Assembly (NCBI GenBank): GCA_010405405.1
Contig: MU004234.1
Coordinates: 540,993-604,992 of the forward strand
DNA: 64,000 bases
Source: Microthyrium microscopicum
Lineage: Eukaryota
Reading direction: 5' to 3'
Shown here: one piece after another, positions 1 through 64,000 of the stretch
How positions within the stretch are numbered: the first letter of the stretch is position 1
Layout of the letters: each line of letters begins with the position of its first letter
Notes under the pieces: generated by a model
The model's database searches: none
Seen by the model: the letters and a program-made list of their open reading frames with translations, nothing else
What the model was told of the DNA's origin: nothing
Translations under genes and position numbers: made by a program

Positions 1-152
1 CGCCATCGTATTGCATCGCTTTCATAGCTTGTATTGCTGGTCGAATGTTATGGTGCCCATCGAATAGAATGGGCCTATAACATACGACCTACTTTCGAGC
101 AAATGCTTAACTTGACCCTTCTTCTTCAACTTATGCTAACATCTTACAGGCA

Positions 153-1358
153 ATGGCCATGACCTCCTGCTGCGGAGACCAAGCGGGTCGGTGTGATGTT
201 CATCGACCAGTGCAACCGCTGGCGCCAACTGCATTGACTTGCGAAAACTACAAATACAGAAAAAACCCTGAACATCACTTGCTCAACGTGCCAACCGAGA
301 TTCGTCTACTCATCTGTGAGAATCTCTCGCTTGCTTCACGTTGCGCCCTCGCACTTACCTGCAAGGGGCTAAAAGATGAGCTGTCACTAGAATTTTGGCC
401 GAGCCTAGATACAAATCATACGGAGATGGTAAGCTTTTCCTGTTCCGAGCCCGCTCCCCTCGAAGCCGTACGAATATACCAAAACCCGTGGTGGTTGCTA
501 ACACTTTCAATGGCTCCCATGGCACGCGCTTCAAATCAAATGCTGTGGTATCCATTGACCTACCAAATGCATTCGCTTCCAACTTTTTCAATAGGCTTGC
601 ACGAATATCATTGTGTGATCTTGTACTAACACATTTGCCAGGACATGTTCTTGAATATGTTACGAAAGGACATTCCAGATACATTCGTTTGCGGCGGCTG
701 GGACGGCTGTCACCAGCTCGAATATGCGCCATATACGCTCAGCGTTGACGGTCCCAGTCTTGGAGCCTACCCAAGCACGCCAGTCCATGGCCGCGACCTG
801 GCATTCGACAATTTCTATCATGCCCCAGCCACGCATATCCAGCGCTGGAAAGAAGACCAAATCTGCCCCGAATACTTTTACTGCAGCACCACTCTCACCT
901 TCCACGCTGGAGATTCACAATACCTGGGGAGTGTGAAGTACTTCATCAACGAATTTGAAGGTCGCAACTATCTATTCCGGAAATACCGTCTACCGATCGT
1001 GGAAGGCAAGCCAATCACTATTGTATCCAACGCTGGATCCAATAGCCCAGTAGGCATCGAAATGTGCAAACACAACAAACTCAAATGGCTCATGAAGCGA
1101 GCGCTACCTCCAGTCTTCCTGAATGGTCCAGCATTCCCCAACGGTACCCTGGCGTGCTGGACTGGCCGGACACTTATGCAAGATAGCTTCATCGTTCTCG
1201 ACCGAAGCCTGGGAATATTTGGGGCCACGCGAAAGGTGCACACGTATGAGTGTGACTGCGGTGCTTTTGCTGAGATCAAAGATGTGGAGAATATAGAGGA
1301 TACTCATGCCGAATGTGTTTTTGCTACACCGCTTAAGGAGTCAATGGATTCGCAGTAA
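153..1358 (+). CDS. F-box domain protein, Cys/His-rich family, paralogue 1 (exons 153-428, 642-1358)
   Basis: F-box-like segment LLNVPTEIRLLICENLSLASRCALALTCK. Phase-0 intron 429-641 (GTAAGC...TACTAAC...CAG) joins ORF 153 to ORF 645 in frame. Colinear motifs are shared with three paralogues at 14.6-19.4 kb. Confidence 0.8.
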
Positions 1359-1749
1359 TAACGACACTCTCTCATCGACTGCTACATTAGTCATCGTAGC
1401 TTTCGGGAGTATTGTCGGAATTACACGTACAGAATAGACTTTATGCTCCATCTCATCCTGTGGCTGATTTCGCATCTAATATCCAACGTGATCGCTGTTG
1501 TGTGCGGCACGCTACTCATTGACTGGTAAAATAAGGACTGCATAATGAATTATAGTATATCACAGCCAGCGAAGCTGCTGGGGAGAAGACCACTATTCAT
1601 AAAATCCATTGATTGTTTGCGTCAGTATCTGACTTGTAGAAACACATATGACTCCAATATCTACCAGCCGACCCATGATACTCTGCCATAACTCCATTTT
1701 CAAAACCGAGTAACCCCATACAACAACCCCCACTACGATAAACTCACAC

Positions 1750-2868
1750 TCACAGCTTAGCAGTCAACCTATTCTCCCTCAAAAACTCCCCCGCCTCCTT
1801 CGCCGCCTCCTGCGCCACCCTTACAAAATCAATCACTGGCGCCACCAGAATAATATCATGCGGCGCACCCTCCTTCACCACCAACTGCACACTCGCGCCC
1901 TTGGCTCTGAACTCCTCCGCAATCTGCACATTATCATCATACAACACCTCCGCGCGTCCCGTCTGGACGAAGATTGGTGATTTGCTTTCAAAGGCGTTGC
2001 CGAGTGGTGTTAGGTACGGATCCATGGGATCACAGCCTTCAGAGAACGTGGACGCGCCCCAGTGTCCGAATGTGGGGCCAAGGTAGTCGGTGGAATACTG
2101 GGGAGAGCTGGAGATGGAGGTAATGTCTAGCGCGGCGTGCACGTTGACCCAGGGTGACCAGAGCCACACGCAGCCGGGCCACGGGAGACCGAGCGCTTTG
2201 CCGTGGTCGTGGATGTAGCGGAGAAGTGCGAGGGCGAGGTTTCCGCCTGCTGAATCACCGCTGATGGTAATGCGGGATGGAGGGACGCGGAGCTTGTCTG
2301 TCAAGTGCATATATGCGCTCACAGCATCTTGGAGTGCTGCTGGGAAACGTCCGCCGGCGTTGCTGGAAAGGCGGTAGGCTGGTGCGAGAACGTGCGTGAT
2401 CCGGCTATGTTTGACGAATGTGCGGGTTGTGAAGCCCAAGTCCGCATCGCGCGCTGCGCCGATTACGTAGGCGCCGCCGTGGAAGTGGAGGACGACATCT
2501 GCGTCGTCGACTTGGCTGCGTTGGAGGGCGGAGGGTGTCCAGACGGCGCCGATTTTCGTGGGCCGGATGCTGGTGTCTGCGAGGGGGCCTTTGTAGGCCC
2601 AGTTTCCTTGTGGGTTGATGATGGTGAAGCGGTCGCCTTCAACGCCGGGTTCGAGGGAGAGCTTGGTTTTTGTGCGGACGGTGGAGGAGTGTGCGAGGAA
2701 GGACTTTACGATGCGCATGCGCAGGGCTTGGGAGAAGGTCCATGATTTATGTGGGCGGCCGACGCGGAAGGTGTAGAGGAGGACCCAGATGGGAAAGCGG
2801 GTGAGTTCGTAGACGACGGCGAGGAGGGCGTAGACGGCCTTTATGGGTTGGGTGGCGAGGATGGGCAT
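1750..2868 (-). CDS. Alpha/beta hydrolase, HSL-like esterase/lipase with N-terminal hydrophobic anchor
   Basis: HFHGGAY oxyanion motif, GDSAGG nucleophile elbow, C-terminal GAPHD His. First ATG (MPILATQ) at 2868; intronless. Confidence 0.9.
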   Translation of the reverse strand: MPILATQPIKAVYALLAVVYELTRFPIWVLLYTFRVGRPHKSWTFSQALRMRIVKSFLAHSSTVRTKTKLSLEPGVEGDRFTIINPQGNWAYKGPLADTSIRPTKIGAVWTPSALQRSQVDDADVVLHFHGGAYVIGAARDADLGFTTRTFVKHSRITHVLAPAYRLSSNAGGRFPAALQDAVSAYMHLTDKLRVPPSRITISGDSAGGNLALALLRYIHDHGKALGLPWPGCVWLWSPWVNVHAALDITSISSSPQYSTDYLGPTFGHWGASTFSEGCDPMDPYLTPLGNAFESKSPIFVQTGRAEVLYDDNVQIAEEFRAKGASVQLVVKEGAPHDIILVAPVIDFVRVAQEAAKEAGEFLRENRLTAKL

Positions 2869-2923
2869 GTTGGTGGTGGAGTAGCCTTGCGGTTCACGAT
2901 GGGGTGGATGGTGAGACCGTCGA

Positions 2924-2986
2924 CAGTTTTGACGGCAATGGAGGCAGTTTCGACGACGATGGACGCAGTTTTGACGACGTCGACGA
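2924..2986. repeat. Three imperfect 21-bp tandem repeats upstream of the hydrolase gene
   Basis: cagttttgacggcaatggagg / cagtttcgacgacgatggacg / cagttttgacgacgtcgacga. Confidence 0.75.
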
Positions 2987-3919
2987 TTTTCACAAGAAGC
3001 AAAGGCGGGCCAAATCAATCAAGAAGAGAAACATACCTACACTTCATATACCACCCAAAGCATGTTTGTGCTCCTTTCGGCCGTTCACAAGCTTACAGCG
3101 TAGCCAGCAGTACCAATGCCCTTTCACAGATACTGTGTGCTCCGCGACATTGATTGATACCGAGGCTGGGGGATGATCAGTGACACGGGCTAGCACGGCG
3201 CAAAGTAAGGTCTACTAGGAATAGCGTGGATAAATTGCGGAGTAACGCCGTAGCATTTTGATATGAATTCAATGGTCTTTGCGAGTCAATTGTCGAGTTT
3301 ATTGGATGGAACCCTGTTCGTTCATGGTTCTTTGGTGGGTCTCAGGCGTGCAGTTGTCTGGTGAAGCTTGAAAATATTTCAAAGAGTGAGCGCTATGGTG
3401 CGTTCACGTAGCGAAATCAGCAGCGAAAAGAGGCAGCATGTTTGACTATCTTCACAAATTGAATGGAATACTTGTAGAAGGATGGAGAGAAGGTTGCGAG
3501 AGGTTCAGAAGTTTCAAGCGGTGGTTGCAGCCACGTTGCTCATGCACGTCACCCTGCTAGTCTTTTACGCCATGCCTCTCGCGTGCATGCTTGATATCTC
3601 TACGATGAAGGCATGGGTAGGTATAAAATACGACCGTAAGAATTATTGTTGGATAACTTGTCAAGAAAGCCTTCGATTTTTAAAGCGTAGCTGGAAGCAA
3701 GATAATAATGAGGTCGGGGTGTGCGACATACCACGAATTAGAGCAGTTATTCCAACGATCAAGAATCAAGATCATTGACTAAGGTATTTCTAGCTACTCA
3801 AACAAAATCCGTCGTAGATGTCACACTCAAAGCATCTTATCCTGAATCAACATACGGGGTCAAATAACAGCTCACTAGCCAATCACACATTCGATGAACC
3901 GTTCGTTGAAGTGAAGTGC

Positions 3920-6655
3920 TTAGACGGATACATCACGACGCATGTCCGGCATGACCGATCCACTACGATCATGCTCCTCCTCTAGAGCCTCAAGCTCTTT
4001 CATAGCATTGGTGAGGAACTTGTGCTGAGCAACAAGCTTCTGACGTTCCTGAACCTTCGTTGGGTCTTGAGCGAGCATCAGCTCCCAGTGGGATTTGTTG
4101 GCAACTAGGAGAGTTAGTATTGCAAAGAAAAGCTAGAGGACGTACTTACTGTTGTCAGGATCCTTTACTCCTAATTCCTCCTCAATTCGATCTTTCAGAG
4201 CTGGTAAACCTCCAAGCAAATCCGCTTCGACCATGAGAATCACATTCTCTACAAAGCGAGTCGCGGCGATGCTATAGTACGCTTTAACCTTAGCCATGAC
4301 CTCGATCTCACGATCATAAGGATCGGCGCCGATTTTGACGCGGAACTTCTCAGACTCAATTTCTTTGCGCTGCTTGTCGTCGAGACCGAATTCTGTGTCC
4401 CAGTCAGGGTGTTCAGCCTGGTAGAGTTGGCGGGCTCGCTGCTCATAGCGAGCTTTTTCGATGGTGGTAAGCTCCTTAACGGTCAACTGATCTAGAAGTT
4501 GCTTATTGGCGATGACGGGAGTGAAGTTCTCACGAGCAAATGCACCGATTGCTTTGTCGACTTGAACTTTGACGAGGTCGTGAACGAAGTTGCGAGTGAT
4601 AGCGTCCATCGAATCATGTAGTGGGGTACCACGCTATGGACCACATACGGATTCGTGAAGAACGCCTTTGGCGAGAGATGCTGACATCTGCTTGTCAATG
4701 GCTTTGAACAGGGTCTTGACTGGCTTGTCCCAAGACTTGAGCGTGGAGAGAATGATCGCGTTAAGCCCGTTTGGGTTCACCTCTCCAGGGAGCCCGGGTA
4801 GCTGGTACTTGTCGATGGCGATCTTGAGGCTCATTGGGGTGAAGCGACTACCCACAAGTGGTTGATTCACGGTCCCACGCGATGGTGTTTTTACTGGTGA
4901 CCATCCCGTAACAACGATATCATCGTCGTCATCTTCCACAGTCGCCTGACGATGATTTTTGTTCTTTTGGGGAGTCGTAAGGCCTCCATCTACTTTGCGA
5001 GCCTTGCTGGGTGAGACATCCGATTCACCATTGCGCTTGCGCGGCGAAATTGAAGGCTCACGTGAGGCTCGACCTGCAGCAGAAGCGACCTCCTCAAGTC
5101 GTTTGCCTTTTATGGGGCCAAGATCTGCGCCAACCGTAATCTTGGGACGAAGGTCTTCAAGGATGGATTTCTTCAGCACATCGATGTGTTTAGTGGCGCT
5201 GTCTCGCACATCGTTCGAAATAGCTTGCTCTTCATGCGCAGCTTTCATTTGCACAATTTGAGCGAAGTTCTGAACAATCTTGGTGACCTCGAAATATGCA
5301 TGCTTGGGAGGCTCCGGACATTTGGCCAGTCGTGCGTTGATGAGTTTGAGCTGTTGCTCAACACCAAATTGGATTTCTGGCAAGCACTGTAAGGCTAAGC
5401 CGAGAAGATTAATTGACAGTGCGGAAGCGAGGTTGCCAATACCGAGCAGATCAGTGTAGATGTTGAAGTCGGAGGACCATTCTGGTGAGTCGAAGTATTT
5501 GACTTCATTGAGACGAGCCTGTTCCGAGGAGATATGAAGTTCCTGCTGAGATCGTAATTTGCAAACTCGATAGCCCAACTCACGCCTATACTTCTCACCG
5601 GAGAGTACTTTGACCTATCTTATTTAGTAATTGTTCACTAGCAGTTGAATGGAATAGAATACTTACCCAGTCCTTGACGACATCACCACCCACAGCCATA
5701 CGATCGGGCTTTGTAAGTACACCCATGCAACGATGGTTGACTTTCATTCTATTGACAACGCTGGACGCCTTGGAGTTCTGGATGTCGTTCTCCATAGAGA
5801 TGACCAGAAGCACGATTGTCTTTTCTTCCTGAATGTAAGACTCGGCTAGACGCTCGACAAAGTCCACGATTTCTTGACCTCCTTCGTCGGTTTGCGAGAT
5901 GATGCCAGGCAAATCAACGAAGGAAAGATTTGGCAAACTGTTGCCACGAATTTCGATAATCACACGATTTGGAGAAAATGGCTAGCAGTGTTTAGTATCG
6001 CAACTCAATAACGAGCTATCAGTTGACTTACTGCCTCATTCGTATCCACTGTGAAGCCAGATCGGAAGGACTCTACTGAGTGGCTGGGGTTCAGAATAGC
6101 AGCTTGAGCATTATAGATGGCAGACTGCAAAGCGTCTTTGTTGTTCACCTCAGCAAATTTCTCAATGTCCAATGGATGATCACCACGCTCAGCCCAAGGG
6201 TAGAAACGGCCCGGAGTTGCGTCCGGATTGTACGCATACGGTCGACGCAGAGACACTCGAGCAATCCATTCCTCGGCGGAGTCTTGAATCAAGTTTATTT
6301 CCATAGGACAGCGGGTGCAAGTATTGGTATTGCGGGGTACGGAGATTTCGCTCAGAGCTTCGACGAGCGAGGACTTTCCCGAAGATTGATCGCCAATCAT
6401 AGCAATTTTTGGGATTGTGATATTGGCGATGGCGTCAATACCAGTGTGGTGCAAGTTGTTAAGGCATTGGAACAACTTCTTCATGTCGCTACCAAGGGTC
6501 TGGACAGCAGGATTGGAATGATCGACGATTTCTGTAGACGACATTGTGGTTGGAGCTTCGGAAGCTCGAGCGAGAGATGGTGAAGGACGAGTGGGCAACT
6601 GAACGGTCTCTCGACTGCTCTCTCCACGAGGGAAAGTATGACTATAACGAGTCAT
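3920..6655 (-). CDS. Dynamin-superfamily (Mx-like) large GTPase; exons 6655-6032, 5981-5667, 5614-4150, 4104-3920; one in-frame TAG at 4636-4634 (recoded gene or recent pseudogene)
   Basis: G1 GDQSSGKSS, G2 TCTRCP, G3 DLPG, G4 TKPD and a GED-like C-terminus (AYYSIAATRFVENV...LAQDP...ERQKL). Three canonical GTAAGT...TAG introns keep the frame. ORFs 4634..5578 and 4133..4609 are in the same frame, separated only by one TAG. Confidence 0.88.
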
Positions 6656-8504
6656 AATGGCAAGCGTTCAACGAACAACAGAAGAACGGATTGGAAGTCA
6701 AATTCAAGATGAAAAAGAAGGTTCAAAAGAAAGTGGTAAATGAAAGAGTTGGTGTTAGGGAAGATGAAGTGGAGAAGAAGAAGTGGAGGAGGGGTAGATT
6801 TCATGTGTTAGCTGAAGCCTAGAGCGGCCTCAATCCAATGGAGGCAGTTGCCTCGACAAGTAATGGCTTTCGAGCTTAACACACCGCTAGCCTCTTGTAC
6901 TTCCTGGGATAGGTACTCCAAACCTACCCAATTGGGCGATCGGTTGCCATAGCGGCGCATCGAGCGTTCCAAAGAAGGGAATAAACAAGGGAAAAAGTTT
7001 CTCAGGCATCGTGCTGAATGTTCACTGCGTCCAACCCGATGATATACGTCAGTGCCATAGGCCACGGTCCATTCAAGTCATGATGCGCAGGAGTGAGGGT
7101 ATCACTTCAACGATGCAAGCTGTGGTGATCCGATCGACCAAGCAGATAGAGCTGAATTCGTGGGAAATTGTGGTTTTATTGTCGGAACTATAAATAGTGT
7201 CGATAAGGCCAATCTCGTCGACATTTGACAGAGAGCTTCTTACACGCGTCCGCAGGCACTGGTGAGCTGTAGCTCTTGTTCAGGCAGACAAGAAGACGAT
7301 CAGTCGCCGATTTGATCGATGTATTTCTCCAAGCTCTTTCTCATTATTAAATAGAACATACGCTCTGAATGATAGAGCGGATGTGGTGGTCATGTCTGTT
7401 GTATGCAGAGGATGGAGTGAAGTTGGGAAGAGATGCGGGATCTTATCTAATCTCGGAATTACATCCGAAAGAGATGCCAGCAAATGCAGCGTGGCAGCAT
7501 GGATAGCAACAAATGGGCATGGATAGACTGGTGTGACAGAAGGCGACCTGTGCAGATTGGCCAATGGCAACAAAAGATGGAACAATGGAACAAAGGCGAG
7601 AATGGTCATTCGGGTATCCAAGTCATTTTTCAGAAACCGGAGTGGATCACGGGCGCTGTCGGGGGTGCTGCGAGAGGTGAAACGGATTGGATGGTCAGAA
7701 GAAGAGACGAAAGAAAATGCTTCAAAACGACAGGCGTGTCAGGATTTGCAAAGCAGGGCAGGGGAGTAGCTAGCTGCAGTGAGACTAGACCTAATAATTG
7801 ACTTGGGGCATCATGGTCAAAGGCTGATAATTGTTCAAACAATCACTCAGTACTCCAAGGAATTGACAAAGAATTTGAAGCGAAAGGTCAGTGGGTTCTG
7901 TCCCCAGTAAATCGCTAAATATCCCCAGTAATTCAGGGTAAACGAACCAGGAGCCCGTTCTATTCTCATCTTCCAAGGTTCTCACGGAGCCAGCACTTCT
8001 CATGTTTATTTCCACCTTCTTCTAGACCTCTATCTCCCAACTTACATCGCATATCCCAGTTGGTTCCTTACTCGCGCGGGACGCTTACCTGCTGCTTATT
8101 TGGGAGTACAAAGATCTCATCGTCGTGCCAACTTTCGACGCTTGTTGCATTTCATTCCGAGCACTCCGAGAGCCAATCCACAATCCACAATCCGCCCCGC
8201 CAACATCCGCAGTGCACCGCCAATCCAGTCGCCAGTCGCAACTGACCAACGCCCCCAACGTCAGGCCCAGCGCCCTGCAACTTCTCACACCAGTCTACCA
8301 ACCACTGCATCTCCAATCACTCTCCCTGCAAATCCTCCAACTTCCTCCTCCATTCCCTCTATCCTCAATCCCAATCCTGGCCTCAACATATCTACCATCA
8401 TATCCTCAACCGCTTCGCCCTGACCGCGACACTCGTCGCTGTGCTCTCACCTCTCCTCCCAACCACCCCATCCAGGGATCCGCAACACCCAACAAAGCGC
8501 CACA

Positions 8505-9220
8505 ATGCCGTCACACGCCCAGCACGCCCACGCCGAGCTACACCGCCGATACTGGCAACGCAGCATCCTCATACCCCTCTGGACCCAACAATTCCTACTC
8601 CAATTAACCGGCACCATAATCTTCTACTTCGCTGTAACAATATACTGGGCGGGTGGAGCAAACCACGGCAAAGGCCCAAAAGTCGACCGCCGAGAACAAG
8701 CAATCCTCGGGTCTTTCTTTGTCCTCTATTTGTCACTGCTGCTGGCAACACTGGGCGAAGTGCTGCTCTACTGCGTTAATGCGCTGCAGCCAAAGCGCTA
8801 TCTAATCAGCCAACTATTAAAACTCATCGCCAGTTCTGGTGTCTGGGCTACATTAATCGTCTATCCCTATGTCATCAAGAACCCCATCGCCAGCCGCACA
8901 CAAGTCGCCATTGGCATGGAAGCAATCTTCGCATGGCTACAGTCCGTCATCCCCCTCCACTTCCCCCCTCCCACACATTTACTAACACATATCATAGAAT
9001 CCCCATGCTATCCTCCCTCGTCCACGCCGGTCTCGTAGCGCGCGAAGAATGGGTAATCAAACGCGAACTCGACGACCGCCTCCTCCACGCCTCGGAAATC
9101 ATCGCCGCCGCCCCAGCAGCCGAAGTCGCACAATCAGAGCGCACACCTCTCCTAGCCACCAACAATCTCGGCTACGGCGGCCGGCCGCGCAGTAGAACTA
9201 TTGGCGGGAGTCGCGTATAG
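8505..9220 (+). CDS. Small multi-pass membrane protein of unknown function (exons 8505-8941, 8998-9220)
   Basis: About four hydrophobic segments. Intron GTCCGT...TACTAAC...TAG joins ORFs 8505 and 8933 in frame. C-terminal ERTPLL acidic-dileucine-like sorting motif. Confidence 0.7.
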
Positions 9221-10341
9221 CATCGCGTGCCATCTTTTTTTGTCTATGGAGCAGCATCTACTTTAGAACGATAACCTTAACGATAATGAAAAAACACCTT
9301 TACATCATACAAACGGATACCCACGACACTTGGGACGACGCGCAAGATATTTAGAAGGAGGTTGGTGAGGAGTGTTTGGATTTAGAGAAGTGTGCCCGCG
9401 ACTGGAATTACCCTGTGGAGGAACGCGGGACGGGTGTGGGAAGAAGCATTGTTTTGTGCACAGAAGGCGTATTTGATACCTATTGATTTACACATCTGCG
9501 GTACCTCGAGAGAAAGAGGGAAGCCGCGAGATGGCTGGCGAGTTGGTTGGAATACCCCATTAGAATCTGGCTTATATCCTATAGCATTCGATAATCTGGG
9601 ATCATTGTAGAACTGGTTGAAGAAGGGTTGGCGAAACTTGAGACCTCAGCTCTTTAATTGAGCGATGAGACGCTTCTCCTGTGTATATGAACCTTCGTAC
9701 TATTCTACCTACAGTAGTACCTACCTACCAATGAAAAACAAAAACACATTTAAACTACAGTATCTACTCCTATTATTCACATTCCCCCTTCTGCCCCATA
9801 TAAATATTCTCCAGTTATCACTTCCTCAGTGTACCTGGTACCGTAACTCATTATCCCGAAAATTCGCCGCACTCCGATATCCCTACGGAACCAAACCTAA
9901 CGCAGCCAAGATCATCCAAAAAGCTAACCATTCTGCTGCATCCCGCCATTCGATGATGCTGCCCCAAGTCCAATCTATCTCTGGAAAACACGTTGTCGAT
10001 CGGGTGGCGGGGAGCTTGCTGGACAGTTGTTTTCGGCAATGAAATGCCGTGATGCTGTGAGAATGCTGGACAGATGGGGTCTAGAATGAATTGGTGCAGG
10101 GTGTTTGATCTTTTGGATGCGTTGTAACAATTTTAATGAGTTATGGATACAAGATAACTAGGAGAATGATGGAGGAGAAGCAAGAGATATCTCTAATGGA
10201 CGGGAATGCAACTCATGAATTAAGTAGTCATTTCATCGACAATCAAATGTGCTCGCTAATTCAAGTCCGTTCATTATCATATCATGAAAATCATCTTCAT
10301 AAGTAAACATTAAATCAAATGGGTATCTAAAACTTGCAAAA

Positions 10342-12442
10342 TCAATACGCCCGCTCTGCGAACCGTACGCAGAGGACTCCTCGTTGTCGCGCCTGAATTA
10401 CTACCAGTGCATGTACTGTGAGTAGTAGTAGGGTGCTCCCGCTCACTACACGCGGTCTTGAACGTCCACTCTCAACTACGAAATCTAGTGCTGCCAGGGA
10501 CAGTAATGGTATGGCGAGTAATGGACGCGAGCTGAGTGGCGCACAGGGCATGGTGAGGGACAGGTATTTTCCTAGGAACAATATGATTTTGATCACGGCA
10601 GTGAGGGCAGGCTGCCATACTTCGAGAGTTGATGGGCGTGGTGGAGGTGGTGGGAGCGCGAGTTGAGGTGATGATGGACGTGAGTGTGAATGGTGAGTGG
10701 GACTAAGTGCTGGAGGTGGATGTTTGCGGCGGATGATGGCTGATGTTGTGGTGGGCGAGACAGGCCGTTCAGTTTCGTCATGGGCCGGACTATGATGCCT
10801 GTGTTGCTGAGGTGCGAGGGCTTTGTTGGGTAAGAGGCCAGGATGAGTCTTGGAGCCAGACAGCTTACGACCAAACTGCGTGCGCGGATGGGGAGAGGGT
10901 GAGGCGGCGGAGATGCGGGAGCTGCTGCGCGCATCTTCCTGGGTTGCGCGCGAGGAGAAGACTTCGTCCATGTCCTCGAGGTCTTGCGCAGCGTGGATAC
11001 CACGTAGAATTTCGTCTGTGGAGGGCCGCTGGTCAGGATCGATGGCGAGAAGGCGTTTCAAGAATTTCCAGAGCTCTTCAGGGAGATCGGTGCGACCGCG
11101 ACGCTCATCGTCGTTGAAGCCACGCCAGGACATGATTTCGGCGCGAAGTTCATCAATGTCTTCATTATCTTCGTTGATTTGATCGGCGCTACTGTAGGGG
11201 AGAGTGCCAAAGCACATGAAGTGCAAGATCATTCCCAATGAGAAGACATCGGATTTAACTGTGAAGTTGCCGAAAGGGCCATTCGGGGTATCGCGACTTA
11301 GGACTTCTGGTGCGCAGTAACTAACTGTTCCAGTGGCTCCTGTACCTGTACGGGCGGAATCTGTGCCTTGGACTTCGCCGAAATCACTAAGTAACGCGCG
11401 CATTTTGCCGCCAGTCATGTGGAGTAAGACGTTATTCGGTTTGATATCACGGTGTATGAAGCCATGTGTGTGAAGGTAGTGAAGACCAGAGGTAATGTCC
11501 TTGAAGAAAGTATAGATCTCTTCAAAATGCATTCTTCGAAGACCACTGCTAGAATCTGGTCGATCCATCTGACCTTTTGATCTTCTTCTTAGGCGCTCCT
11601 TTAATTCCCATGTTGACGGAGTTGTCGTTGAAGGCCCCAGTACAAAATTGTGTAAGTCTCCCGAGTCGCAGTATTGTTGTAAGATGAACGCGCACGGTAC
11701 ATTGCTTGGACCAAAATTGTTGATCTTGAAATCTTCCAACCAGACATGACGATATGAGACCAAATTTGGATGGCTTAGGTTTTGCAGTGTTTGTACTTCG
11801 ATGAGCACTTTCTCCAACCATGCATGATCGTCTCCAACAGGGACGCGCTTGCATGCGAATTGGCCCAATGATACACCATCAATCATATGTGTAACCAATA
11901 GCACGACACCTTTACCACCTCTACCAAGCTCCCTCTCTTCTTTAAAGAAAGTTTTGAAGTAGTTGGAACTAAATGCTTGCTTCGATATCCCATGTCCATT
12001 TGTAGCTCGAGGTTCGCTTGCCACGAACTCTGCGCCGCTTGGAGGCACGATTGGTGGTTCTGGCGATCTACGGTGTTCTGGCGAGTCCAGCCTTCGGCGT
12101 GGAGAAGACGGCCTGGATGAGCGACCACCAGCATCTGGCAAAGCCTGCCGTAGCATATTAAAGTATGATGGATCCATATAACTTGTGGACGAAGGTATGT
12201 CGGATGAGACATGTTCAGCATGCTGGGCTGGATCGTCGAGGAAAGGGCGGTGACAGGCTGGACATCGTTCGAGCTTCGGGGTTGTAGATCGAAGGGATAG
12301 CTGACGAGAGCGAGGATCGTAGACTACGACGGTGGACTCATGGCGTCTAGATGAATTTAGCATATTTTATGATAATGGAGAGCTTGACGTCGTACAGAAC
12401 AATTTCGCGAGAGTGGTCTGGAGCGTATGGAATGAGGGACAT
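10342..12442 (-). CDS. IKS1: IKS1-type Ser/Thr protein kinase (exons 12442-12396, 12346-10342)
   Basis: GRGGKG, FACKRVPVGDDHAWL, HRDIKPNN, DFG and APE motifs; C-terminal hydrophobic segments. N-terminus MSLIPY...REIVLRH is restored by intron 12395-12347. Confidence 0.88.
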
Positions 12443-13128
12443 TGCCCTGCTTCGTTCTTCTTCTGCCATACTGAAGGGCAGATTATGAGTTGGGCTTCAA
12501 GATCATCGCCACAGAGCTATGCTGAAATTCAAATTGTCGATTGTGTTGTTGAGTTATGGCTGAGTTGAGGGGGAAGATGATGGTGTTTACAAGGTGGAGA
12601 GACAAGGATCATGTGGTCAGGCTGTCAGGGTTATGTACGGATGATTGAGTGACATCAACTCAGTGTTTACCTGAGATCTTGGTCGTCATGTCATTGAATA
12701 ATCTTTATCAGGTAGGACAAATGACATGATCATTTATGATTTAAATGTGTTGTTGTTTTGAAGGACATCGTGCTGGTAACCAATGGGGATAAATTCACCA
12801 CAAGGCTGAAGTTATGCGATATCGAATTGTTGTCGCGGAAGATTGTTACCCTCTCGAAGCTCTCCGTATGCGCCTCCAGATAAATTCCGGAAGTTCGAGT
12901 AATCTTTTCATACCAGATAAATCGAGATTGTTAGAAAAAAATCAAGAGTCAGAGAGCTGAAAACTCAAGAATAGCAACAATGGCGCTAGCAATGACCCCT
13001 GTCCACACAATTCCCCTATTTTTGGAAGAGCTCCAACTTCATCCCCAGTCGCGTGCCTGTTACTTCGAGCTCCAACAACTAACATCTTCCATCTGTCGTT
13101 CTCGGGGACAGGCCAATTCACCGTTATA

Positions 13129-14433
13129 ATGGCGTCTACCGTACGGTTGACGCGAACTGCCTGCTCACTCTTACTGATCGCATCCGTTCTATACTTTTCA
13201 TCCGTATCAGCAGAGAAAGCTCATCCATCATACCCAAGCTTGTCAAGCTTGTCATCGCATGAGATTGAGTCGCAACTCCAAGTATGATCCCCACTAGCAA
13301 AATCGAACATGAAACTAACCGCTTGACTCTAGAGTTGTCCTATAGTTCAAGCGCTGAATGTAGAAAAGCTCGCTGAGAGCTCCGAAAGCTCCACCATCAC
13401 CCAACAACTCTTTGCCTTCTTATTTCCTGGCAGCCCAGCTGTCAACGCACTACTCGCGACTCTCTACATCTCCGGTCCTCCAAACTTCCTCCTTGCATTA
13501 TGTCCTCCTAACATCGATCCTTCGTCTCTCAGTGTGATGGTCGCCTTCGCCGTGGGGGGGTTGATGGGTGACACACTCTTTCATCTACTACCAGAAATAT
13601 TCCTAGGGGAAGACTCGCCCGAGCATGTACGATTCGTCATGGTTGACCCACGTAAGAACCTCCTACTAGGCTTGGCGATAATGGTTGGTTTCATGACCTT
13701 TGTTGCCATGGACAAAGGACTACGAATCGCAACTGGAGGAGAAGGCCACGACCATGCCCATGGACACAGTCACGCGACTGCAGAAGATGAATTGGCCACA
13801 ACCACCGGCGCAGAGATCAAAGACGGCCCAAAGACGCGACAACGAGGCAAGAAGACTGCTGCAAATGGAAAAGCCGTGGTCGAAGTACCTAAAGAGGACA
13901 AGTCATCGAGCATCAAGCTTGCCGCATATCTGAATCTCATTGCTGATTTCACGCACAACATTACAGATGGTTTGGCCATGTCAGCTTCCTTCTATACTTC
14001 ACCAACTATCGGCGCTACCACAACCATGGCTGTCTTCTTCCATGAGATCCCGCACGAAGTCGGCGATTTTGCTTTACTTATCCAATCTGGTTTCTCGAAA
14101 CGTGCGGCCATGGGCGCTCAATTCATCACAGCCGTCGGCGCATTGCTTGGGACATGCATAGGAATCGCGGTGCAAGAATATGGCGGATCTAGCGCTAGTG
14201 TTAATGCAGCAGGAGGCAATGCCGTGGGAATTCTGGGTACGAGTCTGCAATATGGAGATTTGTTGCTACCGTTCACCGCTGGAACATTCTTGTATGTGGG
14301 CACGGTGGCAGTCATTCCGGAGATGCTCGAGGTTGATAAGAGCGCGAGTAAGTTTGCCCAGCTGAGGACGATGGCAACACAGTTCTTGGCTGTTGCAGCT
14401 GGAGCGGGCATCATGCTTGCGATCTCTTGGTAA
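13129..14433 (+). CDS. YKE4: ZIP-family zinc transporter, YKE4/ZIP7 type (exons 13129-13281, 13333-14433)
   Basis: Signal-peptide-like N-terminus, His-rich loop HDHAHGHSH, ADFTHNITDG and HEIPHEVGDF motifs; phase-0 intron 13282-13332. Confidence 0.9.
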
Positions 14434-14631
14434 GATGTTTGTTTTTATATGATGTTGCGCATAGCTTCTTGACATATATTTCACAACTGGGGTGGCAATA
14501 TGAAATAAAGCGTGTCTATCATTTCCTCCTCCGAAAGAACCATTTCTATCAAAACGTACTGAAAGGATCGATCAGAGACATCTAGTCCGAACGTCAATGG
14601 GCAAATAGCATTTGCCCGGTCCAGGATCTAA

Positions 14632-15660
14632 TCAATTAAGTCTCTCCAGTGTTTCCGATCCCAACAACAACCCCTGGAAGCAATCTTTCATCATCTCCAA
14701 TGCATCCCACCGACGATCGCTTCTACTCGGACCCACAAGTGACGTACCAAACACGCAGGTGGTGTGGCCATCATAGTTCGGATCCAGATCATAGCTTGTC
14801 GCAAACGCGCCGCATTTCTTGCACTCATAATAGTGCTTCAGTCGATATGGGCGCTCTCCAATCAAAGTAATTCCCCAGTCCCGAACTGGCCCTGTCCAAT
14901 CCGCCAGGATCTCGCGATCATAGTATGAGCCATGTGTATGGTCACGCATCAGCCATTTTAGTGTCGCGTGTGAGCAGAGTTCAATATTGAGCCCCTGTTC
15001 TTCTGCCGCATTGACGGTTAGACCAGCTCGTAGGATGGGTAGTCGGTATTCTCGTTGGATCACAGGGCCTATAGTCGCATTGGAGGGGCTTTTGAGACGG
15101 TAGGTGACGTTTCCGGCTTCTCTACCGCCTGGGAATTGGAAGAGCAGTGTGGTTTTGCACCGGAAGAGAGTAGGACATATTCGTCCTTCAAGGAACGATT
15201 TGATCTGAGCGGACGAGATGTGATAAAAATTATCAAAAGTGTAACCATCGTTACCGTTAGTTGGTTGTTCCAACGCAGCATGGAGAATCTTATGTTCGCT
15301 GCAAACAGCTTTCTCTGGGATGTCCTGTTGTAGAAGCTCCAAGAATTCTAGCTTGCTCTTGCCAGCGGTGTGCGAGGTAAGCTTGGGCCAATATAGATCA
15401 GAAAGCTTGTGCTTTAGTTCTTTGTTGACGAGTGCGAGCGCACACTTGGATGCGAGAGGGAGGTGGTCGCATACCATGAGTAGCAGCTCGTTTGGTATAT
15501 TAAGAAACTCGCGGCTAGGACTTGCGTTTGGCAGACTGACAAATTGGCGGATGGTATCCTTGCTGAGTTCATAGTCTTGCGTGGCATAGCGAGATAGGAT
15601 GGTTGAGGCAGGCCGATGGACACGACATTGATGCGCACGCTCTCCGCAGCAGGAAGTCAT
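14632..15660 (-). CDS. F-box domain protein, Cys/His-rich family, paralogue 2 (intronless)
   Basis: MTSCCGERAHQCRVHRP N-terminus; FLNIPNELLLMVCDHLPLASKCALAL F-box; FDNFY, ELCSH and YECKKCGAF motifs. Confidence 0.85.
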   Translation of the reverse strand: MTSCCGERAHQCRVHRPASTILSRYATQDYELSKDTIRQFVSLPNASPSREFLNIPNELLLMVCDHLPLASKCALALVNKELKHKLSDLYWPKLTSHTAGKSKLEFLELLQQDIPEKAVCSEHKILHAALEQPTNGNDGYTFDNFYHISSAQIKSFLEGRICPTLFRCKTTLLFQFPGGREAGNVTYRLKSPSNATIGPVIQREYRLPILRAGLTVNAAEEQGLNIELCSHATLKWLMRDHTHGSYYDREILADWTGPVRDWGITLIGERPYRLKHYYECKKCGAFATSYDLDPNYDGHTTCVFGTSLVGPSRSDRRWDALEMMKDCFQGLLLGSETLERLN

Positions 15661-15837
15661 AGCGAATTATTTGCGTGGTGGAGTGTTGAGTAAGTTGTGC
15701 GGGCGTCAGGGATTGCTTTGTCAGTCTTGCAATGTAAATGTTCCCGTAGTCAATTGCAAGGTAATGAAAGCCTCTCCGAGTATTGACAATGAACGAATAA
15801 GGAAAAGAAGGACTTTGCAGATGATTGGAAATAAAAA

Positions 15838-15877
15838 GTGGTGGTGGTGGTGATGGTGGTGGTGGTGGTGGTGATGG
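15838..15877. repeat. (GGT)n microsatellite, imperfect
   Basis: gtggtggtggtggtgatggtggtggtggtggtggtgatgg. Confidence 0.9.
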
Positions 15878-16560
15878 ATTCGGGAGGCTCAGAGGTTTGT
15901 TGTTGTATACTAGTAAGCTGAACAAATGTAGCAGTAGGCGAGTTGAAATCATAGGTAGAACAAAGCGAAAGCTGTAAAAATCATCGAGGTGCGCTCAAAG
16001 TCACAAGCAGGTGATCCATGAAAAGCAAAACAAGTCCAAAGACTCCGATCACCTCAATGTCACCGCCAGCGGCTAACAGCTCATCCACCTAAATACTTGG
16101 GTAGCTGAGGGAAATGATAGTGCCTTGGCCACTTGTTAGTTGTTAAAGATATAGCCGATATGAGGTCGAAAGTATCTCGAGCATATGGCGACTAGTATCG
16201 CCATAAGAAAACATGATAACCGACATCGAGCTTCTTCAAGGTTATATATCAGAATGCGAATTTTCTCGAAGACGGTTTAACTAATATGTATAGCCCTTAA
16301 AGTTAAATGCCATCAGTAGACGTAGCCACGTATTCTACATAAGTCAGGTATTGATACAGAAGTAATTCAAGAAATTTTGATATGAACGACGTTTCATTCC
16401 GCTTTATGTTCTAGGTTGTTAACTAGCAAACATGACCATGAGAATCATAGAACAAACAATTGTAGCAAATGCATTTGACTTTGCCTCCAGAATCCCAAGC
16501 CCACATACATGACCCACAAGTGCTGCTCTGCTTCCCCTATACTTCATGACAGGAACCCAA

Positions 16561-17511
16561 TCAGCCTCGTAGTGCAGGCCATCTCGGATCAAGAGTAAAC
16601 TTCTCTGGTTCGAAATATTGCAGCGGCGAAGCAAACGCGCAGCGGGCCTGATGACCATACGCCGCGGGATCCGTAACCATGCCAAATGCCAAACATTTCC
16701 TACACTCAAACCTGACATTTCGTCGATCCTCATATTGGTTCAGTCTCTCTCCTCCACACGATTGCACGGGTCCGTTCCAAAGGTGTCGGAGGTGAAAGGT
16801 ATAGCCTGAAGGTCGCACTACTTCCTTAAGTGTGATGTGCGAGCAGAGCTGGATGTTTAATCCAAGATCCAGATCGTCTGTGGTAGAGAGAAATGAGCGG
16901 TGAGATGATATTGGCACTCGATAGTCCCGCTGGATATATGGACCAATGCTACTTGAAACTGTGCCTCGAAGACGATAGGAAACTCTGACCGTTTGCTTGA
17001 GCTTTCCTAGGTATGGGTAAAGTATGGTTCTACAGCTAAAGACCTGTTCGCAAAGCCCGCCTCGATTGATGGCCTCAATTTGAGCTAGCGAGATGCGATA
17101 GAAGCCGTCGAATGTATAGCCTCCCTGGCCGCTGTCGGGCTCGCCGGATGTAGCGTGTAAGATCCTATGAATGCTACAGAATCGTGCGTCAGGAAGGTCT
17201 CGTTGCAAGAGCTTCAGGAAGTCCGATTTGTCAGGCCAGTCGGGATTTAGACGAGACCAAAACTCCCCAGAGAGTCTAAATGTCAAGTCATTACAGCTTA
17301 GTGTTAAAACGCAACCAGAGGAAACAGGCAGATAACTGCAAGCCCTGAGCAAAAGTTCGGTGGGCAGTGAAAGAAGACTAGATGTCGGATTATCGTTCAA
17401 TACATAGTTTTGTGTAGATTGGTAAGATTGGTGAGGATGGTAAGTCTGTCGTTGCGCCAGTAGTTGATGATTAGAGCATCGATGTGATTGCATTCCGCAA
17501 CAGGCAGGCAT
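16561..17511 (-). CDS. F-box domain protein, Cys/His-rich family, paralogue 3 (intronless)
   Basis: MPACCGMQSHRCSNH N-terminus; LLSLPTELLLRACSYLP F-box; FDGFY, QLCSH and FECRKCLAF motifs. Confidence 0.85.
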   Translation of the reverse strand: MPACCGMQSHRCSNHQLLAQRQTYHPHQSYQSTQNYVLNDNPTSSLLSLPTELLLRACSYLPVSSGCVLTLSCNDLTFRLSGEFWSRLNPDWPDKSDFLKLLQRDLPDARFCSIHRILHATSGEPDSGQGGYTFDGFYRISLAQIEAINRGGLCEQVFSCRTILYPYLGKLKQTVRVSYRLRGTVSSSIGPYIQRDYRVPISSHRSFLSTTDDLDLGLNIQLCSHITLKEVVRPSGYTFHLRHLWNGPVQSCGGERLNQYEDRRNVRFECRKCLAFGMVTDPAAYGHQARCAFASPLQYFEPEKFTLDPRWPALRG

Positions 17512-18242
17512 CCTGAACTCTCAATGTTGTTGACCAAATAGTTCGAATGAGAGAGTAGGCTCCTGACCGCGTAATCTAGATAGCGAGGTCTGAGGACGAA
17601 GTATCCTTTTCTGATGCTTAAGACTTGAAATCCAAAAGCAATTGTTAGGCCTGAGATTGTTGTTTGCTTTAGTCGTGTTTGCCTCATGAGTAGATTGTTA
17701 TTTTGTTATGTACATCGAAAATGTAAAGGATCGCGAGATATTCAAGAGAGCGATGGATAGGGAAATAGGATAATTGTAAAAACGTCAACGTGTGACCTAA
17801 GTTTCAATCCAATCTATTGAACAGAGGTAAATAGAAGCCATTCCACATCTCAATTCGAATATGACTGGCGTCAAGCTACGCTGATCTAAGCGCTGCATTG
17901 GTAGAGTATCTGTCAATCGGGAGTGGTACTAGCAAACATCAATGTTTGGGCTATCAAGACAACCAAATTTACCTGATATTGAGTCTCAACCCCTTTAGTT
18001 CTTAAACCCCAGATCTTGCTGGGGTTTCTATGAGTACTGTAGCTATATATCCACGCAGTAGTTCCCCTGGACGGGAAAGCAGTAGTTCCTATATAATTTC
18101 CTTCTCCATTGACGTTTCTAGCTCCAATAGACGATGCTTCAGTACTGGGTGTTCAACGTGCCGAAGAGTACATCTTAGATTCGTATCCTTGCCAAATACC
18201 ATCGAAAGCGGAGCCTCAACGAGTCAACTCATATAGGGTTTT

Positions 18243-19350
18243 CTAGAGATATGACAACGGAGTGGTAATTTCACAGCTAGTATGAGTGTCTCCCACTTCT
18301 TCCATATCTCTAACCACGGCAGACACCCCAACGCACGTCGAACAATGATACATATGCTCCAACCGCAGTGGAAACCGTGCCAACAGTCCAGCCACATGCG
18401 TAGTCGACCCAGTCCAGCGCGCAAGAGTTCGGCAGGCTCTCCGAGGAGGTCGAGAAAATCTTTGCAGAAGACACTTCAGGGTGTTATGTTGGCAAAGCTG
18501 GATACCAACCGGGTCGTTGAAGCCATCGCTCGGTGCGGGTGCGACAAACATATCCTGAACTTGGCGAGCTGGAAGAACGGGTAGCCAATACTTGCGACGA
18601 AGGAATTGGAGATCGTTGATTTGCACGATTTCATAGCTGACGGTTCCCGAAAACTGAGCATTCTTGGTTTGCAAGGACAGATCAGTGCCGCAGCGAAAGT
18701 ATTTGTGGCAGAGCTTGTTCGCTCTCGCATCGGCGACAAGGGCGGCTGAGCATTGAAAGAAGTTGTCGAATGTGATGCCTCGAAAAGGCTGAAGATCCTG
18801 AGGCGCGTTGTGAAGAATGTGATGACCAGTAGGCCCGCTGCAGACGAAGGTTTCTGGAAGTTCTTTTTGGAGTAGCTTTAGGAAGTCATCCTGGAATGCG
18901 TTAGTAAAAGAGTAAGATAGCGAGCGGCTGATTTAGAGGCAAAATGCCTCATAAGGGAGCGATCTCACCTTTTCCGGCGGTGCAATCTTCAAACTCTGCC
19001 AAAACTCAGGCGCCAATTCATAAGCGAGTTGCTTGCAAGTGAACGCAAGTGCACAACTCGAAGCGAGCGGAAGGTTCTCGCAGATGAGGAGGCGAATCTC
19101 TGTCGGCAGATTGAGCAAATGATGCTTAGGCGATTCGCTGAACTTGTAGTTGTTCTCCGAATTCGGCAGATTTGGTGCCTGTACGGATCGATGAACATTG
19201 CATAGCTGTTGATCGACACAGCAAGATGTCTTGGTTAAGGCCTGTTAATGACCAGTATCAGTTACGGAAAGCCTGACCAAAACGCGTTTTCGTTAGAAGA
19301 GCTCTTACCTGTTGCTTAAGCTCAAGCTCCGTCATCTTGAAATCGGTCAT
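18243..19350 (-). CDS. F-box domain protein, Cys/His-rich family, paralogue 4 (exons 19350-19309, 19241-18969, 18890-18243)
   Basis: TSCCVDQQLCNVHR, LLNLPTEIRLLICENLPLASSCALAFTCK, FDNFF, QLCQH and YHCSTC motifs. Two phase-0 GT-AG introns keep the frame; the first exon is the least certain. Confidence 0.78.
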
Positions 19351-19391
19351 GGGAGATTGGGGATGAACTGTGATGATAGCAAGTTTGGAAA

Positions 19392-19501
19392 TGTAACGGT
19401 TTGGTGTTGTGGTGGTTCGAATTTGTAGTTGTTTGAAGGTGTAGTGGTTTGATTTTTTGGATAGTGTAGCGGTTGGAATGTTAGATGGTGTAGCGGTTCG
19501 A
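19392..19501. repeat. Six degenerate copies of a 13-bp motif TGTAGYGGTTYGA just upstream of F-box paralogue 4
   Basis: Copies start at 19392, 19408, 19424, 19440 (16-bp period), 19465 and 19489. Confidence 0.65.
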
Positions 19502-20007
19502 CGTTGTTGGGGGAGAAATAATGAGGATCAAAAGCTTAGGAGATGCGCACTTGACGCCCCAAGTTATCGAAAGTTAAAAGCTGGAAGGCAGGCTACCTAC
19601 CAGATGAAGTGAATGTGCCTGTACTAGAAAGGACGGAAGGCATGAAGCTTCAAGGTCGCTGAGCACCTCAATCATGGCGCGATTCGTGAATAAGGAGGTG
19701 CCTATCTTCACTGAGCACCTGGAACCACTGCTGATTTGTAGAAGAACCTTTACATATCAATGCTCTAGCTGTATTTTAGCTTCTAGCGGCTGGTACATAT
19801 TGGAGTTCAGATAGACTATGCATATTAGCAATGGGATGGTATTTGCATGAGCGATGTCTTAAGAGCTAACCAACAGCCGCGCCATGATGGAATATGACAC
19901 CATCGAAAGACACTTCCAATCATCCTTAAAAGGATAGACATCAAGAGAGGGTACCCAAATCCAGCCGCCAAAGCTGCCCTCTACCAACCAATTCGCCGAG
20001 CAACATC

Positions 20008-21330
20008 CTACTGACCCGGCCACTGCAACAACACATACCGTCTCTCCACATTCATCTCCGTATTCTTATCATCCTCATCCTCAAACCGCAACCTAACATG
20101 CCCACTCGGCACCTCCTTCCCCTTGACCGTCACCACCTCCGCTCGATAGAATGTCGTCGTTCCCGGATACATTGCCAACACCGTCCGTCGAGGCGCCGGA
20201 TCAGTTAAGCCCTCGTTGCGTTCTGGTATGGCGGACATTTGAGATACGCTGGCGCGATATGGCGATGCGCCCTCATCGGGCTCGACGTCGAGGATTTCGT
20301 ATTTGCGCTTTGTGCCTTCGCCGATGACGTTGGTGATTGTGCAGAGGATGCCTTCGCCTTGGTCGTCTTTGTCTTGGGAGCGGGAGCCGAGTTTTTTGGT
20401 GCGGTAGAATACTTCAGTGCCCATTACGAAGCGTAGCTTCTCCGCTGATGGTCCACCTTAGCAATTTTGACACATACAGTAATCGTAGATAACTTACCTT
20501 TCGGCATCTCAGCACCACTATCAATCCCATCCTCAATCTTCACACTTGGCTCCCGTACTACTGGGACTGAGCCCGCTCTACTCGCACTCTTGAATCTGGT
20601 GCCGCCAGGTCCACCAGGTCCCAGTGTCTTTGGACTACTCACGACAGGTGATGGACCGACGCTGACATCCCTATCTTCCGCACTACTTCCATTTTCGCGT
20701 TCTGCTGCAGCCGCCGCTATGGCCGCCGCTTTGGTGCGATGCTTACTTCTCACACCACTCTTACCGAAAGCAGACGCACGCGGAGGTGGCACGAGAAGCG
20801 TATCCTTTTCGGACGATGAGCGGAGTGCTTTGAGAAGGTCGAGAGAGGTTAGGATGGAGTCGTCGTTGTCAGACTGGCCATGGATAGCGGTGTAGATGTC
20901 TTCACATAATGTGATGTTTTCGCGGGATAGTTTTGCGAGTTCATCTTCTAGGGTTTTGGATGTGTCGTCGCCATTTGCTGTGGGTGGTTAGCTGGATCTG
21001 GACATGAATGAATGGTAGAGCGTACCGTGTTGTGATTCTAGTATCGTTTTGATTTCGAGCATTCGTGTCCATTTGGCATTATGTTCAGCCTGATTGCGTG
21101 TTAGTATAATGTTATGATTATGATATATCACGTGCGAAATTCAAGATCTTGTTGATATCTTTATATGTGGTGATTCTGGGGGACTAGAAAAGTGCAGAGA
21201 GCCTTGTGTTCATACATACCACTAGTTGATCTGCTCTCTTCGCATCAGATCTCAGTTGATTCCACATGTGTCTCTCTTCATCGGCATCAGTCTTGACGGG
21301 ACCTTGTCGGCCACGGTTCCGGCTCGCCAT
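20008..21330 (-). CDS. SGF29: SAGA complex subunit Sgf29 (tandem Tudor-like), multi-exon
   Basis: C-terminal VLAMYPGTTTFYRAEV...LRFEDEDD...VERRYVL motif. ATG at 21330 (MASRNRGRQG...) followed by several short GT-AG introns. Confidence 0.88.
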
Positions 21331-21910
21331 GACGAGGCCAGACGCTGGCAGCACAAACTCTGGTGTTCCGTTCTGATCAGAGTAGAGGGGATATCACTGT
21401 AGGATCACAGGGATCAGAATTGTGGTTTTTAGCTTTTATATCCAAAAGCCAGAAAGTGGGGAAACATAGAAGGGAGAGAGGGATAGGAAGAGTAAAGGCT
21501 AGATGATGTCCAAAGTCAATGTACATGATTGGCTGAGAGAAAGGGCAAGGCAAAGGTACCGTAGCCGCGCGTTTAAAACGGGTGGTTCTTGCTGGTGGGG
21601 GAGCTTGATTTTAAAGCCCCGCCAGAAAGCGTCATTGGTATGAGAATATGAGGCAGTACTCGCTAGGAGCTGTTCATTGAATGCTGTAATCATACACACA
21701 ACACGAACTGAACCATTGTTGGAGTTGTGAAACTAATCCTCGGCGTCCCTATCGTGACACAGCGTTGACGGCCAAAAACAGCCTTGCGAACCTTTTCCTC
21801 CCCACGTGTCCAAGCTCCATTTTTGCCAGTCGTTTAAAATACTCACACCGACTTTCCTTCTTCAAAACTTGAATCGATTTACTCAAAGGTTGCTCGAATC
21901 CAAATTCGCC

Positions 21911-23453
21911 ATGAGAGTGCCATTGTATCGTCTGCAATGCGGTAAGTTTTGGAGTGACGCCTTGACAACGAAGTTTCTGATCATGAGATAGGTGTAAACA
22001 GCTATGAGTGGGGTAAATGATCATATCAAGTCGTATCGAAATGCTTGGTTAACAATTGGAAGGAAAGGTTGGAAAAGATTCGGCTGCCGCCAAATACGCC
22101 CAAGCAACACCAGCGGACGGCTTCAGTATAGCTGAAGACAAGCCTTATGCAGAGGCAAGAAGCTGTCATACTAGCTGTGAGTGACTATGCTGACCTTCTG
22201 GTTCTAGTTGTGGATGGGAACACATCCGTCCAATCCGTCGAAAGATGTCGAAACTGGACGAACTCTACTCGATCTCATTCAAGACAACCAGTCTCTTCTC
22301 GGACCCGAAATTGCACAGAAATACAACGACAAGCTTCCTTTCCTGTTCAAGGTCTTGTCAATCAACAAGGCTCTCAGCATTCAAGCACACCCCAACAAGA
22401 AGCTTGCCGAGCAATTGCATGGCAAAGATCCAAAGAATTACCCAGACGACAATCATAAGCCTGAGATGACCATAGCTATCACTCCGTTCAGTGGACTATG
22501 TGGCTTCCGTCCCTTGTCCGAGATTGCTGGTTTCATCAAGAACGTCTCAGCTCTGAAGAAGTTGATTGGCGATGAACCAAGTGACAAGTTTACTGCAGCC
22601 GTTGCTGGCAAGGAAGAGGTGGAAAGCGAGTCCGAGATATCAAGCAACAAGAAAGCTCTGCAAGAAACATTCACTGCTCTGCTGAATTCTTCCAAGGAGT
22701 CCATTGCATCAGCTACAAAGGAGCTCCTCGAGGAGGCAAAGAAGGGAGCAGAGTTTGCAGGAGGTATTGCGGAAGCTGAGGAACTTTCCAAGCTCATTCC
22801 AATACTGAACTCGCAATTCCCCGACGACATTGGACTGTTTGTTCTGTTCTTCTTGAACTATGTCAAGCTCGAACCAGGCGAGGCAATGTACCTGAAAGCT
22901 GACGACATTCATGCCTACATCTCGGGCGGTAAGTAACGGGAACAAGACTCACTGTAACAAGCTGAGATTGTCTGCAGATATCATCGAATGTATGGCGGCA
23001 TCAGACAATGTTATCCGCGCCGGCTTCACCCCTAAATTCAAGGACGTGTCAACGCTGACATCTATCCTAACTTACGATTACGCCTCACCAGAAAAGCAAA
23101 AGCTTCCTCCTCAACCATATCCATATGCTACGCTCAACGCAGCGGCATACTCCTCTGGTTCGACCTGCGAGCTGTATGATCCGCCAATAGAAGAGTTCGC
23201 GGTGGTTCGGACTGTGCTAGGTAAGAAGGGTAAGGCGACATTTGATGGCATCGAGGGCCCAAGTATCATCATATGTACAGAAGGCAGTGGTACGATCAAG
23301 GTAGGGCCCAAATCAGAAGAGGTCAAGGCTGGATATGTGTACTTTGTGGGCTCGACTGCTGCCGTGTCGTTGGAAAACGACAGTAGCAGTCCGGAGGATT
23401 TCGTGTCGTTCAAGGCTTATTGCGAGCTTGATCCGGAGGCAGGAAAGCTCTAA
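21911..23453 (+). CDS. PMI40: Mannose-6-phosphate isomerase, type I, multi-exon
   Basis: [45 protein letters not shown] and [17 protein letters not shown] motifs; start [11 protein letters not shown]. Confidence 0.96.
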
Positions 23454-23799
23454 GCTACTGGCGTGCAGTGAGGATTAGGCATAATAGAAGTACCAGTCAT
23501 AGAAGGTAATTGACGTACAATCAACAAGACATGGTCTAAATCCTGGAGGCTCTTCAAAAGACGGAAATGAGTCCGCCGTTGTTTTCCGTGATCCTCCGAT
23601 CTCATGCCGACACCGGATTGGTTGCTGAAGGTTCATGGTCTTGGCACTTCAAGGCTTGGCAGTTGACAGGCTTTTGTCAGATCCAACTTCAATCTCGCCT
23701 TGATGCAATCAACAAGCAACATCACCACTCCAACCACCCCACATCCTCTTTCTGGGTCTGCTTTTGAGCTCCCATATATCGCAGATATCGTCTGTGGAT

Positions 23800-24881
23800 A
23801 TGATCACCAACTCGATAGTTCGGTGTGCTCGCACGACCTGCTACCCAGCGTCAACTCACGGCGCTTCCTTCATTGTCCCCGGACAAGCCTATCAGTTGGC
23901 CACCCGGACATATAGAATACATCAGCGTCGATATTCCTCCTCGAAAACATCGATACCGCCTAATGGAAGTCCGAGAACTCGTTCTACAGCCCCGTCGCAA
24001 CAAACGACTTCGTCAACGACAGGCCGAGTGAGAGGCCGGAAGGCGAAAGCGCCGATTGTTGAGAGCGGGTTTTCGCATTTACCTAGTGTGCCTTCGACTC
24101 AACATTTGCATCCTGCGGGTAAACTTCAATGGAATATTTTGAGAACAATTGGATACTAACACGCGAATCAGATATCAATGTCTCTTCCTTCTTCTCCCTT
24201 CACCGCCCCATATCGGTAACATCAGCGATACCCACGAGTGCTACACCAGCCTCCTTCGCTTCCATATTCGACTCTCCCATCTCCGTCCGTCATAGGCCAT
24301 CCGATGTGATGAACACGTTAGGCTCGGCCATTGACGAATTCGATGCTCCTGGCTCCCAAGAAGACGTGTTTAGCGAGGAAGCGCTTCGCCGTGAACTCCA
24401 ACAAGATGGAACACCCACAAGAGCCGGCGTACCAAAAGATGTACCTGCATCTGCCAAATTCTCCGAATTCCGACCATTTCATCCACCACCAGTCCCAGAA
24501 GCCGTGACAGAAACCGCCACACCCAAACGCGCAGGACGTCCAAAGTCATCCAAGCCTCGATCTTGGACGACAACAATAACCGTCACCGAACACACAACAC
24601 CAACCGGCCAAAAAGTGTATTCAGCTGCCAGCACTCCTCTCGAACAATTACGCGCGCGTAACGAGCGACGAAATCGACGCCCAGCAATTGTGATAGAAGA
24701 GCCGGAAGGTATACCACCAGCGCCTGTGCAACAGCCATTTTTGCAGCGCATGCGTATACGGCAGGTCAAGTGGCAAGCGCTGAGTGTGAAGCGTCAGCGC
24801 AAACTGAAGATGAAGAAGCACAAGTATAAGAAGTTAATGAAGCGGACGAGAAACTTGCGGAGGCGGTTGGGCAAGATTTAG
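23800..24881 (+). CDS. COX24: Mitochondrial small ribosomal subunit protein mS38 / Cox24-like (exons 23800-24118, 24172-24881)
   Basis: Basic presequence-like N-terminus, SSFFSLHRPIS motif, and C-terminal SVKRQRKLKMKKHKYKKLMKRTRNLRRRL; phase-1 intron. Confidence 0.85.
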
Positions 24882-25149
24882 AATTCCTTTTTGGCATAGC
24901 AGTTTTGTCATTTTGGGGCTTTTCCTATTCTGATGGCCCGGTTTATTCCCTGAGCATAGGTTAGGATAGAGGCTGTAATTGAACTGCCGTTTGCTTTACT
25001 GATGCTCGTCTTTGCTCGTCCATTTGTGTCCATTATGCAGAGAGGTTGGACATGCATTTCATGCTCTATGTCATGTGTATCCAACGTCGTGAAATTATTG
25101 TCCAGGCCAATATAATACGCCCTTCCCCTCATACATCCATTCACATCCA

Positions 25150-25869
25150 TCATCTTATTCCCCTAACAACCTCCCTCAACTCTCCCCCTTCCACCCACCC
25201 CTCACCTACCCCATCAACACCAAAGCCCTCGCCTACTTCACCCACCACCCTCGCCGGTCTACCCGCCACCACCGCGCCCGGCGGCACCACCATCCCCGCC
25301 GGCACACAACTCCCCTCGAGAACCCTACAATTCTCCCTCAACACACTGAACGCGCCCAGCACGCATCTCGCACCGACATGTACATGATTATGTATCTGCG
25401 CGCTCTCAACCACACAACCCGGCCCAATCAACACCTGTTCCCCAATCTTAAGCGGATACGGTTGCAGCAGACCACGCAATAACCGCGCCGGCGGACGCAG
25501 AATCGTAGATGTCGCGATTATCGTAGATTTGCCAATCGATATTGCTGTCGTGCTTTGACTTGACGAGGATGAGGACGGTTTGGCGGTGGCGGCGGAGGAG
25601 GGGTCTAGGGATGTGGTGGATGTGGTTGTGGTGGGGGGTGGTGGGCGCACGCGGACTATGTCGCCGCGGAGGTGGACGTCGGGCATGAGGACGGTGCGGC
25701 CGGCGAGGGTTATGTTGGGGGTGCCGGTTATGAGGGCTTTGCGGGAGACTTTGTTGCCTGAGTCCTGGGGATGTTGTTAGTTGGTTGTGAGGATGGGGTT
25801 AGGAGGGAGGTGTACGGTTTCTATGTAGTCGCCTTTTGAGGATTTGCGTGCGGGGCGTGAGGAGGACAT
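25150..25869 (-). CDS. DCTN5: Dynactin subunit p25 (DCTN5), left-handed beta-helix (exons 25869-25816, 25764-25150)
   Basis: YIET|DSGNKVSRKA..I.G..NI.L.G...HLRGD, LRPP motif and hexapeptide repeats. Confidence 0.88.
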
Positions 25870-26368
25870 ATTGTAATCTTTGGCGGTGGTTGTGAGGGTT
25901 GGGAAGGTCTTAATATGTGTAGAGTTGGAGCTCAAAAGTTGTAGATGTCAATGGTGTTGAGGCTCAAGCTCGGGATACCGAAAGTCGGATCGGCAGGTGG
26001 GCGCGTGCTTTCCCGCGAGCTTGGATTTGTTGGGAAAGAGTGACTGGGGAAATTTGGCGACGGAAGGCAGGAGCGAGTCAAGATCTGGAAAAAGGAAAGA
26101 ACAATCAACAATCCTTCAATTCTCCACTCTTGCACCTGATCTCCTCCCATCTCATCTCTACAATCCGGATCGATTGATTTCCTCATCGGTGTTATCAGAC
26201 GCTTTCTTCACATCGCGCCCCTTTAACAGAGATACCCCTGTTCGATCTGCGACCACAACTTCACCCACCCCTTTCCTTTACTCTCTCAACCACAGAAACT
26301 CTTCGCCCATTGACACTCTCGTATTCAACTCACACCACTTAGACAATTCCCCGAAAACACCGGTCATC

Positions 26369-27201
26369 ATGGGTAACAGCATCTCCAAAATGCTGGACAA
26401 GATCTTTGGCAACAAGGAAATGCGCCTACTAATGCTGGGTCTCGACGCTGCCGGAAAGACTAGTAAGTCCAACCACATAAATCGCACGGCATACCAATCG
26501 TCACGTCTGTCGTGCGACCAATATCTCACGAACCGCTGCAATGATATAGCTGACCATTGCGCCCCGCCGTTTAGCAATCCTTTACAACCTCAAACTCGAG
26601 CAAGACGTAACGACCATTCCCACTGTCGGCTTCAACGTGGAGGCCGTTACGTACAAGAACACCAAGTTCAATGTCTGGGATGTCGGTGGACAGGATAAGA
26701 TTCGCCCGCTATGGCGACATTACTTCTCCGGTATATACACACCTATACACCCACATATACACTCTCTTTAAAGTCGCGTTTTCGCAATGAGTAGATATGC
26801 TAACCACAAGTGTTTATCAATAGGCACACAAGGCCTCGTCTTCGTAATCGACTCCTCCGACCGCGAACGCATCGACGAAGCCCGCACCGAACTAACCCGC
26901 ATCATCACCGACCGCGAAATGAAAGACGCCCTCCTTCTAGTATTCGCCAACAAGCAGGACATCCCCGGCGCCCTGAAGCCCGAAGAAGTGTCGCGTCTAC
27001 TGCGCCTTAACGACGTCGCCAAGGATCATACCTGGAAAGTACAGCCTAGTTGCGCTAAGACTGGCGACGGCATTTTCGAGGGACTGGTAAGCTCACTCCT
27101 CTTCTCAAGAGCGGAAGCTAGATATATGGAACAGAAGAAAGCTAATGTGTTGATGAATTTAGCAATGGCTCGGCGCTCATGTCCAAGTACCTCCAAAATA
27201 A
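26369..27201 (+). CDS. ARF6: ADP-ribosylation factor, ARF6 class (exons 26369-26462, 26575-26730, 26824-27086, 27163-27201)
   Basis: MG myristoylation start, [29 protein letters not shown] and QPSCA (ARF6-type) motifs. Confidence 0.93.
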
Positions 27202-27648
27202 ACGACTCGATCTTGATGGACAAAATCCATGGATATTTGCCATCTTTGCTGGCTTTTCAACGTTATACCCATATTCTATTCTACTTCTTTCATATACACC
27301 CCGTAGCGCCGAGGCCGGTCAACTGTACAAGGCGCTGACGAGTAACACTGCAACCTCTCGGAAAGCAAGCCTTCAGATTGGCTTGATCACGTCCCCAAGA
27401 GCACGCTATGAGGGTTTGTGTTGGGTGTATACTATTTGCCATTTACATTTAGCCAGCTTGCAAGACGGTGGAAACTTTTTCATTCGGGATATAGTGGCGC
27501 GACGGGTGTCCGGTGTTGTATTAGTGTTTTGTGGCCGTTGCGATTTAAAGTTAAAGTGTAGCTGTGTACTTGTCGCAGCTGTATATTCAAGCGACAATTA
27601 ATGATCAAGTACTTGAAACTACAAGTCAGTATCATCTCACTGTATCTT

Positions 27649-27702
27649 TTTTTTGACAGACTAGTATATATCAATTTTTTTGATAGACTAGTATAAATCA
27701 CT
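27649..27702. repeat. Two 27-bp AT-rich tandem copies between convergent ARF6 and REX3
   Basis: ttttttgacagactagtatatatcaat / ttttttgatagactagtataaatcact. Confidence 0.8.
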
Positions 27703-27926
27703 TTTCACAGCTATTCAAGAAATGTTTAGGATTTGATAATTTGTTTCATTGGTATAAAAGAGACCGCAGTACTACTAATGGTCTGGGTCGTGTCGTCAGT
27801 CGGGTTAATCATAGGTATAATATATCCAGCTCACTACTCTGCAGTAGTAACAGAACGCCAACTCGCAAGCAAATTCCTCGTCTTCCCGCCTCGCCATCGT
27901 CGTGCTTTACTCCACCGAGCCGGCCG

Positions 27927-30017
27927 CTATGCTGACTTGGCTTCCTCCTCTACCCGCTGGCTTTCAGTGAGCCACCACTTCGCCGGTGGCATATTGAAGT
28001 CTCGTCCAGCGCCTTTCTCTTCCCAGCCGTCGGCCGGTGGCACAAAGACTTTGACGCCGTTGCTGTCTTCGCCGACACGCCAGCCATCGGCGCGCAGGGT
28101 CTTCCAGTCGCGGGATATGCGGGCGCGGACTAGATCGCCGGTGGCGCGGGCGTCTTCGAGGGAATCATGGCCTGCGGCGCCGCCTGTTTGGATGTCGCGG
28201 GATAGATGGTTTTTAGTTAGGTTCCTGAGGCCGTTGCGGTAGGGCAGACCTCCAGAATGTGGGAAAAGAAAAATGGTGTCCACGATGGTTGGGTGGAGGA
28301 GGCGAATGACGTTTAGGTCGTTCTCAATGGAATGACCGATAAGTGGTGTTGATGGGGATAGATAGCTGCAAAGCAGTTCGCGCGCAGCCTTCGGCGATGA
28401 AAGTTTTTGAAGAGTTGGCGGAATGGCTGATGCCGTCGATGATGCTGCTGACACTGCTGATACTGCGGAGGCAGTACTGGCGATAGAAATTGGACGCGTC
28501 GATGTGGCTGAATAATCTGGCGCGTTGAAGAATTGCTCAGTTGTTACGCCAGAAAATTGTGTGTTGAGATCAAGGATTTGGCCAAAAGGGCGCACAAGCG
28601 CATCGAAAAGCTGTTCGCCAGCTGGCCAGGTACAGGCGGAGATTCGGATTATTTCCATCCCAAGAGTGGTATAACCCATTTCGCAGTCAAAAGCGACAGC
28701 CATACTGGGGTCCGCAACAGGGTTTTCTGGTGTTGATTCGAACTGAAGATCATTGGCGAGGCGTGCTGGGTCTGAAGTCTTGAACACGTGTGATGGCTTT
28801 ATCGTACAGCCAGGTTCGCCAACTCGTTTATTGCAACAAGGATACATTTGCTGCTTGGTGTTCCGGTCACGATAGGACCGTCTCGAGTGGTGGCGACATT
28901 GGCCGCTACTGGTTAAAGCTCCATCTTCTCGTCGGTTTGGAAAGACTTCGAATCGAATTGTGCATCGATCGCATGTCTCCCAAGCACTTAGCTCGTTGGC
29001 CTTTTTCGCAGATGCTATGTCCGCCTGAGATGGAGCTTTTATGACATAGCCATGCTTGTCTAGTCCATCGAGCTTTGCAGAATATCGAGCGATCATCAGG
29101 CCCTCAAGCTCTGGGGTAAGCTCTTTGGCAAATGGGCTGTCGCTTGGTGTAAACTCCTTGGGCCCTTTCGATTCTATGATGGTGATCACAAAACCCTCAG
29201 GTGTCTCCTTGCGCATTTGCACAACGTTGAGACCCATGACTTGCTTATAAACCAGTGGTTGGTTTCGGGCCACGTGTTCCTCTTTGTCAAGCGCAAGTTT
29301 GATTAGGTTGCCCGGGGACAATTTATGCTGTTTTATTGCTTCGTCTGTACTGTTTGCGACTGCGGTGTTCAGACGCAGAAACTGCTCATGAATAAGCTGG
29401 ACGTATTTGAGTCGAACGGCATGCGAAGCTGGGCTCGTTGTGACAAGTCGTGGATTCAGATCTTCGGCGGACGCTTTAGATTGGGTTGATGATGGCGTTG
29501 CAGGAGTCTTGACATTTGCGTGCTTTGCTGGTGTGGATTTGGGCGCGTTCTTGGAGGTGGACTTGGTAGTTGTATTTTGCTGTAAAGGCGATATAGAACT
29601 TGCTTTGGCTTGAGAATTTGGCCGTAACTCGGGTGAAGAATGTGTGCTCGTAGGAGGAAGTTGTCGGGAGGTGGCATTTGGTTTTACTTTATGGAGGTCT
29701 TTAGCGCGTACCTTGTCGTCAAACTTGGACCAGCTATCGTCAACCGTGGTATTATTCTTTGGTGGCCCCTCTAGCTTTGAGGTTAAGATTCCCATGAAGG
29801 GACTTGAGCCCTGTGTGAGAGGTCTGCTAGTGGCACCGGTCCCATTGTTGAGTTTGACTCGTTTTCTATCCCCGCCCTCAACCTCATGTTCGATAACTTG
29901 CTTTTTCATTGAGCTCTTCGACAGAACTGACGCATCGTGAGAGAATACACAGCTTGGCAGTTGGCAAGCATCGCCCTTGGGGCATGCGACCTCTTTGAAA
30001 AGCTTGGAGCTAAACAT
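27927..30017 (-). CDS. REX3: RNA exonuclease, DEDDh family, Rex3-like
   Basis: AFDCEMGYT, GHSIENDL and GHDSLEDARA catalytic motifs; CDRC...CRHH...YPCC...GC...HVFK module; N-terminal CCCH-like finger. Confidence 0.9.
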   Translation of the reverse strand: MFSSKLFKEVACPKGDACQLPSCVFSHDASVLSKSSMKKQVIEHEVEGGDRKRVKLNNGTGATSRPLTQGSSPFMGILTSKLEGPPKNNTTVDDSWSKFDDKVRAKDLHKVKPNATSRQLPPTSTHSSPELRPNSQAKASSISPLQQNTTTKSTSKNAPKSTPAKHANVKTPATPSSTQSKASAEDLNPRLVTTSPASHAVRLKYVQLIHEQFLRLNTAVANSTDEAIKQHKLSPGNLIKLALDKEEHVARNQPLVYKQVMGLNVVQMRKETPEGFVITIIESKGPKEFTPSDSPFAKELTPELEGLMIARYSAKLDGLDKHGYVIKAPSQADIASAKKANELSAWETCDRCTIRFEVFPNRREDGALTSSGQCRHHSRRSYRDRNTKQQMYPCCNKRVGEPGCTIKPSHVFKTSDPARLANDLQFESTPENPVADPSMAVAFDCEMGYTTLGMEIIRISACTWPAGEQLFDALVRPFGQILDLNTQFSGVTTEQFFNAPDYSATSTRPISIASTASAVSAVSAASSTASAIPPTLQKLSSPKAARELLCSYLSPSTPLIGHSIENDLNVIRLLHPTIVDTIFLFPHSGGLPYRNGLRNLTKNHLSRDIQTGGAAGHDSLEDARATGDLVRARISRDWKTLRADGWRVGEDSNGVKVFVPPADGWEEKGAGRDFNMPPAKWWLTESQRVEEEAKSA

Positions 30018-31501
30018 GGCGAACCAGGGGTTTCGTGGTTGTGGGGTGATGACAAGATTCGTCGATTGGCATTCTCAGGGAGTCAATGGACTAGGATAGG
30101 CAAATCAGTCTTGAAGCGAGCGATAGAGGACCATTGGTGTTGAGGTTATGGTGCTCGATAGGCTATGTGCGCCAACCGTGGTACGCTCAGAGGTGAAGGT
30201 GCTTGCCCACAGAGGGAGGCTGCTACGTGCGTGTGATGTTAGCTGGCTGGGTTTGGGCTGGGTTGGTAGGCATTTAAATCAAAGCTACCAATTGAGGCAA
30301 TGGTAAGAAGTCATCAGGATTCATCAGAATGGAATGGAAATTGAAATCTAAAGACGGTCACAGAAGAGCCATCGTGAAGTGCGGTAAAGGTAGTAGATAG
30401 GAGTTGAGGATTATTCTGATGGACTGACGTCTGGGGAAAAGGCAGGTCCCACCATCGCGCTAGTAGGGATCTTCCTGCTCAGCATTCGTTGAGAGCCTCA
30501 ACATTTGCTGAGTCAGCAATACATCCCCGTTTACATCAATTCGACTTTTTCTTCTCTTCTCTTGCCAATATCATCACTACCTAGGTACTTGTTGAATTGT
30601 ACCAAGACGAGAGTCTCATCCCAAGGCGCTTGGTGGTAGACTATGAGTCAATGAACTTGTCGGGATCGCGTTTCCTCATGACCTACTCTAGAGTACCCAA
30701 CTTCTTGCAGCCATTGTATGGTACAGGAGGACAAGTTTCATTTTTGATCCTTTCTTTTCAGCATCACTCTAGAGACTATCGTTCGACACATCACGAAGCA
30801 TATCTACAGCGGTCATCCCCATGTTATACTTTCCCAGGTTGGACATCAGATCAACTCCAGGTGTATTCCAGCACAAGAGTAATTCCAGAATCCTAAATCA
30901 GCTTTTCCAAAATATGGGATTCCGAGTAGGGATTTGATGCCCTAGTGGCCATGTTACAGCAAACATTCGGCCATCTCGTGTCTCAGGGAATCGTAAGATC
31001 CGCATCTCCATTTTTCCTGGGTTCACTACCTGAGATCCCATGCCATGGACGTTCCTCGCTCCCAAGATCATCTGTCGCATCATTTGGGGCTTGGCCTAAC
31101 GCCCTCATTCGATTGTCACAAACTAGAGCACAACCTCAAATTCTCACAACTCCAATTGTGACCCTATCTTGTTTCCACCATTCTGGCCTCAAGAGATTCA
31201 TTGCGACTGACAAGTTCTTGGACTTTCTCGACGCGAAGGGCTAAGAATGAGAAAAGTCTTGGAGGAAGTGCAACACAACTCTTCATTGAAACAAGATTTC
31301 CCTGAAACGGACTTTCCTAACAATAAGGCTTAAATGATTGTGTTCAGAAATGATCTGCCCTGTCACAAAGGTACTTGGCTGATCCACAATAGCTGCAGAG
31401 GCCACCATCTAAATACACACAATCCTTAGCAAAACTTGTCAACATTCAGACCACAAGCTGTAGTCGCATTCGGCTTGATCCTGGGTGGATCAAAAGAATT
31501 T

Positions 31502-32573
31502 TCATGATTCTCGACACTGATTCAACAACTCCAAGGCTTGCACATGCTCCCAATTGTCCGGATCAACTTGCCTCAGACGTCCAATGATGTCTCTCTTCTC
31601 GAACTCCTCGCCTTCAGCAAGCTCAACCTTGAGAACCCTTTTAATGAGTAGAGACGCAGACATGCCTTGTGGACGTCTTTCCAGGCAGATCATATTGGCG
31701 CAGATGGTCAGGTAGATTCCACCATGGAAACTCTCTTCGTCCGAGTCCTGGAATAATTCCGCGACTGATATCGCCATCTCAACATCATTTTTATCGTAAG
31801 TGGTTGCCACAGTGCTAGTATCGGGTTCGAGCCCCTGTGACAAAGGAACCTTCATCCTATGATATGGGTTCCAATAAGTCTCGATTCCCAGAAATTCAAG
31901 GTCGTTTAGAGTGGCACAGCCATAGCACTCATGCATTATAGTCCTATGCACAAAGTACTCAGGCGGAGCGTACTGGTCCATCAACTCTGTCTGACTCTGG
32001 CCCACATTGAAGATTGCATGGCCTTCAAGAAGACAGAATGTATCGAGTATTGCGATGCAAACTCCCGACCTGCCACCCCGTATCCTGCGACCAGCGATCA
32101 GAAGTGCCAGTGCCCATAGTGGCTGCCAAGAGCTAAATTCTGTATTGATCGACTCATCGCCTTTGTAGTGCTTCGTTATCATTTCCGATAAGTTTGGGAT
32201 GTCGGCAAGTTCGAAGTGGCCCTTATTTAGAGCGAATGCTCGTGGCTCGATGGCATCGGCTGTATTAAGGTCATCTATGACCTGTTCGTTCAGTTTGCGC
32301 CCGCTCCATTTGTCAAACACACGGTAAAGATATCTTGGCACAGTCCACAGATGGCCTGGCGAAAGTCAGCTTTCTTCCGAGATACGAATCATAAGCTCGA
32401 AATCGATGAGAGCAGAGTCGGGTTTAGATGTCGTATTAGACGATCTGACTATGGCACTGTCACTTACACCGAATCTGCTTCACCAGGCGCTCGTGTTGTT
32501 TCTCTGGGGACATTCCCTGAGATTCTAGCTCACTAATAAATGGCACTATAGCCATTGGCGATTCTTCGGCCAT
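31502..32573 (-). CDS. Uncharacterised fungal protein with ADP-ribosyltransferase-like motif order (exons about 32573-32468, 32355-31502; start 32573 or 32513)
   Basis: PRYLYRV...EFSSW...VCIAILDT...PEYFVH. Intron 32467-32356 (GTAAGT...GCTGAC...CAG) gives an in-frame ATG-initiated first exon. Confidence 0.65.
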
Positions 32574-34365
32574 GTCTTGCTGGGAGCTGGCAATTTCTTG
32601 TGTTGTTGAGGGTCTGAGTTACAACTCTGAAAGCTGCGTTTCGAATGTGATTTCAGGGAGTAAGTACAGATCGTAGTGCAGTTATAGCACTCTTACAACA
32701 CCCTATTTTGCATTTGATGCTTGTTGCGAGTCTCTTTGTCCATGGGAAGTCTTCATCGTGAGGCTGTCATTCTACGGATGAGGCGAGAGAACATTTGAAT
32801 AACGACTGAAGTGACTATGGAAGGAGTTGAGTTGTGACAAATTCATGTGTGAATCAAATATCTTGTTGCTACTGACACCATTTTTATCATCATCACTAGC
32901 AAAAGTCTTCAGCAAGTAATCAGTCAGTGAAGCAGGGGGCTAAATGATGTTTGCTATCATTTTACATGACTTGTAGTAAGAATTACAATTCAAAACTATC
33001 TGATGGGAAATTCAAATCCTTTAATGTAGTACTTAATCAGCGTGACCTGGCACACCCCGAATGACCTTACCATTAGGGACTCGTCCTTTATTCCATAATC
33101 TATTTTGGCTGTTATTGGTATCAACATGGATACGATCTAACTCTTGCCAGAACTTATTTGTAAATGTCAGCTACTCTAGAGTACTCCATGATTGTAAGCA
33201 TAACCGGTCTTCAAGATTTTCAGGATAGATGACCATTTAAGACCAGATGCGTCTTTACATGTCATCAACCATGAAGGGAGATATGGAACCGTTGGTCTTG
33301 ATTGTTCATACCAGATCGAAACGAGAAAAGGACCAAAAGACACTTTTCGAAAAATATCAGTGCACGCAAAGACCTACAGCTCGCCATGCCATCAGCCGCC
33401 GGGCTTGAAAAAAATAAAGCACTCAAAGAATAACGTATAAAGCATTTGTGGCATGATATCTGCAGGTGACCATTAGGACTCGAGCGCTGGGCAAATGCTT
33501 CAACGCTGTATAGAAGTGGTGTTAATTGTAGCTTAGTCCTATGCTCGTTCAAACAACTTGTTGACATGAATTATTAACTGGCTGTAGCTTGACAAGAGAG
33601 TATAGACATGGGTGTCATAATAGGAAACGCTTTTAGATATCGATGTGATGGAAGGAAAGACCTGCAGTTCGCCATGCCATTCACAGCTTGGCCATTCAGC
33701 CCAACGAAGATCAAAGATTGAATTAAAATCACTATCAAACAGCTATTGGCTCGTAATAATCTGTCAGTCCATATTTGGGGTTATTGACAAAGCCCAAGAA
33801 CGTGCGTTGGCGTCAGGGGCATCTTGCGTCTCACATCACGTTTCGATCTTCGAATTCTTCAACAACACCCAACGTCTCCGAGCTCAAGCTCTCGTGCAAG
33901 ACAGATACCTCATTGGTTTCGTCACGAGGGTTTTTACAGTGTCCGTTTATGAAGCCCTGACCCAACTTCCAACCAAAACCACCGCCACTGCGCTGCGAAA
34001 AGAATGTTTTACTCTGCCATGCAGCAATTCCCCGATGACCGTGCCTACTTCCCGACCAAATCAGCTCTGGGCCTGGGCTAAGAGTTTCATTCTACTATGG
34101 GCAGCCCAGATACACTTTGGTGTTCCCCCGTATGTATGCGATGCCTGTTTACTAGAGTGACCAATCTGAAGGGTTTGAAGAAGGGAAACAGTAAGATGGT
34201 GAGCTCCTCACGTTGTCCGAAGATGTGCAGCCCGGCATCTCGCAGTCTCATGGCCAATTCCGAAATCATTCAAAGCCTTCGGGCACCCTCTGATTCAAAA
34301 GGGCTCGTTGGACACTCACCCACAGACTTGCATAGTCCCACCCTCTCGAGTCTATCGTCATCATA

Positions 34366-36911
34366 ATGTACGGAGGTTACTGGAAGGCGCTGTGCGCCGC
34401 ACTAATTGTAATCGATCATGCGTCACTCTCGATAGCTTCGAGAAGTAAACAAGACTCGGAAATTCTCGCGCAGTTTGATGATCAAATTCAGATCTTTGGT
34501 GATGTGAGTTTACAAGTTACGCGATTTTGAATGATTGCTAATCAGTCATAGATGATACGGAATAACATCGACTTTGTTGATGTATGGGTCACTCTGCTAT
34601 ATGCATTAACTTATACTTATGCTTCTATAGGGACTTAATGTTGATATTTATTCACCAACCAATAGGACACTGACAGTCACCAAAAACATGAGTCCCATGA
34701 CTGGACGCTTCACAACTGGAACAACTGGAGGCATATACCGTGGAATAACGGCATATTCATACATTCTCAAGACCAACGACCCAACACCGGATGTTATTGC
34801 GAGAGTTGAAGTTCCCTGGGACCCCATACGGCTTGCGTCGCTGGGTGTGGATCCTGTCAACACTTTTGTTGGACAGCTGGCAGCGAACAACCAATCCTGG
34901 GTTCTGGCTGATGAGCGGACAGACGTTAACAAGTGAGAGTTTCGAAATAGGACCTATCAGAAGTCGCACTAACAGCCGTTCAGAGCCATCTTCAAATCAA
35001 GAGTTAATCAAATGACCTCACTAGCTGGAGAGTTCAGACTTGTCGGTCGTATGGGAGCTGATTCCGGAGCCACATTCTCAGGCTTCGGAGCTGGACCAGA
35101 TACAACTGTACCAGTTTTCGGCGGTGGACGACAAGATGTCGAGTTTATTGACGGTCTTCGTTTCTCCATTCTCTCGGACACAAACATGACCATGAATGTC
35201 GATGTCTTCAGTCCAATTCCAGCGAATCTTATCCCTCAGGGCATGAAGTCGCTTTGTAAGTTTCCTTGCGCTTCAATCAGTCAACTGTCACTGATCAATT
35301 CCAGATTCTTTCGGCTATATCGTCAACACTACTCAAGCCGCTGTTCTCAGTCCTGCTCCATTGGTCCCATTAGTACCAGGAACTCCAGGTCAAGCACCAC
35401 CAGTTCCTGGCCAAAGCGGTGCGCCTGGAGCCCTTTCTGGTGGTATTCCTGCTCTCACTTCTGTTGTTCCCGGTGCTTCTCCAGCTGGCCCGGGAGGTGC
35501 CGTTCCCACTCCTGGTCCCAATGCGCCTAAGATGTCGAATGCTCCTGGTGTGCCCGCAAGTGGAGCACCAAAATCATCCAAGGGAGCATCAGGAACCGCA
35601 GGACCGGCTGGTCTTCTCTCTTCCGCCTTACCAGCTGGAAGTGCATTGCCCGCAGGAGGCGCTTTGCCAGCAGGAAGTGCATTGCCAGCAGGAGGTGCTT
35701 TGCCATCAGGAAGTGCATTGCCAGCAGGCGGTGCAGTGCCATCGGGTATGCCCGCAGGAATGTCAATGCCAGCTGGTATGCCCGCCGGTATGTCCATGCC
35801 TCCTGGCTTCGGCGCTGGATTCCCATCCGGCCTCGCCACCGCCAGCATCCCACCATTCGCGTCTGCCATGGCCGGCGGCGCTCCCTTCAACCCGATGAAC
35901 GGCCCAGCCGGAAAAGGCGCTGGCTTCCCCTTCATCAAGCGCCAAAACGAAGACGCTGGCCCATCAATCGCCGCATCTGCTGCCCCAGCCGTAACACCAC
36001 TCGCCACCTCCATCGCCGCCGTCCCCAACGCACCAAGTCCTTCCGTCAACGCACCTGGCGCCGCACCACCAGCCCTCTCCGGCGCATCAGGCGTCCCCGC
36101 CGCAGTCTCCGCTCTCTCTGCCGCACCAAATGCCTCCGGTGTACCCAACGCCTCTGCCGCACCTCTCGGTTCCGCCGTCCCAGCAGTAAGCCCAGTCCCC
36201 GGCATCTCCCCAGTCCCCGGCGCAGCACCACCATCCGGCATACCACTCGCCTCCGGTGCCTCCGCCTCAATCCTAGCAAACCCATCCTCCGCCCTCCCCG
36301 CCGTACCCACCGGCATCCCACCCGCCGGCGCCTCAGCAACCCTCCCCCTCCCCAATGTCCCCGGCGCCTCAAGCACACCAATCGGCATAACCCCCGGCGG
36401 CCCAGCGCCCGGCAGCGTGCGTGAAGTAAGCATGCAATTCCCGCTCAACATCGCCGTCATAACCGCCCTAATGGGCACAAAAATGCCCGCCCCCAACGCC
36501 GGAAACCAAGGAGCACAAACCGGCTTCCTTGGTGTGTCCGCCGCAGATCAAGTCGACGCGATGTTGCGCAATATCAAGTTCCAGGTGGCGAGACGAGATG
36601 TTGGTGCTGACACTGCGCAATTTGTACCATTTAGCGTTGGCACACCGAGTGCGAACGCTGGGAATGCGGGCGCAGCTGGCTCCGCTAATGTGCCGAATCT
36701 GAGTATCGATGGAGGTAATCTCATGTTTACGGGCGGTAATTTGCTGGATGGTGAGTATTTGGTGCTTGTGCCGGATCAGTTGATTGCGCCGGGACAGGCG
36801 AGTGCTAGTTCGCAGAATAAGGGGAGTACGAATGCGGGGAGTGTGATGGGTGTTGATATGGGGCTTGTTGGTGTTATGGTTGCTGTGTTGTTTGCGGCCA
36901 TGTTGGTATAG
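34366..36911 (+). CDS. Secreted, probably GPI-anchored surface protein with large Pro/Ala/Gly/Ser-rich insert (exons 34366-34503, 34552-34581, 34631-34932, 34984-35255, 35305-36911)
   Basis: Signal-like N-terminus MYGGYWKALCAALIVI; four GT-AG introns all keep the frame; C-terminus NAG + hydrophobic tail GLVGVMVAVLFAAMLV. Confidence 0.78.
35625..35800 (+). repeat. Coding tandem repeats: about 6 x 18-bp (ALPAGS/ALPAGG) followed by MPAG/MS repeats
   Basis: gcattgccagcaggaagt / gctttgccagcaggaggt-type units inside the surface-protein CDS; boundaries approximate. Confidence 0.8.
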
Positions 36912-39057
36912 AAAGGTTGTTGACGATGTTGGTAGTTGATGTGGACTTGTGGAGTATAAAAATTGTGCTCTTGTAGATTATACTTTGATACCTTACCCTG
37001 TACCTTCGTTATTAGCATCATGGGTCGGAGTTGGGGGACTTTTTCCAATGTTGTAGTATATTGAGGGAGTATAGACAGATATTATGAAATGAAATGAATA
37101 TTTATTATTGGAAATGATTTTTCTTTTCTTGCACAAAACGAAATAATATGAGCAAGGCTATGAATAAGAACGACTTTAGCTTAGATTCTGGTCTTGGAGA
37201 TAGAGCCATTCCTTCTGCCATACAGCAGCTTAAAGCTTGAACAAACCACGCTCAGTTGTTGATTCATATTTAGTCCTGTTTTGGTCAGTTTTGAAATTCA
37301 AATGCTAGGTTATGTATTGTTGTAATTGTTTGATGGACGCCTGGCTTGGTGGGAGTTGATTGTTGCGATGTTGTCTACATTATTAATTCTAAGGGCACCT
37401 AAAATATGGTCGTCGACCATATTGACGATATGGAGTATCAAAAGATGGTGTATTTCAACTTTTAGAGTCGACTAAAGTGGGCATCAATTTTCCACGTTCC
37501 GTGGTCAGAAACAAGACGCATTCTAACAGCCTGATCCTGCACATTCCCACAAGGCTGACCAATCAACGGGCCAGTCAAAAGTGCTATGCCAGGCGCGAAT
37601 CAAACCGTCATTTTTCAACGTTTCAACGCGTTTCAAAAGCAGCAGCCTGCAACCATCAACCTCCTCCATTCGTTCAAACCCCCTAGCAGCATCCCTTTGA
37701 CTGGCCAGACATTCCTCGAAACGCTTCTCAACCTCGGCGGCTCTCAGCCTATCCAGCGCGAAACGTCATTGAGGCTTGGACGGATCCGAGAGAGTGGGAG
37801 GTTGACGCAAAGAATGGTGGGCTGCTTGTAGGTCGCTCGACACTCACTCTGGGCTGGGCGAGGATAGGCCCTGCAAGGCACGACGGGCATTATGTCCAAT
37901 CAATGTGGGTACAAGACTGGTGGTGAGCCATGACATGGTATGTCGCGATTTAACGTTGCGGGCGTGCTCCTCCTGTAACTTCACTTACACAACACGCTTC
38001 GCGGGGCTCGCGATTACGAGTTAGAAATGTTGGTACCAAGCAGCGGGTGTAGACTGCAAAAAAGATCTAGGGAGAGTATGGTATTCGGTTTACTAGTCAG
38101 GCCTTCACTTGAGCGCCCTTGGCCTATGGATGGAATATGCTTATGAAGGGATAGGAAATTTATGGTCGCACTTGCCTTTTCTGGGAGACGGAGGACAACA
38201 AAGATCAACAGATCCTGCTCCTGCCTCGTTCCTTGCTCTTCATTCTCTGAACATTACAGTAGGCTATTACTGGCTTTGAGTCTCTCTGGATTATTCCTGT
38301 AGGTTGTTACCCCGAAGTTGCCGCGTGTTGTGCCAAAAGGCCCCTCGCAACTGCCGTTTCATCACAGTCTACTTTCCCTGGGCTAGAATCCAAGTGCTTC
38401 GTGCCTTTCTACTCATCTGCACTTTGAACCCCCACAACCAAACGCAAACTCCCTTTCTGGATTCTTTGTTTGCTTCTATGCTTTCACTTATCAATTAATC
38501 CTCCTACTTTCACCTGTCAAATCTTGATCCTGAACTATAATTCTGTGCATTATCGGCTCAGTTTCTTCCAGCGCCACTGTTTTCACTACAACCACCACTT
38601 ACAGCTCGCATTCCGTGAAACACCACGTTCAAGAGGGCTTGCGAGATCAGACCATCCCGCTAGCAAAAGGGCAAGTCGCATACAATCATCACATTGATGG
38701 TCTTGACCCACATGAACTTCTGCAGCTAGTCATTGCCAAATACACTCAAACCATATTTCACTACCTGTCCATCGTCCTGGAAAGCAAAGTGTTCCAGTTC
38801 AATCCATAACTTGCCAAACGGTGCTTTTTCGGTCACTTGGTAAGGCATGCCTCTTATTCGTTTGTCTGGTCGAATGTTTCCCAGCCAATTGCTAACTTCT
38901 GTCATAGAAACTAGGCTTGGCTCACTTGTTTCTGGAACAACACAGTAACCGTAACAAATCCCTATATAGCGCCACGCCCACCGCTACCCTCTCACTCTTT
39001 CCCATGAACTACGAACCCTACCTTGACCTCTTCGAAAACGGCGGTCAACACATCAGG

Positions 39058-39858
39058 ATGCGGTTTACACTCGGTGTCATCAGCTTCATAAGCAGTCTCC
39101 TAGGCGTTGCCAGGGGGATCTCCCTCAGCGATTTTCGGCCACAATCCGTCGGACTCTCGGATGTTTGCAAAGTAGCCTATACAACACCAATAGCAGGCTG
39201 TATTAGCAATGATTTCCTGCCCTCTGGTAATCCACAATGTTCGCAGGAATGTCTCGTAGGCCTGGTGGCTATCAACAACCTGGTCCTGAACTCTTGTTCT
39301 CGCGACTCTGTCCCAGCGAACTCACTCATCGGCATATTTCTCGCTGGTAAAGGCATTCGAGCGCTATGCAACGTGGAGGTCATCACTAAGACTACGACGG
39401 GCCCAACGATTGCTCCGGCACCTGCTACGACAATCACACCTATCATCGGACAGAGCACTAAGACTGCACCACTGCCGACTTCATTGACTGGGATTGTCAC
39501 CGATTCAAGTTCGAGACCACCAGTTACAGCTACTATCATCCCTATGCCATCCTCCGCCAGCGCGAAATCGACCATGACATTCACCCAACTCACTACCATG
39601 ATCTCCACAACAACACCAGCTCCGGCTACCACAGATACCAAGTCGAAAGGCTCAACATCGACTCTCACATTGACTTCATCAACAGCAAACCCTCAAGCCG
39701 CAACAACAAGCGGTCTGCCAAAGTGCGGAAGCGGAGGTAGTCCCTTTGACCAAGTACCCGGGCAGACATGTACTAACAGCGGCACCACCCTCCACACATC
39801 AATAATCCTCCTGCTCACAAGCATAATTGCAGCCATAGCAGCCCAGCGGATCCGCTAG
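39058..39858 (+). CDS. Secreted Cys-domain, Ser/Thr-rich, probably GPI-anchored protein
   Basis: Signal peptide MRFTLGVISFISSLLGVARG, six-Cys N-terminal domain, Thr-rich stalk, GGSPFD motif and hydrophobic C-terminal tail. Confidence 0.82.
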   Translation: MRFTLGVISFISSLLGVARGISLSDFRPQSVGLSDVCKVAYTTPIAGCISNDFLPSGNPQCSQECLVGLVAINNLVLNSCSRDSVPANSLIGIFLAGKGIRALCNVEVITKTTTGPTIAPAPATTITPIIGQSTKTAPLPTSLTGIVTDSSSRPPVTATIIPMPSSASAKSTMTFTQLTTMISTTTPAPATTDTKSKGSTSTLTLTSSTANPQAATTSGLPKCGSGGSPFDQVPGQTCTNSGTTLHTSIILLLTSIIAAIAAQRIR

Positions 39859-40438
39859 AACGACTCGAGACGCTCACTTGTGCATAATCACACGACTTTA
39901 CACATAATTACGGTCGATAAAGGAAAACGAGGCGAAGGCGAAGGCGGAGTTTTTGTTATTGATTTTATGATACCCCAGCATTGCATACAGCGAATGCATT
40001 TTGTCAGTCTCTATCGGAATTGGGGCCTGAACAAGGCAAAAGCCAGTGATATGGCGGTGTTAATACTATGTCGGAATATGTACATTACCATAACGGATAT
40101 AGGTGATGGGCATGATGTGCATGCTACGAAGTCAGCATGTGGCTTTGATTATGTATAAAGACTATTGAATGAATAATGATATTATCAAACTGTCTTAGAT
40201 CTAACTGATTGGTGTATAGTGTGAAGAAGTGCAGTATCCATATGCGCCGAGCTAGTCTACATATCGCTCTAACAGGTCTCAAAATCTGTGATGCGGTTAT
40301 TCTGATAGAACACGGCGACAGCATAACTGCCAATTCTGCAACACAGTCTCTGTCGGCACCTCATGGGCGGTCAGATTGAGGCCCAACAAGTCATGACTTT
40401 TTACCCTCCTCCTCCTTCTTTACGATCCAAGTCGCTCC

Positions 40439-41240
40439 TCAAATCTTCTTCGGTCCAAAAATATCCATCACGATCGCCGTTGCCTCCTCAGTCCACAAAT
40501 GCCGCTCGATGAGCATCACACTCGGAGGAAGAACCTTGTAAAGCGACGTCTTGCCATTACGTGCGCCTCGCCCAATCTTTCGCATGCGAGAAAGTAATTC
40601 GCCAAGTCCAGTCGTCGCAGAGCTATTAGCGAGATTTGGAATGGCGACACAGATGTCGTCTTTGAAACGGATAGCGTTGACAAGAGCATTAGCTACAAAC
40701 TCGCTGAATGCTAGTTAGTATTGGAAAATTAAGTAGGGAAGATAAGATGACTTACATATGCGATCTAATCACTTCAGGAAGACCGAAATAGCGACTATCG
40801 CAGCACCGATCGCACAGCCCGCAGGTGCTTTTCTCATAGAGAAACCAGTTGTCGTATTGGAGTTTTGCTAACCGCGCTAGAACTGGAGTCCAAAGAGCTA
40901 TTGCGGATTCAGGGATGAGATAGTCATTATTGGGTGGTTCTTCTGTGCTGTGCCATTTTGTGGTGTCCAGGAACCGGTAGTGTTTGGCAAAGATGAATGC
41001 GCGGTAGTCTTTGAAGTATCGACAGCCGTGGCAGTAATGGATGGGGTCGGGATCGCTGAAGAGGGTGTCGGATGCTAGGATAGCTTTGTTGGTGGGGAAT
41101 GGGATGCGCCAGTGGAACGCTTTGCAGGTTTGGCGCATCTGGAGCTTGGTCTTGGTGGTCATATAGTTGATCACTGTGTCTTGGAGCTCTCGTGGGAGGC
41201 CTAGCAGGTTGAATGGGGAAGATGATGTTGATGAAGACAT
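40439..41240 (-). CDS. F-box domain protein unrelated to the four-paralogue family (exons 41240-40756, 40703-40439)
   Basis: LLGLPRELQDTVINYM...LRQTCK-type F-box (QMRQTCK), CHGC and CGLCDRC Cys pairs; phase-2 GTAAGT...TACTAAC...CAG intron. Confidence 0.72.
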
Positions 41241-41703
41241 TCTTTGGTTTCTTGAAGAGATGTGGAGAGCTTGTGGAAGGCAAGGCCTCGAGAGTTTGGT
41301 GGTTGGCAAGTTGCTTTTCTGAGACTGGTGGAAACTGAGGATAAAAGATAGAGGGAGTTGGAGAGGAGGATATGAAGACTTGAAAAAGAGAACACAGAAA
41401 CAGAAAGCGAAAATCTCACTCCTTACTGAAGTCCCCGTCACTGTAGCGCCGCCTTGGACTCGGTGACTGCGTAGCATAAGTCCAGTACCTCAAGTGATGC
41501 ATATAGGTCCACCTATAATCTGGTGCCTCTATCCACCTCACTACTATGAAGTAATAGACTGGGTTCTTGGTAGATTTCAGCTTGCCCAGGTGCGTCCCCG
41601 TCTAATGAAGTATAAGAATTATAGTCAACACCAAAGCTCAGTATTCAACTTACCGTCTCTTGTGAGGAAACAGTACCAGCCTCAGTAATAGCTTAATAGG
41701 TTG

Positions 41704-43154
41704 TTATAGGCCGCAATTGAAGCCCTTGGGGTCGACAACATTAGCACAAGAGTACTTCTGAATAGAAGCTCCTGATTCTCGCTTGAGGCTAATGTTTGAG
41801 AAAGAAAGCCCAGAACAAGGAGCAGAAGCACTACACTTCAAACTAGCAACAGAGTCTTTGGTGATTGTGCCTTTGATATCGGAGACTCGAATATCTCTGA
41901 TTTGAAATCTTGAAGTGTCACAGTCACCATCTTGGCCCCCATCACGAAAGTGGGTACACTGGCCGATCTGGAACGCTCCGTATGCTCGAGTGACGGTCAC
42001 GTTACTGACTGAAATATTTTTTACATCTAGCTCACAAGCTTGTTAAAAATCATGTTCCTCAGCAATTCGGAAGGAATCACTTACATCCAAAACCACCACC
42101 GCCGCCGTTTGGTGGATATCCTTTGGCAACTCCAGTCCAGGTCTTGATATATGCTGGCCACTGAGTACCAAAATATCGAATACCTCTTACGGTCACGTTT
42201 TCAATGTGCTCAAAAATGCCTTTGTACTGTCCAATACTGCCGAGAGCAAAACCAAGGCCATAGAAGTCACAGTCTTCGATGAGGACGTTCGAAGAATTTG
42301 CCTTGAGAGATATACCATCGTCGCCATTGATTACCTTCCAGCCGCGAAAGGTGATATTGTTGACAAAAAGCGTATCTGCACCGTCAGTATTGCGAGCTGG
42401 AGATCTGCTACGAGATGTGCTGTTGACGAAGATGTCGGTGAGAAGGACATTCTGTGAGCGTAGGATAGTCATTGTCCTTCTAGGTTATTCAATGGCAAAT
42501 ATTAAACTGATCGTGTAATTACTTACCACATTTGGCTTTGTACGAATCGAAGGCCACGAAAGATTGAGTTTGTTGTGTTCACGATTGTCAGTCCCATCGG
42601 TCTCCCTTAAACCTTGTTAATCATGTTGTCAGCTGTGGGGTCGGATTGCCAAACGTACTGGGATAATTTGAATATCCTTTAACCAGATCATACCAGACTT
42701 GGCCATTGCCATCAATTGTCCCCGTGCCAAATCCGTCAAACGTGATGTTGTCGCCTCCAAGCCACCATACTGTTGACATGTTCTGATATCCAATTGGTTG
42801 TGATTGTTCCAGCCAGTACGTTGTGTCAGCGCTTTACTACGTCATGTCAGCTTCTATTGATGACAACAAACAATGGTTGATCCTTGCCAGTATCTTGCCT
42901 CGCAATTCTATCTGAACGTTCCTTAACCCGGTCGTGTTCATGACCCGCTTGACATAATAGACCTGATTACCAAATACGATTCGACCATTTTGCCCACAAC
43001 TTTTGAAGGCTGAAAGTATGGCGTCGGTGTCATCGCCGCTATTTCCTTTCGAGGCTACTTCGCAAGTCTTACCAGCCGTAGTCACATCTACAAACAACGT
43101 TATTGCCAATACTGCTTGCACAACTAGCAATAGCAAAACCTTGAGCGTCCCCAT
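41704..43154 (-). CDS. Secreted GH28 glycoside hydrolase, exo-rhamnogalacturonase (RgxB-like) type, multi-exon
   Basis: Signal peptide MGTLKVLLLLVV; NTDG and NGDD catalytic motifs, GSIGQY, YIKTWTG, PPNGGGGG; several GT-AG introns. Confidence 0.88.
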
Positions 43155-43773
43155 GGCTGGCTGTATATAGCAGTGTCTCACGCCATTAACCATGAAGTGA
43201 AGTAGGAATATGTCTTTAAGCTATGGGAATAAGCTAAATGTGCAATTTTTGATTTAATTAAAGCATAATTTCCGGCCCAGTTGCAAATCGTAGGGCCGAG
43301 GTTTTTTCTGTTTGAAGCCTCTTCTATGATACCATTTACACAGCTTCTCGCCTGGCTTCGAGGGACTCTGACAATGTCGCCGGTAGAGTTCTCTAGGAAA
43401 GATCATCCAAAAGAAGATCGGGACATCTGAAGAAAAATTTACAACGATCCATATGGTTTCTAAATTTAGCGCAGCCACTACCAAAATAGCGCCGGGCCAA
43501 CCCATTCACCAGTCGAGATGAGCAGCCAATCAGCTTGCAGTTCAAAAGTAACCACCCACAATTGGCCAAGTATCCTTCAGCCAGTATAAATTGCATTGTC
43601 GGGATCCATCTTGAATTCTGTGAAGTAATGATTTCATTAACATTACATGTACAGCAGGTCATTGAAACCTCTTGGAAAGTCATGGTCATATCCCGAGCTA
43701 GCCTTGGTCCTCCCTCATACGTCATAGCTGGCCTCTGCAAGGCTTGTTAGAACATCTCAAGGCGTTCAGAAGC

Positions 43774-45159
43774 TCATTGATGACGGTCTCCAGGGCTATT
43801 CTCGTGTGGTGAGTTCCCCCTATCAACATGCGGATAAGTCGGCGATACGGCACTTGTAGGTCCTATCTCATGTGGTTCATCATTGTTCTCCCCGGCGGAT
43901 AATTCTTGAGGTGGCGATACGGGATGAGACATCATCTTCGTCATTCCCTCAGGACCAACCTGCATCATGGACGTCGGGCCCTCATGGTAAGTATTCGGGC
44001 TCGCACCGGAATGATACGGCGACCATTGTCCTGGTGGATAGCCTGCGTAACCGGGTCCATAGCTTGTATTAGCTGTCATTGAGCTTGGTGCGTATTGCCC
44101 GCTTGCGTATCGAGGATCGCCAGTTACGCTGGACTGCTGCTGTTGTAATCTGCGTTCTCGTTGACGGCGGAGCTCAGCCAACACGAGCCATATTACTGCT
44201 GCAACCAGGAAAGCACCAACTGGAATGCCAACGCCAATTCCAATTTTGGCACCCGTGGACAAGCCAGAAGCATGCGCTGTAGAATTTGGTGAGGATGTTA
44301 GGACAGGACCTGGAGCAGTGACTGTTGATGGCGTAGGTGTAGTTGCTTTCGCGGTATAGCTTTTCGCTGCGGAATAAGTGGAGGGAGAAGGAGTGCCGGC
44401 GGCGTTTATGGGTAGAATGTAGCTCGGCGCGACTCGATATGTGGTGAATTGCGTAAATGCCGAGGGCGTGTCTGTGAAAGAATACAAGTATTAGGAACCT
44501 TTTCACGTCTCAGACTCAGGCTGACTTACATCCTGCAATAGCAGTCTCAACCCAGGTACTTGCCCCTGACACAACGGTTGGAGAATAATATCCGGTGCTT
44601 CCACCATACTTCGATGGTAGTGATACATATGGGGCAAGAGTCGATGGAGCATACATAGCAACTCTTGCGTTGCTCCCCATTTCCTTACAACCAATAGGCT
44701 GTAGAACTAACAGATCATATGTTGAATTCCACTGGCAGCCACAACTTTCTGGCGCATGGCAAGTCCACGTCTGATCGAGATTTTGTATATTGTTGCAATA
44801 TTCGAGCGCTACCCACGGTGAACGAGCTATGCCACAGTAAGCTCACATTCGAGATCAAGAAAATTTTGGATGCGCTTACTCGGATCCCATCCACACTTGA
44901 ATGGGCAAGTTGGATCTTCATAATTGATGTCGGTACAGCCATACTGATACAGATCTCCGGTAGCATAGTTGTAGCAAGTATTTCCAGATAAACAGGTATC
45001 TCCCAACAGACAACAGGCTGAAGTTCCCGTGCCGTTACAAGGCACTAGATTGTTTGGTCCTCGATTACTAGCGCCTGGTCCGAAGTAGCATTGCTGTTGG
45101 GCCAGTACCGTTCCTGTCACTACTAGAAAGGACAGCCTGATCGTCCATGACCACAACAT
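43774..45159 (-). CDS. Single-pass type I membrane protein: signal peptide, Cys-rich ectodomain, Ser/Thr stalk, TM, Pro/Tyr-rich tail (3 exons)
   Basis: CYF...PC...SACCLLGDTCLSGNTC...YQYGCTD...CPFKC ectodomain; GLSTGAKIGIGVGIP transmembrane segment followed by RRQR. Confidence 0.82.
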
Positions 45160-46298
45160 AATGGACTATTTGCGCAAAACAAAAGTGAGAAACGAGTCCA
45201 ATTTATACACTCCTCTATCGTCTGGGAGGAAGCCAAAACTAAAGAATCAATTTTCCCTCATTATTGCGGCCAATTGCTGACTTAAGTTGAACAGGCTTGG
45301 AAAAAGCTCGGCCCCTCCTTGGCCACGATGTATAAAAATACTACAACAGAAGAGGCTGAGTCAGGAGCTCTTGCTGCACGCCGACATTCTCATTTCTAAG
45401 AGGCGAGGCAATGAACGATTTATGGGGGGACTGCATGCTGTGGTCCAATTGCACCCGATATGCTGCTGCTGTGACCAATCTTGGAAGATGTGATCCTGGT
45501 GAGAATCGAGGGCGAGAAGTAAGCAAAAGCAAAATTCAGCTGTGTATTCATTGCCAGATGTGTAGTTTCATATCAACATGCAAAGCTTCCACTATTCAAA
45601 GACATGATGAAATTATATTCTTTCCCTACAGACTTCTACTGCTTGGCCATATGTCACCAAAATCATTGATCCAATGGCATAGCAGGATGTTATCATGTTC
45701 GGAGGAAAACCTGTGGGCAACATCGGCAGGTGATAAAGGCGGCCTCGAACGTGATGTATAGCGGACTTCATGCAGGGAACTGGTGACTGCCACATCATAC
45801 CTACAGACAACTGCAGCGGCCGGGCGACAGGCTTGTCACGATGAAGAAGAAATGTCCCGATATTTCGACAAAATCCCGGCCTGTAGCTTGACCGAAGCAA
45901 ACAATGTCAGTAACCCATACAGAAGACTTTCGTTTTCGGATATAGGTCTGAATCATGGCGGACATTCATTAAAATACTTGTCTAATATCAGCCAAGATTC
46001 AGTGTTTCTTGGCCTGCAGTTGATTCACGCATTGTGTACGGTTCAGCCTGATGAGAAAAGCACTACCTGCAGATGCTGTCTCAGCCCTCCTCGTGTTCCC
46101 TTCCTCACAAGCAAACTCAGCCTTAGATAAGACATAGCTTGTCCCGGTTCCTCTATGCCATGAAATCTACATCTCCAACTACTTTGATGCTTGTCCAGAC
46201 AAACCTCATGCTATCCAGCCAGGTCACATCAATCTTTGTCAGTAGGCTACCGAGAATCCAGATCAAGTGGCGAGAGACTTGATTTACAGCTTACGATA

Positions 46299-47330
46299 AT
46301 GAGGCTTCGTACCATCCTGGAGAGGGGAGCACCTTTATGTTTACTCCTCTCTCTGGCTCTGCAGTCAAGCCAAACAACTGCGGTGACAACAAATACTTCT
46401 TGTTATTATCCTGACGGCGGGAAAGCAGTCGATTTTCCATATGTTCCTTGCAATAGTAGGCCTACCTAATGTCTCCCAGAGCTGTAAACTAGCTAACAAA
46501 AGTCATCCAAGATGACACCTCTTCGGGATACTCTACGTGCTATGTTCCCTCGGAAGGGGACCAATGTATGCCAGGAGGCCTTGTATGGTGGCCACCACAA
46601 CCAGCAGGGCATGGAGGATATCTATACCGTAGCTCCTGCACTGATAAGTAGGCTTTTGCTCCATAAGATTCGGACATTTAAGAACTTGAAGTCTTGTCAA
46701 GACCTCAAGGGTTATATATGGAAGTAAGGTATTTGCTGACGAACTGTTCCACAGATCTTGGACTGACCCTGCCTGTGCTAAGGTGTGCGTATCAGAGACG
46801 CCCAGTTATTTTGAGATGATCTCGTAAGTTGAAAGCTTTTGAAGTATGAACAATCATCTGACGAGCATAGATTTTGTCCCAACTCGACAGACTTTTGTTG
46901 TACAAAGTCAACAACTGGCGATTGCTGCCAGCAGAAAGAGTTTCGATTCACTCTCAACGACATTCCAAACAACGTCATGCAACAAATAATCCAGGGCAGT
47001 CAAGAAAGCAACGGCACAGTTAGCCAACCAGACACAAGTCGGCCCACTCGAACTACATCCAATGTTGAGCCAACTGCATCGCCTAGTACGTCAAATCTAG
47101 CAACACCATCAACGCCTTCACCGTCCACCTCTTCAGCTGGGAAAATTTCTCCTGGAGGTAAGGCAGGCATTGCCATTGGTGTAATCGGTCTCTGCGTTAT
47201 CATGGGAGCCACGTACTTCTTCGTAGCCCGAAACAAGGTTGCTGCGCTTGCGCCTGAGTCTCCATTGTTTCCTCCTCCAACGCCAGTCACTGCAGAGGAA
47301 GATTCTGATATCGAGAGGCAGGCCCGATAA
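46299..47330 (+). CDS. Single-pass type I membrane protein with the same class of Cys-rich ectodomain (exons 46299-46456, 46512-46647, 46755-46823, 46871-47330)
   Basis: CYYPDG...PC...STC...GDQC...YLYRSSCTDKSWTDPACAKVC...FCC; three introns keep the frame; TM GGKAGIAIGVIGLCVI. Confidence 0.78.
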
Positions 47331-47798
47331 TATTGGTCTAACCCATCGGTTCAACTTGACGATCTCCAGACTCAACGTTTGGAACTCACGATATTAGAAA
47401 AATAAATGAGCTATTGAACGATATAAGCATGCTTAACTTCGGCCATTTCAAATGTTCCCTACCAAGAGCACTTTAACAAACTGGCCGGCCTTTTGTTTCC
47501 GTTATGGCGGAGACATCGATACTTGCTGTGATAATAATGGCCTCGATATAGAATTCGACAGTTGAGATGAAGCGATATTCGGCATTTTTGTACACTTAAT
47601 TTTCTCAATGAATCTCCGGCTAAGGCTAAAACTGGAATGACTACGTATTGTTAAAGATATCCCATCGTTCAATTGCTCAAGGTGCACGATATGGCTTTGC
47701 ATGGGGCCAGTCTATTGGGTATGACCGTCGAATATAACATTCTCAATAGTATGACATTATTTTGGACTGATTCGAGAGTCTTGAAAAGTCATGTCCTT

Positions 47799-49877
47799 TT
47801 ATCCCAACCTCACGGTTTCGGTATGACATTTAGCAAGAAGTGCTTGCATATATGGGTGAATCCCTTCCTTAGAGAACGGTTCGGAGCGCCTTACTCTCTT
47901 GATGCGAAGAAGTCCAGTCCGCTCATAAGTCGGGCTAGTATTCGAGACATCATCCTCATCCGCTGAGCCGTGAGATCTGGTCAAAATAAGAATGTCGATT
48001 GCCCATTTGGTATGGCCAGAACTCTTGTCAAAGGACATCAAAAGTCCAAGACAAGGACCTATGACGGGAGCCATACAACTAAACTCAAAATCGGGTTTTA
48101 AGCTTGAAGCAAATGATTCAAATAAATCGTCGCAATCAGGACGCATGTTTACGTCAAAATATCTTGTGTGCTCCTCCGTAGTCTCCGCATGCTCTATGAT
48201 CTCCAGACTTTCAATATCAAAGACTGGTCCAGTAAGAATGAGACTTTCTGGAAACACTGTGGAGTTTAGATACATATTACTGAACGTGGCCTCATCAAAA
48301 TCTTTAGTGGTACTATTCCGTGTTCCATCGGTGTTGATGATGTGGGTGATTTTAGAAATGGCCCGCGGCTCGTCAAATATTTGGTCGCGGAATGAAAGGT
48401 GTCCTGTCATGCGAGCACATCTAGGTTTCCAGCCTAGCCAAGTCCAACTCGGGAAACTGGTTCTCCGAAGCAGCCGAAGTTCGACTGGTTCGCAGGGACT
48501 AGATATGTCATCAAAGGGCTCTGGGTGGTAGGCCCAAGTTAAACAGAACAACATTCGTTCCATGAATGAAGTGCCAAGTACATTGAAGCCAGCAAAACTA
48601 GTATGGAAAGGTATTGGAACGGCCCTTAGATTAGGGACGGCCCTTAGATTAGGGACGGGAAGACTTGCAGTCGCAAATTCGTTGAGTATACCGCGAAATG
48701 CGTTGTAAGCATCACTTTCGTAAGTCATATCGCGGTGAAAGTAGTCGGAGATTGCCGCCCAGAAATCGTTAATTAAACGGATATCTTCGCCCCTTACTCC
48801 GTTTTGAGGAAAAGCAGCTACGTTTCTGCAAAGTTGCTGCCGTAATCCTATGGTGGAGAAGCTTAGGTCTTCCTGTTCCTGTGCCTTTCTACAGTGGAAA
48901 ATGACAAGTCTCGGCGTAAAGACCAACTTCCGACGAGACAATATTCCTTCTTGATAAGTCCAAGCACGAGAAGCCCAAGTTGACTTCTTTATATCTAGGC
49001 CAACATCAAAGTGCACAAGAGCCATTGGCACAGTCGCAAGCATAAGATGAGATTGCGGTGATCTTGCAGTTGTAGAGACTCCAGGCAGTCCATGATCAGG
49101 CCCAGATCCAGCTGCTGCAATGATTGTCAAGACAGCATTTGCGAAAACTCGATCCATATTCTGAATGAGGCGATGTTTTGCAATGGCATCATCCTGGGGA
49201 ACGCAGTATCGATCAATCCAGAGATAGCGATATCCAAGCTCGAGAACTGTTTGTATAGAATCATCAACGGTGAGAGGAAGCATGAGAGGAAGGGTTTTGC
49301 CATCGCCTGGAACACATTTATCTTTGCCCCAAACGTAGCTTAAGGCAACGAAAGAATCGACAAGTCCGGGGGAGGAAACTATGGTACGCGTAGTACAGTC
49401 AATAACCCGGAAGCCTGGCAGTTCTCCGCAAAGAGGTCGTGAACAGGACTTATGCGTGGAGTCACAGGAATTGATCCAGGACTTTATCAATGGCCAGTCA
49501 CAATTCCCTTGAATCAGATTGGCGGTCGGTTGGTTGAAAGTACTGGTTATCGGTACGAGAGCTGATGAGCTCTCAATTCGAAGAACATGGCAGCTATTCT
49601 GGGCTTCATATCCGAAGCCGACGAGTAAAGTCTCTCTGTAGATTTCTGAATCGTTCAGTCTTGTCGAGTCTGGATGTCGTGCCTCCACCTCCACACAGAC
49701 TTTGCACACAGGACATCCTGCCGAGCCTGGAGACTTGAACTTATACCGCTCAGAAACATTCCATCGAAAGTTCCGAATCGGAACCGGGGACAAGACTGCC
49801 AACTTGCAGTTCTCGCATAGTAGCTGATCCTCTTCGCCTGCCTCAGACAGGCGTGCGGTACCTAGTTCGGTCGACAT
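47799..49877 (-). CDS. HET (heterokaryon incompatibility) domain protein
   Basis: FRVIDC, FVALSYVWG, YLWIDRYCVPQDD, LTIIAAAG, WASRAWTYQEGILSRRKLVF and FPSWTWLGW motifs; first ATG at 49877. Confidence 0.92.
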   Translation of the reverse strand: MSTELGTARLSEAGEEDQLLCENCKLAVLSPVPIRNFRWNVSERYKFKSPGSAGCPVCKVCVEVEARHPDSTRLNDSEIYRETLLVGFGYEAQNSCHVLRIESSSALVPITSTFNQPTANLIQGNCDWPLIKSWINSCDSTHKSCSRPLCGELPGFRVIDCTTRTIVSSPGLVDSFVALSYVWGKDKCVPGDGKTLPLMLPLTVDDSIQTVLELGYRYLWIDRYCVPQDDAIAKHRLIQNMDRVFANAVLTIIAAAGSGPDHGLPGVSTTARSPQSHLMLATVPMALVHFDVGLDIKKSTWASRAWTYQEGILSRRKLVFTPRLVIFHCRKAQEQEDLSFSTIGLRQQLCRNVAAFPQNGVRGEDIRLINDFWAAISDYFHRDMTYESDAYNAFRGILNEFATASLPVPNLRAVPNLRAVPIPFHTSFAGFNVLGTSFMERMLFCLTWAYHPEPFDDISSPCEPVELRLLRRTSFPSWTWLGWKPRCARMTGHLSFRDQIFDEPRAISKITHIINTDGTRNSTTKDFDEATFSNMYLNSTVFPESLILTGPVFDIESLEIIEHAETTEEHTRYFDVNMRPDCDDLFESFASSLKPDFEFSCMAPVIGPCLGLLMSFDKSSGHTKWAIDILILTRSHGSADEDDVSNTSPTYERTGLLRIKRVRRSEPFSKEGIHPYMQALLAKCHTETVRLG
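48619..48658. repeat. Perfect 18-bp in-frame tandem duplication inside the HET gene
   Basis: acggcccttagattaggg x2 plus acgg; encodes VPNLRAVPNLRAV. Confidence 0.9.
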
Positions 49878-50812
49878 TGGTTTCACCTAGAGGTCAAGAC
49901 CAGTACTGAAGCTGGCTCGGCTGGGATAATTGTCATGAGTTATCCGTAATGTTGGAGAATTTGAGCAGTGGGCTCAATGATGCAGATCGGGCGAGTTGTT
50001 CATTTCGAAAGCAGCAAATCCAACCGATACCAAACCGGTCACCATCAAGTACCAAACAAGCTTCCACACGCGAAATTCAAATGCCGATCTTTCAGTCTCG
50101 GTACCGTAGGCTTCCCAGAAATCTGCCTCTTAACACAAGATAAAGTAGCCTTGCGTGGCCAATGAACTCACCGGTCTCACTACCCCACCGCGAGCTCCAG
50201 GCTTCCAAAAGTGATTGGGCACCAAACACACCACATGCGTGGCAACACGCCGGAGTGGCAGCGGACAGACCCGTCGCTAGCATTGCAAGACGTGGCAAGT
50301 CAAAGCAGCAGACAACGAATAGTAGCAAAAAAGGGTAGTGATTGGAGCGATGTGTAGTTCACGGGAAATGAAGTAGAGATCACTGGACAATCGTTTGATG
50401 TAGGCACGACGAAAATGGTAGAGAAACAGAGAAAATGGTTGGTTGGTTGGGAAAGTATTCGATTTATTTCGATATGCTATGTACTAATCTATAAAATACA
50501 AACTGTATGATTCTGCTTACAGAATTCAAGTGATTCTATAACGCGCGCATAAGAGCGTTCGCATATAGGTATGGGCGATGCCATTGCCTGGTATCCTGAA
50601 ATCCTCCATGGATCCGATCTCGATGCAATTTGCAGAGAATAATTCGGAAAACTCTATTACTAGTTTTGGGGTGTTGGGGAAGGTAGGCGGCGCGAGAGGC
50701 GCGGAGCGTGGTGCTGGAAGGGCGCTGGTGATGGTGGGTATCCATCGATGCGTTTGTTTTGGTTTGATTTGTATGACATGAAATGTATATTTCGTGCAGA
50801 AGATAGTATGGT

Positions 50813-51532
50813 TCAGCGTACTGAGCGAGTGCGTGAGTAGAATGGTCGGCGGTCTTCCGTATCGTATTGGCAGAGTCGCTCGCGCATGTCTGCTTCTCGT
50901 TGTGTACGCTCGTCAAAATCCTGTAAGGAGCCGCGGCTCGAGCGTTCTGGAGCTTGACGTGGTCGCCGCGATATAGACTTGCGGCGCGTTGGTGATGAAG
51001 GCTCATATGTTTGTGTGTTGTATGCTGGAGAGACTGATCGTGAAGGTGATCGGGAAGGTGGCTGAGGAACCTTTGGTTCTTTGACTTCACCGCGTGGAGC
51101 CAGGCGTGGTCCAACAGGATAATGTCTGTCGAAGCTGGCACGCTTTTCGATAAGACCACGACCAGAGCGACGGAAAGCTCTCAGTAGACTGATTACGTTG
51201 TCATAGTCTGGTGGGATCTCGATGCGAATTGATTGGCCTTCGCGTGGTGATATGCAGTGGACTTCTCCGTCCACGCGTAGTTTGAATAGTAAGTCGGCAA
51301 CGTCTGCTGCCTTTTCGAAGCCTTCGGGGCAAAGTTCGAAACCTTGCTTTTGAACTTCATCTGGGTTCTGGCAGTCGGGGCATTTGGCGGCGTGCTCTTC
51401 GAAGTAGTAGATGGTCCAGTGTTCTTTGCGACCAAGTGGACGAGATACTCCAGTAACCAAAGTTGGAGCAAAGCCAACTTTGATAGGCGAAGAAAGTCCA
51501 GCCGACGAGCTGGAATTGCGACGACCAGGCAT
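50813..51532 (-). CDS. Uncharacterised fungal protein with H-x3-C-x2-C...C putative metal-binding cluster and Arg/Ser-rich tail
   Basis: ATG at 51532 (MPGRRNS); FEEHAAKCPDC...LCPEG...RIEIPPDY...LL; intronless ORF with protein-like composition. Confidence 0.72.
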   Translation of the reverse strand: MPGRRNSSSSAGLSSPIKVGFAPTLVTGVSRPLGRKEHWTIYYFEEHAAKCPDCQNPDEVQKQGFELCPEGFEKAADVADLLFKLRVDGEVHCISPREGQSIRIEIPPDYDNVISLLRAFRRSGRGLIEKRASFDRHYPVGPRLAPRGEVKEPKVPQPPSRSPSRSVSPAYNTQTYEPSSPTRRKSISRRPRQAPERSSRGSLQDFDERTQREADMRERLCQYDTEDRRPFYSRTRSVR

Positions 51533-54512
51533 TTTTGCTGTTCGAAAGTTTGCGACGTATATGGTGGTGTATGAGGCCGGCGATATTGGTGGGGACGCCG
51601 ATCTATTTAGGGAAGGCTGAGGGCAAGGCTGAATGTATGACCAGATCAAGTTGTATGCGCAATGAACAGTCGTAATGTTCAACACAAGTATTGACTTGGA
51701 AGTGTTGAAGAGGATGTAGTTGTTGAGTGTGTATGATAAAGAGAAAGTAACAATTTGGGAGGGAGGGTAGGCGAGATATAAGGTGTGAAGAGTAGGCGAA
51801 GAATGAATCCAACAGAGTGGACCGGGGGCAGTCAAGTTGGTGTGGCAGAGGGAGGCTTTGACAGGCCTCTTGGGACAGGCAAACAAGTCTAGCGCAGCTG
51901 GTGCCTGTTTCTGAAGCAGAACTGGTGTGTGAGAACCGCCTGTTACCTGTTACTTGGCCTCCCAAAGTCCCTTGAGATCCATCGAGGTCTGGTGGAGGCA
52001 CTGCTGACTGCTTGCCAGAAGTCTAGTGCGACTGGCGTCTAAACTCTATCGACTTTTTGTCTTGAGAGAGGTCACCGCCCCTGCACCTCTGACAGGCCTT
52101 TTCGCCGGTGTTGAATGACGAACTCATTTGCGCATCCATAACGACCTTCACCGCGGCCTTGTACATGGAGTTTGCTTGGTGATCGCTCTGGGCGCGCGCC
52201 CTTACTGCTCATCATTGCTGCCGAGTCCCGTAGCTTTCACCTTGATATCCGACTGATATTGTGGAGGCAGTGAATCATCAATGCCTACAGTACCGTACTG
52301 TAGCCCCGGTCGTCGTGAATTGCTCCTTGGACATTTCTGGAAATATCCTAGAATGCAGAGATGACTGGTGGGTGGCCTGAAGTGGCGTCTTGCTCAACCG
52401 AGGAGTTTTCGCAGTCTGCTTGTCTGTAATCGCGCCCTTCAAAGGCACCACTAACCGTTGCTGCTCTAACAGCTCTGGACCTGTGTGTCACTTCATTTGG
52501 GCGCGAGATGCAGCTGCAGTCGTGACTGGACCGCCGTCATTCAATGCTCTCCGCGAGCCCTGAAGCGTGGTTGAGACTTTGAATTGCATCTCGTATCTAA
52601 CCCCTTTTTGACCTGCCAAGTCTCAACCACGAACTGCACCGCCTCACCCTCAATCCTTCTGTTCAGGCTGTGCCTTGCTTCCCGCTCCCAGTCGGACACC
52701 ATTGAGTAGACCAGGAAATTAATTGAACTGCGGCCATGCCTCAATTGTTTCCGATTGCTGTGTAGCGCTTACTGCAACCCGCGCTCTCAGGGGCGATGTA
52801 GTCCCGCAGGAACCAAGCTCAACCCTCGCGCGCCCTGTCCTATCACCAACAATCGCGGCGAGGATTCATTCATGCAGATGCGACTCACCTCGCGATTGTT
52901 GGTGGATGAACCGACTAACAATTCCAATCAAGCAAAACGCACCTGCGTCCAACATGCCGCGTCTGCTGGAACTTTCGCGTGAACAAGAACGCGTAACGCA
53001 GACAACACCCCCTTTCATCCCTTGAAGATTATTTTTGGATACAATGTTTGATAGCAAACGTCCAGACCGTACTCCACCAACAGAGACCAACTTCCACCAG
53101 ATTCGAGGACGTTCGTCATGTAACCAAGGGTCGAGTCTTGGAAGCTGAGTACCTCATCCCTCGAACAGCTTCTGCGCGCTTCTTTTCGTACGCCCTGCGG
53201 GACGGCTAGCTGCCTCTGCATCGTGATCATGCAAAGCGCCTGAGACACAGTCTATCAAACCCCCAACCAGTGTCCATCTTCTTGATTCCCTGGGTTGAGT
53301 TTCTGGCGCACCTTGATTGTTCTTCCCAAAGGGTGCGAGTACTTTCGATACCGAGTGCCGGTCGTAAAGACAACTCTAGTTTGACCGAGTCCCTCGCTCG
53401 CTACAAGTTCTCTCTTCTTCACCGGGAACCAAAGCAAATAACCTTTTGGCCGGAGATGATCATGCGAAGATCTTAAGGTTACAACCTTATCGCTGCCATT
53501 GCGCACTGCGCATTCCACAGGTGAGTATATCCGAGTTGCAAATGTCAAATCAAATCTCCTTGCATTCCATCCTCAGACAAGCATCATGGTCCCTCGCTTC
53601 CCGGGCCGAACGAATACCAGCAGGGAATCAGCACCCTCCCGACCAATCTATACACACCTTTAAGCTTCAACATTGGACCAAGACCCATGTAACTCATCAT
53701 CCAGCATAGTCACACGGACCAACCAGCCTATAAATTAGGTTTGGGATAACTTCCGCCCAAGCCTAACCTCCAAGATGGCAGTACCAGGACTTGATTGTAC
53801 AAAGCCTATTTCTCAAGGCAACTGACTTAAAGGATCATCGGATATAGTATCCAAAATCAGTATATCGCAGTTGCCTGCTAGTTCATGCGCCACGGAACAA
53901 GTAATCATAGCCATAGTCGCCATGACTGAGAGGTATAATGACTGCAAACGTCGTTGTGTAACTTCTGTTCTAGGCAGTTAAATTATGACTACACAAACCT
54001 CTACCGCGAAGGTGGGATTTACTAGTATCTCTCGAACCTGCAGAATTACAGGCTGCAGCTTAGGGTGGGTTCAGCTGAGATGGTTTGCTGCATGAACCTA
54101 GTTGATATGCGGCGGGCCGAGTGCATCTTGTCTGCCTTGACTCACCTGGGGGCCAATATTGTTGTGACTGGATGGTGGGGCAATGGGACTTTTGGAAAGT
54201 CATTGGGATAGGAGAATTGTTCATTGTCGATTGATGGAGCATTGTGTGGGTATTTTTGTGAGGTTGATGGATTGAAAATTTTGGCTGTGATTTGGCTGGA
54301 AGGGGGTCAGCAAAGAATGCTTTTGGTGGACTGGCTCTTTTGATCTTATTGTCTGCATACTTCATGAACGAACAAGTCAGTCTGCATCTCCTGCACAGGC
54401 GCGTTGGTGAAATTCATCGAGGTAGCAGAGGAGCGCGCTGGTCATTTGAAAAGATGATCAACTTCTGCATTGCCCAACTCCTCGAACTCCTTACAGAATA
54501 ATACGAAGCCTA

Positions 54513-55789
54513 CTACACATCGCTAACCGCCGAAGTAGTTGGAAATCTCATGAGTCCACCAGATACATACGGACTATCAATATCAATATCAATATCAGCA
54601 CTCTCCTCGCTATCCCTCTGCTCCTCTCTCGCCATCTTTGCCCGCTCCGGATGCTCGATCTCTTCCGTGACAGTCGTCGTCACCACATGATCCGTTTTCG
54701 ACGTCGTGGTATGCTGAATTGTATCACCCATCTTCTCCTTCTCCTTCTCACTGAGTAGGAGTGTCCCGCCCACCACACTTAGCTTACGCATAGCCGTGAC
54801 CGTCGTCGCGAAGCAGCGTGCAAAGAGCGGACGCAGCGTGGCCAGCGAGGCAACGACGATGCCAACGCCAGGTTCGATGGTCGACCAGATGGCCAGGTAT
54901 TTTGTGTTGATGAAAAAGTCCTCCTGTGGATGCATAACAGACTTGACGTAGAATATCCGCACGAGGGAGGCCACGCTGCCACTGAGAAATACTAATGTCA
55001 ACTCTGTACTAGAAATTGAGGATGAGTACTTACATTGCCGCAAGGGATATCAGACCGACGGAAGCCCACTTGACGCGCAAAGGTAAGGTAGACTTGTTGA
55101 TGAAGATGATAGGTACCAGAGAGCAAATCCAATCCGTAACACTGTTGAGAATAGCGTGCGTATAGTTCATGAAAAGAGCTGCCTTGCCATTAGAGCATTT
55201 GCCTGCCATCATAAGGACGAGGACCTTAATGATGTTGGTAGCGCGACATTGGAAGATGACGAAGAAGAAATAGGCCATGGAAAATCCAATATAAGTAACG
55301 AGGACAGTGTAAATGATGGCACGTTGCCAGGCTTCCACGACGAGTTTCAGGAAGAATAGCGCCAGAGCGAGTTTGAGAAAGATCATGGTCATTATATAAA
55401 GACACTCGCTAACGCGAATGAGCTAGGTTACTCGTCAGTTCTAATTAGTTGTAGGTGGTGAAGCAGACTTACGTGAACTACTCTCTTCATGTCGGAAAGT
55501 GTTTCGACCATTTGTAATGCCCACGCATGACCGGCGATATCGTAGATGGCTACAAGGACAGCACAGTAGCAAGTAAAGAGCCCCTATCATGTCAATAAGT
55601 CCTGAATGAACCTTTTCAGAAGCTAGAGATAATAGCTACCAATGTCGCGATCATCACTCCATCATCAAGGGTGAACTGTTTGATTCGGAGTCTCGTGTAG
55701 CAACGAGCACACACGGCGATCCATGTCAAGATGATAAAGACAATCGACGTGTGCTGCAAAGCAGCAGTATCAAATGTCTGGTGGGGCAT
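54513..55789 (-). CDS. PTH11-like (fungal rhodopsin-domain) 7-TM membrane protein without CFEM, 4 exons
   Basis: ARCYTR...LDD, FLKLALALFFLK, IFQC, SVTDW..SLVPI, ASLVRI and WSTIEPGVGIVVASLATLRPLF motifs; GT-AG introns between ORF pieces. Confidence 0.88.
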
Positions 55790-56566
55790 CGGAGGAAGAG
55801 AATTTTCTCTTCATGTCTAATTACATCAAGAACATGCGTCCGCGCGACTCGGCATTTTCTTGGATCTAGGGGAGGGATTGTTTGTATTTCATACTTTTCT
55901 GTGCTGCCAAATTTCGAACATGATCAGCTTCGATATTGCTGTGACTGTAGCTACTCCATTCATTCGACAAGTATAATGTATACTGAGGAACGCTATTGCT
56001 CGAAATGGCTGTATGAATGAGCTCAATTGTGGCATTGCTGGGGAGATCGAGATAAGTCTTTGGAAATCGCTGGCTCGAATGTCCAGCTCCTCATTTTAGC
56101 CCTGTGGCGATTTGGTTAACGTTACTCAATCATACCATGTGCTCGCACTATTTGGAAGGTTGGATATGCTTCTCCTGCAATGTGAAGCACTGTCAAAGCA
56201 CAAACAGCTGGTGTCATACCAACAGGAAGCAATCAGCGTTTGTTGAACTTTATCTCCCAAAGCGTGATAAATTCTCTTGTTGGATTTATTACGACGTTGG
56301 GTATAGAGGCTGTCAAGGATGGTGAGCTGGATGATAGTCGGCGATGTTGTTCTTGCTAGCAGTACCGCGTTTTGCCAATGTCTAGTCTGGAATACGTTTA
56401 GCGTAAGGGGAAATGTGCAATCCTTAAAGCCCGGTGGCGAGGTTTCCAAAAGTTTAAGATGACTTGACTTGTTTTCACTGACATTTGATACCAATGTGGA
56501 TATACGTCATTTCATATTCGGGGGTATCATGTGAAGAATATACAACAGCTTCGCCTCAATGCCATC

Positions 56567-58783
56567 TCACATTCCTCGAAAGACATTTCCACTTGCACTT
56601 CTTCGATCTTTCTTGCTCTTAGATGTTGTCGGATTGCTCTCTGCAGATTCTTGGTGCTGTTGCTGCTTTTCACTTTGCCTTGGAGTGAAGGATATCTGTC
56701 GTTCACCAACCACAGTCTTGTTGACCACCTTGGACGGGCGAGACTTGTCCGAATGTTTTGATAATCTAGAGCCAAAGGATTGGTTCTTCAAGTTGTTAAC
56801 TGGCCGAGCTCCAGTTTTTGATATTCTCATGGCGGGCGTGGATATGCTCTTTTCGAAAGGTTTTTGAGCCGCGCCCGTCTTGTTGTAATGACTCTTTAGT
56901 TCGGCTTCAGACGATCCATCCGAATCACCCTCGGAGTCGCCTTCATCTTCAGAGTCTGACGCGCCATTCATCTTATCGATCATCTCTTCATCCACAGCGG
57001 TCAAGCCTTTGGGCAAATTGGCCGGAGCATCGACCTTTGTGCTTGGATTCCGCATGAAGAACTCCTTTGAGTTTTCATCAATCTCAAAAGCCTCGTCCTG
57101 GAACAAAGCAGCAAAACGAGGATCTGTGAGAAGATTTTTCCGTGGTTTCTTCTCTTCCGTTTGTTCTGGTTGTGTGGGCTCTTCAACGTCCACTTCCATA
57201 TCGTCCTCTTCATCTCCACCCTTGGCAAGCACTCGTTGTGCTTTCTTGCGATCGTGCTTCTCTTCTCTGTCCAAAATACGCTCGGCAAGCTTCCGATTAA
57301 GCTTGACTTGAGACTTCTTGCGACCTCTGATACGACTTTCGCGTTCCTTTTCAATCTTGGCTTTAACACTTTTTGATCGCTGCTCCTCCCACAGATTCGG
57401 ATTCGATATCATACTAGCTTCTTCATATAGTTTCTGCGAAACAAAGAATCCGTGCATATATGGACGTAGCAGGCTTGTACGTCCTACAAGATGATCGATG
57501 TTAAGTTGTTGAAGTTGAGGGGTCGTGAGGAATTTATAATTGTCGTAGATCTCTCCGCCGCCCCGTACTCCGTAAGCGTTTGGATCATTAGCATCTTCGG
57601 CCATTTCCTCAACAATATTGTCCAGGAATGAGCACCATTTGGGGGCCGGACCGAGTTGAGGGATGAAAAACGCATGCTGTTGACGACCTTCATTGGCTGT
57701 AAGTAGCATACCAGTGTCAGGGCACCACTCGACATGGTTTAAGTCGACAGCGGGTTCTACTGAAGTCCAGTTCTCGCTAGTCTCACGATCCCAGATCTTG
57801 ATCATGTGTCTGTCAGCAGACAAGATCTTGTTCTCCACAGTGCGCGCTCGACTTTTACTTGACGACTCGAGGAATATGAGGTTTCTGATTGGGAAACCAT
57901 ATCCTTGGTCCTTTTTGCGTAACGGTATTGGAGATCGCAGGTCGTAAAGATATGTCATTCCAGAGGAATCGCCAGCAGCAAATATGAGTCCGTTTTGTTG
58001 GAACTGTAATGCAGTGACTTGGGGTGTAGAGTTGTCGGCGATGGAAGACGGCACTGCGAGTATGCCAGGCCGGCTGTTTGAACGAGAATCCCAGAATTCA
58101 ACTGTGCCGATAGAAGTTCCAAAGGCCATGAGATTATGCGAATGCTCGGCAACAGCGGCACAATTTACAGCTCCAGTATTTATGCCGCCTTGCAAAGCTC
58201 CTCCTCCAGGTGTAAGCATATCATCTCCTCCAACATCAATCTCGTATGGTTTCATGAATCTTCCCAGCTCTAGATTTAGCCGATACACTTCTCCATTGCC
58301 ATTCTCATTGACACCAACAGCCGGCACAAGAGTCTCCGCATCTCGCCGATTGTACACAATGTCGCGGCCATAGCGCGGTATACGTAGTTTGTGGTGGCAT
58401 CCACCAGGTGTATGGAATTCGATATAACGATCGGTTTGGAGATGTATTGACTTGGAGTAGTCCTGCGAGAGAAGGACGAATTTGAGGTTGAGAGCATCGG
58501 TATGGCGCGCATAGGAGAGGGCGAGATTGGGGAGGTAGTGAGCGCGGATCTGAGGCTTGTATGTGCCAGTGCTTAGGACCCAGTTGCCATCTTCGCTTAC
58601 TCGGACACAACTACTTGCTCCGGGAAACTCGAAATCTTGGAGGAGCTCGACTCGATTAGCAAACTCTGGATCGCTTTTCAAACTGCGTTTGCGTTTCCGT
58701 ATAAGCCAGTCGGGGAGCTCGCGGGAGGTAGAAGAGCCTGATATGGTGTAGACTGGCACACCGGTATGCGTTGTGACATTCAT
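56567..58783 (-). CDS. ENP2: Ribosome biogenesis WD40 protein Enp2 / NOL10
   Basis: RVELLQDFEFP, TGTYKPQ, FIPQLGPAPKWCSFLDN, YDNYKFLT, LRPYMHGFF and DPRFAALF (NUC153-like) motifs. Confidence 0.95.
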   Translation of the reverse strand: MNVTTHTGVPVYTISGSSTSRELPDWLIRKRKRSLKSDPEFANRVELLQDFEFPGASSCVRVSEDGNWVLSTGTYKPQIRAHYLPNLALSYARHTDALNLKFVLLSQDYSKSIHLQTDRYIEFHTPGGCHHKLRIPRYGRDIVYNRRDAETLVPAVGVNENGNGEVYRLNLELGRFMKPYEIDVGGDDMLTPGGGALQGGINTGAVNCAAVAEHSHNLMAFGTSIGTVEFWDSRSNSRPGILAVPSSIADNSTPQVTALQFQQNGLIFAAGDSSGMTYLYDLRSPIPLRKKDQGYGFPIRNLIFLESSSKSRARTVENKILSADRHMIKIWDRETSENWTSVEPAVDLNHVEWCPDTGMLLTANEGRQQHAFFIPQLGPAPKWCSFLDNIVEEMAEDANDPNAYGVRGGGEIYDNYKFLTTPQLQQLNIDHLVGRTSLLRPYMHGFFVSQKLYEEASMISNPNLWEEQRSKSVKAKIEKERESRIRGRKKSQVKLNRKLAERILDREEKHDRKKAQRVLAKGGDEEDDMEVDVEEPTQPEQTEEKKPRKNLLTDPRFAALFQDEAFEIDENSKEFFMRNPSTKVDAPANLPKGLTAVDEEMIDKMNGASDSEDEGDSEGDSDGSSEAELKSHYNKTGAAQKPFEKSISTPAMRISKTGARPVNNLKNQSFGSRLSKHSDKSRPSKVVNKTVVGERQISFTPRQSEKQQQHQESAESNPTTSKSKKDRRSASGNVFRGM

Positions 58784-59175
58784 TTTTGCGACAACTAACA
58801 CCGGGTGGCAGTAGAAAAAGTTGAAGATATTTTTTTTGGAGTCGCAAAAATGACAGGCGGGGATGTGACACTAGTGCTTAGCTCGACATGGGTACCCTGG
58901 CAAAGAAGTCTTGGCATAGATCTGAAGTCTCCAAGCTTTCGTCTCTCAATTCTAAAGGCGAGCTTTTGACATCGTGCATCGGATGCGCTTCCGGCCAGCC
59001 TACTCGCCTCTTCTACACTCTCTATATACAACGCATACCATTCTGCCTATCCGGGGCTTGCGCAACCATTTCGGGCGTTTATGGGGCTGTCAATATGGTC
59101 ACTTCTTCTCGACGCGCGCTTCTACCATCTTAATGTCCCTTGACATTCGCCCGCTTGAAGCTTAGGCCAGCCGAT

Positions 59176-62100
59176 ATGGAATTTATGAGAACTTGCGGTA
59201 CAGGAATACAGGTGCTGGTACGTTTAGAATATCCCTGATGTCTAATAAGAGCTTTACTGATTACGTTTAGGCAGGATGGACGACCCTCTCATATCACTTG
59301 TACGGCCTCGAAGATCACAAACCTGACAACAAGGATGTCGAAGGCAGTCCGGCAGATGAACTGGCGCTACTCGACCGGCTCATGGGAATAGAACACCTCG
59401 TCCGGAAGCGAAATTACATAGCGCAGGTAGATGTCGACAGCCGAACTGTATTCGTCTTTTGGTCAGCTACAGGACAAGGCGACTTTGCCGCAAAGCCTCC
59501 TAATCTTGGTCAACTTCCACCAGAGGAAACCCGGAATGTCGAGCGCATTGCTGACGGAACTTTTAATGCGGTAGACCTCGCATCATCAAACACTCTTCGC
59601 CGAGTTGCAACAAGTACGCCTAGCTTCGCTGCAGGACTTCAAACATTACTTCGACCAAGCGAGATCTATGCCAGGTTTTTAGCAGCGCTAAGCAGTACTA
59701 TTGCCTACCGTATTGCTCGGCATTCTCTTTTTCTTCCACTGTCAGACAAGCTCTTTGTCCCCAGATCAAACCAGTCCTCCGCAGGTTTGCTTGGACATGC
59801 CTTGAAACCGTTGAAGGCACTACAAATATCAATAAATCTCAGCGGATCTGGACTTTTGGCCATTTCGACGTCCCCAGAATCTACCGTGGCAGTATACAGA
59901 CCGAACGGGCCAAAATATCCAGCCCACAGCCTAGTCCTAATGGCCCCTATTTGGAGAGTTGCTGTGTGCCTGGACCACGCAGATGACAGCTTCAGTTCAC
60001 CGCCAGTCATATTATGGCGACAATTGGTTATCTTGTGGCTTGAACGCCGCGGGATCTCAATTGAGAATGGAGAGCACCAACAAAGCTGGATTGGTCTGAG
60101 GCTAACCACTGTCAAGCTCAAGGCAAATCAGGACAAAGTGTTTTTTTGGCCTACGTCTCTTTGCTTCGGTTTTAATGGGCCAACCGAGTATCCAGATCAT
60201 GAGTTTGCTACTACTTTGTTGTCTGAGCTACCTGGATCCGATAACCTTGGCCGTCCAAAGAGTGATAGCTTCAGTCCTCTAGAGTTTGCGGAAGTATGGG
60301 CCCAGGACGAAAGAGACAGAGCTAGTCGCATTGCGTCTAAAAGGCAGAAAAAGAATGAAGAAGCAATGGCCAAGACGATACAAATGGCATCACCAATTGC
60401 AAACAGACCCTTGGTCTACGGAGAAGGACTAGGCCTTAATGGTGTCTATCCCACCCCTCCTGATGGTCTTTCTACGCAACAGGGACAATCTTCTGCAGGG
60501 GCAGACCCAGTGGTTTATTCAACTGATCGGTCAATTAGTAACTTGCCTCGAGGCGTGAAGGATACAGCCATGGAGATTGATACAATTGGCCATGCTGACG
60601 ACATGCATGATGATTTATTCAATGACGAGATGGACGAAGATATGTTTGCAGAGACTGACATTGGTGATGGTGATTTCAATTTTTTTGACCAAGCTGATGA
60701 ATTTGATGACTCTCCAGCACCCAAACTGGAGCGTACAGTCTTAAGTAACCACGATCTCAACCTTGATTCGGCCCACGCTGGTGCCCAAGACGATACATTA
60801 TCTGACCGAAAACATGTTCTTTCGGAGATAACACTTCCACATGTAGGAAAGATAACCAACGAGATGAGTACCACCGGAAATATATCGACAATCGCCCTGG
60901 AGGTCGGTCCTACAACCCCAGATCCTCTTGATCCTGCAGAGGTGCTTAGGCGACTTTTTGCACTTGGAACAATGAGCGAAAGGAAATCACAAGTCTCCAG
61001 CGGTTTTGGACCACTCAAATTCAATACCGTCTTGACAGGGAATCAAGAGCAGTATAATAAATCTGGACCTTTTCATGTCAAGATGCCTACCGCAGTCCCA
61101 CAAAAACGCTCATCAGATGAACGACCGGAGGATCTGGATAGTCAGTTACCTGCCAAGCTGATAAAGAAGGCTCGCGAAAGTGGCCTCGTTACAACAGGAT
61201 TGTTTCCAAGTGGCAGAGTCGTCGGTGACGATGATGGAGAGTCAGATGATGGGACAGACGTAATATCTGATCTTCGGTCTGAATCCACTGGTGGCGATGC
61301 AATGTCTGTTGCATTTGAAACCCAGTCTCAGCAGCAACTGCAAGGACCAGAAAGCCGCACTGAAGAACAGCCATCGGAATCAAAGCAGGTGTGTGACTAC
61401 AGCCTCATGCCAACTTGTTGGACTAACCATCTGCCTTAGATGCTGAATTTTCGCGCTATCGTTCTACAACCTAGTTTCTCTTCAACCGTAGGCGTATCCA
61501 GATATCTGACCTCTAGTCTCCAGAAAGCTTGGTCACCTTGGACACTTAAAACAATTCCTCAGAAAAGTCATCTTAAGTTCGATCGAAATTTCATCACAGC
61601 TGCTCAGATAGTAGCAGAACAGCTTATATATACAACTCTCGGTATTTGCACCAACTTACCATATGGGCAAGGCTAATGATCATTAGATCGAGGACTCTGC
61701 TTTAGTAGTACGCCGAGACCAGATGACATGCTCGATCAAATGCAAACCTCGTCCATGCTTTCCAACTTCCAGCGAATGGTGAGAAAAGCATTAGGAGCAA
61801 GCCAAGTGTGTAGCCTAATGAAATATACTACACTTCAAGATACTCCACAGGAGCCTCCCCATGGAACGAAGCTCCCACCTCGCCCAGTCCTACCAAGGAC
61901 CCCGACTGGGACTAGAGGGGACACGGGGCTCCCAGGTAGGCCAGACACAGTTTGAAGATCGATCGATCATTAACGAGAGTAGGAGGCCCCACGAAACATG
62001 CGATTCCTTTCCTGAGGATTAGGAGAAGTGATTCTTTATGGGATATGCTACCACCATCCATCACCTTCTGGGATATACTTGGCTTGGCACCTATAAACGG

Positions 62101-63766
62101 GCCCAAGAATATTTCTTTCTACACCATCTATCCATTTAGCGCGACTCTGGAGAGCATCACAGACCGATTTATGCAGGAACTCGGACAATGTTATGAATCA
62201 TCAAAGTTAGGAGCTCATGCACCTGGACCACCAATTTTAGATCAGCCCAAAAGCTTCATTCCGTGGAGTCTGGGAGCGGAATCATCTTTGGCTGATATTG
62301 AGGAGTCCTTGAAAAAGCTTTGCAGTGTCATCGGCTCTAAGCTAGCACTGGTTGATCACGAAAGCAAGCCCATTCCACAATCAAGGCAACATATCAACAA
62401 GAACAACGTCGAGAGCTTCGTTATTTACGTTATCAATCCCTTTGAGGATATTGCTGCATTATCGGCTATATCATCAGCATTTGTGGCTCTATGTAACTCT
62501 TATCGGCTGGCGAAAACACCATCGTTCCGAACTCGTAAAGCCGATGTTGTCCTACAAATCGTACCAATGTCTGTCATGGCAAAGCTTGGACATTATGTCT
62601 TGCTTGACAGCGATAGACTTCGAAATCTAGCGCGGGAAGTCTATGATCGATGTCCAGTGGCTTCCTCTGAAGATGTCGGAGCACTGCCCATCTGTAGTGG
62701 GTCTTCAATTCAACTTACAGAGTCATTACCTCGCAAGATTGCTTTTGAGCTCACGGGAGACCCGCCATCGAACATCATGCACAATCCATCTCAATTTTAT
62801 CTTGGATATGCAAGAAGCGAAAGTGGAAACTGGGTGACGGCTGCGTTTACAGACAACGCTGGCCGGTATCAGGCAGTTGTCTCTTACTGCCTAACTGGAT
62901 CTCGGACCTTCTTGGATATCGCAAAAGAGCTATGGGAAACCTGTATAGACATAATGCGACATCGCAAAGTCAATTGGCGACTATGTATCTCCCGAGCCCA
63001 TGCTATGCCCCCAGAGGAATTGGAGGCATGGGCAAGTGTAGCAGCACCACAACAAGCTCTGCCTTTGATTGCTCTTCTATGCTCTGTCGACATCAATCCC
63101 CCAATTGCTCTCATCCCTTCTATCACACTGCCATCAACACCTCCGCCAAGCGGCGCAAGCCGTCCATACACTCAAACACCTATAGGAACCCCTATTACTC
63201 AACAAGTGGTATCACCAGATCCAGGTGCCAACACACCGACTGGCACACCTTCAGATAATGTAGCAGCTGAAGCATTGAACGATCCAGATTCACACTTGGT
63301 CGACACAACCGACGAAACATATAGTATAATAATCTCCCACCGACTCAACCTCCAAACACCCGGTACCCAAACATTCCATCAAGCACTTTCCAGTGCCTAC
63401 TTAATCCACGTGCCGCCCTCTCAACCCACAGTCAACCCATTCAATCATCAAGAAGTCCTTGACCCATCAACAGCACATTGCATTGCCGTCCACCTCCTCT
63501 TTGCCAACAACTCTGGCAAGGCTCCGGACAATGCCAACGCCGCTGTGGTCCTTAACAGTTCGTCCAATGTCCCTAAAGTCGCATCCGATAACATCATGCG
63601 CGAAATCCTCGGCCCCTTCCGCAATCTTGCACTGCTCGCAAAAGTCAGAGGCCTCAAGGACGGCAAAGGAGGTATAATCCCCTGGCACATCCTTGCGGCA
63701 CTCAAAGGCGTCGAAGGCCTGGATGCAGTATATGGAATGGAGAGATGGACACCCAGCGGTACATAA
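59176..63766 (+). CDS. SSN2: Mediator subunit Med13/Ssn2 (exons 59176-59217, 59271-61388, 61440-61641, 61687-61935, 61983-63766)
   Basis: FFWPTSLCF, GVYPTPPD, DFNFFD, FWDILGLAPINGPKNI, EVYDRC, WVTAAFTD..G and IPWHI motifs; four GT-AG introns all keep the frame. Confidence 0.9.
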
Positions 63767-64000
63767 ATTACATTACCCAATACAATTATAAACATCATAT
63801 CTCATATCCAGTCTGTTAATATATTCTCGGCCAATAACTCACCTCTCGGCTACGTTCCGGATCTTACAAGGGCATTTCTGCTCTGAGACGTGACTGTCCG
63901 GGTGTTCGGTACGTGAACTGGCTATATGCATACTACTATCGCGACGTGTCAAACTCTTCAGATCCATCGCAAGACACTGACTAGCTATTCCTCTTTCCCA

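Follow-up and report, generated by a model that had tools for sequence, protein, structure and literature searches.

A single in-frame TAG lies within a minus-strand gene for a dynamin/Mx-like GTPase in the Dothideomycete Microthyrium microscopicum, and the question it raises is whether the codon simply ends the protein or is in some way passed over. The gene occupies 6655..3920 of the window, by which we mean the whole 64-kb stretch of DNA analysed, and has four exons. We hold it probable that the locus is a plain, young nonsense allele of this GTPase gene, with the observations explained without any need of programmed rescue; A-to-I editing, translational readthrough, a split gene and an artefact were weighed against this reading.

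All parts of the gene lie on the minus strand. Exon 1 (6032..6655, 208 codons) opens with the ATG at 6655..6653, encodes an N-terminal extension and the first half of the GTPase domain with its P-loop (Pfam Dynamin_N, E 4.7e-12), and has its end set by the cDNA joint 5981/6032, while exon 2 (5667..5981, 105 codons, delimited by cDNA joints) completes the GTPase domain (Dynamin_N, E 1.9e-11). Exon 3 (4150..5614, 488 codons and one base), which holds the TAG, encodes the middle domain (Pfam Dynamin_M, E 8e-12), a Ser/Lys/Pro-rich, disordered insert of about 70 residues and the helical stalk, and exon 4 (3920..4104, 61 codons and the TAA at 3922..3920) encodes the GED-like C-terminal end, followed by the 3' untranslated region (3814..3919) up to the limit of the assembled transcript. 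The exons are separated by intron 1 (5982..6031, 50 nt, GTAAGT..TAG), intron 2 (5615..5666, 52 nt, GTAAGT..TAG) and intron 3 (4105..4149, 45 nt, GTAAGT..TACTAAC..TAG). The spliced coding sequence of 2589 nt contains stops only at codon 640 and at the terminal TAA, and no further stop or frameshift was found in it. Public annotation divides the locus between two proteins of 639 aa (P0002, made of 208, 105 and 326 residues) and 214 aa (P0003), the latter including exon 4 and bearing the UniRef name 'GED domain-containing protein'.

The family assignment rests on several lines of evidence. The exon translations contain GDQSSGKS, the T of TRCP, DLPG and TKPD, which we take to be G1, G2, G3 and G4, respectively, of a dynamin-type GTPase domain, whose Dynamin_N matches span exons 1 and 2 (DLPG and TKPD falling in exon 2). 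A middle domain, a helical stalk and a GED-like C-terminus are indicated by the Dynamin_M match, the structural model and the UniRef name, although exon 4 on its own gave no Pfam hit and a GED hit was not obtained with Pfam. Among solved structures the closest relatives are Mx or dynamin proteins: the best PDB sequence matches are Mx2 and Mx1 (E 1e-29 to 1e-25, with Mx2 4whj_A at the top with E 1e-29), and the 43 distinct PDB sequences with E of at most 0.001 are all named dynamin-family proteins. The AlphaFold model of exon 3 (pLDDT 84.6, pTM 0.70, with residues 171-242 below pLDDT 50) has its best folds in the PDB, by Foldseek, in Drp1, dynamin, Mgm1 and Mx (MxB), with probability 1.00; the top 12 PDB matches are all dynamin-family chains, and E is at most 0.001 in one of them only.

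Relatives in sequence are distant. The clade of the gene is fungal and uncharacterised, its named relatives, which share no more than 33% identity with it, belong to Dothideomycetes apart from one Sclerophora assembly. An exhaustive homologue search found none above 40% identity, the value of the closest relative. Word-index searches over the near and longer length ranges and a profile search, all aimed at close orthologues, yielded nothing beyond the gene's two annotated products and one homologue already in the alignment (P0090). A degenerate pattern of the ten codons around the stop, searched in metagenome contigs, gave two loci, both chance matches in unrelated sequence. The gene encodes a divergent Mx/dynamin-like GTPase specific to its lineage, and its transcript is still made and properly spliced.

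The TAG itself (4634..4636), codon 640 of the spliced coding sequence and residue 327 of exon 3, stands in the frame context LHESVCGP-TAG-RGTPLHDSM, and it is real as far as independent assemblies can tell. It is read both by DNA contigs (run X4, word depth about 1137) and by a spliced contig from another study (run X5), with no differences. The X5 contig spans 3814..6900 with no other letters and no gaps relative to the window, except that it skips exactly 4105-4149, 5615-5666 and 5982-6031, all of them GT..AG on the minus strand; the exact absence of the three introns shows the run to be cDNA. Two further runs (X6 and X7, depth about 3) yielded no more than fragments, all matching the window at 100%; the one that comes closest ends at 4643, seven bases before the TAG, and these runs supply no independent evidence from another strain. 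The gene model, the G1-G4 motifs and the splice sites given in the initial annotation are upheld by the cDNA joints and the exon translations, and its claim of a single in-frame TAG at 4636..4634 is borne out in both DNA and cDNA.

These contigs also dispose of the trivial explanations, namely that the TAG is an error of sequencing or assembly, that an unrecognised intron covers the codon, or that a duplicated gene has undergone RIP, a group to which we give practically no credence. A sequencing error, which had been raised as a competing explanation, would have to recur in X4 and X5, DNA and RNA-derived material of separate studies. Something can be said for an intron, as GTATGT at 4648..4643 looks like a donor and the 15 nt GTATGTGGTCCATAG are in frame; the cDNA contig, however, retains the TAG and is unspliced across 4150..5612, so that an intron removing the codon is ruled out. 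Among the candidate introns beginning at this GTATGT, the one of 15 nt, ending at the TAG, is too short and has no corresponding joint in the cDNA contig, and the next AGs, 82, 88 and 97 nt away, would shift the frame. RIP would account for the direction of the change, which on the plus strand reads CpA>TpA. It would also raise TpA/ApT, lower (CpA+TpG)/(ApC+GpT) and call for a duplicate partner, but the indices of the gene (0.59 and 1.25, respectively), next to 0.67 and 1.30 for the window, are normal by the usual thresholds, and the searches brought up no paralogue with more than 40% identity, so that this suggestion of the initial annotation is not supported. As far as contigs can show, the reading as an artefact is refuted.

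What the codon replaced can be read from the homologues. Of the 81 aligned homologues, 57 have W in the column of the stop, the remainder being Y (10), H (5), R (5), F (3) and C (1), and Trp stands opposite the stop in 85 of 143 pairwise homologue alignments, so that the initial annotation was right to look for a tryptophan at this position. Since Trp occupies the position in most homologues, the stop likely arose by TGG>TAG, a single G>A transition, as judged from the alignments. Beyond it, all 222 codons are open, and the best-conserved residues of the family are still in place: downstream of the TAG, 10 of the 10 columns conserved at 90% or more and 18 of the 22 conserved at 70% or more are kept, compared with 21 of 24 and 39 of 56, respectively, upstream. 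The read-through product of 862 aa also falls within the range of the named full-length homologues (797-907 aa), while the truncated product has 639 aa. An intact downstream part is equally compatible with continued selection and with a mutation of recent date. The preservation of the frame and of the conserved residues is a point against a nonsense allele, in that selection on the downstream part may persist.

The transcript invites a similar remark. A spliced mRNA with a premature stop and an intron 485 nt downstream of it (intron 3) would be expected to be reduced by nonsense-mediated decay, and it nevertheless assembles in X5 at a word depth of 560.6, although contig depth is a poor gauge of expression. 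The presence of the premature-stop transcript as a deep, spliced contig is a second observation that sits uneasily with a nonsense allele.

A conserved downstream part would also be expected if the gene had been split, such that a 639-aa piece with the GTPase domain and half of the stalk assembled in trans with a GED piece of 214 aa, translated on its own from, according to the annotation, an ATG nine codons past the stop. Both pieces (P0002 and P0003) are indeed annotated as proteins. Both parts nevertheless lie on one continuous spliced cDNA contig, and a separate transcript start was not seen in the contigs. The downstream ATG has T at -3, an unfavourable context for initiation, and eukaryotic ribosomes reinitiate inefficiently once they have translated an ORF of 640 codons. 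Among the longer hits of the homologue search, no family showed the same split. We therefore rate a split gene as most improbable, a shade below readthrough.

Readthrough would have a near-cognate tRNA (Gln or Tyr) decode the UAG now and then, giving some full-length protein beside the truncated form. Its appeal lies in the intact downstream frame, in Tyr being the second commonest residue at the stop column (10/81) and in the base after the stop, which is C (UAG C), as C at +4 weakens termination. Weak termination contexts are described as raising readthrough in PMC9272376, and tobacco mosaic virus, with its UAG CAA UUA, shares with this gene a UAG followed by C and a long open frame behind it. 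The resemblance ends there: the stop is followed here by CGU GGU, which matches neither the viral hexanucleotide nor the leaky motif UAG CAR YYA given in PMC9272376, where UAG is also reported to be read through far less than UGA (3.2 vs 28.3 in a reconstituted system in the standard context). Moreover, the stop lies within a hairpin loop and not upstream of a structure, and no tRNA genes, hence no suppressor tRNA, and no Rfam matches were found in the window. Readthrough is accordingly very unlikely in our estimation.

The hairpin brings in the alternative that deserves most attention, restorative A-to-I editing of A4635 in sexual tissue, in which a Tad2/Tad3-like deaminase of the tRNA type would convert UAG to UIG, decoded as Trp, so that the 862-aa protein would be made in the sexual stage only and vegetative cells would produce the truncated form. 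The circumstances are suitable: an in-frame UAG interrupts an otherwise intact ORF whose transcript is present and spliced and whose downstream frame and conserved residues are preserved, and editing to UGG would restore the Trp of the homologues. The A also lies where a fungal editing site might be expected, in the apical loop of an imperfect hairpin (4605..4665, minus strand). Folding of the stop with 30 nt on either side gave an MFE of -17.1 kcal/mol with A4635 in the hairpin loop, and folding of the 91 nt of 4590-4680 gave -25.0 kcal/mol (z -2.22), a stability reached by 4 of 200 shuffles; positions 4635-4633 are unpaired with probability 1.00, and the stem pairs 4639-4629, 4638-4630 and 4637-4631 have probabilities of 0.97-0.99. 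Of the hairpin folded by hand in the initial annotation, the stem with its apical A thus stands, as seen in both MFE and pairing, and the 5-nt loop UAGCG turns out to be a minor alternative to a 3-nt loop AGC, closed by a U-G pair with probability 0.83. The loop letters U-A-G-C resemble what we take to be U33-A34-G35-C36 of tRNA-Ala; mimicry of an anticodon loop was considered and rejected, the 7-nt loop being only about 3% probable and the A-U pair that would need to open having a probability of 0.97. That the A occupies the apical loop of a hairpin whose folding surpasses that of 196 of the 200 shuffles, a structure favoured by the fungal editing enzyme, is a further observation at odds with a nonsense allele.

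How far this hairpin sets the site apart was assessed on the same mRNA by the published method with 30 nt on either side. Hairpin loops hold 7 of its 15 UAG triplets (47%), 33 of its 77 UA sites and 226 of its 678 A's, so that the position in a loop is not distinctive. A hairpin loop whose MFE reaches that of the target occurs at 4 of the 77 UA sites, and by MFE the target ranks second among the 15 UAG triplets. Overall, the hairpin exceeds chance only weakly. The sequence neighbours of A4635 add little: U at -1 and G at +1 and +3, on which the initial annotation relied, are all present, but the first two are automatic for any UAG codon, and only one of the five weak flank preferences of Fusarium graminearum editing sites (PMC4817773) is matched, by G at +3, with C at -3, A at -2, C at +2 and U at +4 not fitting.

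Other evidence weighs against editing. Position 4635 is A, unedited, in the X5 cDNA consensus, a weak argument in that this is one contig, contigs lose minor variants and the stage of the sample is unspecified. The initial annotation had proposed a search for other UAG-interrupted genes; within the 64-kb window, seven junctions, the target included, consist of a single stop flanked to either side by 120 or more open codons, and the only other TAG among them (45759, plus strand) has a translation that looks non-coding, leaving no other credible TAG-interrupted gene. What is known from F. graminearum cuts both ways. In favour of editing, 62.4% of its editing sites lie in hairpin loops (PMC4817773), most of the premature TAGs that editing rescues there go back to TGG, and some of the premature-stop pseudogenes are abundant in hyphae as well (PMC10776026). 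Against it, only some 9% of UAG triplets undergo editing in that species (PMC4817773), and the word 'dynamin' has no occurrence among the 71 F. graminearum editing-rescued pseudogenes in one supplement of PMC10776026. The host, finally, is a Dothideomycete, beyond the lineages with known editing. In the literature consulted (PMC11156358), A-to-I editing of fungal mRNA has been reported for no group other than Sordariomycetes and Pyronema, and examination of Aspergillus nidulans and Botrytis cinerea, of two other classes, gave a negative result. The Ame1-Tad3 interaction that enables editing arose within Sordariomycetes (PMC11087585). In favour of editing, which Pezizomycotina classes edit 'remains to be determined' (PMC11156358). 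We consider restorative editing of A4635 unlikely, though it is the foremost of the alternatives, and its fuller form, in which a third class of ascomycetes would possess stage-specific editing by a tRNA-type deaminase, with full-length GTPase in sexual tissue only, slightly less likely again.

With a host outside the lineages with reported editing and a hairpin that is not distinctive, the prior favours a plain nonsense allele. Under the nonsense allele, a genomic TGG>TAG change, a single G>A transition, would have made the substitution, and standard decoding would yield a protein of 639 aa that retains the GTPase domain, the initial helices of the stalk and the disordered insert but lacks the last 222 residues, with their four predicted long stalk helices and the GED-like end. 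Given this loss, a normal dynamin stalk would probably not form, and the truncated product is probably defective. The lesion would be young, because the downstream part has not decayed; that the mutation is recent is what we infer from this one isolate.

The two main readings differ in what they would mean. If the allele is plain nonsense, the annotated 639-aa and 214-aa proteins represent two halves of a single disrupted gene for an Mx-like GTPase. Were the stop edited, restorative fungal mRNA editing would extend to the Dothideomycetes, a very large class with many plant pathogens, of which this would be the first case, pointing to an independent origin or to a wider ancestry than now thought and bearing on the field's open question of which Pezizomycotina classes edit mRNA, as posed in the review PMC11156358. 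In either case, A4635 is one exact nucleotide to inspect in fruiting-body RNA-seq of Microthyrium microscopicum.

Compared with known systems, the protein shares the Dynamin_N and Dynamin_M domains with the Mx/dynamin superfamily (MxA, MxB, Drp1, dynamin 1, Mgm1) and differs from it in the extra disordered insert; the helices that follow the insert are presumably more numerous than in Mx, and the exon 3 model has just 9-12% identity to solved dynamin-family stalks, with TM-scores of 0.25-0.37. With the rescued pseudogenes of Fusarium and Neurospora (PUK1, AMD1 and the 71 PSC genes) the gene has in common a single UAG in an intact, transcribed gene, Trp in relatives at the stop, an A in a hairpin loop and an automated annotation that bypasses the stop, which in Fusarium is done with invented introns and in this gene by a division into two proteins (PMC4817773, PMC10776026). 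It departs from that set in its Dothideomycete host and in that the Fusarium cases are defined by retention of the TAG across species, whereas here there is one isolate and a cDNA contig that reads A at the site. With an ordinary unitary nonsense allele it shares everything, namely the same single transition at a Trp codon, a sole lesion and a transcript that is made, and the present data offer no feature to distinguish it from one; just the loop position and the well-kept downstream part suggest otherwise.

The minus-strand dynamin/Mx-like GTPase gene at 3920..6655 comprises four exons: exon 1 (6655..6032; Pfam Dynamin_N, E 4.7e-12), exon 2 (5981..5667; Pfam Dynamin_N, E 1.9e-11), exon 3 (5614..4150), whose start matches Pfam Dynamin_M (E 8e-12), and exon 4 (4104..3920), which ends in TAA. 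They are separated by introns of 50 nt (6031..5982), 52 nt (5666..5615) and 45 nt (4149..4105), the last of which carries TACTAAC. The spliced CDS of 2589 nt holds one stop besides the terminal one, the TAG at 4636..4634 (codon 640), so that the initial annotation was right in describing a gene with no other lesion; its translation around the TAG and its account of intact GTPase motifs are likewise correct.

Contigs from four public sequencing runs were compared with the interval 3700..6900. Those of X4, a DNA run that may be the source sample and so is not independent, cover all of it with zero differences at a word depth of about 1137. They are interrupted at 5159-5188, inside exon 3, where we observe a 9-letter loose end and a separate 39-nt record, the latter with a depth of 6.29 (versus about 1137); a bubble in the assembly graph may account for the break, or else a minor variant. 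In X5, a run of another study whose RNA label is only a guess, a single contig of 5192 nt (depth 560.6) spans 3814..6900 without one deviating letter or gap. As this contig omits exactly the three modelled introns, it is cDNA, and it follows that transcription and splicing of the gene match the model, that the TAG is retained in the transcript, and that no intron removes the codon, including one starting from GTATGT at 4648. Two ways of explaining the stop away are thereby refuted: a sequencing error, by the TAG in both the X4 DNA contigs and the X5 cDNA contig, and a hidden intron, by the lack of splicing there in the latter. The in-frame minus-strand segment GTATGTGGTCCATAG (4634-4648), which includes the TAG, has the consensus of a fungal splice donor at its start and AG at its end; it was rejected as an intron, being too short at 15 nt and unspliced in the X5 contig. 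Letter 2940 of the X5 contig corresponds to position 6900, and given its length the contig extends about 2.2 kb past the 5' end of the gene, reaching into or across the adjoining locus around 7900-9100, either as a single transcript or as overlapping ones assembled together. Runs X6 and X7, labelled as a different organism, gave seven short fragments at a depth of about 3, each 100% identical to the window and perhaps due to carry-over or to traces of the same fungus; the fragment nearest the TAG ends at 4643, and the codon is uncovered in both.

Only two near-identical proteins are found in the databases: P0002 (639 aa, [quoted passage not shown]), which corresponds to exons 1 and 2 and exon 3 up to the TAG, and P0003 (214 aa, BT63DRAFT_226521, "GED domain-containing protein"), which starts at a Met (ATG) nine codons past the TAG and extends through intron 3 to the TAA. 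These boundaries indicate that the public annotation cuts one gene into two at the TAG. That the 639-aa and 214-aa chains are made as two polypeptides acting in trans is very unlikely; one spliced X5 cDNA contig spans both halves.

Exon 3, with the TAG read as W, was the query of an exhaustive HMMER search that returned 459 proteins at E ≤ 0.001, the top non-self match having only 40% identity. As the initial annotation anticipated, the residue opposite the TAG is mostly Trp, both in pairwise alignments, where 143 of 148 matches span the site (W 85, Y 22, R 15, H 6, F 4, and more rarely L 3, gap 3, T 2, C 1, G 1, D 1), and in a MAFFT alignment of 81 homologues (W 57, Y 10, H 5, R 5, F 3, C 1). 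One G>A transition, from TGG to TAG, is accordingly the simplest origin of the stop. Among the 20 of 148 matches looked up, named relatives are Aulographum, Tothia, Cryomyces, Saccharata, Phyllosticta, Aureobasidium, Pseudovirgaria, Macrophomina and a Sclerophora assembly, and full-length proteins measure 797-907 aa; the predicted read-through form of 862 aa falls within this range, whereas the 639-aa truncated form lies outside it.

Judged from its sequence, the region behind the TAG is free of decay: the family residue is kept downstream in 10/10 columns conserved at ≥90% and 18/22 at ≥70%, and upstream in 21/24 and 39/56, respectively. A young mutation would be expected to leave the region this intact, and continued translation equally so; its state does not discriminate between them. 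Continued translation by readthrough of the TAG appears highly improbable, as the UAG CGU GGU context differs from the leaky UAG motif described in excerpts of PMC9272376.

The suggestion that the mutation arose by RIP finds no backing, with normal indices in the gene (TpA/ApT 0.59; (CpA+TpG)/(ApC+GpT) 1.25), similar to the rest of the window, and no paralogue closer than 40% identity in the databases searched; one plus-strand C>T requires no RIP. GC per kb over 1..16000 is 0.46-0.61, so this stretch holds no AT-rich block. The adjoining genes are ordinary, encoding an alpha/beta hydrolase (1753..3018, minus; Abhydrolase_3, E 1.1e-31), a protein kinase (10345..12366, minus; E 2.3e-41) and a ZIP transporter (13333..14430, plus; E 1.3e-57). 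Two plus-strand open frames, at 630-1355 (242 codons) and 8424-9035 (204 codons, membrane-like by eye), have no Pfam match. Besides the TAG at 4636..4634, six other single-stop junctions join long open frames in the 64-kb window (TAA 627, TGA 2743, TGA 8421, TAA 8777, TAA 35528 and TAG 45759); on inspection, the translation at TAG 45759 looks non-coding.

Among solved structures, Mx2 and Mx1 come closest by sequence (E 1e-29 to 1e-25). AlphaFold, run on exon 3 with an alignment (A1) of 81 of the 149 homologues, gave a model with pLDDT 84.6 and pTM 0.70; in the PDB this model is most similar to Drp1, dynamin 1, Mgm1 and MxB/MxA (Foldseek probability 1.00), with TM-scores of 0.25-0.37 and only one match at E ≤ 0.001. 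The TAG position is here a confidently predicted turn (block pLDDT 93) that links helices 296-318 and 331-364. Besides exon 4, a product stopping there would lack helices 331-364, 371-401, 434-469 and 472-481; we infer that it would be unable to build a normal stalk. Residues 171-242 of exon 3 (4889-5104, minus) form an insert, predicted to be disordered, of roughly 70 Ser/Lys/Pro/Asp-rich residues (pLDDT below 50), placed between the middle-domain helices and later stalk helices and flanked on both sides by long helices. The consensus of the homologues over this insert is KKRK-like and TP-rich. We take it to sit about where other dynamins have the PH domain, B-insert or L4 loop.

Restoration of the codon by A-to-I editing at A4635, the middle letter of the TAG, had been proposed from a hairpin with this base in its apical loop. 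The hairpin is borne out: 4590-4680 (91 nt) folds at -25.0 kcal/mol (z -2.22; 4/200 shuffles as stable), with A4635 unpaired at probability 1.00 in a predicted AGC triloop closed by a U-G pair (0.83). Passages of PMC4817773, whose method for fungal preferences takes 30 nt to either side of a site for folding, put the share of F. graminearum sites within hairpin loops at 62.4%. By this published method A4635 is again in a hairpin loop (-17.1 kcal/mol). The same holds for 7/15 UAG triplets, 33/77 UA sites and 226/678 adenosines of the same mRNA, among which the target MFE ranks second of the 15 UAG triplets and is equalled or bettered at 4 of the 77 UA sites; with loop positions this common, structure lifts the odds of editing only slightly. 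As for the proposed site preferences, the U at -1 and the G at +1 both occur but are dictated by the UAG codon. The G at +3 does agree, the only one of five weaker flank preferences listed in PMC4817773 to do so. A4635 is unedited in the X5 consensus transcript, which represents one sample; its stage is not given and contigs lose minor variants, so low-level or stage-specific editing could escape it. The TAG is probably a plain nonsense allele, a reading favoured by base rates, by the taxon, by the lack of editing in the cDNA consensus and by a hairpin that does not stand out; restorative editing is unlikely.

The host is a Dothideomycete, which settles the taxon that the initial annotation had left to be identified. 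A full-text literature search, covering passages of papers, yielded no report of A-to-I mRNA editing in Dothideomycetes; in passages of PMC10041177 they serve as a comparison for residue evolution only. According to sections of PMC11156358, sexual-stage A-to-I mRNA editing is reported in Fusarium, Neurospora, Sordaria and Pyronema and was not found in Aspergillus nidulans cleistothecia or Botrytis cinerea apothecia, and which classes edit "remains to be determined". No dynamin is among the 71 F. graminearum genes with premature TAGs, mainly from TGG, that are rescued by editing, as listed in one supplement of PMC10776026, passages of which describe some rescued genes as abundant in hyphae as well. 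According to passages of PMC11087585, editing is carried out by Tad2-Tad3 together with the cofactor Ame1, whose capacity for binding Tad3 is traced to an origin in Sordariomycetes, the system of Pyronema being thought independent.
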